From the IMG/VR virus record IMGVR_UViG_2124908030_000002: a stretch of 47,091 bases of DNA, one strand, 5' to 3'. Position 1 is the stretch's first letter; each line of letters begins with the position of its first letter. Under the pieces are notes generated by a model, which did no database searches, was not told where the DNA came from, and saw nothing but the letters and a program-made list of their open reading frames with translations. This document shows positions 1 through 47,091 of this stretch, piece after piece. Position numbers and translations under genes: made by a program. The DNA comes from an uncultured virus (IMG/VR IMGVR_UViG_2124908030_000002). Taxonomy: Duplodnaviria; Heunggongvirae; Uroviricota; Caudoviricetes; Thumleimavirales; Hafunaviridae.

Positions 1-2
1 AC

Positions 3-1415
3 GAACACGGTGTCAGAGAGAACACCACAGACGGACACACAGAGAGCGTTGACGTAATCTTTCAGGCAATGGAGCCGGGGCCGCCCGAGCGACGAAACGG
101 CGTCAGGATTACGCCTGACTTTCTTGAGCGGGTCGGCAGTAAGGAGTACGACCAGAACCCGCCGCACCTGAAAGACCACAACGACACGGACACCTTCGCA
201 CGGATTGGCGAGGTGCGGGAGTCGTGGTTTTCGGAGCGTCTTGGCAAGCTAATGCTTATGACTCGAACCCCGAACATCGAGGGGTCGCAGAACCACAGCG
301 AGGCGATAGCGCGCTACACCCATGACCCCCCGGCAATCCGAGACGGCTCGCTCGGCTTCGGGAACAACTACGAGGCCGTGATGAACGACGACGGCGAGCC
401 GGAAATGCGCGACGGTCGGTTCCGAGAGTTTTCGACCGTGAACTTCCCCGGCGGCTACGACGAGGGCGGCGTCAACACCGCCTTCGCCGAGGCGGTCGGG
501 GAGTATTCGGAACACGGAGAAGACGGGCCTGAAGAGCTAGACGAGACGTATTCGGAGTGGGAAAGCGCGGTCAACATGACTGCTTCTCAGCTTCAGTCGT
601 GGGCTGACCATCCTTGCTCTGACGAAGGCTCGAACGACCCGGAAGAGGTTCGAGAGCGCAATCTCCGCCTGCTCGAAACCTCAAAATCAGACTGGACCAG
701 TGAAGATGTTTCTGACGCAAAACGCACCATCTCGTTTATCGCTCGGATGGACTCGGACGAAAGTAGCCCGGAAGACCCGAGAGAGGGGACGGGGACGTGT
801 CCTTCAGCATGGGCGATAAGCCTGCTCAACTGGGCGTACAACCCGTTCGATTCCATGCCTGACGGCGACCCTAACCCCGGAGAAAACTCGATTAGCACGT
901 CCACCGTGGAGTTTGACGGACACATGGGCGAGGAAGAGAGCGGGATGGGCGCGGAGATGGAAGAGAAGGCCGACGTGTTCGAGACTTGGAACGAGTTGAC
1001 GAACATGACGGAAGAAGAGATGGAAATGTGGGAGGAACACCCCTGTTCGGACAAGGGCGTTGACGACGGTGAAGGCCACCGTGACAACTTCATGATGCTC
1101 ATGGGTCAGCCGATGGACCGATGGGACATGGAAAGCCTACAGATTGCGAACCGTGCCGTTGACTTCATGGTCAGCGAGACTGAGAAAGACCCGGAGAACC
1201 CCGAGTCAGGTGGGCCGGGCACCTGCCCTAGCCGGTGGGCAGTCAACCTGCTGAACCGTGGACATAATCCGTTTGCGAATTTCCCTTCGGGGAATCCGCA
1301 GTTCACGGTTCAGGATGTCACCAAGTTCGATGACCCGGCGGGAGAAACCGATAAGCCCGGCGAGAACTTGGCGGCGGAGGATTATACGGTAGACGTTAGC
1401 GAAACCAAATTTTAG
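3..1415 (+). CDS. HK97-type prohead protease (5'-partial) with two C-terminal DUF3140-like repeats
   Basis: Frame is open from base 3. Protease motifs LKDHN (His), DGSLGF (GxSxGF Ser) and REFSTVNFP. Two repeats VNMT..L..W..HPCS...W...L.NW/R..NPF follow. Lies upstream of scaffold and capsid genes. Confidence 0.75.
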   Translation, partial: EHGVRENTTDGHTESVDVIFQAMEPGPPERRNGVRITPDFLERVGSKEYDQNPPHLKDHNDTDTFARIGEVRESWFSERLGKLMLMTRTPNIEGSQNHSEAIARYTHDPPAIRDGSLGFGNNYEAVMNDDGEPEMRDGRFREFSTVNFPGGYDEGGVNTAFAEAVGEYSEHGEDGPEELDETYSEWESAVNMTASQLQSWADHPCSDEGSNDPEEVRERNLRLLETSKSDWTSEDVSDAKRTISFIARMDSDESSPEDPREGTGTCPSAWAISLLNWAYNPFDSMPDGDPNPGENSISTSTVEFDGHMGEEESGMGAEMEEKADVFETWNELTNMTEEEMEMWEEHPCSDKGVDDGEGHRDNFMMLMGQPMDRWDMESLQIANRAVDFMVSETEKDPENPESGGPGTCPSRWAVNLLNRGHNPFANFPSGNPQFTVQDVTKFDDPAGETDKPGENLAAEDYTVDVSETKF

Positions 1416-1416
1416 A

Positions 1417-1860
1417 ATGGACTTGAGCTTTAACAAAGTTACCTACGACGGCGAACTTGCTGACTTTTCTGAAGACGAACTTCAGGAGCTTGTTAGTGAG
1501 TACGAGAAAGCACAGGACTCCAACGTCGCCGAGTTTGAAAGGGCGGCAGAAGCAACGGAAGGCGTTTCCGAGAGCGTTATCGAAGACTTCGAGGATGCTC
1601 GCGCTGACCTGTTGGAAGAGATTACCGGGTCGGAAGACTTCGAGGATGTGCCTCTGACCGAGGCGCAGCTCGAAGACTGCGACTTCAGCGAGCTTCAGGA
1701 GTGGCAGGACTTCGTTCTCGGCGGCGGCGGCGCGGAGAGCGAAGACGGAACCAGCGGGATTGACGACTTCGGTACGAAGGCCCCTACCGGGGCAGACGAC
1801 GACAAGCCTGAAGACTTCGTTGAGGAACAGCTTGGCGGTGTTCCGGGTCTTCAGCTGTAA
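1417..1860 (+). CDS. putative capsid scaffolding protein
   Basis: Very acidic, helical 147 aa protein between protease and capsid genes. Confidence 0.5.
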   Translation: MDLSFNKVTYDGELADFSEDELQELVSEYEKAQDSNVAEFERAAEATEGVSESVIEDFEDARADLLEEITGSEDFEDVPLTEAQLEDCDFSELQEWQDFVLGGGGAESEDGTSGIDDFGTKAPTGADDDKPEDFVEEQLGGVPGLQL

Positions 1861-1879
1861 GCGGCTTCATTAGATACAA

Positions 1880-2434
1880 ATGACTGATTTCAACATTGCG
1901 ACTGGCGAAGAGATGCCTCTCAACCGGACGGGCTTCGACAACATCCAGCTTGAGGGCGAGCATCAGGGCGTCCCTGTCGGCATCGACAACAGCGGGACTG
2001 ACCCGCAGCTTGTCCGTGCTGATGCCGCCTCTGATGCGAACGAGGCTGGAACCGGCCCGGTCAACTGCGTCGGTGTCCTCTTCCAGCGGGAAGTTCTCCC
2101 CGCAGGGCAGTATGGCGGCGTCACCACGCACCCGTGGGACGACGTTGAGGCCCAGATTTACGAGGAAGACCGAACGAAGACCGGCGACCGTGGAACGGCC
2201 ATCCGCTCGGGAATCGAAATGATTAACGACGACGACGACACCGACTTCGTGCCCGGCGAGCCGGTGTATCTGGACGTTGGCGGGGGCTTCACCCAGAACG
2301 CTCCTTCCGCCTCCGGCGAAGCGGTTCAGGTTCTCGGTGTTGCCGCGACCACGATGGACGACGGCGTGAACCCCGACGACGTTTCCAAAGACCGGCTGTT
2401 CCTCGAAGTCGATGCTGAATACAGCTTGGTCTAA
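1880..2434 (+). CDS. head decoration / capsid cement protein
   Basis: Motif FVPGEPVYLDVGGGFTQ..P...GEAVQVLGVA; immediately upstream of the MCP. Confidence 0.6.
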   Translation: MTDFNIATGEEMPLNRTGFDNIQLEGEHQGVPVGIDNSGTDPQLVRADAASDANEAGTGPVNCVGVLFQREVLPAGQYGGVTTHPWDDVEAQIYEEDRTKTGDRGTAIRSGIEMINDDDDTDFVPGEPVYLDVGGGFTQNAPSASGEAVQVLGVAATTMDDGVNPDDVSKDRLFLEVDAEYSLV

Positions 2435-2470
2435 AGAATCGACCAACCCAAACTTAACTCTTAACTAATA

Positions 2471-3433
2471 ATGGCACGTAGACACGAACTTCATACTGCT
2501 GACGGCAAGGATATTGACGAGATGCTGGAAATGGCTCGTCAGCTCGTTGACCGTTACAACGACGCTGACAAGCCGTTCCGAGAGATGTTCGCCGAGACTG
2601 TTTCCGAGCAGACGTTCTATCAGGAAGCAGAGCAGGACGACATCTATTGGGATGAGATTGCCGAGGGCGAGCAGCCTCGGACGATGCGCGACGACGAGTA
2701 CGACGACCGCTGGATGACCATTCGGTCTTCGACGTACTCGAAGGGACTCGGCATGACGCAGAAGTACATCCGGCGTACCGCGTCTGACGAGATTCTTCGG
2801 AAGCTCCGGAAGTTGCTCACGGGTGCGAAGAACACCGAAGAGCAGCTGATTTACCAGACCCTCGAAAACGGCATCATCGATGGGTCGGGCGCGTGGTACG
2901 ACATCAAGGACTACGGCGAGTATTCCTTCAGTCAGAACCACAACCACGTCTTCGACAGCACGGACGAGCTGTTCAGCGGAACTGCGAACGGAACCTCGCA
3001 CGAGGCGCACGAACACATCGAGTCGGCGAAGCGAGAGCTGACCCACCACGGCCTTGAGGGGCCGTTTGTGGCCCTCGTCTCGAACGAGTTCAAGCGCGAT
3101 ATGCGTGACGAGATTGCGTGGCAGGCTGACTACGACATCCCGATGGCTAACGGGATGCGCTCGGGCGACGTTCAGGACTTGGACATCGTTATCGATGGCG
3201 TCTCGCTTGTCGAGTCGCCGTGGATGAAGGGTGACAAGTTCTACCTCACCCAAGCGCAGAACGAGTCGCCGGTCAAGTTCCTCGAAGACCGCCCGGTTCA
3301 GGTCACTCGTCCGAACGGCGCGACCGTTCGGTCACCCGGCGACCTTCTCGGTGCGAACGCGACTGCTGACTACGGCGCTCGGATGGGCGACCCCCTTGCT
3401 GCGGTCAAGGTTGTCGCTGACGACATCAAGTAA
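2471..3433 (+). CDS. major capsid protein (HK97 fold)
   Basis: 320 aa; WDEIAEGEQP, YSKGLGMT and FSQNHNH patterns; strongly biased codon usage; position in head module. Confidence 0.8.
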   Translation: MARRHELHTADGKDIDEMLEMARQLVDRYNDADKPFREMFAETVSEQTFYQEAEQDDIYWDEIAEGEQPRTMRDDEYDDRWMTIRSSTYSKGLGMTQKYIRRTASDEILRKLRKLLTGAKNTEEQLIYQTLENGIIDGSGAWYDIKDYGEYSFSQNHNHVFDSTDELFSGTANGTSHEAHEHIESAKRELTHHGLEGPFVALVSNEFKRDMRDEIAWQADYDIPMANGMRSGDVQDLDIVIDGVSLVESPWMKGDKFYLTQAQNESPVKFLEDRPVQVTRPNGATVRSPGDLLGANATADYGARMGDPLAAVKVVADDIK

Positions 3434-3461
3434 GCTGGCCTCTTAAGGCCGTCTGATATTC

Positions 3462-3935
3462 ATGACTGACAAGACTGACGTGATGGCCGACGTGCGAGAA
3501 TTTACGGGATACACGTCGGAACTGGTATTGTCCCAAGACGGCCTCAAAACTGCTTACACACGCGCGAAGCGGCATATTGAGGTCAAAAAGTCTCTGCCTC
3601 CGGACTTCATTTACTTTAGCCCGGAGAAGCCGGAAGTCGAGAACGCGCTCTTCTGGTGGACGTGTATCTTCGTGAAGGTCGTGTTGGGCGACCTTGACGC
3701 TGAGGCGATTCAGGCCGGCGCAGTAGACCAGAACGCCCTGCTCGCAAAGGACAACAACGCGGTGACTGTGTGGCATCGGGAAGCCGAAAGCGCTCTTGGG
3801 GCCATGCTCCCCGAGGAAACGGTGAAGTCTTCCGCGCCTTCTCGCAGCGAACGCTCGTATGAACCCGGCAACTTCACGACCGGCGACTCTGCGGGTAGTG
3901 GCTCCACCGTTGACGCTGACGACTTCTCGATATGA
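3462..3935 (+). CDS. putative head-tail adaptor
   Basis: Directly after MCP; DVREFTGY start typical of adaptor proteins. Confidence 0.5.
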   Translation: MTDKTDVMADVREFTGYTSELVLSQDGLKTAYTRAKRHIEVKKSLPPDFIYFSPEKPEVENALFWWTCIFVKVVLGDLDAEAIQAGAVDQNALLAKDNNAVTVWHREAESALGAMLPEETVKSSAPSRSERSYEPGNFTTGDSAGSGSTVDADDFSI

Positions 3936-4294
3936 CGTATCGGTCAAAGTCAGTTGCGGCGACTCTTTTCAAACTTGGTCGTGTGGCGGGCATCAAGTCG
4001 CCCTCGACTACGGACGTTAATGACTTCGGCAACTCTGTTGAGTCGATGCCGGACACGTTTGACCGCGAAGTGATTGCGTTCAAGACGTATCCGAACAGGA
4101 ACACGCAGGTTGAAGCCAACATCGGGGACTTGGACCAAGACCGCCCGGTGTTCATGGTCCCGAAAGGCGACTCTCAGCCGGCGGTTCCGGCGGAAGGCGA
4201 CCACATCTTTTACGACGGCGATGAATACGAGGTAAAATCTCACACTCCGTATGATACTCATGTGGAGTTTTTCGGCGAGCCGGTAATCCACTGA
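3932..4294 (+). CDS. putative head-closure protein
   Basis: beta-rich 120 aa with EGDHIFYDGDEYEV motif; synteny. Confidence 0.55.
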   Translation: MTYRSKSVAATLFKLGRVAGIKSPSTTDVNDFGNSVESMPDTFDREVIAFKTYPNRNTQVEANIGDLDQDRPVFMVPKGDSQPAVPAEGDHIFYDGDEYEVKSHTPYDTHVEFFGEPVIH

Positions 4295-5729
4295 TGGTTG
4301 ACGTTGACATAGACGTTGAGGGGGCTACCAAAGTGGTTACGGCCCTCCGTGCCGGCCTCGATGAAGGCCTTGACGACGCCGGGCGCTACTTAATCAACGA
4401 AGGAGCTGACGTGGCTCAAGACGAGGTTGTTGGCGCTCGGAAGGTCTGGACTGAAGAAACGAAGAACAGCTTCGAGACTGATGTGTTCCGCTTCAACAGG
4501 GGCCACCACTGGAAGGGCCACATCATCAACACGGCAGAGCAGGCAGCAATTGTAGACGAGGGAATCGCCCCGGCAGGCGAGCATGAGAACCCTGACATCC
4601 GGATTCAGGACATCATGCCGTGGGTGGTCGCACACCTTTCTCCGGCTGATTACGACGGCGGAGACGGCGACCCCAACCTTACTGACTACAACGGCGGCGA
4701 CGGGCCTAGTGGCGCTGATTTGCTTCAGTTTGAAGACGACCAGAGGAACGTTGAGTACATCGACATCAGCGAGTTGGGTCCCCAAGAATCGGACTTTTCC
4801 TCGAAGTACGTCAAAGGAGCAAACATCTTCGATGGTCAGCGGGCGCTCTGGAAAAGCCACGAAGAAACCCGAAGAGACAGTCAAAAAGACACCGGAATCG
4901 CAAACGATATTGTGTGGAGTCATGCCCAACGAGTTGCGGGCTATGACTTAGGCCCCCGAAGCAAGCTCAAAACAGCTCAGACTGTTGACGGCGAAACTCC
5001 GGGGACGCTTAACGAGTTTGTTGATGGGGACCCAATCAACTCGGTCCTCAACATGAACGACAACGACCTCTATTTTGACGAAGACAAGGGGCGTCTTGTC
5101 AACTATATGTCCACTCACCCCGAGTGGTTTGCTAGGACGAACGCGCTAGATTACTTGGCCGGAAACAGCGACAGACACGGGAGTAACATCCTCGTTGATG
5201 CTGAAACCGGGAACCCTCGGGCATAGACAACGGCGGCATGAAGTTTGACGAGGGCCTTCACGCAGGAAATCTTCGGGGCCTGATGGACATGAACGCCTAC
5301 GATAGTTCTAATGACCCTGAAGTTCTGTTTGAAGAGTCCCAAGCCTTCTTGACCCGGACTGAAGAAGTTCTTGACGAGCTGCTTCAGGATGAAGACTTCA
5401 AAGAAGCAGTCATCAACAAGGTCAAAGCGATTCACGGGCCAGACTCAGTAGAGGCAGAGCGGATAGAAGATGTGATTGGTGAAGAGATTGGGCCGGGACA
5501 CGCTCTCTACGAGGGCGATACCGGCGTCCCTCTTTACAAGCGTCACATCCAAAAGGGACTCAACGTGAATAAAAGAGAATTTGACGTTCCGGTTCCCGAA
5601 GAAGACGAGACGGACATAACATATCGGAACGTAATTCCCGGCTCGGTTGATAATGTTGATGATGACGGCTCTGACGAATCATTAGGCAAGGCAAACGATA
5701 TACTTGATGATGTACTAGGAGACATCTAA
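4294..5729 (+). CDS. HK97 gp10-like neck protein N-half fused to a PI3/4-kinase/HipA-like kinase domain (ORFs 4294-5226 and 5238-5729 joined across a 1-nt frameshift)
   Basis: N-term matches gp10-like pattern (VDIDVEG...AAIVDEG.AP...IMPWV). Kinase motifs ALWK, GTLNEFVDG, LDYLAGNSDRHGSNILV. Adding one A at GCA(A)TAGAC (~5223) restores RAIDNGG in frame with the 5238 ORF. Confidence 0.7.
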
Positions 5730-5947
5730 TGATTCAAATCTACAAGTTCACGTCTGGCCGGTACGTCCTTCAGCTCGTCATAGACGAAGAAAAAGGAACC
5801 GTGCTTGGTTCTACAGACCTAGCAGACACATTCCGGCAAAAGTTCCAGTATCTCCGAGATAAGGGAATTGAGCCGGTAGAACATATGGACGGAATCAAAG
5901 ACCGCATCTATGCCAACTATCGCAACTTCTACTTCTGGGCGAAATGA
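5729..5947 (+). CDS. small hypothetical protein, candidate immunity/antitoxin for the kinase
   Basis: 72 aa, atypically non-acidic; coupled by TAATG and ATGA overlaps on both sides. Confidence 0.55.
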   Translation: MIQIYKFTSGRYVLQLVIDEEKGTVLGSTDLADTFRQKFQYLRDKGIEPVEHMDGIKDRIYANYRNFYFWAK

Positions 5948-6171
5948 CTGACGGGTGGGATTCTGACCTTCAGGACTTAGCCGACGAATACAGTCCGGGT
6001 TACGTGATTACTGCCTTCGCAGTCAAAAGGACGATGGAGAAGGAGGGCCGCCCCGGTATCCACTTCACGGAGACGACCGAGGCGTACCTGCGGCAGATTG
6101 GACCGATGCTCGTGAAGAACAAGGTTGAAAAGCACATGAACAGAGAACTGCGGAAGCGCGGCCTACAGTAG
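5944..6171 (+). CDS. C-terminal half of gp10-like neck/tail-completion protein
   Basis: ITAFAVKRTMEKEGRPGIHF matches the AF.I.R.I...G.PG..F end of gp10-like proteins. Confidence 0.6.
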   Translation: MTDGWDSDLQDLADEYSPGYVITAFAVKRTMEKEGRPGIHFTETTEAYLRQIGPMLVKNKVEKHMNRELRKRGLQ

Positions 6172-6176
6172 CTTTA

Positions 6177-6707
6177 ATGGATGAAACGGAGTTAATTAGC
6201 ACCCTTCAGTCACATCTGGCGCAACGACTCTCTGTTCCTGTACGAACAGTTGGGATGGACGATGAACGTCCGGTTCCGCTCGTCCTTATCGATGATTGGG
6301 ACACGAGCGACTTCAACGCCCACAACTCGGCTTTTGCCGGTGAAGCTGTGGGCGACTTCGATAACGACGGCAACCTAGAATACGAGCGATACCTGAACTT
6401 CGACTTCACCACTCGTGTTGAGCTGCTGATTCGGCACACCGACGAGGTGGATGTATCGAGGCTGAAGGAAGACGTGAAGATGATTTTCCGGCTGATTCGT
6501 GAGAACCCGCTACAGTTCCACGACGAAATGAAGCGATGTAGCTTGGGCGGCGGCGGAAATCCGACTCATAAATTCACGGAACCGAAAGAGTCGGAGCTGG
6601 TTGTGTCTGCCCGGTTCCACGGCGACCATACGGTCACTCTCACACCGAGTGACCTTCAAGAAAGTACGCTTGAACAAGTGAAGGACTCCTTCACATTCAA
6701 TCCGTAG
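6177..6707 (+). CDS. putative tail terminator
   Basis: L...L...L..PV.......PVPLV pattern; directly before sheath. Confidence 0.55.
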   Translation: MDETELISTLQSHLAQRLSVPVRTVGMDDERPVPLVLIDDWDTSDFNAHNSAFAGEAVGDFDNDGNLEYERYLNFDFTTRVELLIRHTDEVDVSRLKEDVKMIFRLIRENPLQFHDEMKRCSLGGGGNPTHKFTEPKESELVVSARFHGDHTVTLTPSDLQESTLEQVKDSFTFNP

Positions 6708-6721
6708 TTTTAGAAATTAAC

Positions 6722-8008
6722 ATGACTACTTACGGCGACACTCAAGAACCCGGAATTGTTACGGACCTTACCTCTTCGGCTGCGGTTTCGACCTCTGGTG
6801 AGGCTCCGAGTGACGTGGGGTACGTAGGTCAGGCAGACCTTAGTAATGCGACCAGCCCTGCTGACACTAGCACAGTCTATCAAGTAACGCGAGCATCGAA
6901 GGCCGTTGAATGGTTCGGGCCGACAGAATCGAGCCTGCTGACGAACGCCATCATCGATGCGCTGAACGAAGGAGCGTACCCGGTCTACGCTGTTGCTGCG
7001 GCTGAAAGTAGCATCAGCAGCGAAGACCACAGCGGCGTCGGAACCACGACGGTTTCGCTGGACGAAGGCCCGCTTCGGGAAGATGCCAGCACCGTCGAAG
7101 TCAACCTTGACGACACGCTTCAGTCGCCCACCATCGTCTACGACGACGTGAGCGGCTATTCTCCGGACCCCGGAGAAGCTTACGTCAATCCTGTTGACGC
7201 TGAAGTCGAAGTCAACTCTGTTCCGAGTTCGCTCCTGACGGTTTCGTACCAGAGCTTCGACTACGAGAGCGGCATCGACGTTCTCACCGATAACGCGCCC
7301 GACGTAATCGACTACCTGCTCCCGCTGTCGGAGAAGGCGTCGGTTGCTGACTACGCGAACGTCGCTGTTGCCAACATGGAATCCGAGTACGACCTTGCGC
7401 TGGCGCAGGTCGGAGCAGGAATCGATGTTGACCCGACAGGGTACACGCAGGACTACGACGACAGCCGGACGCAGACGGTCTACCCGACCCGCTTCGAGGA
7501 TGGAACCTCGGCGCTTGCGGCTTACGTTGGCATGAAGGCGGGGCTTGGACTTGGCGAGACGCCCATCAACAAGCGACTCACCACGAACAAGCGCCTTTCG
7601 ACCTCGCTCAACCGGGCGGAGCGCGGAAGCCTCGGTGACGCTAGCGTGGTCGTTCTGTCTGACGAGTCTCGTGGAGTCCGAGTCACCGACGACCCCACGA
7701 CTGTCTCGGAAAGCAACACCGACGAGCGGAACCTGAATTACGGCTTCAACCGGCTCGTTGCTGACTACATCATCGAGACGACCCGCGACAACCAGCGCCC
7801 CTTCATCGGGAAGCTGAACAGCCAGACGATTCGGAACACGCTAGAAGGCATGGTTGACGATAGCCTGACCGAGCTTCAGGAGTCGAACGTCGTTGTCAGC
7901 TACGACGTGAACATCCTGAAAGAAGATGCGGTGTCTGCCGGGCTTGAGATGAGCGTTGAGCTGGTCAAGCCGCTCCGCTTCATCGAGAACACCGTTACAG
8001 TCGAGTAA
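6722..8008 (+). CDS. tail sheath protein
   Basis: PGIVTD start, GYVGQA, WFG..S.LT.A...AL..GA, FIGKLN and VKPLRFI end. Confidence 0.85.
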   Translation: MTTYGDTQEPGIVTDLTSSAAVSTSGEAPSDVGYVGQADLSNATSPADTSTVYQVTRASKAVEWFGPTESSLLTNAIIDALNEGAYPVYAVAAAESSISSEDHSGVGTTTVSLDEGPLREDASTVEVNLDDTLQSPTIVYDDVSGYSPDPGEAYVNPVDAEVEVNSVPSSLLTVSYQSFDYESGIDVLTDNAPDVIDYLLPLSEKASVADYANVAVANMESEYDLALAQVGAGIDVDPTGYTQDYDDSRTQTVYPTRFEDGTSALAAYVGMKAGLGLGETPINKRLTTNKRLSTSLNRAERGSLGDASVVVLSDESRGVRVTDDPTTVSESNTDERNLNYGFNRLVADYIIETTRDNQRPFIGKLNSQTIRNTLEGMVDDSLTELQESNVVVSYDVNILKEDAVSAGLEMSVELVKPLRFIENTVTVE

Positions 8009-8036
8009 GACTCAACTTACTACTCTTTAATTCATA

Positions 8037-8558
8037 ATGGCACGAAATGGAACTGTTGACCGCGTAGAATCCGCTGCGAACATCACTCTGGTTGTTTCGC
8101 GCGGCAGTGAATCTGGTGTCACCTATTCGGGTGGCAGCTTTGACGAAGATGGCGGGAGCGATTCTTCGTACTTCCAGATTCCGATTTCGCGGCTCGACAC
8201 CACCAAAGAAGTAGAGATTTCCGAGATTCGGGAGTCGTCGCTGAAGGCCAGCGGCTACTCCATCACGAGCATTTCGTACAGCGGTACGATGATGTTCAAA
8301 GGCTCTCGGTTCACGAAGACGGTCCCTGACGGAGAGTCTGGCAGCGACGGCTCGGCTCCCATCAGCGACTTCCTGTATGATGACTACGGCGTTCCGCAGC
8401 CGATGACCATCAACATCAACCACGAGCTGACCGACGACCCCGAGCGGTATCTCCACGTTCTCGCTAACTCCGAGAGCTACGAGGTCCGGTCGGAGTCGGC
8501 CACGGAGACGGCCTTCGATTGGGTTGCGATGGACCGCGACAGCGACCAGCCGCAGTAA
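8037..8558 (+). CDS. tail tube protein
   Basis: beta-rich 173 aa immediately after sheath. Confidence 0.7.
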   Translation: MARNGTVDRVESAANITLVVSRGSESGVTYSGGSFDEDGGSDSSYFQIPISRLDTTKEVEISEIRESSLKASGYSITSISYSGTMMFKGSRFTKTVPDGESGSDGSAPISDFLYDDYGVPQPMTININHELTDDPERYLHVLANSESYEVRSESATETAFDWVAMDRDSDQPQ

Positions 8559-8603
8559 CTACGCGGCTTCTAGCAGCTTTCTTTCACCGATTCAAACTAA
8601 CTA

Positions 8604-9092
8604 ATGTCCGACACCACAGAATCCGAAGCAGACAGTAGCAACAGCGAGAACATCAGCCGTCTGCGTGAGATGGCTCTTCGCGGCGACCAGTTCCGCGACA
8701 CTATCGACTTCACGTACTACGACATGGAAGGCGAGCTGTACGTGCGCCCGCTGACCGACGAAGAGTTTCTGCCTATCGCCGCGCTTCTCGAAGACCGTCT
8801 TGACCTTGAGCCGGAAGAGGCACAGGACGCTCTTGAAGAGGGCAAGGACGAAGACGGAACCATCGACCCCGCGCAGTTCGATGAAGACTTCGTTGCCATC
8901 ATGTTCGATGCGGCAGTCCTCGGCATCGATACCGAGCAGGGGATTGCTGAAGGCGAAGACCCGCGAGGCGTCCGAGAGATTGTGGAGATGCTTCAGGGGG
9001 GCAAGTCCCTCGTGATTGCGGAGCGCGTCTTGGAAATCTCGTCTGACGCCGAAACTGCGGAATCCTTTCGCAGAGATGGGGGCAGCGAGTAG
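8604..9092 (+). CDS. tail assembly chaperone
   Basis: Between tube and tape measure; ends ..AESFRRDGGSE with TTT CGC. Confidence 0.7.
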   Translation: MSDTTESEADSSNSENISRLREMALRGDQFRDTIDFTYYDMEGELYVRPLTDEEFLPIAALLEDRLDLEPEEAQDALEEGKDEDGTIDPAQFDEDFVAIMFDAAVLGIDTEQGIAEGEDPRGVREIVEMLQGGKSLVIAERVLEISSDAETAESFRRDGGSE

Positions 9093-9390
9093 CTTCAAAA
9101 ACAGGATAGAAAACTGCTCGAACGGGATAACCGACCTTCCCGGTGTCGAGCATATGGGCGATATGACCCCATTCCAAAAACAGGTCATAGACGAGGCAGA
9201 GCGGTACGAGGCGAAGAAGAAAGAAGAGGCGAAAGAGGAAGCGCGGAACGGTAACTCCGGGGCGTCACCGCCGCAAAACTCCCGCGCACAGGGCGGTTCT
9301 TCAGGCGACTCTGATATGGGTCATGAAGAAACCGTCAGGTACGTCAACCAAGACCTGAACCCCGACCACAAAGTTCACGATTCCGAATAA
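9067..9390 (+). CDS. +1 frameshift extension of the tail chaperone (G-T-like product)
   Basis: TTT-CGC at 9066-9071; +1 slip to TTC GCA enters an open frame (FAEMGAASSF...DLPGV...MTPFQ) that ends at the tape measure start. Confidence 0.65.
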   Translation, partial: FAEMGAASSFKNRIENCSNGITDLPGVEHMGDMTPFQKQVIDEAERYEAKKKEEAKEEARNGNSGASPPQNSRAQGGSSGDSDMGHEETVRYVNQDLNPDHKVHDSE

Positions 9391-11796
9391 TGTCTGTCAA
9401 TATTGATTTAGAGCTTCAAGCGGGCGACGTATTAACAGAAATCAACAGTATAGGGAGCGCGCTGAAGGCTCTTGACATGGTTGCTGACGATGTTGATATA
9501 GAAGGCAAAATTGACGATGACGGAATCACCGGAAGCATCGGGAATGTTATCGACCGCCTAGGCGACCTTGACGCTGAGATAGACCGCCTCAGTACGAAGC
9601 TCGATAACGAGCTGAATGGCGTGGACGTATCTGGTGAGCATAAAATCGTCCATGAGCATACTAGCCCTGACGGAGACACCAACAGCGGGGACAGTACCGG
9701 GGGCGACCCGCCCGGTGGTGGTGGGAGAAACATCACCACCGAGAACGGCGCGGCTCTTTCTAAGCCCTCTCTCGAAGCAGCCGAAAAGCATGACCGGAAG
9801 ACCAAGCTCACAGACATGGTTGACGGGCTTTCCATGCGGCAGCTGCTTAACCCCGACTTCGACATTATGGGTGGTCCAAGCAGGGGACGGCTTGACATTC
9901 TGAACGCAGACTTTGCTTCTGTTCTTCGTCCTAACGGCTCAAGGGAGAACAACCTGAACGTTGAGAACCTGCCTGATAATTACAACAGGTTTGACAGAGA
10001 AGACCTTGAAAACCGGGGCTGGAACGACCTTCAGACTCTTGCTTCTAGAGAAAACGTCTACAAAAACACTGACGACGACAAAGACCCCGGTAAAGAGACT
10101 CTTATCGACCGGCTTATGTCTCAAAACTTCAACGAGACACAAATCTATGACCCGCTGACTTCTACTGACGTTCCTGAGTCTCAAGCGGAGATAGACGCAG
10201 CCACGGGCCGCAGTAGCAGCAGAGGCTACATGGGCCTCTCTCCGCTTCTCCAAGACATAGCAGACTCTTGGACACAGGAAATGTACGACGCCTTTGCCGG
10301 GAAAGAAGCCGAGCCGTTCAATAACTTCAACGGCAAAGACGCTTCTCTACTTTCGTTCAACGAGGTGGAAGACATAGCCAGCGGCAGGTCGAGTAGTTCT
10401 ACTCCCCTGCCTGAAGGCGGCCCGCGCCTTCCCGCGACTAAAGCTGAGTTGCGAGACAAGAAGAAATCAATTCTTTCTGCTCGGGACACTTTGGCTGGCG
10501 CAGGATTCTCTTCATTCCGCCGCAACCTCCCTGACAAAGACCTTCGGGAAGTTGATGCCTCGCCAGACAACATTACTGAAGCCTTCAAAAGCAGGACTGG
10601 CATTAACGACGCAGATAAGCGGATGAAGAAGCTTAAGAATACAAACGCCTAAGCTTGGAAGCACTCTCCGTAAGCTCAAGCCGAGCATGAGTACGTACCT
10701 GAACGCGCTTGCGGCCCTCCTTCCGGTGGCTGTCGCACTCGGTACGCAGCTGCTCGGAGTTGCCGCAGCGATGGGCGCTCTCGGTGTTGCCGGTGCGTCA
10801 CTAATCGGACTCGGCCTGATTGGTCACGGTGACTCTATGGCCGGCTCCTTCGCTCAGGCGAAGAACGAGATGCGCGACCTGAAGGAAGAGATGTTCTTCG
10901 CGGCGCAGCCTACGGCGCAGAAGTTCGCTCCGGTTCAGGCTCGAATCTTCGATTCCATCCCCGGCGGCTCGGGTGGTATCTTCGAGGAAATGAAGGGCCT
11001 GACTCAGTTTGAAGGCACCCTCTTCGACCTTGGGTCTGGTCTTGCTGGTGGAATTGAAGAGTTCTTTGCTATCATCAACGGCAACGCAGATGCCATTTCC
11101 AATCTGTCTCGTCGGTTCGGGAACCTGATTGGCACAGGTATTCTGGACTTCTTCGAGTGGTTGATTCAGGAAGCATCAAGGAACCAAGACTTCTTAGTTT
11201 CTCTCGGTAGCGACATGATGATACTGGTCGGAATAGCCTACGACCTTGCGATGGCTATTGCGGCAATAGTATCAGGGCTAACTCCGGTCTTCCAAATTTT
11301 CTCCTTCATTAACGACATCTTGAATAACGGGCTTCTTATCGGATTGGTTGTCCTTATTGGCTACCTCTTTATAATATCTAAAGCAGCTCTTGGAGTCTAC
11401 GCATTAGCAACTGCCTTCAGCGGGTTATCGGCCTTCGCTGCTCAAGCAGGAGGGGCGCTATCCTTCTATACTGGTAGTACACTCCAAGCCGTCGCAGCGA
11501 CGATGGCCCTTGTAGGAGCAATCGGGCTTCTCACACTCGGAACGAGCCTTGCTATTGGGGCCACGGTCGGCGGAGCAGCAGCCGCTAGTGGCGGGATGGA
11601 CCTAGGCAGAGGTTCTAACGGACCCGAACTAGGCGGTGTGGGTGAAGGCGGAAACACCTACAACGACAACCGGAGCTACACGTTCAACCAGCAGGGCGAC
11701 CAAGACTACGCTACGCAGAAGTCGGTAGAGAACACAATCGAGAAAACGGGTAACACCGAGAAGGCGCTCGGACGCCCACCCATCGGCGGAAACTGA
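9390..11796 (+). CDS. tape measure protein (ORFs 9390-10652 and 10687-11796 joined across a 1-nt frameshift)
   Basis: MSVNIDL start; Ala/Gly/Leu-rich hydrophobic C-half. Removing one C at AACGC(C)TAAG (~10649) reads NAKLGSTLRKLKPSM into the second ORF. Confidence 0.75.
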
Positions 11797-11799
11797 TTC

Positions 11800-12399
11800 A
11801 TGGTAAGTCAGAACAACTTTTCGTACACAGACACAGGCGACCCTCAAGACACGGTAGAGCAGACGGAAGCTCACCCGAACAAACAGCTCGGGTTTGAGAT
11901 TTCTCCTGTTGAAGTCTCGTGGGCGTTTGTGCCTCAGTTTTACCCTGAAACCTTCACGCAGATGAAGAAGAAGGAGCTTGACCGCTACGGCGGCAAGTGC
12001 GACGGTGAATCCGTTTCCATCAAGTCGATTAAGAATCGAGAGTTTAACGCAGCCGGCAGACTGCTTCAGGGAGAAGTCAGCATCTTTCAGGCTCTCTCCG
12101 ACATCGACTCGGAGGTAGACCTTATCTCACCGAAAGCGGAACGCGGCGGGATAGAGTGCTTCGTGAAGCAGGCAGAGCTTGGTCAGCAAGTCGGGTGGAA
12201 CCCCCACCACCGGCAGTGGATGTTTGAATACACCATCGACCTTGTTTCGACCGGGCGCGACGAACACGACGACAGCAGCAACAACGACATCGTGACGGCG
12301 CTTATCGACGGCGACGTTTCGGCGCAGGCGGCGCAGCTCGAAGAAGAGAACGGAGCTGACTATGCTGTCCGGACAGGCGGCAACGGTGTTGACAGATGA
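11800..12399 (+). CDS. tail/baseplate protein (tube initiator-like)
   Basis: Synteny after tape measure; FEYTIDLVS C-terminal strand. Confidence 0.45.
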   Translation: MVSQNNFSYTDTGDPQDTVEQTEAHPNKQLGFEISPVEVSWAFVPQFYPETFTQMKKKELDRYGGKCDGESVSIKSIKNREFNAAGRLLQGEVSIFQALSDIDSEVDLISPKAERGGIECFVKQAELGQQVGWNPHHRQWMFEYTIDLVSTGRDEHDDSSNNDIVTALIDGDVSAQAAQLEEENGADYAVRTGGNGVDR

Positions 12400-13787
12400 G
12401 CTGTCGTAACGAGTGGACCATCAGGTTCCCCGAGATAGGTCTGACCCCGTTCGAGGTCCGGCCGATTACGATGAACCTGAAGCTGACGCGGGCGCAGTAC
12501 GACTTCTGCCGCGCTACTTTTTCCGGCGGGGTTGGCGACCAGATGAAGCCAGAGACGAGTAACGGCGGCGTTCTCGATGGCCTCACTCCGGTAGAGGTCT
12601 GCTACAACGGGCAGCCAATCAAGACGCTTCTCTTCCGTCCGGATTGGGTTGACTACAACGACGACCGGACAAGTGTTCAGTTTCACGACATCCAAGAAGC
12701 CCTCGCTAGCGCGAGAGTTGACTACCAGCGAACGGACGTAAAGCTGACCGAAGCCTACAAAGAGGTAGTCAATCAAGCCGGGAACGAGATAATCCCTGAG
12801 CTTACGGAAGAAAACTTCGCCATAGAAGACCACCCCATCAGGGAAGTCTACGGCGACATCCGGAGAACCGGGAAGGAGCGGTACGAAGTGGCGCAGAAGG
12901 ACACGCGGAAGATGGTGGAGTCGAAGTACGCGGTGGACTTTGACAACATCAGCGCAGAGAAGGCGATGGCCGAGCTGAACGACACCTTCAACGTTCAGTC
13001 GTGGTCGGGTAAAGACGGAGAGCTGATAGTCGGCCTTCCTTCAACAAACCCGATAACCCACGTCGCTGCTCAGAGCGACAGTCGGGTGTGGAGATACGAC
13101 AACCCGACAATCAACCACGGGCGAGAACCAGTCAAGCGTATTCTCGTTGAAGGCCCGTGGGCGCACAACGATGCTGTTGAAGGCCCGATTGAGGGCTTCA
13201 AAGAAGTCAAGTCGTGGTTTGATGAAGGCGACGACCGGGGAGCAGCTGACGTCCGGGTCTACGGAGTCGCTGAACGTACCGACATCGACTACGGGACAGT
13301 AGCAACGGCGAAAGTTCCTGAAGGAACCATGTCCTCGATGCCGCAGCTGGCAACGATGGCTCTGAAGCGGGAGATGAAGAAGCAGAACAACGGGACGGTC
13401 AAGATTGACCCCCGCTTGTCTGGCACGGAAGTCAGCCATCCGGTTGACATGAAGCCCGGAGACTACCTTCAGATGGTCCCCCGCGACGAGCAGTTCGACA
13501 ACCCGACAGCAGACTCAGGAACTATTGCGAGCGACCCTGACACGACCGACACCTGCGGTCCAATCACGTACAACGAGACGTACCTGATTAACGAGGTTGA
13601 CCACAACGTCACAAAGGGCGGCTCGTGGAACGTCAACGCTGAGGTGTCTATCTTCCCGAACGTTCCAACTCGGAGCGGGACGGCTTACTACAATCCTGAT
13701 TCAGCTGAATGGCTCGGCGAGAACAAGATAGCAGAAGACGGGCGGCTGAAGGGCGGCTTCGTCACGGAAGAGAAACTATCAATCTAA
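12396..13787 (+). CDS. baseplate hub protein
   Basis: 463 aa; DGELIVG and YLINEVDH patterns; precedes spike. Confidence 0.6.
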   Translation: MSCRNEWTIRFPEIGLTPFEVRPITMNLKLTRAQYDFCRATFSGGVGDQMKPETSNGGVLDGLTPVEVCYNGQPIKTLLFRPDWVDYNDDRTSVQFHDIQEALASARVDYQRTDVKLTEAYKEVVNQAGNEIIPELTEENFAIEDHPIREVYGDIRRTGKERYEVAQKDTRKMVESKYAVDFDNISAEKAMAELNDTFNVQSWSGKDGELIVGLPSTNPITHVAAQSDSRVWRYDNPTINHGREPVKRILVEGPWAHNDAVEGPIEGFKEVKSWFDEGDDRGAADVRVYGVAERTDIDYGTVATAKVPEGTMSSMPQLATMALKREMKKQNNGTVKIDPRLSGTEVSHPVDMKPGDYLQMVPRDEQFDNPTADSGTIASDPDTTDTCGPITYNETYLINEVDHNVTKGGSWNVNAEVSIFPNVPTRSGTAYYNPDSAEWLGENKIAEDGRLKGGFVTEEKLSI

Positions 13788-13788
13788 G

Positions 13789-14256
13789 ATGGAACACGGA
13801 ACAGTAACGACCGTCTACTACAACGACGGTGTTGTCTACTGCGATGTTAGTCCGGTTCGGACCACCGAGCCGTATGATGAAGTCCCGGTGCTGAAGTCTC
13901 ACTCCGGCTTTGTCAAAGTCCCATCAGAGCGCGACACGGTGACGATGGAAGAACTTGCTGACGGAACCAAGTTCATTACCGGCGTCGTCAAGCGCAACAC
14001 CGAGAACCCCTCGGACATGAAGGAGGGCGAAATAGCTATCCAGCTGGACGCTGACACGACCCTCGCCTTCAAGCAGCAGAAGAACGGCGACCACGACGTT
14101 CACATCGGCTCTTCGGGCGACGTGATAATCAACGGTGTCCCGTTCAAGGACCACACCCACCAGCACGACGACGCGACGATAGACGATACTGGTGATGGCT
14201 CCGGAAGCGAATCGACTACAGAGAAACAGACCACCGGGCCGACAACGTTCAACTAA
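13789..14256 (+). CDS. baseplate spike protein
   Basis: N-terminal OB-like region, EGEIAI, and C-terminal HxH metal-binding tip (KDHTHQH). Confidence 0.75.
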   Translation: MEHGTVTTVYYNDGVVYCDVSPVRTTEPYDEVPVLKSHSGFVKVPSERDTVTMEELADGTKFITGVVKRNTENPSDMKEGEIAIQLDADTTLAFKQQKNGDHDVHIGSSGDVIINGVPFKDHTHQHDDATIDDTGDGSGSESTTEKQTTGPTTFN

Positions 14257-14573
14257 TGGATTACTCAATAAACAACGAGTTTGACATTCGGCTTGGCGAG
14301 AACAACTCACCGCAGACGGTCGATGGGCGGCAAGAGTTTGAGGAAGATGTTGTCATTCGGCTTTACAACGACTTCCAAGACGTGATACAGGGCTACAGCA
14401 GCTCCGAGAACGTCACGGAGAAGATTCAGCTGGCCATCAGGCGTCTGGCGGCGGAGTCTGAAATCATCGATTCGGTTAAGCGGATTCTGGTCAGGCGGGC
14501 GGTAGACAGACCCGAGACGGTAATTGTCAAAATAGACTACTCTTCAGGAGAGTCTTTTGAAGAAACACTATAA
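14256..14573 (+). CDS. gp25/gp46-like baseplate wedge (sheath initiator)
   Basis: 105 aa between spike and baseplate J; TVDG...and IVKIDY motifs. Confidence 0.6.
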   Translation: MDYSINNEFDIRLGENNSPQTVDGRQEFEEDVVIRLYNDFQDVIQGYSSSENVTEKIQLAIRRLAAESEIIDSVKRILVRRAVDRPETVIVKIDYSSGESFEETL

Positions 14574-16369
14574 TGCCTATTGAAAACGGAGAATATCAGA
14601 AGCTCACCAAAGAAGAGATTCAGGCTCGTCTAGAGACTGAACTTCTAGAGCAGCTTGATACCACGGCAGAGCTAGGAGACTTGGTGACGCAGCAGCTTGC
14701 CGCCGAAGCTGAAACGCTGGCTAACAATCAAGAACAGGCACTTGAACGGGTCCACAACGCGGCCTACCTCGAAGACGCAACCGGCAGAGAGCTAGAGAAG
14801 GTCGTTGACATAATCGGGCTTCAGCGGCAGCCGGCGGTCGGCGCGACGACCGTGGCCCGCTTCTCGCGGGAGTCCCCGCCGGCAGCGACGTACACAATCC
14901 CGAGTGGAACTGTTGTCCAAACCGGAGGGTCTGACACGATTGAGTACGAAGCTACTCAGCTCGGCGCTCTCCGCTATATCAGCGGCTTCGAGAACGGGAC
15001 GCTCGGTGATTGGGGCGGCGACGTGTCTTCTTTCTCGGTGTCCAACTCGGCGCTTCAGATTCCGGCCACGACTGACGTGAGCATCACGACCGACTACACG
15101 GATTACAAAGTCGGGACGACGTTCTCACTCAGTCTGACACCGGGAACCGGGGCGACAGCCGGCTTCCGCTTCGGCCTTCAGGACCAGTCAAACTACTTCG
15201 AGTGCGAGATTTCCGAAACCGCTCAGGACCTTCACCTTCGCTTGGTGGAAGGCGGGAGCCAGACGGCCATCTCCACGAACAACTCGGCGACAATCCCGAC
15301 GAACGAAGTCCACGTTGAGCTGACGTGGGGACTCCACGGCAGCAGTTCTGTTGCGCTCTACGAGAGCGAGCAGCGAGATGTTGAGCTGTGTTCGACTCAG
15401 CTTGACGCAGACGGCGGGTGGACACGAGGCGCGTTCTCGGTGTCCTCACTCAACGGTGACGCTACGTCTCTGGTAGACGACGTGACCACTCGGGCTGTCC
15501 TGCTGAACGTTCAGGCAGTTGGCTCGGGGCCGGAAACCAACATCGGCCCAACCGCGATTCAGGACTTCAAGGGCGGCGTCACCGGGGTCGAGTCGGTTAG
15601 TAACCCCGTCGCGGCAGGCAACCCGGAGCTTGAGAACACCAACCGCGAAGCCTTCGTCACCGGAGAGAAAGAAGAAGAAGACGAAGAACTTCGGGAGCGA
15701 GCCTTCAACAGCACGGCAATCGGCGGCGCGGCAACTGTCAACGCACTCGATACGGCGCTACGGCAGGTTGAAGGCGTGGAATCTCTCACGCTGAACCGGA
15801 ACCGAGAAGGCAGTATGGTAGACGGGATGCCGGCGAAGTCGTTCGAGCCTGTTGTCTACGGTGGCTCTGACGAAGACGTTGCGAAGGCCATCTTCAACAC
15901 GGCCTCGATTGACTCGAATGACGTGGGCGGCATCAACGGGACTGCCGCGTCCTACACAGTCACATCGGCTGTGACCCAAGACACGGAAGTAATCAACTGG
16001 TCGCGCCCGACGCGGCTTGACCTTACCATCGACCTGAACCTCGTCGTTGACGACACCTATGTCGGCGAAAACGAAATTCGGTCTATCATCGTTGACCACA
16101 TCGGCGGGACGGGGCTTGATGGGACATTCACGAACGGCTTGGATGTTGGCGAAGACATCTACATGGCGGTCCTCGGGCGGAAGATTGTAGACCCCGAGAC
16201 GACCGGCGTGTGGGAAGTTGACAGCACCTCTGTTGACAAAGACGGCGACGGAACTGACGACATCACCACGACGACGAGTGGTGCTGAAATCCTTGCCGTT
16301 AACGATAATGAAGTTACGATTGCGAACGCTCGGGACGGCTCAATTACCGTCACTACTACTCAAAAATAA
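14573..16369 (+). CDS. baseplate J-like protein with inserted beta-sandwich domain
   Basis: AYLEDATGRELE..GLQR, IPSGTVV, V.NP.A and EEDEELRER motifs. Confidence 0.85.
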   Translation: MPIENGEYQKLTKEEIQARLETELLEQLDTTAELGDLVTQQLAAEAETLANNQEQALERVHNAAYLEDATGRELEKVVDIIGLQRQPAVGATTVARFSRESPPAATYTIPSGTVVQTGGSDTIEYEATQLGALRYISGFENGTLGDWGGDVSSFSVSNSALQIPATTDVSITTDYTDYKVGTTFSLSLTPGTGATAGFRFGLQDQSNYFECEISETAQDLHLRLVEGGSQTAISTNNSATIPTNEVHVELTWGLHGSSSVALYESEQRDVELCSTQLDADGGWTRGAFSVSSLNGDATSLVDDVTTRAVLLNVQAVGSGPETNIGPTAIQDFKGGVTGVESVSNPVAAGNPELENTNREAFVTGEKEEEDEELRERAFNSTAIGGAATVNALDTALRQVEGVESLTLNRNREGSMVDGMPAKSFEPVVYGGSDEDVAKAIFNTASIDSNDVGGINGTAASYTVTSAVTQDTEVINWSRPTRLDLTIDLNLVVDDTYVGENEIRSIIVDHIGGTGLDGTFTNGLDVGEDIYMAVLGRKIVDPETTGVWEVDSTSVDKDGDGTDDITTTTSGAEILAVNDNEVTIANARDGSITVTTTQK

Positions 16370-16371
16370 CT

Positions 16372-16743
16372 ATGAGTGAACTTACGACCGCAGGATACCA
16401 GACGCTTCGAGATTACGTCAACAGCAGCAACGCCTCTCCCTCTGCGTGGGATTACATCGAGGTTTACGACGACGCCGGGAACGCGGTAACGCGGGTTTCT
16501 GTCACCAGCGACAGCCGGTGTCAGTGGCTAGATGTTGACGGAGACAAGTCTCTGAAGGTTGAGTTTGTTGTTACCGGGAGTGACGCAGACATGGCTCTTC
16601 CGGTGACGCTTCAGAAGTCTGCTCTTTGGAACGCCTCTTCAGGCGGCTCGCAGACAACCGTGAAAGAGCAGTACGCAAATGCGACCCTGAACCAGTCCGG
16701 CGACACCGTGACGATTACACACACAATCAACATCCCGCAGTAG
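16372..16743 (+). CDS. tail/baseplate-associated protein
   Basis: 123 aa beta-rich; LT..G start and GDTVTITHTI end seen in tail-fibre attachment proteins. Confidence 0.45.
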   Translation: MSELTTAGYQTLRDYVNSSNASPSAWDYIEVYDDAGNAVTRVSVTSDSRCQWLDVDGDKSLKVEFVVTGSDADMALPVTLQKSALWNASSGGSQTTVKEQYANATLNQSGDTVTITHTINIPQ

Positions 16744-16751
16744 ATTAACTA

Positions 16752-19700
16752 ATGGCAGCACCCGCTCCACCTCAAAACGTAACCCCCACAGTCGATGCGA
16801 ACAGCAAGATTACCCTAACGTGGGACTACGACCCGGAATGGTTCGCGTTTGACGGGACCGACACGAGCTACGGCGGGTTCAACGACGGTCTGTGGTACTC
16901 TAGCGGCGACCAAGCAGACAGCTTTGACATCCAGCTTACCCGTGACGGAAACGGGTGGGTAGCCCCCGATGGTGGCTCTGCTAGTGTTAACCACGACGGT
17001 TCAACCAGCTATTCGGGTACCTACGGACTAACAGCGAAAATCCATACGAAGCACAAGTCGGAATTGACTCGTCGTTTAAGTTCCGGGTCCGGGCTGTCAA
17101 CGCAGATGGCTCGTCAAGTTGGGTGACTAGCGGGAAGGTCTACACCGAACCGATTCCGCCGCACAACCCGAGTGTTAGTCGGCCTGACTCGAATACATTT
17201 GACATATCTTGGGAAGACAAATCAGACACCCGAAGTGGATATGACATTGGTGTCCGGAAAGATACTGGAAACGGATATGGAACATGGACTGGATTTGGCT
17301 CAGAATACTCTAGTCTAACAGGAGCAACAATCAGTGTAATTGATGATAGTTTCTTGGAAGAAGATTCGCGCTATCAATTTAGAACCCGAACTTACTTAGG
17401 ATATACCAAACCAGACGGTAATTACGATATAATTTATAGTGATTGGGTCTACGCCGACTACGGCAACGAGAACAACGTCTACTTCGAGGATGACTTCGAG
17501 AGCGGGAATCTAAATTCTTGGGACAACACCAACCTCTCGGGAGATACGGGCGTCCAATCAGTAGCCGGTAATGGCGAACTAACCATCTCAGGCGCCGACA
17601 CAGGGTCATACTACTTCTACGGCGAGGGAACAGGCGGGGACGAGGCGACTTATCTTCAGAAGGACCTCGGCGACCTCTCTGGTGAGTCAGACGTGTTCGT
17701 CCGCTGCGCGTTCGCAGTAGCATCACTCGATGATGGTGGCGAGAACTTCGGCATCTCATGGTACGACGGGTCGTCATGGCAGACTCTTGAACACCGCTAT
17801 TGGTCGCATAATAAGCAAGGCTGGTTCGAGGTTCACGCAGTAGTCCCTTCTTCATGGCTCTCGACGAATAATCAGGTTCGCGTTGGGACGACCACAGATG
17901 GGGGGATGTACGGAGGAGACCACTTCGCAGTGGACCGTGTGGTCGTCTCCGATATTCTTCACGAAGTTACCAAGCCGGCTGCTCCTTCCGGACTGAGTTT
18001 AGATTCGAGTATTGAAGGAGAAATCAACCTGACGTGGACTAATAATGCCGAATTTATAGATACTAATTACGTTGAGTTTAAAAAATCCAGCGGAAATAAT
18101 TTTGATTACCTATTCAATAATGGGGGTTCAGTATCCGGTTTAGATACTTCAACTAAGATTCCTAATCTTCTCGATGGAGAAGAATACGATGTAAAAGTCC
18201 AAACAAAAGTCGNNNNNNNNNNNNNNNNNNNNCGACTCTCTGGTGAGTCGGACGTTCACGTAAGAGCATCTGTTGCTCTTGGTTCTATGGACATAGACCA
18301 CAACGACAAAGTGTTCATACAGTGGTACGACGGCTCTTCGTGGCAGAGAATATGGGAACGTAGGACATATTCCACCGACCTCGTTGACCCGGCTGCTGCT
18401 TACAATAAGCAGGGATGGGTGACTGTCCACGCCACAGTTCCGGACTCATATCTCTCTAGCAATAACAAAGTCAGATTGAATGGTGATGAAATGGGTGACG
18501 GGGACCATGTGGCTTGGGACAACGTGGTCGTGAGCGATATTGTTAACGAAGTTACCAAGCCGGCTGCTCCTTCCGGACTCTCTATTGACAGTTCCGTTGA
18601 AGGAGAGCTTACAGCAAACTACACCGAAAACGCGAGGTTAGGGAATGAAGCAAATTCTCATAGCAAGTCGAAGGTGTACCTAGACGGCAGCAGACTGACC
18701 ACTATTTTTGACCCCGGTGCTGCGTATTCCCCAGCTGACGATGGTGAACAGTACGACTTTGAAACGTTTCATCTTTACTCTCAAGATAGACACGGCTCAC
18801 GAACAGATTGGTTTACGAGCGATAAGATAACTGCTTCTGCCACCACAATTCTCCCCGAACCAACCAACGTCAGCCTAACAGCTGCTAGCGACACCAGCTT
18901 GGACTTGTCGTGGAGCGATGACGCAAACAACGAAGACGGACATGACACATACTACCGAGAGGTAGGAGCTTCAACTTGGAACAGCTTCTCGAACCTCGGG
19001 GCTGACGTTCAAGCCGAGGTAATCACGTCGCTGGTCCAAAACACGGGCTACGAGGCCCGAGTGGACAACTACACGGAACACACCACTTCTAGTAGTCAGG
19101 TCGCGTCGGGAACAACCAACCTCAACGAAGGCCGCTCAACGGCGACCCATAGCTCGTCAGCGGCCTCCTCGTCGTTGCGTGTCACCGACGTTTTGGCCGG
19201 GCCGGACTCACACTCCGGGGTTTCAGATTCTTCTGCGCTGCGCGTCACCGATGTTTTGGCCGGGCCGTCTTCGCACTCCGGGGCGTCGGATTCGAGCAGC
19301 AGCCGGGCAAGTCTGAACTACAGTACCCGGCAACCCGACAGCCACCTCAACACGAGTGGTTCTCTCTCAAAGCGGGTCGTGGACGTGGGCCGCGACCTTC
19401 CCGCGTCTTACCTCTCGGCGTCGGACTCGGGGTCCACACGCACAGTCTCTCTGCTAGCGACCACACAGTCGCATAGCTCGACTCTAGATTCATCTACCCT
19501 ACGGGTCGTGGACCTGATTGGGACCGTCAGCTCGGCGTCCTCGGCGGCAGACAGTAGTGTCTCTACTCTCATCGACATCCTCGTTGAGCCACAGTCAAGT
19601 GTGACTGCTTCGAGCAGCAGCGGCAGAACCGGAGTGAACTACTCGGGAAGGCAGGTCGGCTCCGAGTCGGCAGCAGCAGACAGCGACTCCATCCGGGTCG

Positions 19701-20116
19701 TTGACCTGTTAGAATCTGTCTCGTCGTACAGCAGGCAGTCTCGGGCGTCGGTCTACAACGACAGGACTTCGCTCGAACTGCTTGACCAAAAAATCGAGTG
19801 GGTCGAAAGCGACTCCGCATGGTACACGGGGTGGTTTCAGGAGAGCCGGATTGTTGAATCTGAAGACTCTCTGGCAGTCCGGTCGATGGTTATTGACGAT
19901 GCGAAAGAGCCGGCGGCGACGGTCGTGTTACAGCAGGACCACACCGGCAACGGCAAAGTAGACCACGAGAGCGACCCGGTGCGACTCGGACGGAACCAGT
20001 CGGTCGAAAAGTTCCACGGCGTTCCCGTTGACGAAGATGCGTACTACCGGCTTAAGATAAGCGAATACAGCGGGTACAACTCACTCTACTCGATTGACAC
20101 GGCAATTACACACTAA
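16752..20116 (+). CDS. large virion protein with FN3 and lectin-like domains and a Ser-rich repeat stalk (frameshift ~17027, N-gap 18213-18232)
   Basis: PAPPQNV/PAAPSGL, LTW and YEARV FN3 signatures; a frame switch gives FKFRVRAVNADGSSSW continuing into ORF 17123. Confidence 0.7.
19130..19750 (+). repeat. ~21-aa Ser-rich tandem repeats (S.S..S.S...R..D)
   Basis: gcgtgtcaccgacgttttggccgggccg and gcgcgtcaccgatgttttggccgggccg are 63 bp apart; degenerate copies continue. Confidence 0.7.
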
Positions 20117-20700
20117 TGGAACTAACTGACCAACAGAACCGCGAAGAGATAATCGAGAATTGGGACCACCCGCTTGAACCGCACGAGTCAACGAACCTTT
20201 ACAAGCTGCTTCAGGTTCTTGTCTCCGAGAACGAACGGCTGGACATCGAGCTAGACGGACTGTACGATAACCGCTTCATCGATACGGCGACCGGAACTTC
20301 CCTAGAGAAGATTGGCGACTTAGTTGGTGTCAATCGGAAGACCGGAGAAAAAGATGAGAAGCTGCGGAAGCGAATCAGGGGAGCGTTTGCGGCTCAAGCC
20401 AGCGACACGACCTACGAGTCGTTCGCAAACGCCGCGCTTTCTATCTTAGACAGCTCCCCCGATAATGTCGGCTTTGCGACACCGCCCGAAACCCCGAAGA
20501 AGACTGTTGAGCTTCGGATGGACGGCGGTGACTTTGAAAACAACCCTCTCACCGAAGACGAACTAATTGTCTTGCTGAACGGCGCGCTGAGTATTGACGC
20601 ACAAGTTATTGTGAAACTCACCGGAACGTTCGCTTTCGATGGCGACGACACCTCTCTCGAAGGGTTCGATGAAGGTACGTGGTCTGTCAAGAATAGCTAA
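20116..20700 (+). CDS. baseplate wedge protein (gp48/gpI-like)
   Basis: FIDTATGTSLEKIGDLVGVNR..GE.DE.LRKRI motif; GFDEGTW end. Confidence 0.75.
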   Translation: MELTDQQNREEIIENWDHPLEPHESTNLYKLLQVLVSENERLDIELDGLYDNRFIDTATGTSLEKIGDLVGVNRKTGEKDEKLRKRIRGAFAAQASDTTYESFANAALSILDSSPDNVGFATPPETPKKTVELRMDGGDFENNPLTEDELIVLLNGALSIDAQVIVKLTGTFAFDGDDTSLEGFDEGTWSVKNS

Positions 20701-20702
20701 TA

Positions 20703-21719
20703 ATGTCACGAGAATCATTCACCTACACACACGGAGACGCCGGGTCAGCCCCCGGCAGCTCCCTAGACTTTAGCCAGAACCAGCGGCCTGACGCACAGAA
20801 CTTCGACTGGTGGTGGTCCACCGTTATCGGCGCTATCAACGGTCACGCCTCGGAATTTGGACGACTTGACAGCGACGACGACGGAGTGGTCGATGCTGCT
20901 GACGGGGCCGCCTCGTGGTCAGACTCGGGAACGTCGCTCGTCACCCACCCGACTGACATCAACATCACAGGCGACCTGAACCTCACCGACGACGGCGACG
21001 GGACGGTCAGCTTGGGGGCTTCAACCTACAGCGATAGCCAAGCCCGTACTGCCGTTGACGGTGCGAACGTCTCGATTACCGGCGATGCCGACACCGTGGA
21101 CGGCAACCACGCGAGCGCGTTTGCCGACTCCGGCCACGTTCACGACTCTCGGTACGACGATTACGGCCACTGGACCATCGAAGAAGGAGACGGGGAACAG
21201 ACGAACGTTCACAGCAACCAGAAGCTCGAAATCTACGGCGGGAACGACCTGAACACTGAAATCACATCTACCGGGAGTGAATCGAGGCTTCGGATTTCCC
21301 ACAACAACACCGGAGGAACCTCCGATATTAACACGGACGGCGCGACGATTATTGACGCTCTCAAAACAGACGGCAACGGCCACGTCACAAATGCGTGGAC
21401 GAGAAATCTGAATTATGGTGATTTGGGTGGAAACTTCGACGCAGTTCCTTTCAACAATATTGAAGATGTTGGTAGTTTGGAGTTAGGAATTGACCAGTCT
21501 GAAGGTTTCCTCGGAGATTGGGGCAACGGAACCGCAGTTCTGTGGGACTCTCGTAACGTAAGCACAGACGCCAACCTCTACGTCAACGGTGGAACCGGGG
21601 CATCAAGCACACCGACAATTGGCGTAAACGAGAACAACATCGATGCGGGGTCGGTAGACGGCTACGACGTTCAGAAGAACGGCAGCGACACTTCAGGTGT
21701 CATTAACTTCAAGACATAA
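20703..21719 (+). CDS. tail fibre protein (allele A)
   Basis: P.AQNFDWWW N-terminus; DADTVDG.HA repeat; VDGYDVQKNG.D..G.INFKT end. Confidence 0.7.
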   Translation: MSRESFTYTHGDAGSAPGSSLDFSQNQRPDAQNFDWWWSTVIGAINGHASEFGRLDSDDDGVVDAADGAASWSDSGTSLVTHPTDINITGDLNLTDDGDGTVSLGASTYSDSQARTAVDGANVSITGDADTVDGNHASAFADSGHVHDSRYDDYGHWTIEEGDGEQTNVHSNQKLEIYGGNDLNTEITSTGSESRLRISHNNTGGTSDINTDGATIIDALKTDGNGHVTNAWTRNLNYGDLGGNFDAVPFNNIEDVGSLELGIDQSEGFLGDWGNGTAVLWDSRNVSTDANLYVNGGTGASSTPTIGVNENNIDAGSVDGYDVQKNGSDTSGVINFKT

Positions 21720-21721
21720 TC

Positions 21722-21861
21722 ATGGGGACTATTGACGGAACAAAGTGGTCTGGCGTCACAATCGATGGACAAACAGTTAAAGAAATTACTGTTGACGGAA
21801 CATCTGTTTGGAAAGGAAAGTTCGACGCACTAAGCACGTTCGAGGATTTTTCTCCGTGGAC
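21722..21861 (+). CDS. adhesin/fibre partner, truncated by gap
   Basis: TIDGQTVKEITVDGTSVW motif directly after the fibre; runs into Ns. Confidence 0.5.
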
Positions 21862-21881
21862 NNNNNNNNNNNNNNNNNNNN

Positions 21882-22629
21882 GACCGACCTCGCCGCAGCT
21901 GACGTGTACGTCGGTGACGGCATCGGGTGGCTCTCGAACGCGGTGAACGCTGGCGGAGCGAGAAATGCTGTGGATGTAGATGTTGATAACGCAGCAAGTT
22001 CTGTTGCCGGACTTGATAATCAGGTGGCAAACAACGCCACAAATATCAGCTCCCTCCAGAGCAACAAGCTTGACTCGACTAACTATAATCCCGAAACAGA
22101 CACCCACTCAAAGACGAGTAGTGCGTCCGAACTGACCGACGTATCTGCCGACAGTGCGAGTAGCGCACACCACGCGCGGTACTCTAACAGTGAAGCTCGA
22201 ACGGCAGTTGACGGCGCGAACATCGACATCGCTGGGACAGCATCTGGTAACGTAGATTCGTTCAATAATACGTATAGTGGCTCATTTTCTGACGGTTTTA
22301 CACCCGCTGGTAAATCAGTTAGCGTTTATGAGGGCGAGGCACCCACGTTTCGGTTAGAAGCGAGTGTTACGTTTCAGCCATCTGATAATCAATCAACCTC
22401 GGCATCTCCCGTCGTTAAAGTTGAAAATTCTAACGGACAGACGATATTGAGAGACCGCCTCAACAACATGAGAGCGCACGATAGTCCTCAAACTAAAAAT
22501 ATTGATAGGATGATAATGGCGGGCTACGGTAGTAATGTTGAAGTTATGGCTAAGGACGAGTATGACGATTTCTATGGGTCTATTGATATAAACGTTACAG
22601 TCACCAGCAAACTCCCACCGAAAGCATGA
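21882..22629 (+). CDS. tail fibre C-terminal part (allele B, partial)
   Basis: HHARYSNSEARTAVDGANI repeat shared with allele A; lower-GC beta-rich tip. Confidence 0.55.
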
Positions 22630-22817
22630 CTTCCGAACAAGACACTATGCTTTCCCTGCCCATCATGGGCAATCTGACGTACAGAGAGTGGCACGGCTTC
22701 ATCGACGGCTTCTACGTCGGTCTGGTTGACGGCGAGAAGGCGCACGACTACGACCGAGAAAAACACTACTGGCGCATGGGCTTCGTCGCGGGACGAGCCT
22801 CGAACGATTACATCTAA
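22626..22817 (+). CDS. hypothetical protein (copy 1)
   Basis: 63 aa, near-identical to 23811-24002. Confidence 0.55.
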   Translation: MTSEQDTMLSLPIMGNLTYREWHGFIDGFYVGLVDGEKAHDYDREKHYWRMGFVAGRASNDYI

Positions 22818-22951
22818 TGTTAGAGTTTATCAACAGCACACCGCCCGAGACAGCTTTGCTTCTCGGATTGACGACAGGCGCACTTATCGCTGATACAGTT
22901 GAGCGTATCATGAAACACCGGCTCCGGAAGGCGGCAGGCGTAGAAGAAAAT
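22817..22951 (+). CDS. small membrane protein (copy 1, runs to gap)
   Basis: Same protein sequence as 24002-24139. Confidence 0.45.
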
Positions 22952-22971
22952 NNNNNNNNNNNNNNNNNNNN

Positions 22972-23176
22972 AAGGAACGCCGTGGACGGAGCGAACGTCA
23001 GCATCAGCGGTGATGCCGATACTGTTGATGGAAGCCACGCTTCGGCGTTTGCTTCCATAGGCGACGGGACTGAAACACCAGTCTACGCAAGCAAGGCTGA
23101 CGTTCCGAATAGCATCTCGAAAGGAGAGATAGCGTTTGTAGAAGGCGACGGCGCGTACATCGAGGATGGTACATAA
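22972..23176 (+). CDS. tail fibre C-terminus (allele C, partial)
   Basis: RNAVDGANVSISGDADTVDGSHASAFA matches allele A repeat. Confidence 0.55.
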
Positions 23177-23802
23177 TGGTCCTACAAAAACTCGGAGAGT
23201 ATTATACGACGATTAACGTCAACGGCAACCAGAAGGTATCGACAACCCAAGCCGATGATGCGACTTACAACATCACAGATAATCAGTCTGTAGACATCAA
23301 CGTCAACGGAGCCGGCATAGGCTCCTTTACCCAGACCAACGGTGGGACGTATGATATTAGTACGAGTACCCAAGTCCCGTCATCGTTTAACTGGAATAGA
23401 ATATTTCACGACTATATGAGTGACGATTATGATAATTTCTATGAAGTCGGCACTTTTACTGTCACATCATCTTATCACGATTTGTATTGGAAAGTTACTT
23501 GCGATGTGGTCTACGGGGGTTCCTTCGGTGATTGGGAAATAAGAGACAGCTCTGGTAATACTGTTTCGTCTGGGAATTTCGATGATGGCGATAACAAAGA
23601 GGCCAAATATACGTTTATTGAAGGCTTCTTTGACGGAACCAATACGGGCACATACAGCATACATTTAAATTCATTCCAAGGTGGCAACCAATCTGTAGAA
23701 GTTTACGTTAGTGTTGCTGAGTACGAAAAAGTTGTTCTAGAAAACGGACCACAAGTTTTCCCACCGGGAGAGCAGACCGTTGACTCGGTTTCACAGAGCT
23801 GA
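23176..23802 (+). CDS. putative adhesin / receptor-binding protein
   Basis: Low-GC, aromatic- and beta-rich 208 aa coupled to fibre allele C. Confidence 0.5.
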   Translation: MVLQKLGEYYTTINVNGNQKVSTTQADDATYNITDNQSVDINVNGAGIGSFTQTNGGTYDISTSTQVPSSFNWNRIFHDYMSDDYDNFYEVGTFTVTSSYHDLYWKVTCDVVYGGSFGDWEIRDSSGNTVSSGNFDDGDNKEAKYTFIEGFFDGTNTGTYSIHLNSFQGGNQSVEVYVSVAEYEKVVLENGPQVFPPGEQTVDSVSQS

Positions 23803-23810
23803 TTAAATAG

Positions 23811-24002
23811 ATGGTTTCTGAACAAGACACGATGCTTTCTCTGCCCATCATGGGCAATCTGACGTACAGAGAGTGGCACGGCTTCATCGACGGCTTCTAC
23901 GTCGGTCTGGTTGACGGCGAGAAGGCGCACGACTACGACCGAGAAAAACACTACTGGCGCATGGGCTTCGTCGCGGGACGAGCCTCGAACGATTACATCT
24001 AA
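23811..24002 (+). CDS. hypothetical protein (copy 2)
   Basis: LTYREWHGFIDGFYVG...EKHYWRMG. Confidence 0.6.
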   Translation: MVSEQDTMLSLPIMGNLTYREWHGFIDGFYVGLVDGEKAHDYDREKHYWRMGFVAGRASNDYI

Positions 24003-24139
24003 TGTTAGAGTTTATCAACAGCACACCGCCCGAGACAGCTTTGCTCCTCGGATTGACGACAGGCGCACTTATCGCTGATACAGTTGAGCGTATCATGAAA
24101 CACCGGCTCCGGAAGGCGGCAGGCGTAGAAGAAAATTAG
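24002..24139 (+). CDS. small single-TM protein, holin-like candidate
   Basis: 45 aa MLEFINSTPPETALLLGLTTGALIADTVERIMKHRLRKAAGVEEN: hydrophobic stretch plus basic tail, at end of late operon. Confidence 0.45.
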   Translation: MLEFINSTPPETALLLGLTTGALIADTVERIMKHRLRKAAGVEEN

Positions 24140-24155
24140 AAAGGCTCTACTTCAA

Positions 24156-24167
24156 CAGCTTTAAGTC
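24156..24167 (+). promoter_or_regulatory. archaeal TATA-box promoter CAGCTTTAAGTC
   Basis: About 25 nt upstream of ATG 24191; identical 12-mer at 45507-45518. Confidence 0.55.
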
Positions 24168-24190
24168 CTGCCGCGAGTCGAGGTGACACG

Positions 24191-24382
24191 ATGGTTCAAG
24201 TAGACGCGAACGTCACCTTCGATAATAGCGACGAAGCATCGCAGCTGTTACAGGTTCTCGGCCAGCTACAGAACGCTGGCGACAATCTCCAAGAACAAGC
24301 CGAGCTGCTTGAAGAGCAGGGCTACAAAGTTGAGTATAGTCAAGACGGAGGTGAATTGAAAATCAAAATTAGCGAAGCCTAG
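24191..24382 (+). CDS. hypothetical protein
   Basis: 63 aa with upstream TATA and GAGGTGA SD. Confidence 0.6.
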   Translation: MVQVDANVTFDNSDEASQLLQVLGQLQNAGDNLQEQAELLEEQGYKVEYSQDGGELKIKISEA

Positions 24383-24429
24383 TAGAAACCGGGTGGGTTA
24401 GGGGAGGGAGTTTGGCCTTACGGCAACGG

Positions 24430-24567
24430 TTACTCGGTGAGACGTTCTTCTACTTCGCTTCGGATTTTCCTGGCTTCAGCCTTCTCGGTTGGACGCCGGG
24501 AGTCACTTTCTTCGACCTTCTTCATTTCGTTCTTCACGAAGACTAGCTTCCGTGGGCCAAGGTCCAT
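24430..24567 (-). CDS. small hypothetical protein (45 aa, not in ORF track)
   Basis: MDLGPRKLVFVKNEMKKVEESDSRRPTEKAEARKIRSEVEERLTE; TTTATAT box ~25 nt upstream. Confidence 0.5.
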   Translation of the reverse strand: MDLGPRKLVFVKNEMKKVEESDSRRPTEKAEARKIRSEVEERLTE

Positions 24568-24597
24568 GTCTTAGCATACGTCTTCAAACATATAAAT

Positions 24598-24651
24598 TCC
24601 CCCATAGGTAGAGGGTAGTTTCCTCTACTTATGGGGGACTTTTTTATTTTT
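24598..24651 (+). terminator. 17-bp hairpin followed by T-run
   Basis: tcccccataggtagagg-gtagttt-cctctacttatggggga (one G:U), then cttttttattttt. Confidence 0.55.
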
Positions 24652-24672
24652 ATTCAAAGCGGTTAGTACCAA

Positions 24673-24716
24673 TAGCGGTAACGTTGTATAGGGGTTCGAG
24701 GGGGTTCTAGGTTTCA
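24673..24716 (+). repeat. 44-bp direct repeat, copy 1
   Basis: TAGCGGTAACGTTGTATAGGGGTTCGAGGGGGTTCTAGGTTTCA; copy 2 at 45586-45628 differs by one deleted A. Confidence 0.9.
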
Positions 24717-24811
24717 GCTTCTTCATTAACCACCTAGCGGTAAAACAGTATAGTATAGCATTATAGGGTATAACTATACGGACGGCCGCTACCGACAACC
24801 CCGGTTTCTAT

Positions 24812-24836
24812 CCCCAATCCCTACACCCGATTGGGG
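24812..24836. terminator. hairpin downstream of polB
   Basis: ccccaatc...gattgggg 8-bp stem. Confidence 0.35.
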
Positions 24837-24932
24837 TTTGACACGGTACTGCCCTCGGACAGCACCTACCGTTGAAAGGATGTACTCACTGTAAGACAAG
24901 AGGCGGGGAGGTAAAAGTCCTACGGTTCAACT

Positions 24933-27888
24933 CTACATGAAAGCGTTCAATCCCGCCTGACTCTCGGTCTGCCCTCGTAACGCGGCGCTGACTTCCAAGC
25001 CCATAGCATCGAGGATGTCGTCCATCGGGTTCTCGATACACTTGCGCTGCGCCTCTTGCGCATCGAGGCTGATGTCACCGGGAAGGTCGCCGGCATCGTT
25101 GAACGCAATCACATCAACCGCATCGCCGTTCACAGTCTCGCCGGGCTTGACCTTCGCTCGGAGCGGCTTGTCGCCCTTTGAAAACTCAACGTCAAGCAGG
25201 TGGTTGGCGAACCAGACCGCTCGCGGAGCCTCGCCCCGTGGGTGGTCGCCGGTCGTGGACCACGAGTAGTAGGCATCCTCGTCGGCTCGCGCCGGGTCAA
25301 TCTTCTTGCCGAGGCCCTGCGGGACGCCGACTCTATCCCAATCCGGGTCAGCGGCATCGATGGAACACGCCGCTTCATAGACTTCTTGAACCACATCTTC
25401 GTCGCTCGCACCCCGGACTATAGACTCCAAGACCGACTCCTGAAGCTCCTTTGTGAGCATAGCAAAATTTGACTTAACACAGGGGTATCCCACAACGTCG
25501 AACTTGCCGTCCCCGCCCTTCACCTTCTCGTCGAGGTCGTCGCCCTCGTNNNNNNNNNNNNNNNNNNNNNNNNNNNNNNNNNNNNNNNNNNNNNNNNNNN
25601 NNNNNNNNNNNNNNNNNNNNNNNNNNNNNNNNNNNNNNNNNNNNNNNNNNNNNNNNNNNNNNNNNNNNNNNNNNNNNNNNNNNNNNNNNNNNNNNNNNNN
25701 NNNNNNNNNNNNNNNNNNNNNNNNNNNNNNNNNNNNNNNNNNNNNNNNNNNNNNNNNNNNNNNNNNNNNNNNNNNNNNNNNNNNNNNNNNNNNNNNNNNN
25801 NNNNNNNNNNNNNNNNNNNNNNNNNNNNNNNNNNNNNNNNNNNNNNNNNNNNNNNNNNNNNNNNNNNNNNNNNNNNNNNNNNNNNNNNNNNNNNNNNNNN
25901 NNNNNNNNNNNNNNNNNNNNNNNNNNNNNNNNNNNNNNNNNNNNNNNNNNNNNNNNNNNNNNNNNNNNNNNNNNNNNNNNNNNNNNNNNNNNNNNNNNNN
26001 NNNNNNNNNNNNNNNNNNNNNNNNNNNNNNNNNNNNNNNNNNNNNNNNNNNNNNNNNNNNNNNNNNNNNNNNNNGCTGGCCGGTGAGGGTGACAGCGGCG
26101 GCATCGTCCGGGTTGTAGAGCGGGGAGCGGTCCCATCCCGAGTAGCCGTAGAACGAATTGTAGACGGTCTTCAGGACGTTGTAGATTTCTGCGTAAGTCT
26201 CCCACTCGTCGGTCCCGTAGGTCGCCGCGTTCCGCTGCTGCTTGAACTCCTTCTTCAGCTCGTGGTACTCGTCCACAAGCTCTCGGATGATGCCGTCGTG
26301 GTCGTTGCGGAACTTCTGGCCGTTCGCGGCCTCAACGTACTGCCCGTCAAGCTCGTCTTTCAGCTCGTACCACTCCATGCCCTTCAGCCTCAATCCGAGT
26401 GTCCGGAGAGGCGTTCAGCATATGCTGTGTCATAGGATAGAGTGAAGCAAGGTCCACTCCGCAGACGTTCATCTTGACCCCGGAGAAGGCACTCTCGACG
26501 TGAGCGCCCTCGAAGTTCACCTCGTCGTTGTTGTTCGAGTTGGCGACCGCCGGGTTGTCGTGAGCGGTTATCATCGCCAGCTGGTGTTCCGCGCACTTCC
26601 GCCGGACACACATCTCGATGTACTCGTTGTTCTGGTGTGTGCGCCGCCAGTCCACGCCGATGATGTCCTTGAGTCGCTTCTTGAAGCCTAGAACGCCCTC
26701 CTCCTCGTTGACGCCGACCGTCAGCCTCACGTCCTTGACGTTGTAGTTGACGAACTTCACCGGGTCGTCTTCGTACATCTCGAAGTAGCCCATCTCCTGA
26801 TGGGGAATCTTCGTGTCGCCGAGCGCGTCAGCTGCCACGTCGTCCAGCTTGAACGAGCGCGGCTCAGTGAACTTGGTGTCGCCCCACCCGTCCATCAAGT
26901 CGTAGAGAGCGCGGCCCGTGACCTTCGGCTTGAAGTCGTCGCCGTAGTGGTCAACCTCAACCTCGCTTTCTCGCGAGAGCCGAGCAGGAGCCGCGTCGGT
27001 GAGCTTCATCCGCTCGATGATGTGGGGAAGGTCGAAGCCGTCGTTCGACCCGTCACCGCTGTTCCACCCAGCTATCAGGTCCGGGTTCATCTCCTGAACG
27101 TACTTGCCAAACTCGGTCAGCATCTCTTTCTCCGAGCGGCTAGGCACGAGTGAGTCGGGTCCGGTGACGCCGAAGTCAGCAAGCGACAGGTCGTCGTTCT
27201 CTAGCTTGGCCCGCTGTATCGCAGACAGGTCGAAGAAGCTGCCGATGCTCTCCCCGTCAAGGTCAAGGAACACGTCGTACTCGTCGGTGTAGCTGTCGTG
27301 GACACCAATCGAGAGAATCCGCGCCTCGCCGGGGTCGGGGAAGCCGGCGTCCCGGTCGTCAGTCTCGATGTCAAGAGTCAGGACCCGAGGCGCAACGTCC
27401 TTCATCTCCACCGGCTCTAGCTCGTCGTGGTCAACGATGTAGTGGTTGCCTCTGCTGTTGGAAACCGGGAACCTCGCGCCGGTCCTGATGTCGGTGCTAA
27501 TCCTGAACCGCTCGGTGAAGATGGTGTCTGCGCCCCAAGTCTTCTCAAACTCGTCCCGAAGGTTCGGGACCGAGTGCGGGTAACGGACGTTGACCCGAGC
27601 CAGCTGCTCGGGGCTGTCATCGAACCGCTCGGAGAGAGGGACCGCATCGGCGTCTTCGTAGCCGAGCAGGTTCTCTCGGTCAGACACGGCGACCTTCCCG
27701 CGTTCCGACTCTTTGATTAGGAAGTGCGGGTTGAAACCCCGAGCCGTAATCGTCACGGCCTCCGGGTCTTCTCCCGGCTCTTCAGCAGGGACACGACCGT
27801 AGAGACGGACAACGACCGACTCGAAGTCCGTGTCTCCGGGGTACAACGTCTCTGTGCTTGTGATGTACGCCGTCTGTGTTTCAGTCAT
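24933..27888 (-). CDS. polB: family B DNA polymerase (frameshift ~26390, N-gap 25550-26074)
   Basis: Exo motifs LDIET, WN...FDLP, YNVKD; motif A DLASLYP; motif B LKTVYNSFYG. Confidence 0.93.
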
Positions 27889-28147
27889 CTGTCTTGTCAC
27901 CGACCGTTACCGTCGCCTCGATGTTGTCCACCTGTGGAATCACGTCTATCTTGAAGTCGTTATGTCCTGTTCTCCTCCGGTGGTTTGTCCCGACCCGCTT
28001 GAAGAACCAAGCAGTCTTGACTTTGTTCTCAGGCATCTCTTTCAGCTCCATAAGCTGCCTGTCACACTCCTTACACCGAAGCCTAACCACCTCCATCGGC
28101 CCTTCAGTCTTCAATATTTCCGCAACGCGGTCTACTGTTTTTCCCAC
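27881..28147 (-). CDS. hypothetical CxxC protein
   Basis: LRCKECD; second allele at 30246-30443. Confidence 0.5.
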   Translation of the reverse strand: MGKTVDRVAEILKTEGPMEVVRLRCKECDRQLMELKEMPENKVKTAWFFKRVGTNHRRRTGHNDFKIDVIPQVDNIEATVTVGDKTDD

Positions 28148-28290
28148 TAGAGACTATAAGCCACGGTCACATCCTCCCTGAACACCATCTCTTCACAGTC
28201 AGGACACTCGGGGTGTCCCGGCTCCCCTCTCGGACGGATTACCTCGTTCCCGCAGTCACACTCAAAGCGAGCGTGGCTTTCATCACTCAT
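28147..28290 (-). CDS. small Zn-finger protein (47 aa, not in ORF track)
   Basis: MSDESHARFECDCGNEVIRPRGEPGHPECPDCEEMV..; conserved in second copy at 30443-30586. Confidence 0.6.
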   Translation of the reverse strand: MSDESHARFECDCGNEVIRPRGEPGHPECPDCEEMVFREDVTVAYSL

Positions 28291-28498
28291 AGACTACCTC
28301 GTAGCACTCGTCATTCCGGAACTTGTCTACGCTTTTGTGTGTCTTCTCGCAGTCAACGCAACGGTATCGAGTTACCGTCTCTTGGACTGGGTGGGTTGCC
28401 GCCCGGACTTCCTGCTTTTTCGTGAACTTCTTTACCCGGTGGTCATCAATCTTCCACAACTTCGTTTTGAAAATGTTGAATAAGCTCATAGATTTCAT
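28283..28498 (-). CDS. CxxC hypothetical protein present in only one variant
   Basis: YRCVDCEK; absent from the duplicated block at ~30588. Confidence 0.55.
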   Translation of the reverse strand: MKSMSLFNIFKTKLWKIDDHRVKKFTKKQEVRAATHPVQETVTRYRCVDCEKTHKSVDKFRNDECYEVVYE

Positions 28499-28677
28499 CA
28501 CTTATAGTTCATTTCGTACCAGTAGGTAAACTCTGACTTGGCTGCCTTCCGAGTCGTTCGGTGAAGCACCTTGTTCGGGTTGCCCCGGTAGCGACCGTAA
28601 GCAACGCCGGCTTGGAACGCTTCGAGCATCAGCTGTTCTTGGGTCTTCTCGGCTGGCGGGGTTTCTGTGTCAATCAT
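28498..28677 (-). CDS. hypothetical protein (59 aa, not in ORF track)
   Basis: MIDTETPPAEKTQEQLMLEAFQAGVAYG..; stop/start overlaps with neighbours; repeated in second copy. Confidence 0.5.
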   Translation of the reverse strand: MIDTETPPAEKTQEQLMLEAFQAGVAYGRYRGNPNKVLHRTTRKAAKSEFTYWYEMNYK

Positions 28678-30757
28678 TATTGGGTTATGATAAGGTCTTC
28701 TCGGTCGTATGTCTGGTGAGCTTGGGCGACCGGAACCACACGCTGCCGGTCGTGGTACACGTCGTCGTCAACCCGCATCGTCTCGTCTCCGATTACGCAC
28801 TCGTTCTTNNNNNNNNNNNNNNNNNNNNTTTGATTATCACGGCGTCGTTGCCGAGTTAACGTCTCGGCCGTGAACCCGATACCTGCGCGTAGTCCATCGG
28901 GTTGCTGATTGTCGTTTCGAGCTGTATCTCGGGGTGTAGGTCTTCGAGCATTATTGGTCCATCTGCGCGGCGACTTGTTCACGCGCGTGTTCTATCTTCT
29001 CTGCTGCTCCGTCGCCCCAGTAGATTCCGCTGCGCTTGTCAGACGCATCCTTGTTTGCTTTCAGCACCGTTAGCACCGTCTCCGCCGTCTCTTCGTCAAG
29101 GCTAACTGTCATGATAGGTTGTGTCGCGCCACCCCGGACTCGTTGACCGAGGTGGTTTCGGGACATACCTAACAATAGAAACGCGCCGACTTAACTCTTT
29201 GCTATTCTAGGGGTGACGGTCGAAGTGGAAGTAGTACCTGTTAGCGCGACCCGGTGCTGTATCCTCTTCACAGACACGGAACAGGTCTGTGTGTTCCAGC
29301 AAGTCGCCTCTTGACCACGACGCAACTATTAGTTGGGTCGAAATATCGCACTCTGGACACGAATCTAGCTCTTCGACTTCTTCAATCTGAACCATTTAAT
29401 TCACCTTTTCGTAGCACTCCTGACAGACCCGCGTTCCGTCACGGAGGGTACGGGTGTTTTTGATTGACACATAACCGCCGCACCACCCTTCGCAGGCTCT
29501 TCTCGTGTCGGGGTTCATCGTCCCACGTCGCTATGACAGACATTATACCAATAGCACTGCCCGTCGCCCCAGTGACAAAGATTCCCCTCGGACCGCTGGA
29601 AATTCTCGGGTTCGCCGTTCTCTAGTACATCTCCCGGCTCTTCTTGGATGCCGAGAGCGGCGCTCTTGATGTCGTAGCGGCGTTCGGACACGCCGTACTC
29701 CCCGATGACCAGCTCGTCGTCTCTCGGGTAGTAGATGCCTACTGCGTCTACGTCGTACACGTCTTCGGCGAGCCAGCCGTAATACTCGGTCTGGCGGAAC
29801 ACGCCGTCCATGATTTCATCAAGGAACGGAGCGCCCTCGTACTTCACCTTGGGACAGCCCCCGGTCTTGTAGTCGATGATGGTCACTCCGGAGCCGGTGA
29901 CACCGGGAACGCTCGCCGTGTTCACGATAACGTCGGCCTTCCCCATCCACGGAATGTCACCGACCGGCGGCCCCGACTCGTCAACGTAGTCCGGGTCAGC
30001 TCGCTCGTAGTCGTCAGGCACCTCGCCGAGCCAAAACTCGGCCTCGACTTCGAGGGGTTCCCAAGCGTCCAGCATCTCGGCCTTGAAGTTAACTGCCCCA
30101 CCGGGAAGTCGGTCGAACGCATAGTTCAGGGTGCGCTCNNNNNNNNNNNNNNNNNNNNTGTGCTTGTGATGTACGCGTCTGTGTTTCAGTCATCTGTCTT
30201 TCACCGACCGTACCGTCGCTCGATGTGTCCACTGTGGAATCACGTCTATCTGAAGTCGTTATGTCTGTTCTCTCCGGTGGTTGTCCCGACCCGCTTGAAG
30301 AACCAAGCGGTCTTGACTTTGTTCGTTGGCATCTCTTTCAGCTCCATAAGCTGCCTGTCACACTCATTACACCGAAGCCTAACCACCTCCATCGGCCCTT
30401 CAGTCTTCAATATTTCCGCAACGCGGTCTACTGTCTTTCCCACTAGAGACTATAAGCGACGGTCACATCCTCCCTGAACACCATCTCTTCACAGTCAGGA
30501 CACTCGGGGTGTCCCGGTTCCCCTCTCGGACGGATTACCTCGTTCCCGCAGTCACACTCAAAGCGAGCGTGGCTTTCATCACTCATAGTTCATTTCGTAC
30601 CAGTAGGTAAACTCGGACTTGGCTGCCTTCCGAGTCGTTCGGTGAAGCACCTTGTTCGGGTTGCCCCGGTAGCGACCGTAAGCAACGCCGGCTTGGAACG
30701 CTTCGAGCATCAGCTGTTCTTGGGTCTTCTCGGCTGGCGGGGTTTCTGTGTCAATCA

Positions 30758-31256
30758 TTATTGGGTTATGATAAGGTCTTCTCGGTCGTATGTCCGGTGA
30801 GCTTGGGCGACCGGAACCACACGCTGCCGGTCGTGGTACACGTCGTCGTCAACCCGCATCGTCTCGTCTCCGATTACGCACTCGTTCTTTTCCGGTGAGT
30901 ACGCAACAAGTGTCGCGTCGTTGAAGGCCGTCGCTTGGTACTGAATCACGCGGTCGTTCTCAACCTCGATGAAGAATATCATCTCGGCATCAAGCTGGTC
31001 CAAGACGTACTCACTCAGCCCGTAGCCGGTCAGCCCGCTGGTGCTTTGCCCCGTGAACTTGTGGTCGGCTTCTTTCTTCGGGAAGGTGGCGACGGAGGTA
31101 CTGTGCGCCTTATCGAAGCCGGCGTGTCCGATTACCTTGTTCCCTCAACCGGGCTGAAGACCGGCTTCGTCAGCACGAGCGTCGGGGNNNNNNNNNNNNN
31201 NNNNNNNCCTGCCGGACTGTCGGCCAAGGTTTTCTCGATGTCGTCACCGCTCATCA
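30758..31256 (-). CDS. hypothetical protein (gap and frameshift near 31140-31207)
   Basis: Frame GNKVIGHAGFDKAH...GYGLSEYVLDQLDAEMIFF continues upstream of the track ORF. Confidence 0.4.
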
Positions 31257-31293
31257 CTAGCACAATATCATCGTGAAGCACGACGAGAGAGTC

Positions 31294-31485
31294 TCACCGC
31301 TGGCCAACCCATCGGCTCGTCCATCGGGATGAGAACTTCCCGTCTTGGACAAACTCTTCTTTGATTATCACGGCGTCGTTGCCGAGCTTAACGTCTCGGC
31401 CGTGGAACCCGATAACCTGCGCGTAGTCCATCGGGTTGCTGATTGTCGTTTCGAGCTGTATCTCGGGGTGTAGGTCTTCGAGCAT
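31294..31485 (-). CDS. hypothetical protein
   Basis: Coupled by TAATG overlap to upstream ORF. Confidence 0.4.
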   Translation of the reverse strand: MLEDLHPEIQLETTISNPMDYAQVIGFHGRDVKLGNDAVIIKEEFVQDGKFSSRWTSRWVGQR

Positions 31486-31700
31486 TATTGGTCCATCTGC
31501 GCGGCGACTTGTTCACGCGCCTGTTCTATCTTCTCTGCTGCTCCGTCGCCCCAGAAGATTCCGCTGCGCTTGTCAGACGCATCCTTGTTTGCTTTCAGCA
31601 CCGTTAGCACCGTCTCCGCCGTTTCTTCGTCAAGGCTGACTGTCATGATAGGTTGTGTCGCGCCACCCCGGACTCGTTGACCGAGGTGGTTTCGGGACAT
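31485..31700 (-). CDS. hypothetical protein (leaderless, own promoter)
   Basis: AGTTAAGTC box ~25 nt upstream of ATG 31700; copy at 28951-29166. Confidence 0.55.
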   Translation of the reverse strand: MSRNHLGQRVRGGATQPIMTVSLDEETAETVLTVLKANKDASDKRSGIFWGDGAAEKIEQAREQVAAQMDQ

Positions 31701-31740
31701 ACCTAACAATAGAAACGCGCCGACTTAACTCTTTGCTATT

Positions 31741-31929
31741 CTAGGGGTGACGGTCGAAGTGGAAGTAGTACCTGTTAGCGCGACCCGGTGCTGTATCCTC
31801 TTCACAGACACGGAACAGGTCTGTGTGTTCCAGCAAGTCGCCTCTTGACCACGACTCAACTATTAGTTGGGTCGCAATATCGCACTCGGGACACGAATCT
31901 AGCTCTTCGACTTCTTCAATCTGAACCAT
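31741..31929 (-). CDS. CPxC hypothetical protein
   Basis: LDSCPECD; copy at 29207-29395. Confidence 0.5.
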   Translation of the reverse strand: MVQIEEVEELDSCPECDIATQLIVESWSRGDLLEHTDLFRVCEEDTAPGRANRYYFHFDRHP

Positions 31930-32062
31930 AGTATTCTCTCCGTTTCCGCTCCGAGTAGCAGTCCTTACAGAACCGGCCCCCACCCGGAACCGTTCGGATG
32001 TTTTTTAGTCGAACGTAGCCGCCACAGTACCCTTCGCAGGGCCTCTTTGTGTTGCCGTTCAT
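31916..32062 (-). CDS. small Zn-finger protein
   Basis: MNGNTKRPCEGYCGG...RFCKDC. Confidence 0.5.
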   Translation of the reverse strand: MNGNTKRPCEGYCGGYVRLKNIRTVPGGGRFCKDCYSERKRREYYGSD

Positions 32063-33057
32063 CGTCCCTGTGCTGACGGGCAGATGTCGTAGAACCAGCA
32101 AGCCCCATCGCCCCAGTGACAAAGATTCTGAGGCTCGAAGTCGAAGTTGGCGGGTACACCATCCTCGTCTCGCTCTCCCGGTTCCTCCTGAAGCGAGAGA
32201 ACGGCGTCTTTGATGTCCCACCGACGTTCCTTCACGCCGTACTCCCCAACGACCAGCTCGTCGGCGTCAGGGTAGTAGATGGCGACAGCATCCACGTCGT
32301 AGACGTGTTCTGCCATCCATCCATAGAACTCAGTTTCCAGCAGCACTTCTTCCATGATTTCATCAAGGAAGGGCGCTCCCTCGTACTTGACCTTCGGACA
32401 GCTCCCGGTCTTGTAGTCAACTATCGTGACTCCGGAACCCGTCACGCCGGGGACGCTGGCCGAGTTGAGTACCACGTCAGCCTTGCCCATCCACGGGATG
32501 TCACCGACAGGCGGGCCGGACTCGTCTATGTAGTCGGGGTTGCCGTCGTAGCTCTCCGGTGGCTCTCCCATCCAAAACTCGGCCTCTACTTCGAGGGGTT
32601 CCCAAGCGTTCAGCAGCTCGGTCTGAAAGTCAACTGCTCCACCGGGAACCCGGTCGAAAGCATAGTTGAGAGTGCGCTTGGCTTCCCTCCACCGCCGCTC
32701 TTCAAACTCCATGAACGACCCCACATGGTCCAACCACTGCGAGGTGTATTTGAAGCCCGGCATCAGCGGGGTGAATCGGTCGGGCTTCTCGCTGTTGGAC
32801 GCTATGTAGTCAATCAGGTTCTCGTGGAACTTCTCGAAGGCCTCGTGGATTAGTGTCCCTTTTTCCGTGTGGTACGTTGCCGGCTCCCTGTGTTCGCACC
32901 AATATTTGAGGAAAAAGTTGAACGGACACTTCTTGTAGGTCTTGATACGGGACTTGGAACAGTAATCTAATCCGTTCTCCCGCTTCTCGTCGGATACGGA
33001 AAGCGCCGTCCCCGGCTCTATGCCGGTCAGCGACTCGTCGGTGTGGATTTGGCTCAT
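32059..33057 (-). CDS. Cas4/RecB-like PD-(D/E)xK nuclease with Fe-S cysteines
   Basis: SKSRIKTYKKCP, KGTLIHE, EVE, GKAD, IVDYKTG and C-terminal LCHW..CWFYDIC. Confidence 0.85.
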   Translation of the reverse strand: MSQIHTDESLTGIEPGTALSVSDEKRENGLDYCSKSRIKTYKKCPFNFFLKYWCEHREPATYHTEKGTLIHEAFEKFHENLIDYIASNSEKPDRFTPLMPGFKYTSQWLDHVGSFMEFEERRWREAKRTLNYAFDRVPGGAVDFQTELLNAWEPLEVEAEFWMGEPPESYDGNPDYIDESGPPVGDIPWMGKADVVLNSASVPGVTGSGVTIVDYKTGSCPKVKYEGAPFLDEIMEEVLLETEFYGWMAEHVYDVDAVAIYYPDADELVVGEYGVKERRWDIKDAVLSLQEEPGERDEDGVPANFDFEPQNLCHWGDGACWFYDICPSAQGR

Positions 33058-34411
33058 CTCATGCCCTCTAAGTTCACGGCTCCGCCCTTTGCGTACTCTT
33101 TCCGCTGCTCCCGTTCAGCCTCTTGTAACATCTTCTTGAAGGCCGGGGTCGTCTGCTTCATCATCCTTCGGCGGGAGCGTTCTTCTTCGTACCACCGGCT
33201 CTTGTCTTCGGCAGTCGTTTCGTCATCGTGCCACCAGTCGGGGAAGTCGTAGTCTGTCATGTGTCTGTTTCTTCTTCTAGCGCGTCAAGGTGGTCTGTGA
33301 TGTCCATAGCGGCGTCTCCGTCAAACTCAACCACTACTCGTCCTTCCTCGTCCTTCTTCATCGCAGCTCTGAACAGCATCTTCCGCAGTTCCTCCTGCCC
33401 CAAGACGTGGAAGATAAAGCTCCACTGCTGGTTTTCTTCGCTAGGCATCGAACGCCTTTGACATTTTACCAGCTTGGTCGCCGCTCGGTCGCCGGGGAGC
33501 AAACTCGGGAAGCTCTTCTATCAGCGCCCGAGTCTCAACGATGCTTCGTTCAATCTGGATTGCGAGGTCGTCAATCTGCTCGTCTAGGTCATTCCCCATC
33601 CTCCACCACCTCCCGCAGCTCTTCGAGCATGACGGGAACGTCGTTGATGTCAAAGTCAAAGGCTATCTCCCATCCTTCTTTTGCTGGAAGTCCTTCTCCT
33701 TCTGGCATCAGGCCGTCAAGGTTTTCAAGTTCGTCTATCAGTTGCTCTGCCCCTTCTTCGCTGATAATCTGCTGAAGTGCGGTTGGGTCTTTCATTTGAG
33801 TAGTCTCGCTCGTTCGGCTATCTCCTTCTGCCGGAGCATAATGTTCATGTCTATCCCGACGTAGCTCGCTGCTACTCGGCAGTTGTAGTCGTTTTCAGAC
33901 GCAAGCTCCGCAGCTTTCTTAGCAGCAGTCTGAAGCTCTTCGTCAACTCCAACATCAGTCGTCGGATGGTCCATCAACATCAACGTCTAGACCAAGGAGC
34001 TTCTGTGTCGCTTCGACTTGAGCGGCTTCCTGTTCTGCGAACTGCTCTGCGAGGGCGGCTTCCGGCGTTTCTTCTCCCAGCTGCTCGGCGATAGCAGCCG
34101 CTTGCTGAGGCATCATGTCCATCTCGAACTGCCGGGTGACGGTCACGACGAACGTGTGCGGAGTCGGGTTGTTTGTGAGTTGGTCGGGAAGGTCTTCTTC
34201 TTGGGTTTCTTCAGTCATTAGTTTCTGATTCCGCTTTGACTATGTTTCCATAATCAAGTGTTTCCGGCTCTCTTCCATCGGCGAACGTCAGTCGGAGCGT
34301 CGAAGTCATGGGGGGATTGTTGAAGGACTGGACGCCCTCAAACTCTTCAACGATAACTTCTCCCCCCACGAGTTGATGCTCTACGTGTACTGTGAAGCTC
34401 ATGTGTGACAC
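33054..34411 (-). other. cluster of about seven small, overlapping hypothetical ORFs
   Basis: 33054-33260, 33257-33448, 33441-33599, 33589-33795, 33792-33974, 33955-34218, 34211-34411; acidic, with stop/start overlaps. Confidence 0.55.
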
Positions 34412-34529
34412 CGAGAACGCGCCCGGTCAGTCCGTGGTTCCGTAAGGCCGCTCCTGCTCGTTTTCGTTCACGATGACCCGCTCCGGGCCATCTCCTTCTA
34501 TGACTTCAAGCTCGTCTTTCTCGTCTTTG

Positions 34530-34838
34530 TCAGGCATTAGTTTCTCCTGCGTCCCGGATTAGTTCCCTCGCTGTAACCCTGTTCTTGCCGTCTCTCTCTG
34601 CTACGTGTAAGGCTTGGATTTGGCTTTCCGAGAACGACTGCCCAGCCATCCAGTCGTCAAGTTCGGACACCGTGTAGTCGCCGGGGTCGAATGGGGCCGG
34701 GTTCTCGGTGTCAGTCTCCACACGGGTCAGCACCGTGATGGTGTTGTTGTTACTGCTTACCAGTTCTAGAAACTCTCCGTCAGGTTCCTCGAACGTTCTC
34801 TGCCCTTCAACCTGCTTTAGTGTTTCTTCCCTTATCAT
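34530..34838 (-). CDS. hypothetical protein with TVSEL...AE..GKNR.TA helical motif
   Basis: FDPGDYTVSELDDW...AERDGKNRVTARELI. Confidence 0.55.
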   Translation of the reverse strand: MIREETLKQVEGQRTFEEPDGEFLELVSSNNNTITVLTRVETDTENPAPFDPGDYTVSELDDWMAGQSFSESQIQALHVAERDGKNRVTARELIRDAGETNA

Positions 34839-35215
34839 GTATCGAAGTAGCCGGAATACTCTCCGTCCCGCTTGCCGTGTAGTTCCTCGTCTCCCCGCTG
34901 GATTCTGAGGTACAATCCAAACGCGCTTTTCTTCGCCTCTGCGAGAACTTCTGCTGTGTTCGAGCCGGGGTTGGCGTTCTCTTCTTCTATTAGCCGCTCG
35001 TCTAGCGCCTGCTGTAGACCAAGCGCGCCGGCCTTGTACTGTTCAACCTCGTTGTGACCTTCGGCGATGTCGAGCAAGACAGCGTTCAGCGGCATCGTGC
35101 CACCCGGAGCATCGATTCTGGTGTTCTTGACGATTCTCTTCAGTTCTGTCGGATTGATGTCGTCAAAGGTAGAGGGGGAAGGCTGCTTGTCACCTTCCTT
35201 GTTCAATCTCTTCAC
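34835..35215 (-). CDS. hypothetical protein
   Basis: 126 aa ORF coupled to neighbours. Confidence 0.5.
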   Translation of the reverse strand: MKRLNKEGDKQPSPSTFDDINPTELKRIVKNTRIDAPGGTMPLNAVLLDIAEGHNEVEQYKAGALGLQQALDERLIEEENANPGSNTAEVLAEAKKSAFGLYLRIQRGDEELHGKRDGEYSGYFDT

Positions 35216-35567
35216 TATGAATCACAGTAGCTAGGATACAGTCTTCTCCATCAACTACCACACGCTTTAGTTCTACTTCGTCTTCAACTACCGTTCCATC
35301 CCCTCTGCGGAACTTGATGGTCGTCGTACATCCTGAATCACAACAACCGGAAAGGCACTCTTGGAACAGCTGACCCGTTTCTATTTCCGTTTCGGGGAGG
35401 TACTCCGCGCATGGAGTCCCGACTATTTCATCCCTGTCACGGCGATGAAACATAGCCATTACGTCATTAACCTCTAGGTATTCCAACTCAGAGGTGATTA
35501 GAGCTTTAGGAGTCTGCTCTTGACAACTACGAATCTCATTTTTCTCTAGTTCCATCTTAGCCTTCAC
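35190..35567 (-). CDS. stand-alone PAS domain protein
   Basis: YLEVND.M..F..R.RDEIVG......P and FRRGDGTVVEDEVELKRVVVDGEDCILATV PAS/PAC pattern. Confidence 0.75.
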   Translation of the reverse strand: MKAKMELEKNEIRSCQEQTPKALITSELEYLEVNDVMAMFHRRDRDEIVGTPCAEYLPETEIETGQLFQECLSGCCDSGCTTTIKFRRGDGTVVEDEVELKRVVVDGEDCILATVIHSEEIEQGR

Positions 35568-35889
35568 TTTCTACGCGACCGGCAGCCTTCGAGTCAATTA
35601 TTATCGGCTCGATTATTTCACCGTTTCCGGCACAGATTATCCCGCACTCCGGACATACTGGTTCAGAGTCTTCGTCATAGGTGGCCCCTATCTCGCACTC
35701 GGGACACTTGACTCTGCTATGAGTAACATCCTTCTCAACTATGTTTCCGTAGTCGGTGGCCTTAAGAATTGGTATTCCCGGCGAGATTTCTTCCGCTGTT
35801 AGCGGGTTATGTTTCCGATATTTATCATGTGTCTTTTCTAAGGAAATCTTCCGAACCGGCTTCCCGATACGGGAATGGTTTTCTGGCAT
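35557..35889 (-). CDS. TFIIB-type Zn-ribbon protein
   Basis: KCPECE..ATYDEDSEPVCPECGII; TTAAGTC box at 35930-35936 upstream. Confidence 0.6.
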   Translation of the reverse strand: MPENHSRIGKPVRKISLEKTHDKYRKHNPLTAEEISPGIPILKATDYGNIVEKDVTHSRVKCPECEIGATYDEDSEPVCPECGIICAGNGEIIEPIIIDSKAAGRVESEG

Positions 35890-35954
35890 TTGGAGACTAG
35901 AACTTCTATGTAAACACAAGAGGCGAAACGACTTAAGGCTATCGACTTAGAGTC

Positions 35955-37275
35955 TTACAAAGCCATGTCAATCGTCTCTTCACCGGCTTCTTCTTCGGTG
36001 ACAGGCTGCGTGAAGTCAAGCGGGTAGAACCAGCTTACGACGCGCTCGTCGCTGACACCGTGAACCGTGGCTGCTGGCTCTCCCCACTCGGCAAGAGACT
36101 CCTCGAAGTCCGAGGGCGGGACGATGGCCCCGGACTCGATGATGGGTGTGCTGGCGATGCTGTCGTACTGGAAGGTGTGGTAGTGACCGCGATAGGCTAT
36201 ATCGAAGCTGTGCTGGTCCTTCCAAGCGTACCATCGTTTCTTTCCTGCGGAAGTCCCGACGTGTTCGAGAGAGTTTTGCCCGTGGCGGAGGTGGGCGCGG
36301 TGTCCCGACTCAAGCTCTGGCGGAAGCTCGGACACGTCTAATGTCGAGGGCTTCTGCCTTCTCTTGGTCCCGCTCCGGTCGCGCTCGCATCCGGAAGTTG
36401 GTGTAGCTCCCGGCCTTCGACCGAATGAACTTGATGTTCTCGTAGCCTCGGTCCCGAACGCGACGGTCGAGACTCATGAAGAACGCCGTGTCAACGTTGT
36501 CTTCAGGCCCCATGCCGTCGCCGCGAAGCTCTCCGTGGTTGCCCTCCTGACAGATGACTTGGACCGAATCAAACTCGGAGCAAGCCCGGTCGATGAACTC
36601 CATGTAGATGTCGGAAGCTATCGTCAGCTGCTCCGGCAGAGAGAGTTGGGTTTCCCACGGCATATCGCTGTGGATGCCGATGCCGTGAAGGTGGTCGCCG
36701 CCCAACACGAGGTGGAACGTATCGAAGTCCACCCCGGCGGCCTCTTGGCGGGCCTTCATCTCGAACACTTTGTCAGAGATGGCACGGACCCGCTGGATGC
36801 CGATTTCTGCGTTGTAGGTGAAGTTGCCGTACTCGTCATGGTACTTCGCCCCGATGTGGTCGTCGGAGCGGTGACACACCATGTCTTCGTTGCTGTCACG
36901 GACAGAGAGGCCGTCAGAAGGAGTTGCAACTGCTCGCCCGTTCAGGTCACGGTCAAGGTACTGAATCAGCTCGTGGACCTTCGACTTGGCGTCTTTCGTC
37001 ACCGAAGCCTTCGACCGAAGCTCGTGCGTCGGCTCGCTCGGGTTAGTGGGATGCTCCTGTTCTTCCGGCCGGTAGTAAAACTCTTTGACGCCATCAACTT
37101 GTCTGACGCCGAGAGGTACGCCGTCTACGCTCCGCAGCCGGCTGACGTAATCTCGGGCGGTTGTTTCTTTCACACCAAGAGACTCTGCTAGCTCTTGGTA
37201 AGTGGCCCCACCTTCTAGGATGTAGCCGAAAGTTTTCTGGCGCGCTTGAGACTGAATTGTTTCTTGGTTTGTCAA
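35955..37275 (-). CDS. HTH + calcineurin-like metallophosphoesterase (frameshift ~36340)
   Basis: TYQELAESLGVKETTARDYVSRL HTH; SDDHIG, GGDHLHG, EGNHG, RHGQ and GHYH motifs span the two ORFs. Confidence 0.85.
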
Positions 37276-37307
37276 GGGAAACTAGATGCCCTGTAAGGGG
37301 CCGGCGG

Positions 37308-38513
37308 TTACTTCTGAATGTCTTCGGAGCGGTTGTATATCGAGCATCCTGCGCCGAGGCAAAACATCGGTGCCCGGTCTGCTATCTTCGCGCAGGAGAA
37401 CTTGTGGTACTCCCGTCCGATAATCTTGTCAATCTGTTCGTCCATGTAGCTCTGCTCGTAACCGGGAAGGTCGGCGAAGAAGGCATGAATCACGTCTCGC
37501 GGGACTCCCATCTCCACGAACAAACCGATTATGTTCAGCTCCATCAGGTGCGAGGAGTTGCCGTAGTCGAAGGCGTCGTCCCGGTTACGGAACGCCTCAA
37601 CACACGGCTTGTTGGTCGTCAGGAACGCAAGGTCTTCCAGCTCGATGTCGTCATTAGACTCTTCAGAATAGGCCTTGATTGCCGCCGGGTTATGGACGGA
37701 ACTTCTTCGACTGGAACTAACCGAAGTTCCCGTCTCCGCCGTCCGGATGGCCTGAACCACTTTGTCTCCGGCAGTCATGGACGGGTTCCGCTCACCGCTG
37801 ACCGACCGAGGCCCTTCAGTCAAAGAGAGATAGCCGTCAACGTCCAGCTCTGACAGCTCTTCGATGGTGAGCGGAACACACCACCGAGTCCTGTCGTCAT
37901 ATGCTGCGCCGTGATGAATCGTGTTCGGATGGCGAGCAAGCCGTCCGAGGTCTGACGCATCAACGTCAACCCACGGGTCGATGTTGACACCGCCGGCTGC
38001 CGTCTGAAGCCAATCCATCACGGTTTCTCCGTAGCTTTTCAACCCGCTCTTAAACTCACTGAACGAGCCGTTGTTCGTTGCGATAGTCGGGAAGTCAAGG
38101 TAGAGATGAAGGCCCTTGTGACCCGACAGCGTGGCGCGGAAGTGCTGCTCCTGCCCCTCATCGATGATTGCCGACGCAACCATTCTGGCCCGAGTGAGAA
38201 GCGCACTCATGTCTCTGCGCCACCCCTCGTAGCTCGTCTCTCCCTGCTTCGGGTCGTAGTCGTCTTTGACAATATCGAAGTCGATGAAGATACAGTTGAC
38301 CTTCGGGATGTTGCCGTCTCGACTATGACCACGAGGGAACGCATAGACCGAGTAGTACCCCGGCATCTCTGAGTCTCGGGCAGACTCTAGGGAAGAGCAG
38401 AACGAGTTGCGACTGTTGCGGCGGGCCTGAATCGTGTCGGAGTTGCTGGCCTGTCGCGGGAAGTCCGGGGCAAAGACTCTGCTTGCCTTCCAAAGAGTCT
38501 TATCGGCGTTCAT
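37308..38513 (-). CDS. archaeo-eukaryotic primase (AEP) with PriL-like Cys C-terminus
   Basis: IFIDFD, SGHKGLHLY, RLARHPNT; KPC and FSC..FC....C. Confidence 0.8.
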   Translation of the reverse strand: MNADKTLWKASRVFAPDFPRQASNSDTIQARRNSRNSFCSSLESARDSEMPGYYSVYAFPRGHSRDGNIPKVNCIFIDFDIVKDDYDPKQGETSYEGWRRDMSALLTRARMVASAIIDEGQEQHFRATLSGHKGLHLYLDFPTIATNNGSFSEFKSGLKSYGETVMDWLQTAAGGVNIDPWVDVDASDLGRLARHPNTIHHGAAYDDRTRWCVPLTIEELSELDVDGYLSLTEGPRSVSGERNPSMTAGDKVVQAIRTAETGTSVSSSRRSSVHNPAAIKAYSEESNDDIELEDLAFLTTNKPCVEAFRNRDDAFDYGNSSHLMELNIIGLFVEMGVPRDVIHAFFADLPGYEQSYMDEQIDKIIGREYHKFSCAKIADRAPMFCLGAGCSIYNRSEDIQK

Positions 38514-38701
38514 TCTGCCTGCTCTTTGAGCGTTTCAGTCATTTCTTGAACCTCTTCAGCCGACAGGTAGTTGATGTCTTCCGGAACGATTGCCACGCTC
38601 ACATCTTCTGGAACTACGTTTTCCATCTCTTTATTCAGGGCAGACAGCTCTCTGTTGGTCCATACTCCTACCTCGAAACTGACGAATAGCGTTCGTGTCA
38701 T
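38510..38701 (-). CDS. hypothetical protein
   Basis: 63 aa acidic ORF coupled to primase. Confidence 0.5.
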   Translation of the reverse strand: MTRTLFVSFEVGVWTNRELSALNKEMENVVPEDVSVAIVPEDINYLSAEEVQEMTETLKEQAE

Positions 38702-41106
38702 GTGAGAGTGTTCTGGTTGTCGTCACCGCTGTCGTAAATCCCACCACCGAGCGTTTCCTCTTCAGCTTCGTTGGCTTCTTCGACCGCTCGTTCAGCTCGT
38801 TCGCCTCTTCTTCCGCGAGGTTCACGGTGTGGCCGTCGAAGGGGTGAGTCACCAGCAGCCCCTCGCCTTCAAGGAACTGCTGCTCATAGTCCATCGCTAC
38901 CGGCGTCGGGTAGTGGTCGTGGACTACCTCTCGGGTATCATCAATCAGGGTCGGCCAATCGAGGTTGACCTTCCGAGAGACTTGCGTAGCGAAGTCTGAC
39001 GCCGACCACTCGTGGGGTGTCGTCGTCTTGTCCGGGCTGACGTACCCCTTCGAGAGCATCGACTTGAGCGAAGACCGGATGTCAGAAGGACGGATGTTCC
39101 ACCCTTGCTGACGCATCATCGACTGAAGCCGGTCCACGGAGAATTGCTGACCGCCAGCATCTCGAAGCACATCGAGCAGCGCGAAGTCTTTGTCCTGTAG
39201 GTTTAGCGCCGACAGGACCATCTTCTCGCCGAATATCCTCATGCCGAGCCACGCATCTGCCGGCGTCACCAGCAGCGTGAAGTCGTTGTCGTGCCGGGTG
39301 TCGCCGGTCCACATATTCTGTGGCACCTCAATCCGGTTCCGATGGTGGAACAACGTCACGGTCTTCATGAAGTCTGACAGACGCGGNNNNNNNNNNNNNN
39401 NNNNNNNNNNNNNNNNNNNNNNNNNNNNNNNNNNNNNNNNNNNNNNNNNNNNNNNNNNNNNNNNNNNNNNNNNNNNNNNNNNNNNNNNNNNNNNNNNNNN
39501 NNNNNNNNNNNNNNNNNNNNNNNNNNNNNNNNNNNNNNNNNNNNNNNNNNNNNNNNNNNNNNNNNNNNNNNNNNNNNNNNNNNNNNNNNNNNNNNNNNNN
39601 NNNNNNNNNNNNNNNNNNNNNNNNNNNNNNNNNNNNNNNNNNNNNNNNNNNNNNNNNNNNNNNNNNNNNNNNNNNNNNNNNNNNNNNNNNNNNNNNNNNN
39701 NNNNNNNNNNNNNNNNNNNNNNNNNNNNNNNNNNNNNNNNNNNNNNNNNNNNNNNNNNNNNNNNNNNNNNNNNNNNNNNNNNNNNNNNNNNNNNNNNNNN
39801 NNNNNNNNNNNNNNNNNNNNNNNNNNNNNNNNNNNNNNNNNNNNNNNNNNNNNNNNNNNNNNNNNNNNNNNNNNNNNNNNNNNNNNNNNNNNNNNNNNNN
39901 NNNNNNNNNNNNNNNNNNNNNNNNNNNNNNNNNNNNNNNNNNNNNNNNNNNNNNNNNNNNNNNNNNNNNNNNNNNNNNNNNNNNNNNNNNNNNNNNNNNN
40001 NNNNNNNNNNNNNNNNNNNNNNNNNNNNNNNNNNNNNNNNNNNNNNNNNNNNNNNNNNNNNNNNNNNNNNNNNNNNNNNNNNNNNNNNNNNNNNNNNNNN
40101 NNNNNNNNNNNNNNNNNNNNNNNNNNNNNNNNNNNNNNNNNNNNNNNNNNNNNNNNNNNNNNNNNNNNNNNNNNNNNNNNNNNNNNNNNNNNNNNNNNNN
40201 NNNNNNNNNNNNNNNNNNNNNNNNNNNNNNNNNNNNNNNNNNNNNNNNNNNNNNNNNNNNNNNNNNNNNNNNNNNNNNNNNNNNNNNNNNNNNNNNNNNN
40301 NNNNNNNNNNNNNNNNNNNNNNNNNNNNNNNNNNNNNNNNNNNNNNNNNNNNNNNNNNNNNNNNNNNNNNNGAAGTGCTGCGGGAGCGGGTTCTGCTTGT
40401 CCATAGCCGGCATGACAGGGTTCAGGAACCCGCCGGGGTTGTCGTCTCCGTAGGCGTACATCGGGATGTTCGAGACGTACTCTCGAATCTCTGCCGTGCG
40501 CTCTTCATCGATGTTGTACTCGATGATGCCTGCTTCCTGCCTCGCTTGAGTCGTGTTGACCTTCTCGGTGAGTGACTGAGAGTCGTCAATCCCCACCACC
40601 AGCGCCCGGTTCTTCACCTCGGCGTAGTCGTCTAGGTCAACCTGCTGGTTGTCCGACGCGAGGAACAGAATCAGGCAGTTCGGCTGCTGAAGCGTCCGGA
40701 CAACATTCTCTCGCTCCCCGCCGGTCGGGTCGTTGAACGTCCGGCTGATTGAGTTGCCGTCGCCGTGAGCCTTCCAAGTATCTTCGAGGTACGTCTTATC
40801 GATGCTCGAAATGTCTTTGTGACGGTGTACCGGAGCTGCGTTTATCTCGTCTTCCATGTCAAAGAACGACGCCTTCGTCATGGAAGTTGGCATCTCGAAC
40901 ACCCAACTGTCAGGCACACAGTATTCTGCGGCGTAGACAACTGCGTCTTTCCCTCCCGACGAGAGGCCGGTCATGATGACCGACCCGCCGCCGAAGAAGG
41001 ACAGGAACACCACGAGGTGCGTGTCGCTCTCGCCGCTTAACCCCCAATCCTCGCGGAGTTGGCTAATCTCGAACAGCGTCGGAATGTCGTTTGTGTCTAT
41101 TGCCAT
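38698..41106 (-). CDS. P-loop ATPase / putative replicative helicase with C-terminal winged helix (N-gap 39387-40371; frameshift ~38785)
   Basis: Walker-A-like IMTGLSSGGKD, EVKNR arginine-finger-like motif, wHTH-like C-term; adjacent to primase. Confidence 0.55.
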
Positions 41107-41121
41107 GTGTTTTCGGTGTCG

Positions 41122-41283
41122 CTAGGAATCATCCATAAACTCTTCAAGTCTTTCGGTCAACGTCAAGTTCTCACGAATCATCGTCTTGTTGTGAGCGAAC
41201 GGGTACTCTGCGTTAAAGCCTTCACCGCTGGCTTTGAAACCAGCGTAGAAGGCCTCTCTGACTTCTTCTTTGGTGTATGTCAT
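41122..41283 (-). CDS. hypothetical protein
   Basis: MTYTKEEVREAFYAGF.. Confidence 0.5.
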   Translation of the reverse strand: MTYTKEEVREAFYAGFKASGEGFNAEYPFAHNKTMIRENLTLTERLEEFMDDS

Positions 41284-41369
41284 GGTTGTGTCGCCCCACT
41301 TCGGGGGCTGTCGCCGGGAACTTGGGTCGAGCAAGTCCCCTGAAGCGGCCCCCGAAATGAACGTCTTAG

Positions 41370-41950
41370 TTACTGCGCTACGCTACTCTCGCTTCGTCGG
41401 CCCGCTCGATAGTCACCGCAGCGCCGACGCCGATAGCGAGACAGAACAGCAGAGCCGGGAGCGGGTGGTATGTTCCGAACGCAACCGCCCCGAGAACACC
41501 GCAGATGGTTCCGACTAAGAATCGGAAGTCTCCTTCGTCAGCTGTCATCTCCGAAGGCCTCTTCTCTGACGTACTCTTCGTGGCGGCGCATCGCAGCCTC
41601 TTCAGCAGCGGCCATCACGTCGTCCTGACAGTCTTCGCGCCATTCCTCGAAGGCCTCTCGGCTGAGGCCGTCAGGAACCGTGTACTCCTGCTGAACGAAC
41701 GCCTCGATGGGTTCGTACTGGTCCAGCTGGACCTTCCGGCTCGCACTAACGGTGATGGTGTCCGGGCAGACTGAATAGCTCATGCCGACACCCCGAGAGC
41801 CGTGAACAGGATTCCGAAGTGCTGTAAGATGAAGTACGCACCGCCGAAGACAACCACAAGAATCGCTAGGTAGTACAGCAGGTTAAGCAGAATCAGGGCC
41901 ATGACAGCCCCAAGACCACCAAAGAGGCCGAGAACTTCTTTCACCGCCAT
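41370..41950 (-). other. two small membrane-protein ORFs flanking an 81-aa ORF (41538-41783)
   Basis: MTADEGDFRFLVGTICGVLG.. and MAVKEVLGLFGGLGAVMALILL.. read directly from sequence. Confidence 0.45.
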
Positions 41951-43092
41951 CAGTCTGCTCGCTGGTTGGCCTCGTTAGCCGCACCAGACCAGTCGATGTT
42001 GTCCGGGTCATCAACCTCGTCTTCTGCGAAGGCTCGCATCTCGTCGGCGCTCGTCTGACCGTTGCGAGCCATGTAGTCGATAAGGTCGTTCAGCTTCTCG
42101 GGAACGTCAGCGGGCAGACCGTTGCCGATGGCGTCGTCGTCAGACGGCGTAGACGGCTCGTCAGTCGTCTCCGGGGACGCCGTGTCCGTCGTGTCGGACG
42201 TGGTGTCAGCCGTCGTGCCACCGTCAGTAGCGGCTGCCTCTTCGTCGCTGCTCTCGGTGTCAGCACTAGCACCCTCGTCAACTCCGTTGTCAATCTCAAC
42301 GAAGTTCCCGGTCTTCACGTCCATCACGTTCGGACTGGTGTAGGTGGTCGTGCTGCCATCGTCCCACTCGGTCGTCTCTTCCGTGACCCACAGCTCCACC
42401 GAACGACCCTGAATGTCGTCGCGGAGCGTCGGCTCGTCGCTGTCGAGCCACTGGTGCGGGTCGTACTTCGGGTTGTCAGCGTCGTCGCCGTAGGTGCCAT
42501 CATCAGCGACGATGGCGTCACCGGCCTCGGTGAGCTTCTTGGCGAAGGTCCGGACCCACGGCTTGTTCCCGAGCAGCATCGACGCCTCACCGACCTCGAT
42601 AGCCGGCTCGTCGGTCGTGCTAACACCAACGTCCGTGTTGATGGAAATGTCACCGGCCTCTTCGATGACCACTCCGACCGGGGTGTAGAAGTAGTCCGTC
42701 CCGCCGAAGTTCTCGGAGAAGCCAGCGACCCGAGGGTGGCTGAGAATGTCGTCGGCCGACATCTCTCCGGAGTACCCGTCGCTGTCGTGGTTCTCGTACA
42801 CCAGCCCGTCAGCCGGGTTGAGGTTGAAGAACTTGCCGGCCGAGAAGACCTTCCACGTATCGGGCTTGTCTTCCCGCTGGAAGACGATGCCGTCCACAAT
42901 CTCTGCGTCTTCGTAGTTCACGATGAACGACGTACCGTACTGGTCGTGACTACTCATGTTCGCTCGGTCAGGAGTCAGCCGGACTGCCGCGTAGTCCTGA
43001 AGCTTGAGCGTCGTCTGGTCGTCGTAGTTGCTGTCGTCGCTGCTACTGTTACCGTTCGAGCTACCGCCGTTGTTGGAGTTGTATCGGCTCAT
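41950..43092 (-). CDS. acidic protein, possibly ssDNA-binding/replication accessory
   Basis: 380 aa, strong codon bias, beta-rich N-term with acidic linker; first gene before helicase/primase. Confidence 0.45.
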   Translation of the reverse strand: MSRYNSNNGGSSNGNSSSDDSNYDDQTTLKLQDYAAVRLTPDRANMSSHDQYGTSFIVNYEDAEIVDGIVFQREDKPDTWKVFSAGKFFNLNPADGLVYENHDSDGYSGEMSADDILSHPRVAGFSENFGGTDYFYTPVGVVIEEAGDISINTDVGVSTTDEPAIEVGEASMLLGNKPWVRTFAKKLTEAGDAIVADDGTYGDDADNPKYDPHQWLDSDEPTLRDDIQGRSVELWVTEETTEWDDGSTTTYTSPNVMDVKTGNFVEIDNGVDEGASADTESSDEEAAATDGGTTADTTSDTTDTASPETTDEPSTPSDDDAIGNGLPADVPEKLNDLIDYMARNGQTSADEMRAFAEDEVDDPDNIDWSGAANEANQRAD

Positions 43093-43217
43093 GGGTTCGT
43101 TGTGTCAGGTTGTCGGGTCGTCACTTCGAGCGTCAACCTGCTACACTCAAAGAGTAGAGGCGGGGATACTTAACTCCTTTGAAAGAGTCCAAGCATCCCG
43201 CTTTGAGTCCTACCTCT

Positions 43218-43262
43218 AGGGGAACCGGGGGAATCGAACGCCCCGTTCGGACCACCGTTCCC
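43218..43262 (-). ncRNA. mini tRNA-like element (acceptor + T arm, no anticodon arm)
   Basis: GGGAAC-GG TGGT CCGAAC-GGGGCG TTCGATT CCCCC-GGTTCCC-C. Confidence 0.45.
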
Positions 43263-43541
43263 AAAAATCGACCGGACTAGGTTAGTTTACGCAGACGCCC
43301 GCCTGCCCATGCGCGGGGGCTGAGTGAGAACTTTCAAACTGTTTCATACTATATGCTCTCATCCAAACCACCCGAAATTGGGTCTGCCGCCGGAGCAACC
43401 CCGCCAGCAACCAACATGATGATTACCAGCAGGACTCCTATCGCCTGTCTGTTCAAGCTAGAACTTGTCTAACAGGCAACGGAAGCGGGCAAGCAATAGG
43501 GAAGTGGGCTGCCGGAAACGACCCCCGGCCACCGTAGCAAG

Positions 43542-43661
43542 TCATGATAGCAGCCCCCGTCTGACACCGAGAAGGTCGGGCGGAGACGAGAAAGACACCT
43601 CGTTATCGTGGCAAGAACAACCGCAGAAGTCGCCGCACGGCTCGCAGTCACATTCATTCAT
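43542..43661 (-). CDS. Cys-rich micro-protein (39 aa, not in ORF track)
   Basis: MNECDCEPCGDFCGCSCHDNEVSF..; ATG overlaps stop of upstream ORF. Confidence 0.5.
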   Translation of the reverse strand: MNECDCEPCGDFCGCSCHDNEVSFSSPPDLLGVRRGLLS

Positions 43662-43848
43662 TAGTTCCATCATCCTCCGTGTTGATGCTGATAGTTACTT
43701 CTTCCACGTTGACAGTCATGCTGCCGCCGTTTGTTCCTTCGTCCTGTTCAGCCTGCTCTTCCTGCCTCACGTCCTTTGACGGGTGGGAAGGCTCGGGACC
43801 GGACCCTGCCCTAAGAAACCAGTCCAAGAACCTGTTGTAATATCCCAT
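43654..43848 (-). CDS. hypothetical protein
   Basis: 64 aa ORF downstream of the tRNA-like gene. Confidence 0.45.
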   Translation of the reverse strand: MGYYNRFLDWFLRAGSGPEPSHPSKDVRQEEQAEQDEGTNGGSMTVNVEEVTISINTEDDGTNE

Positions 43849-43915
43849 GTTAATCCTAAATGAGCTTGCGTCGTTCTGGTGAGTATCCCGGCCTCAACGC
43901 AGGCTGGCCGGCAGA

Positions 43916-43997
43916 AGGGGACGGTGGGATTTGAACCCACATTTCAACCACGGGTATGACCCTTCAGGAAGCGCACTCCCAATTGTGCTACGTCCCC
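43916..43997 (-). tRNA. tRNA-like gene with aberrant anticodon arm (isotype undetermined)
   Basis: Acceptor GGGGACG/CGTCCCC, D stem GCAC/GTGC and T arm GTGGG-TTCAAAT-CCCAC all pair perfectly; anticodon region is irregular. Confidence 0.7.
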
Positions 43998-44122
43998 ACA
44001 GCGCATCTCGTATAGGAACGGAGAGGAAAACTCCCCTCCGGCCCGAAGTGACGAGACACAACCATAAGAGAAGACGACGGGTAGCATCGTCATCCCCTCT
44101 ACTAGTAACAAGACGGCCCAAG

Positions 44123-44134
44123 GACTTAAAGATG
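44123..44134 (-). promoter_or_regulatory. TATA-like promoter CATCTTTAAGTC for the leftward early transcript
   Basis: Matches CAGCTTTAAGTC at 24156 and 45507; lies in AT-rich divergent intergenic region. Confidence 0.45.
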
Positions 44135-44237
44135 CCGGTTTGTACTCTTCCGTATAAAGGGCATTATACACCATGTAAATTAGGAAAGGATAACAAAGAT
44201 TTAACTTACCGGGGTTCCTCTTTGTTAACAGATTGTC

Positions 44238-44810
44238 ATGGTGAGCAACACGAAGAAGCATAAGAACGACGAGAAGACTGTTGTGTGCCCTGTTGAGGGT
44301 TGCGAGAGTGAGTGCCTTTCTCGCGGCCTGTTCCTCCACATCAACAGAAGCTCCGGTGACGGACACGGGGAGAGAGGCGAGGTTCCAGCAGACGTGTCAG
44401 TCGAAGACGCTGAAGAAGTGGGAACAAGAGAGGTAGAGATGGACTACCCGGAGGAAAGGTATTCAGAAACCGTGAGCCGTCTGTGTCCCTACTGCGAAAG
44501 ACCGTTTAGAGGGAAGCACGGTGTCATGATTCACCTCGGGCAGACCGCCGGTCGGAAAGACCACCCCGAGGACGCCCCCGAGAGATGGGACTTGGACGAC
44601 TTCGCTATCGTTCACGTTGACGAAAACGAGAACGTCGTTGAAGTCGTTGAAGAAGCCACCCAGATGCCGTCCACCGAACGCCGGCAGGAAGGCCAAGACG
44701 ACTCGGAAGCAGGCAACCTAGACGAGAGCAACGTTCGAGAATATATTCAAGGTCTGTACGAACAGGGACTTGATGAAGAGGCTAATAAAGCGGAGGAAAT
44801 GCTACTCTAG
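44238..44810 (+). CDS. double C2H2-type Zn-finger protein
   Basis: CPVEGC...LHI...GH and CPYCER.F.G..GV.IHL...H. Confidence 0.75.
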   Translation: MVSNTKKHKNDEKTVVCPVEGCESECLSRGLFLHINRSSGDGHGERGEVPADVSVEDAEEVGTREVEMDYPEERYSETVSRLCPYCERPFRGKHGVMIHLGQTAGRKDHPEDAPERWDLDDFAIVHVDENENVVEVVEEATQMPSTERRQEGQDDSEAGNLDESNVREYIQGLYEQGLDEEANKAEEMLL

Positions 44811-45320
44811 GATGGGATTCTCGTCAAAGTATTGCTGGGTATATTTCGACCCCCTCAATTCCGGCTGTCCCTCCCGCAGTTTTTCGCTGATTCCAACTAA
44901 CTCGTAGAACCCGTCTTCGGTGAGGTGTTCCTCCTGCTCGAAGGCAGGGATGACTACCTCTAGCATGAGCCGAGCGTGGAAGTACCGGCTCACGAAGTGG
45001 TCCATCAACGGATAGAGGAACGGAGCGATGCTCTGCTTGTCTGTTACCTCAAACAGCTGGCCGCTTGATGTCTCTGACACCCCGTACCTGACGGCGTTCT
45101 GGTCACAATACTCCATCAGCTTGCCAAGCATCGGGTCGTCATCTGCGGTGGACAGTCTGATTTTCGGACGCAGCGAGAACCCGAAAGCGTAGCCGCCGCT
45201 CTTTTCAATATCGATGAGTATTGTTCCGGTTCCGTCGATGAACCCGGCGATTTGTGCTTTCTCTGTTTCTTCCATGCTGTTCCGTTTGACGTACTGCTGT
45301 GTTACTTTTGGGTTTTCCAT
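44802..45320 (-). CDS. free-standing single-motif LAGLIDADG protein, probably catalytically inactive
   Basis: AQIAGFIDGTGTILI motif, GFSLRPKIRL strand, HLTEDGF..L end. Confidence 0.8.
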   Translation of the reverse strand: MENPKVTQQYVKRNSMEETEKAQIAGFIDGTGTILIDIEKSGGYAFGFSLRPKIRLSTADDDPMLGKLMEYCDQNAVRYGVSETSSGQLFEVTDKQSIAPFLYPLMDHFVSRYFHARLMLEVVIPAFEQEEHLTEDGFYELVGISEKLREGQPELRGSKYTQQYFDENPILE

Positions 45321-45585
45321 AGTATGTCTTAACTTCGGTGGCTTTAAGTGCTATGCTTGTGTTGTTACTATCAAGTTCGCTCTGTTCAACGGTAGCAGTA
45401 ATCCGATGGGTTACTGTGTGCTGGCTGTGGCGACAGGTCGAGGGTCGCCATGAAGGAACCGGGAGGCTCCCCCTAATGGCCGTATCTATGTAAGACTCTG
45501 AATCGGCAGCTTTAAGTCGCTGGCCTGTCTTGTGTTTAGTGAAGGCAGTTGTTCTAGTTGTAACCCCTACCAGCGGTAGTAGTTG

Positions 45586-45628
45586 TAGCGGTAACGTTGT
45601 ATGGGGTTCGAGGGGGTTCTAGGTTTCA
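45586..45628 (+). repeat. 43-bp direct repeat, copy 2
   Basis: TAGCGGTAACGTTGTATGGGGTTCGAGGGGGTTCTAGGTTTCA. Confidence 0.9.
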
Positions 45629-45706
45629 ACCCCTATAATACAACATATATTATTGTAATGTTGTTAGTATCAATTCTACTAGAATCATCTGTCTGATAGC
45701 CTAATA

Positions 45707-46201
45707 ATGAAAGATAGTCAAGAAAAGATACCGCGAGATGTAGTTACTAGCGATACCGATAACGCGACGAGAGTTGAACCGAAAGATGCCCCGCCACAGA
45801 AACGGCATAAGTACGAGAAGTTCCGGCTCTACAACACCGGGATGTGGAACGGGTCGAAGCGAGAGAACAAACCACAGGTACGAAGACAAGATGACCTACA
45901 CCGCTATGACTCCCTTGCTGCGTCACTCAATCTGACACAGTATCAAAGAAGTCGCGGCAGGAAGGTGCTGGACGACTTAGATTTACACGAAGCAACCGGC
46001 GGGATTAGCATCGACCACATCATCTTCGGCATCTGTGTCGTTGTCGCTAACGACGACGTAGGCGACGGGACTCGGTACTGGCCTCACCCGGAAAGCCCCG
46101 ACAACGACCAGCGGTTCCCCGAAGTTGCTCAGTCTCTCGGCTTGGACCGGAGCGAGCAGATGTCAGCCATTCAGAAGGTCATGAAACGGACTAACCTCTA
46201 A
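45707..46201 (+). CDS. TFIIB-core (cyclin-fold)-like protein
   Basis: DSLAASLNLTQYQRSRG..VL......G.SID.IIFGIC resembles a TFB cyclin repeat. Confidence 0.5.
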   Translation: MKDSQEKIPRDVVTSDTDNATRVEPKDAPPQKRHKYEKFRLYNTGMWNGSKRENKPQVRRQDDLHRYDSLAASLNLTQYQRSRGRKVLDDLDLHEATGGISIDHIIFGICVVVANDDVGDGTRYWPHPESPDNDQRFPEVAQSLGLDRSEQMSAIQKVMKRTNL

Positions 46202-46692
46202 TGGTTCACCTAGATATTATTCGGGACAACCGGGAGCGGAAGCCGTGGGAGTTTGACAACTTCGACGTGACCCTTCACGACGAAACAATCAACACCGGGG
46301 ACTACACCCTAGCTGAACTCTGCGCTCACGACCCCGACAAAGACACCTACTTCCCACGGTTTGCCGTGGAGAGAAAGGCCGGGTCGGACTTCGTTAGCAG
46401 CATCAGCCGGGACAGGGAGCGTTTCCAAGCTGAAGTCAAGCGGGCTTCTGAGTGGGACTCCGAGCTGGTCGTCCTGATTGAAGAACCGCGGAGAATCTTC
46501 AAGCGCCAGAACGGGTTCATGACCCACAACGACATAACGTGGTCACAAATCTCCGGCACAGTTGATGCTTGGGAAAAATACTACAACGTCTCTTTCGAGT
46601 ATGCCGGAAGCAGAGGCCGGGCACAACAGCGAGCCTTCGAGTTGCTTGCTTCCGAACTAAGGAAAGCTCTCGTCAAGGACAAGTGGTCCTAG
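46201..46692 (+). CDS. ERCC4/XPF-family nuclease
   Basis: IIRDNRE, TGDY, AVERK...DF..SI. Confidence 0.88.
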   Translation: MVHLDIIRDNRERKPWEFDNFDVTLHDETINTGDYTLAELCAHDPDKDTYFPRFAVERKAGSDFVSSISRDRERFQAEVKRASEWDSELVVLIEEPRRIFKRQNGFMTHNDITWSQISGTVDAWEKYYNVSFEYAGSRGRAQQRAFELLASELRKALVKDKWS

Positions 46693-46693
46693 A

Positions 46694-47091
46694 TTACTCG
46701 AAGTAGTCCTTACGCTGGTCCATCTTATCCTTCTCTGTACGCTGGTCGTAGTGCTTCTCTAACGCTTCATCGTTCACATTCATCCTGTCGCTGACCGCTT
46801 GCTTCGGTACGTCTTCGTTCAGCCACATGGTGATTGACGACCGCCGAATGGTGTGCGGCGAGAAGGCCGGTGGACACTTCCCTATCTGTGAGACATTACG
46901 GCGAGCCGCGCACTTCTCGGGTTCCTTATCCTCGGGGCAGAAGCCCTGCTTGTAGACACAGGGTCGTGAGATTTTGTATATCCAGTCCCGAAGCGTGTTC
47001 CGGTGCGCCCTCCCGTGGTAAGTGCTGAAGAGTGGTCGACGCCCGTACTCTTCAGTCGCATCTTCCCGTTCTCATCGATGTAGTCCGACAG
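46694..47091 (-). CDS. tyrosine integrase, haloarchaeal SNJ2-like, C-terminal part (not in ORF track)
   Basis: Reverse translation YGRRPLFST..SRPC...CP...C...KCP..FSPHTIRRSSIT..VSDRMNV...LEKHYDQR; HxxR and catalytic Tyr present. Confidence 0.88.

What the first reader, a model, noticed from the sequence alone, without database searches (positions are those of the whole stretch)
4294..6171. Neck gene split by a kinase + candidate immunity cassette: possible virion-delivered effector system
Seen: the gp10-like neck gene is in two pieces. The N-half runs through a DYDGGDG/DYNGGDG linker into a kinase-like domain (ALWK, GTLNEFV, DYLAGNSDRHGSNILV, AIDNG after a 1-nt correction). A 72-aa non-acidic ORF follows, then a separate ORF carrying the gp10 C-terminal motif. 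All are coupled by TAATG/ATGA overlaps, and the insert looks more AT-rich toward its 3' end. Known: DRH..N and IDxG are the catalytic and Mg-binding motifs of PI3/4-kinase/HipA-like kinases, and phage MuF head proteins carry C-terminal toxins followed by immunity genes. Inference: an archaeal-virus analogue using a gp10-like neck protein as carrier, possibly polymorphic, acting in host takeover, anti-defence or superinfection exclusion.
Basis: partly seen in the sequence, partly recalled or inferred. Interest (0 to 1): 0.9.

Follow-up and report, generated by a model that had tools for sequence, protein, structure and literature searches.

The report
Split tail-completion gene carrying a kinase
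In this haloarchaeal tailed virus, the gene for a small protein expected to sit inside the neck is cut in two, and a swappable cassette (here a kinase plus a tiny partner gene) lies between the halves, which suggests a possible way of injecting enzymes into the host together with the viral DNA.

Summary
ORF 4294-5226 is the N-half (aa 1-117) of an HK97 gp10/Ne1-type tail completion protein (TCP). A Gly/Asp linker joins it to a PI3/4-kinase-like domain. The 75-aa ORF 5944-6171 is the TCP's C-half: 39 relatives of about 200 aa carry both halves in one chain.

The TAG at 5224 is probably a record error. Contigs from all 3 runs covering that place have one extra A, which restores a ~478-aa protein, as in every relative.

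An AlphaFold model of an unsplit relative matches phage 80alpha gp51 (Z 10.3), a single-copy protein inside the neck between the DNA end and the tape measure.

In a sample of 30 loci chosen by their sheath gene, 13 have an unsplit TCP and 17 are split. The split ones carry one of three unrelated cargos: kinase, an HExxH family, or a 1037-aa family. Kinase and HExxH cargos each have their own small downstream ORF. The cassette borders coincide with the ends of the two halves.

Already public: the 'phosphatidylinositol kinase' label on HSTV-2-group gp16, and the Ne1 N-terminus of HF2 Nep1. My searches found no description of the split carrier with exchangeable cargo.

Delivery into the host and an immunity role for the 72-aa ORF are inference.

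The parts
3932..4294 (+). Head completion protein (context; SPP1 gp16-like position), upstream neighbour coupled by a TGATG overlap
   Evidence: Pfam Phage_attach E 1.2e-4, below cut-off. phrog_17802 E 2.4e-19. The syntenic HRTV-2 gp15 is annotated 'SPP1 gp16-like head completion protein'.
4294..4644 (+). N-half of the tail completion protein (HK97 gp10/Ne1 type), aa 1-117: long N-terminal helix, beta-hairpin region, PWV helix
   Evidence: An N-half HMM built from unsplit relatives matches aa 2-115 at E 3e-32. It aligns to the first ~120 residues of unsplit ~200-aa proteins. Relatives P0092 and P0094 pass the PF04883 cut-off.
4645..4716 (+). Gly/Asp-rich linker (ADYDGGDGDPNLTDYNGGDGPSGA)
   Evidence: Read directly from the sequence. 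Every cargo family starts with a G/S/D-rich stretch right after the PWV..L motif.
4717..5729 (+). PI3/4-kinase-like atypical kinase cargo. In this record it is in two frames (4717-5223 and 5223-5729). K187 at 4852-4854, D293 at 5170-5172, N298 at 5185-5187, Mg-binding Asp of IDNGG at 5226-5228; acidic C-terminal motif NDILDDVLGDI.
   Evidence: Pfam PI3_PI4_kinase 18.6 bits, below the 27.1 cut-off. Relatives P0011 (48 bits) and P0070 (47.1 bits) pass it. A model of the 75%-identical P0004 matches only kinases, best PI4KII-alpha at Z 11.9, rmsd 4.6, 238 aligned. Catalytic residues are conserved in 26 of 26 sequences, the Lys in 22 of 26.
5222..5226 (+). Frame break: one A is missing relative to public contigs, which creates the TAG at 5224-5226
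   Evidence: An extra A behind 5222 appears in contigs of 3 of 3 covering runs. 7 of 7 close relatives read straight through here.
5729..5947 (+). 72-aa non-acidic ORF found only beside kinase cargo (candidate partner: inhibitor/immunity or loading chaperone)
   Evidence: Homologous to HRTV-2 gp17 (E 9e-6), to L003 1709-1936 and to P0180. The family HMM hits only kinase-bearing loci. pI 7.96. No Pfam family, and it does not match either TCP-half HMM.
5944..6171 (+). C-half of the tail completion protein as a separate 75-aa ORF (three helices, including the long C-terminal helix of the fold)
   Evidence: 61% identical to the C-terminal part of unsplit P0040 and 63% to that of L007. C-half HMM E 1e-30. 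Homologous to HRTV-2 gp18 (E 2e-11) and Hardycor2 HrrHc2_095 (E 5e-10).
6177..6707 (+). Tail terminator (context; SPP1 gp17-like), downstream neighbour
   Evidence: phrog_12281 E 1.8e-36. The syntenic HRTV-2 gp19 is annotated 'SPP1 gp17-like tail completion protein'.

Best explanation
**What it is.** The locus is one allele of a cassette site that lies inside the tail completion protein (TCP) gene of hafunavirus-like haloarchaeal myoviruses. The TCP belongs to the HK97 gp10 / SPP1 gp16.1 / 80alpha gp51 type.

**Shown**
- The TCP gene is split. Its N-half (aa 1-117) is translated in frame, through a Gly/Asp linker, into a ~340-aa PI3/4-kinase-like kinase with a complete catalytic set. A 72-aa ORF found only beside kinase cargo follows. 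The C-half is then made as a separate 75-aa protein by coupled translation.
- The stop inside the kinase is most likely an error of this record.
- Related viruses have, at the same site, either an unsplit TCP or other cargos (an HExxH family with its own ~100-aa ORF, or a 1037-aa family). The exchange borders lie exactly at the end of the N-half and the start of the C-half.

**Inferred**
- The two halves reassemble into one TCP fold, so the cargo is tethered to a protein present once per virion inside the neck/tail lumen, between the DNA end and the tape measure.
- The cargo leaves with the tape measure and the DNA, and so reaches the host cytoplasm at the moment of genome entry. There the kinase phosphorylates a host target, more likely a protein than a phosphoinositide, to aid takeover or counter defence.
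- The 72-aa protein binds the kinase, either silencing it in the producing cell or keeping it fit for loading.
- The two TCP halves serve as homology arms for swapping cassettes between co-infecting viruses.
For: **Split**
- 39 relatives of 171-208 aa have both halves in one chain. 0 of 70 cargo-bearing relatives have a C-half, and all 70 have the N-half at their N-terminus.

**Fold**
- The AF2 model of unsplit P0040 (pLDDT 91.3) matches 9mu2_P at Z 10.3, rmsd 2.7, with 107 of 109 residues aligned. The next row scores 5.7.
- 9mu2_P is 80alpha gp51. It is a monomer inside the neck that caps the DNA end and pairs with the tape-measure N-termini. The authors equate it with HK97 gp10, SPP1 gp16.1 and lambda gpZ, and say it presumably leaves with the tape measure and the DNA (bioRxiv 10.1101/2024.12.10.627806, sections 8 and 9 read).
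- VIRFAM calls the first 129 aa of HF2 Nep1 HK97 gp10/Ne1 (PMC7230728, section 3.5 read).
- PF04883 is passed by relatives P0092 (24.9 bits) and P0094 (23.6 bits) against a cut-off of 21.4.

**Kinase**
- All 50 rows shown by VIA are kinases: PI4KII-alpha Z 11.9, Fam20 11.2, CtkA 10.9.
- D292, N297, D311 and E204 (numbering of relative P0004) are kept in 26 of 26 sequences, and K186 in 22 of 26, down to about 20% identity.

**Reads**
- An extra A appears in 3 of 3 covering runs.

**Cassette behaviour**
- 30 loci were drawn by their sheath gene. Of these, 13 are unsplit, 2 carry the kinase, 9 the HExxH family and 6 the 1037-aa family.
- The small ORF is present beside the kinase in 2 of 2 sampled loci, and also in the window and HRTV-2. 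It is present beside the HExxH family in 9 of 9 and beside the 1037-aa family in 0 of 6.
- L026 and L029 are 90.5% identical in DNA up to about aa 117 of the gene and 91% identical from the first base of the C-half ORF, with nothing alike in between.
- On the sheath tree the window sits inside a clade of unsplit forms (sister L007, support 100/97). Cargo types are interleaved, needing 6 changes where 3 is the minimum.
Against: - No direct evidence exists that the fusion is in virions or is ejected. I could not see virion proteomics for HSTV-2 (paper not held).
- TCP location is not universal. T5 p143 sits on the side of the tail tip (bioRxiv 10.1101/2024.10.16.618446, abstract only). No myovirus or archaeal TCP has been located.
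- A folded ~35-kDa kinase, let alone a ~100-kDa cargo, would not fit folded in a lumen of about 36 A (the width given for 80alpha). The model therefore needs an unfolded or extended stored state.
- The window's own sequences do not reach the Pfam cut-offs. Membership rests on relatives and folds.
- The kinase model has mean pLDDT 54 and comes from a relative, not the window's own protein.
- The 1037-aa family has no small ORF, so a partner is not a general requirement.
- The N-half is more diverged from the nearest unsplit relatives (39-46%) than the C-half is (53-63%). The halves may therefore no longer fit the ancestral fold exactly.
- The read evidence comes from low-depth contigs of one study. 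One contig also shows a 1-base loss at 5790, in an A-run inside the 72-aa ORF, so such contigs do carry errors or variants.
Confidence: 0.55

Rival explanations
1. Tethered but not injected. The N-half-cargo fusion works in the producing cell or on the particle, and never enters the next host. It could, for example, be a late kinase that modifies virion or host proteins during assembly, an appendage near the neck or tail tip, or an assembly factor cleaved off at the linker.
For: - T5's TCP is outside the tube, at the tail tip (abstract only).
- The cargos are too large to sit folded in a tail lumen (width).
- SPP1 gp16.1 also has an assembly role at the tail-to-head interface (PMC11099176, abstract).
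- The Gly/Asp linker is conserved in the window's subfamily (invariant P116-A117-D118-Y119, G121-G122 in 7 sequences), so it could be a processing site.
Against: - The fold match is to 80alpha gp51, which is internal, not to T5 p143.
- An enzyme needing ATP has no obvious use outside a cell.
- Enzymatic cargos with their own partner ORFs that are swapped often look more like effectors than structural appendages.
- No protease site was tested.
Confidence: 0.2
2. Moron or selfish insertion. The cassette landed in a tolerant loop of the TCP gene. The in-frame fusion is an accident of the insertion site, and the kinase (with the 72-aa ORF) acts as an ordinary cytoplasmic late protein, for example in superinfection exclusion or as a toxin-antitoxin-like addiction pair, with no link to TCP function.
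For: - GC is lower in the insert (0.45-0.53 against 0.55-0.62).
- The closest relatives by sheath have an unsplit gene.
- Stand-alone 234-276-aa kinases of the same Pfam family exist.
Against: - The cargo is fused in frame to the N-half in 70 of 70 proteins, and in 15 of 15 loci whose 5' end is visible. This holds across three unrelated cargo families.
- No case has the cargo as a free ORF between two halves.
- The C-half is kept as an ORF in 16 of 17 split loci.
- This regularity points to selection for the tether.
Confidence: 0.15
3. Decaying gene. The TAG at 5224 is real, the kinase is truncated after its catalytic loop, and the locus is a remnant.
For: The window record itself has the stop.
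Against: - An extra A restores the frame in contigs of 3 of 3 covering runs. Two of these contigs are otherwise identical to the window.
- The downstream frame stays open for 168 codons and keeps the conserved family motifs.
- No other defect is seen in the module.
Confidence: 0.05

Closest known systems
Tail completion protein (TCP/Ne1): 80alpha gp51, SPP1 gp16.1, HK97 gp10, lambda gpZ
   Same: - Same gene position, between the head-completion and tail-terminator genes.
- Same fold in the unsplit relative (Z 10.3 to 9mu2_P).
- Relatives pass PF04883.
   Different: - Here the fold is encoded in two ORFs with a cargo fused to the first.
- The archaeal protein is about 200 aa against 109-150 aa, with extra helices where the split lies (secondary structure; my reading).
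- Its place in the particle is unknown.
Mincapvirus gp16-gp17-gp18 (HSTV-2, HRTV-7, HRTV-2, HRTV-11, HCTV-6, HCTV-15)
   Same: - Same four-gene layout.
- All three products are homologous: gp16 26% identical over 97% of ORF1 (E 6e-20 pairwise), gp17 E 9e-6, gp18 E 2e-11.
- gp16 is already annotated 'phosphatidylinositol kinase'.
   Different: - Distant: sheath 51% identical.
- Those records annotate gp17 and gp18 as hypothetical and do not mark gp16 as a TCP fusion.
- The window's virus belongs to a clade that otherwise has unsplit TCPs.
HF1/HF2-group Nep1 (HrrHF2_575, HrrHc2_090)
   Same: - An N-terminal ~129-aa Ne1/HK97 gp10 domain followed by a long divergent remainder. The authors called this curious (PMC7230728, section 3.5).
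- A separate C-half ORF follows directly.
   Different: - The cargo is an unrelated 900-aa sequence with no Pfam family.
- There is no small partner ORF.
- The paper does not describe the split or the C-half.
MuF-type polymorphic toxins of temperate phages (recalled from memory: Jamet et al. 2017; not seen in a call)
   Same: A conserved virion-protein domain at the N-terminus, unrelated C-terminal enzymatic domains exchanged at a sharp junction, and a small cognate gene downstream.
   Different: - The carrier is a tail-lumen TCP, not a head protein.
- The carrier gene is itself split, and its second half resumes after the cassette.
- The hosts are archaea.
- Toxicity and immunity are untested.
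Tape measure proteins with built-in enzymes (T5 pb2 peptidase, TM4 Rpf motif; recalled from memory, not seen in a call)
   Same: A catalytic domain carried on a tail-lumen protein that leaves the tail at infection.
   Different: There the enzyme is part of the tape measure and acts on the cell wall. Here it hangs on the TCP and is a cytoplasm-type enzyme (ATP-dependent kinase).
Atypical kinases PI4KII-alpha, Fam20/Golgi casein kinase, H. pylori CtkA, HipA
   Same: - Kinase fold (Z 11.9, 11.2, 10.9 and 9.0).
- DRHxxN catalytic loop and a DxG Mg site aligned to Tel1.
   Different: - 10-16% identity.
- No lipid-binding or HipB-type context.
- The domain is minimal, about 290 aa.
- Substrate unknown.

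Membership tests
HK97 gp10-like / tail completion protein (Pfam PF04883, Virfam Ne1) | Match to the PF04883 profile above its gathering score (21.4 bits) | tested here: inconclusive
   - The window's N-half gives no hit at E <= 0.1.
- Relatives tied to it by the N-half profile (E 1e-31 to 1e-35) pass: P0092 at 24.9 bits and P0094 at 23.6 bits.
- P0124 (20.3 bits) and P0085 (17.1 bits) fall just below.
- P0166, P0167 and P0168 carry a precomputed PF04883.
HK97 gp10-like / tail completion protein (Pfam PF04883, Virfam Ne1) | TCP fold: long N-terminal helix, loop with beta-hairpin and short helix, long C-terminal helix | tested here: met
   - The model of unsplit relative P0040 (pLDDT 91.3) matches 80alpha gp51 (9mu2_P) at Z 10.3, rmsd 2.7, 107 of 109 aligned, with the next row at 5.7.
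- The window's two ORFs align to the two parts of such proteins at 38-63% identity.
- Foldseek found nothing for this model.
HK97 gp10-like / tail completion protein (Pfam PF04883, Virfam Ne1) | Gene lies between the head completion gene and the tail terminator / tube genes | tested here: met
   The order is head completion 3932-4294, TCP pieces 4294-6171, terminator 6177-6707, sheath, tube. The order is the same in HRTV-2.
HK97 gp10-like / tail completion protein (Pfam PF04883, Virfam Ne1) | Tail-associated minor virion protein needed for head-tail joining and correct DNA routing | not testable with these tools
   Known for SPP1 gp16.1 (PMC11099176, abstract). There are no data for any archaeal virus.
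PI3_PI4_kinase (Pfam PF00454) | Match to the profile above its gathering score (27.1 bits) | tested here: inconclusive
   - The window scores 18.6 bits, P0004 20.1 and HRTV-2 gp16 25.7. All are below the cut-off.
- Family members P0011 (48 bits) and P0070 (47.1 bits) pass.
- More distant profile hits score up to 183.8 bits.
PI3_PI4_kinase (Pfam PF00454) | Catalytic loop DRHxxN and Mg-binding Asp (DFG-equivalent), with ATP-binding Lys and helix-C Glu | tested here: met
   - The window has K187, D293-R294-H295, N298 and the Asp of IDNGG.
- Over 26 sequences the Asp, Asn, Asp and Glu are each kept in 26 of 26, and the Lys in 22 of 26.
- The motif aligns to the Tel1 catalytic loop.
PI3_PI4_kinase (Pfam PF00454) | Protein-kinase-like two-lobe fold | tested here: met
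   - This uses the model of 75%-identical P0004, residues 141-432.
- VIA top 50 rows are all kinases, best PI4KII-alpha at Z 11.9, rmsd 4.6, 238 aligned.
- Foldseek gives 5 matches at E <= 0.001, all kinases.
- Model confidence is only moderate: mean pLDDT 54, with the kinase part mostly 50-94.
PI3_PI4_kinase (Pfam PF00454) | Phosphorylates phosphatidylinositol | not testable with these tools
   The label in GenBank records appears to rest on homology. From general knowledge, inositol lipids are not major haloarchaeal lipids, so a protein or small-molecule substrate seems more likely. This is inference.
Polymorphic toxin/effector with cognate immunity (MuF-like logic) | Conserved N-terminal carrier domain joined at a sharp border to unrelated C-terminal domains | tested here: met
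   - HJTV-2 gp16 and Hardycor2_090 are 75% identical over aa 1-130 and unrelated after that.
- In DNA, L026 and L029 are 90.5% identical up to about aa 117 and 91% identical from the C-half start codon onward.
- There are three cargo clusters of 40, 28 and 2 proteins.
Polymorphic toxin/effector with cognate immunity (MuF-like logic) | A small gene directly downstream that changes with the C-terminal domain | tested here: met
   - The 72-aa family occurs only beside the kinase: window, L001/L019, L003 and the P0180 contig.
- The HExxH family always has its own 77-106-aa ORF, in 9 of 9 loci.
- Not universal: the 1037-aa family has none in 0 of 6 sampled loci.
Polymorphic toxin/effector with cognate immunity (MuF-like logic) | The C-terminal domain is toxic and is neutralised by binding the downstream protein | not testable with these tools
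No experiment is available.
HipA-type toxin kinase | Match to HipA profiles and a HipB-type antitoxin context | tested here: not met
   - The window and its close relatives give no HipA-family Pfam hit.
- Fold likeness is only Z 8.0-9.0, below PI4KII-alpha, Fam20 and CtkA.
- The downstream 72-aa ORF has no Pfam family.

The most novel reading that the evidence does not exclude
Archaeal tailed viruses have a modular injection platform. The single tail completion protein in the tail lumen is split, so that any enzyme cassette can be spliced between its halves by homologous recombination. Cassettes seen here are a kinase, an HExxH peptidase-like domain and a 900-aa unknown. The cargo is stored unfolded on the TCP next to the DNA end and enters the host ahead of the genome. 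The small cassette-specific ORFs are loading chaperones or inhibitors. This would be a new effector-delivery route, distinct from head internal proteins and MuF toxins, and it would also show for a contractile-tailed virus that the TCP is ejected.
Probability: 0.4. Interest if true: 0.9.

Novelty: new variant of a known kind. Interest (0 to 1): 0.8.

Why it matters
**Relevance to TCP biology.** The TCP was the last common tail protein without a known place in the particle. It was located only in 2024-25, in one staphylococcal phage. A natural series of TCPs split and loaded with exchangeable enzymes gives a handle on what the protein does at genome entry and whether it is ejected.

**Relevance to archaeal viruses.** No virion-delivered effector of an archaeal tailed virus is known to me (recalled; not searched as such). 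Here three cargo types sit in cultured, tractable viruses: HSTV-2/HRTV-7, the HF1/HF2 group, and HJTV-2. Proteomics, cryo-EM and genetics can therefore test the idea directly.

**Annotation.**
- Small 'hypothetical' genes between the long gene and the tail terminator are the second half of a structural protein.
- The 'phosphatidylinositol kinase' label on gp16 hides a carrier fusion.
- A structural gene can be a recombination site for accessory cargo.

Tried and rejected
**Searches that found little or nothing**
- DNA search of 3900-6800 against 50,697 phage records: no match.
- Pattern-based locus searches seeded on the kinase protein: none with ORF1; one locus each with alignment A2 in viral contigs and in metagenome contigs.
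- The unsplit-TCP alignment was too diverse for the pattern search (error).
- The sheath alignment found nothing in genome contigs, so proviruses were not sampled.
- No whole genome is held for the window.
- Sequence profiles against PDB chains gave nothing significant for either the kinase protein or the TCP. The Tel1 motif alignment (E 0.13) is only illustrative.
- Foldseek on the TCP model: no match at E <= 0.001. Only the exhaustive VIA search found 9mu2_P.
- 72-aa ORF: no Pfam family; a weak match to a PHROG of unknown function (E 0.018); only one relative in the word-based search; Atlas gave no usable hit, and its own model has pLDDT 0.50.
- Atlas on the HExxH cargo: best score 0.77, below the level reached by shuffled proteins. 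I followed only the motif, and name no peptidase family.
- Earlier findings of this scan: none.

**Readings I rejected**
- Programmed -1 frameshift at 5223. The contigs have the extra base, relatives are unbroken, and I see no X XXY YYZ slippery site in GGGAACCCTCGGGCATAG.
- The 72-aa ORF as a third piece of the TCP. Neither half-HMM hits it, and the two halves already account for the whole unsplit protein.
- The N-half travelling with the kinase between clades. The window's N-half is closer to its own clade (39-46%) than to Mincapvirus (31%), so this is not supported. The N-half is nevertheless more diverged than the C-half.

**Literature**
- Searches for 'phosphatidylinositol kinase'+HSTV-2 (0 papers), 'tail completion protein'+'polymorphic toxin' (2 unrelated papers), 'HK97 gp10'+toxin (15 papers, 10 listed, none on fusions judging by title and abstract), and 'tail completion protein'+fusion+'kinase domain' (0 papers).
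- The main text of PMC8651126 has no 'gp10', 'Ne1', 'neck' or 'tail completion', and 'kinase' appears only for thymidylate kinase (passages). Its supplementary tables were not opened and may hold the gp16 annotation.
- The HSTV-2 virion-protein paper was not held under the id I recalled.


Full report
**1. What is in the sequence**

The window is the structural module of a tailed haloarchaeal virus. Its gene order is:
- major capsid protein, 2471-3433
- a 157-aa connector protein, 3462-3935
- head completion protein, 3932-4294
- the locus in question, 4294-6171
- tail terminator, 6177-6707
- sheath, 6722-8008
- tube, 8037-8558

The nearest cultured viruses are Hafunaviridae, with the sheath about 50% identical. 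There is no DNA-level match to 50,697 phage records.

- the four ORFs and their TGATG, TAATG and ATGA overlaps
- the DYDGGDG/DYNGGDG linker
- the kinase motifs ALWK, GTLNEFV and DYLAGNSDRHGSNILV in ORF1, and IDNGG in the -1 frame from 5223
- a 72-aa ORF with pI 7.96 among products of pI 4.0-4.7
- a GC dip to 0.45-0.47 at 5550-6000

**2. The stop codon inside the kinase**

All 7 close relatives found by the word-based search are unbroken proteins of 455-484 aa. They read ...GNPRAIDxGG... exactly across the window's break.

I laid public contigs from four runs of one hypersaline-lake study on 4600-5900. The single contig covering the place in each of X1, X2 and X3 has an extra A behind 5222. X4 does not cover it. 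The X2 and X3 contigs are otherwise identical to the window.

With that A, the frame runs from 4294 to 5729 and gives about 478 aa. The TAG is therefore most likely an error or a minor variant of this record, not a truncated kinase and not a programmed frameshift.

Caveats:
- The contigs are of low depth (2.2-6.5), and they may come from the window's own sample.
- One X1 contig also lacks a base in the A-run at 5790 inside the 72-aa ORF, while X2 and X4 agree with the window there.

**3. The gene really is split**

A profile of the unbroken relatives was run over 1.84 billion representatives. It gave 216 hits at E <= 0.001, of which 150 were listed. They fall into four groups:
- N-domain plus kinase
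- N-domain plus other long sequences
- kinase domains in other proteins
- proteins of 134-208 aa

Most of the short proteins (171-208 aa; four of 90-142 aa have only the N-half) consist of the N-domain followed directly by a region that matches the window's 75-aa ORF. That ORF is 61% identical to the C-terminal part of P0040.

I then ran local HMMs of the two halves over all proteins fetched up to that point:
- 39 proteins of 171-208 aa have both halves.
- All 70 proteins with at least 100 residues beyond the N-half have the N-half at their N-terminus and no C-half anywhere.

So the ancestral-type protein is one chain of about 200 aa. Whenever a cargo is present, the chain ends with the cargo and the C-half is a separate gene.

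**4. What the split protein is**

The AlphaFold model of unsplit P0040 (40-sequence alignment) has pLDDT 91.3. Its elements are a long N-terminal helix, a beta-hairpin region, short helices and a long C-terminal helix.

Foldseek found nothing for it. The exhaustive aligner found one outlier: 9mu2 chain P, at Z 10.3, rmsd 2.7, with 107 of 109 residues aligned over model residues 12-193. The next row scores 5.7.

That chain is residues 7-115 of 80alpha gp51, the tail completion protein (TCP). The preprint describing it reports the following (bioRxiv 10.1101/2024.12.10.627806; abstract, section 8 and part 1 of section 9 read):
- gp51 is a monomer inside the neck.
- Its loop caps the DNA end.
- Its hairpin pairs with the N-termini of three tape-measure chains.
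- Its two long helices bundle with theirs.
- It is equated with HK97 gp10, SPP1 gp16.1 and lambda gpZ.

Three further lines agree with this assignment:
- Relatives P0092 and P0094 pass the PF04883 cut-off in their N-domain. Three unsplit relatives carry a precomputed PF04883.
- VIRFAM was reported to call the first 129 aa of HF2 Nep1 HK97 gp10/Ne1 (PMC7230728, section 3.5).
- SPP1 gp16.1 is needed for joining tails to heads and for routing DNA into the cytoplasm (PMC11099176, abstract and section 12).

The protein is better described as the TCP than as a neck ring.

The split lies in the loop after helix 111-121 of the model. That places the C-terminal helix of the fold in the 75-aa ORF (my reading of the secondary structure).

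**5. The cargo is a kinase**

The window's own Pfam score for PI3_PI4_kinase is below the cut-off: 18.6 bits against 27.1. Family members P0011 (48 bits) and P0070 (47.1 bits) pass.

The model of P0004, which is 75% identical to the window, is only moderate: mean pLDDT 54, N-domain under 50, kinase part mostly 50-94. Even so, residues 141-432 match only kinases:
- Foldseek gives 5 matches at E <= 0.001, all kinases.
- All 50 rows shown by the exhaustive aligner are kinases. The best are PI4KII-alpha (Z 11.9, rmsd 4.6, 238 aligned), Fam20 (11.2) and H. pylori CtkA (10.9). HipA scores 9.0.

Across 26 N-half-kinase proteins, down to about 20% identity, the catalytic Asp, the Asn, the Mg-binding Asp and the helix-C Glu are each kept in 26 of 26, and the Lys in 22 of 26. 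That argues for an active enzyme.

The substrate is unknown. The 'phosphatidylinositol kinase' label of GenBank gp16 appears to rest on homology only.

**6. It is a cassette site**

To sample loci without bias toward the kinase, I fetched loci by their sheath gene, which gave 30 IMG/VR loci. I then scored the TCP region of each:

| State of the TCP gene | Loci (of 30) |
|---|---|
| Unsplit | 13 |
| Split, kinase cargo | 2 |
| Split, HExxH cargo family (two of them cut at the contig's 5' end) | 9 |
| Split, 1037-aa family of the HF1/HF2 group | 6 |

- **HExxH family.** It is the 40-protein cluster. 32 of its 40 members have one HExxH motif, aligned in a single column as T..HE..H.
- **Fusion.** The cargo is fused in frame to the N-half in all 15 loci whose 5' end is visible.
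- **C-half.** A separate 62-75-aa C-half ORF follows in 16 of 17 split loci. The exception, L003, also lacks the start of the next gene and has a broken sheath.
- **Small intervening ORF.** It depends on the cargo:
  - The 72-aa family is found only beside the kinase: the window, HRTV-2/HSTV-2, L003, and the contig of P0004/P0180.
  - Every HExxH locus has its own acidic 77-106-aa ORF, 9 of 9. These ORFs are alike within sub-groups.
  - The 1037-aa family has none, 0 of 6.
- **Borders.** HJTV-2 gp16 and Hardycor2_090 are 75% identical over aa 1-130 and unrelated after that. In DNA, L026 and L029 are 90.5% identical up to about codon 117 of the gene and 91% identical again from the first base of the C-half ORF, with nothing alike in between.
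- **Tree.** On the sheath tree the window sits inside a clade of unsplit viruses, sister to L007 with support 100/97. The other kinase virus, HSTV-2, lies outside that clade. The HExxH and 1037-aa cargos are interleaved among near-identical sheaths. This needs 6 changes where 3 is the minimum, and 0 of 200 shuffles score as low.

The cassette has therefore been exchanged repeatedly, with the two TCP halves as the natural homology arms. The homology-arm role is inference.

**7. How it most likely works**

Shown: the architecture, the folds, the conserved catalytic site, the cargo-specific small ORFs and the recombination borders.

Inferred:
- The halves reassemble.
- The cargo is thereby tethered to a single-copy protein in the tail lumen next to the DNA end.
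- The cargo enters the host with the tape measure and the DNA.
- The kinase acts early on a host target.
- The 72-aa protein binds the kinase as an inhibitor or a loading chaperone.

The constant in-frame fusion across three unrelated cargos is the main argument that the tether matters.

The main difficulties are:
- **Cargo size.** A folded kinase would not fit a channel of about 36 A, so an unfolded stored state is needed. Such a state is assumed for enzyme domains in tape measures (recalled, not from a call).
- **TCP location is not universal.** T5 p143 is on the tail tip (abstract only).
- **No proteomics.** I could see no virion proteomics for any of these viruses.

I put the full mechanism at about 0.55 and the architectural part above 0.9. 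The rivals are: tethered but not injected (0.2), a moron with an accidental fusion (0.15), and a decaying gene (0.05).

**8. Novelty**

Already public:
- The kinase label on Mincapvirus gp16.
- The Ne1 N-terminus with a 'curiously' divergent remainder in HF2-group Nep1.

In four literature searches and in the passages of PMC8651126 I found no description of any of the following:
- that the TCP is split, with its second half encoded after the cargo
- that the site holds exchangeable enzyme cassettes with their own small genes
- that the carrier is the internal single-copy TCP

The closest known logic is that of MuF-type polymorphic toxins (recalled, not from a call). I rate the finding a new variant of a known kind, with high interest because cultured viruses carry all three cargo types.

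Noticed in passing
L005 1728-4193 (HJTV-2 gp16); also L020, L021, L028-L032, L034, L035: The largest cargo family on the split TCP (40 proteins) has a single HExxH motif in 32 of 40 members, aligned in one column as T..HE..H. It is probably a zincin-like peptidase domain. It always comes with its own acidic 77-106-aa ORF before the C-half. There is no Pfam hit, and the fold was not predicted.
   Followed up: partly
L002 1610-4723 (Hardycor2 HrrHc2_090); L006, L023-L027, L033: The HF1/HF2-group cargo (1037-1038 aa) has no Pfam family and no HExxH motif. The C-half ORF follows it directly, with no small ORF in between.
   Followed up: partly
window 5690-5726 and the C-termini of the kinase-cargo proteins: Kinase cargos end in a conserved acidic amphipathic motif (for example NDILDDVLGDI, IDDLMDDMFGDLE, VDELLDELLG), kept down to about 20% identity. 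It could be a docking peptide, perhaps for the non-acidic 72-aa protein.
   Followed up: no
window 5790-5794: One public contig (run X1, depth 6.2) lacks one A of the A5 run inside the 72-aa ORF. Contigs of X2 and X4 agree with the window. This is either a variant or a contig error.
   Followed up: no
L003 1936-2320 and 2337-3280: This kinase-bearing contig has no C-half ORF in any frame, lacks the first part of the tail terminator gene, and has the sheath in two ORFs. It is either a defective genome or a faulty assembly.
   Followed up: partly
proteins P0011, P0015, P0020: Longer variants exist. P0011 (793 aa) matches the kinase twice. P0015 (997 aa) and P0020 (833 aa) have the N-half, then about 300-370 extra residues, then the kinase.
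   Followed up: no
proteins P0041-P0075: The kinase profile also finds giant proteins (987-3184 aa) with two to four PI3_PI4_kinase-like stretches. Three of them also have a NUDIX domain. Their origin is unknown.
   Followed up: no
window 3800-5989 against L007: DNA similarity to the nearest unsplit relative stops at about 3800, inside the 157-aa connector gene, and resumes at about 5989, 45 bases into the C-half. The exchanged tract in this lineage may therefore also include the head completion gene and the N-half.
   Followed up: partly
window 5944-6171: The C-half is nearly neutral (pI 6.7) in an otherwise very acidic proteome. This fits the DNA-facing positive surface described for 80alpha gp51.
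   Followed up: no
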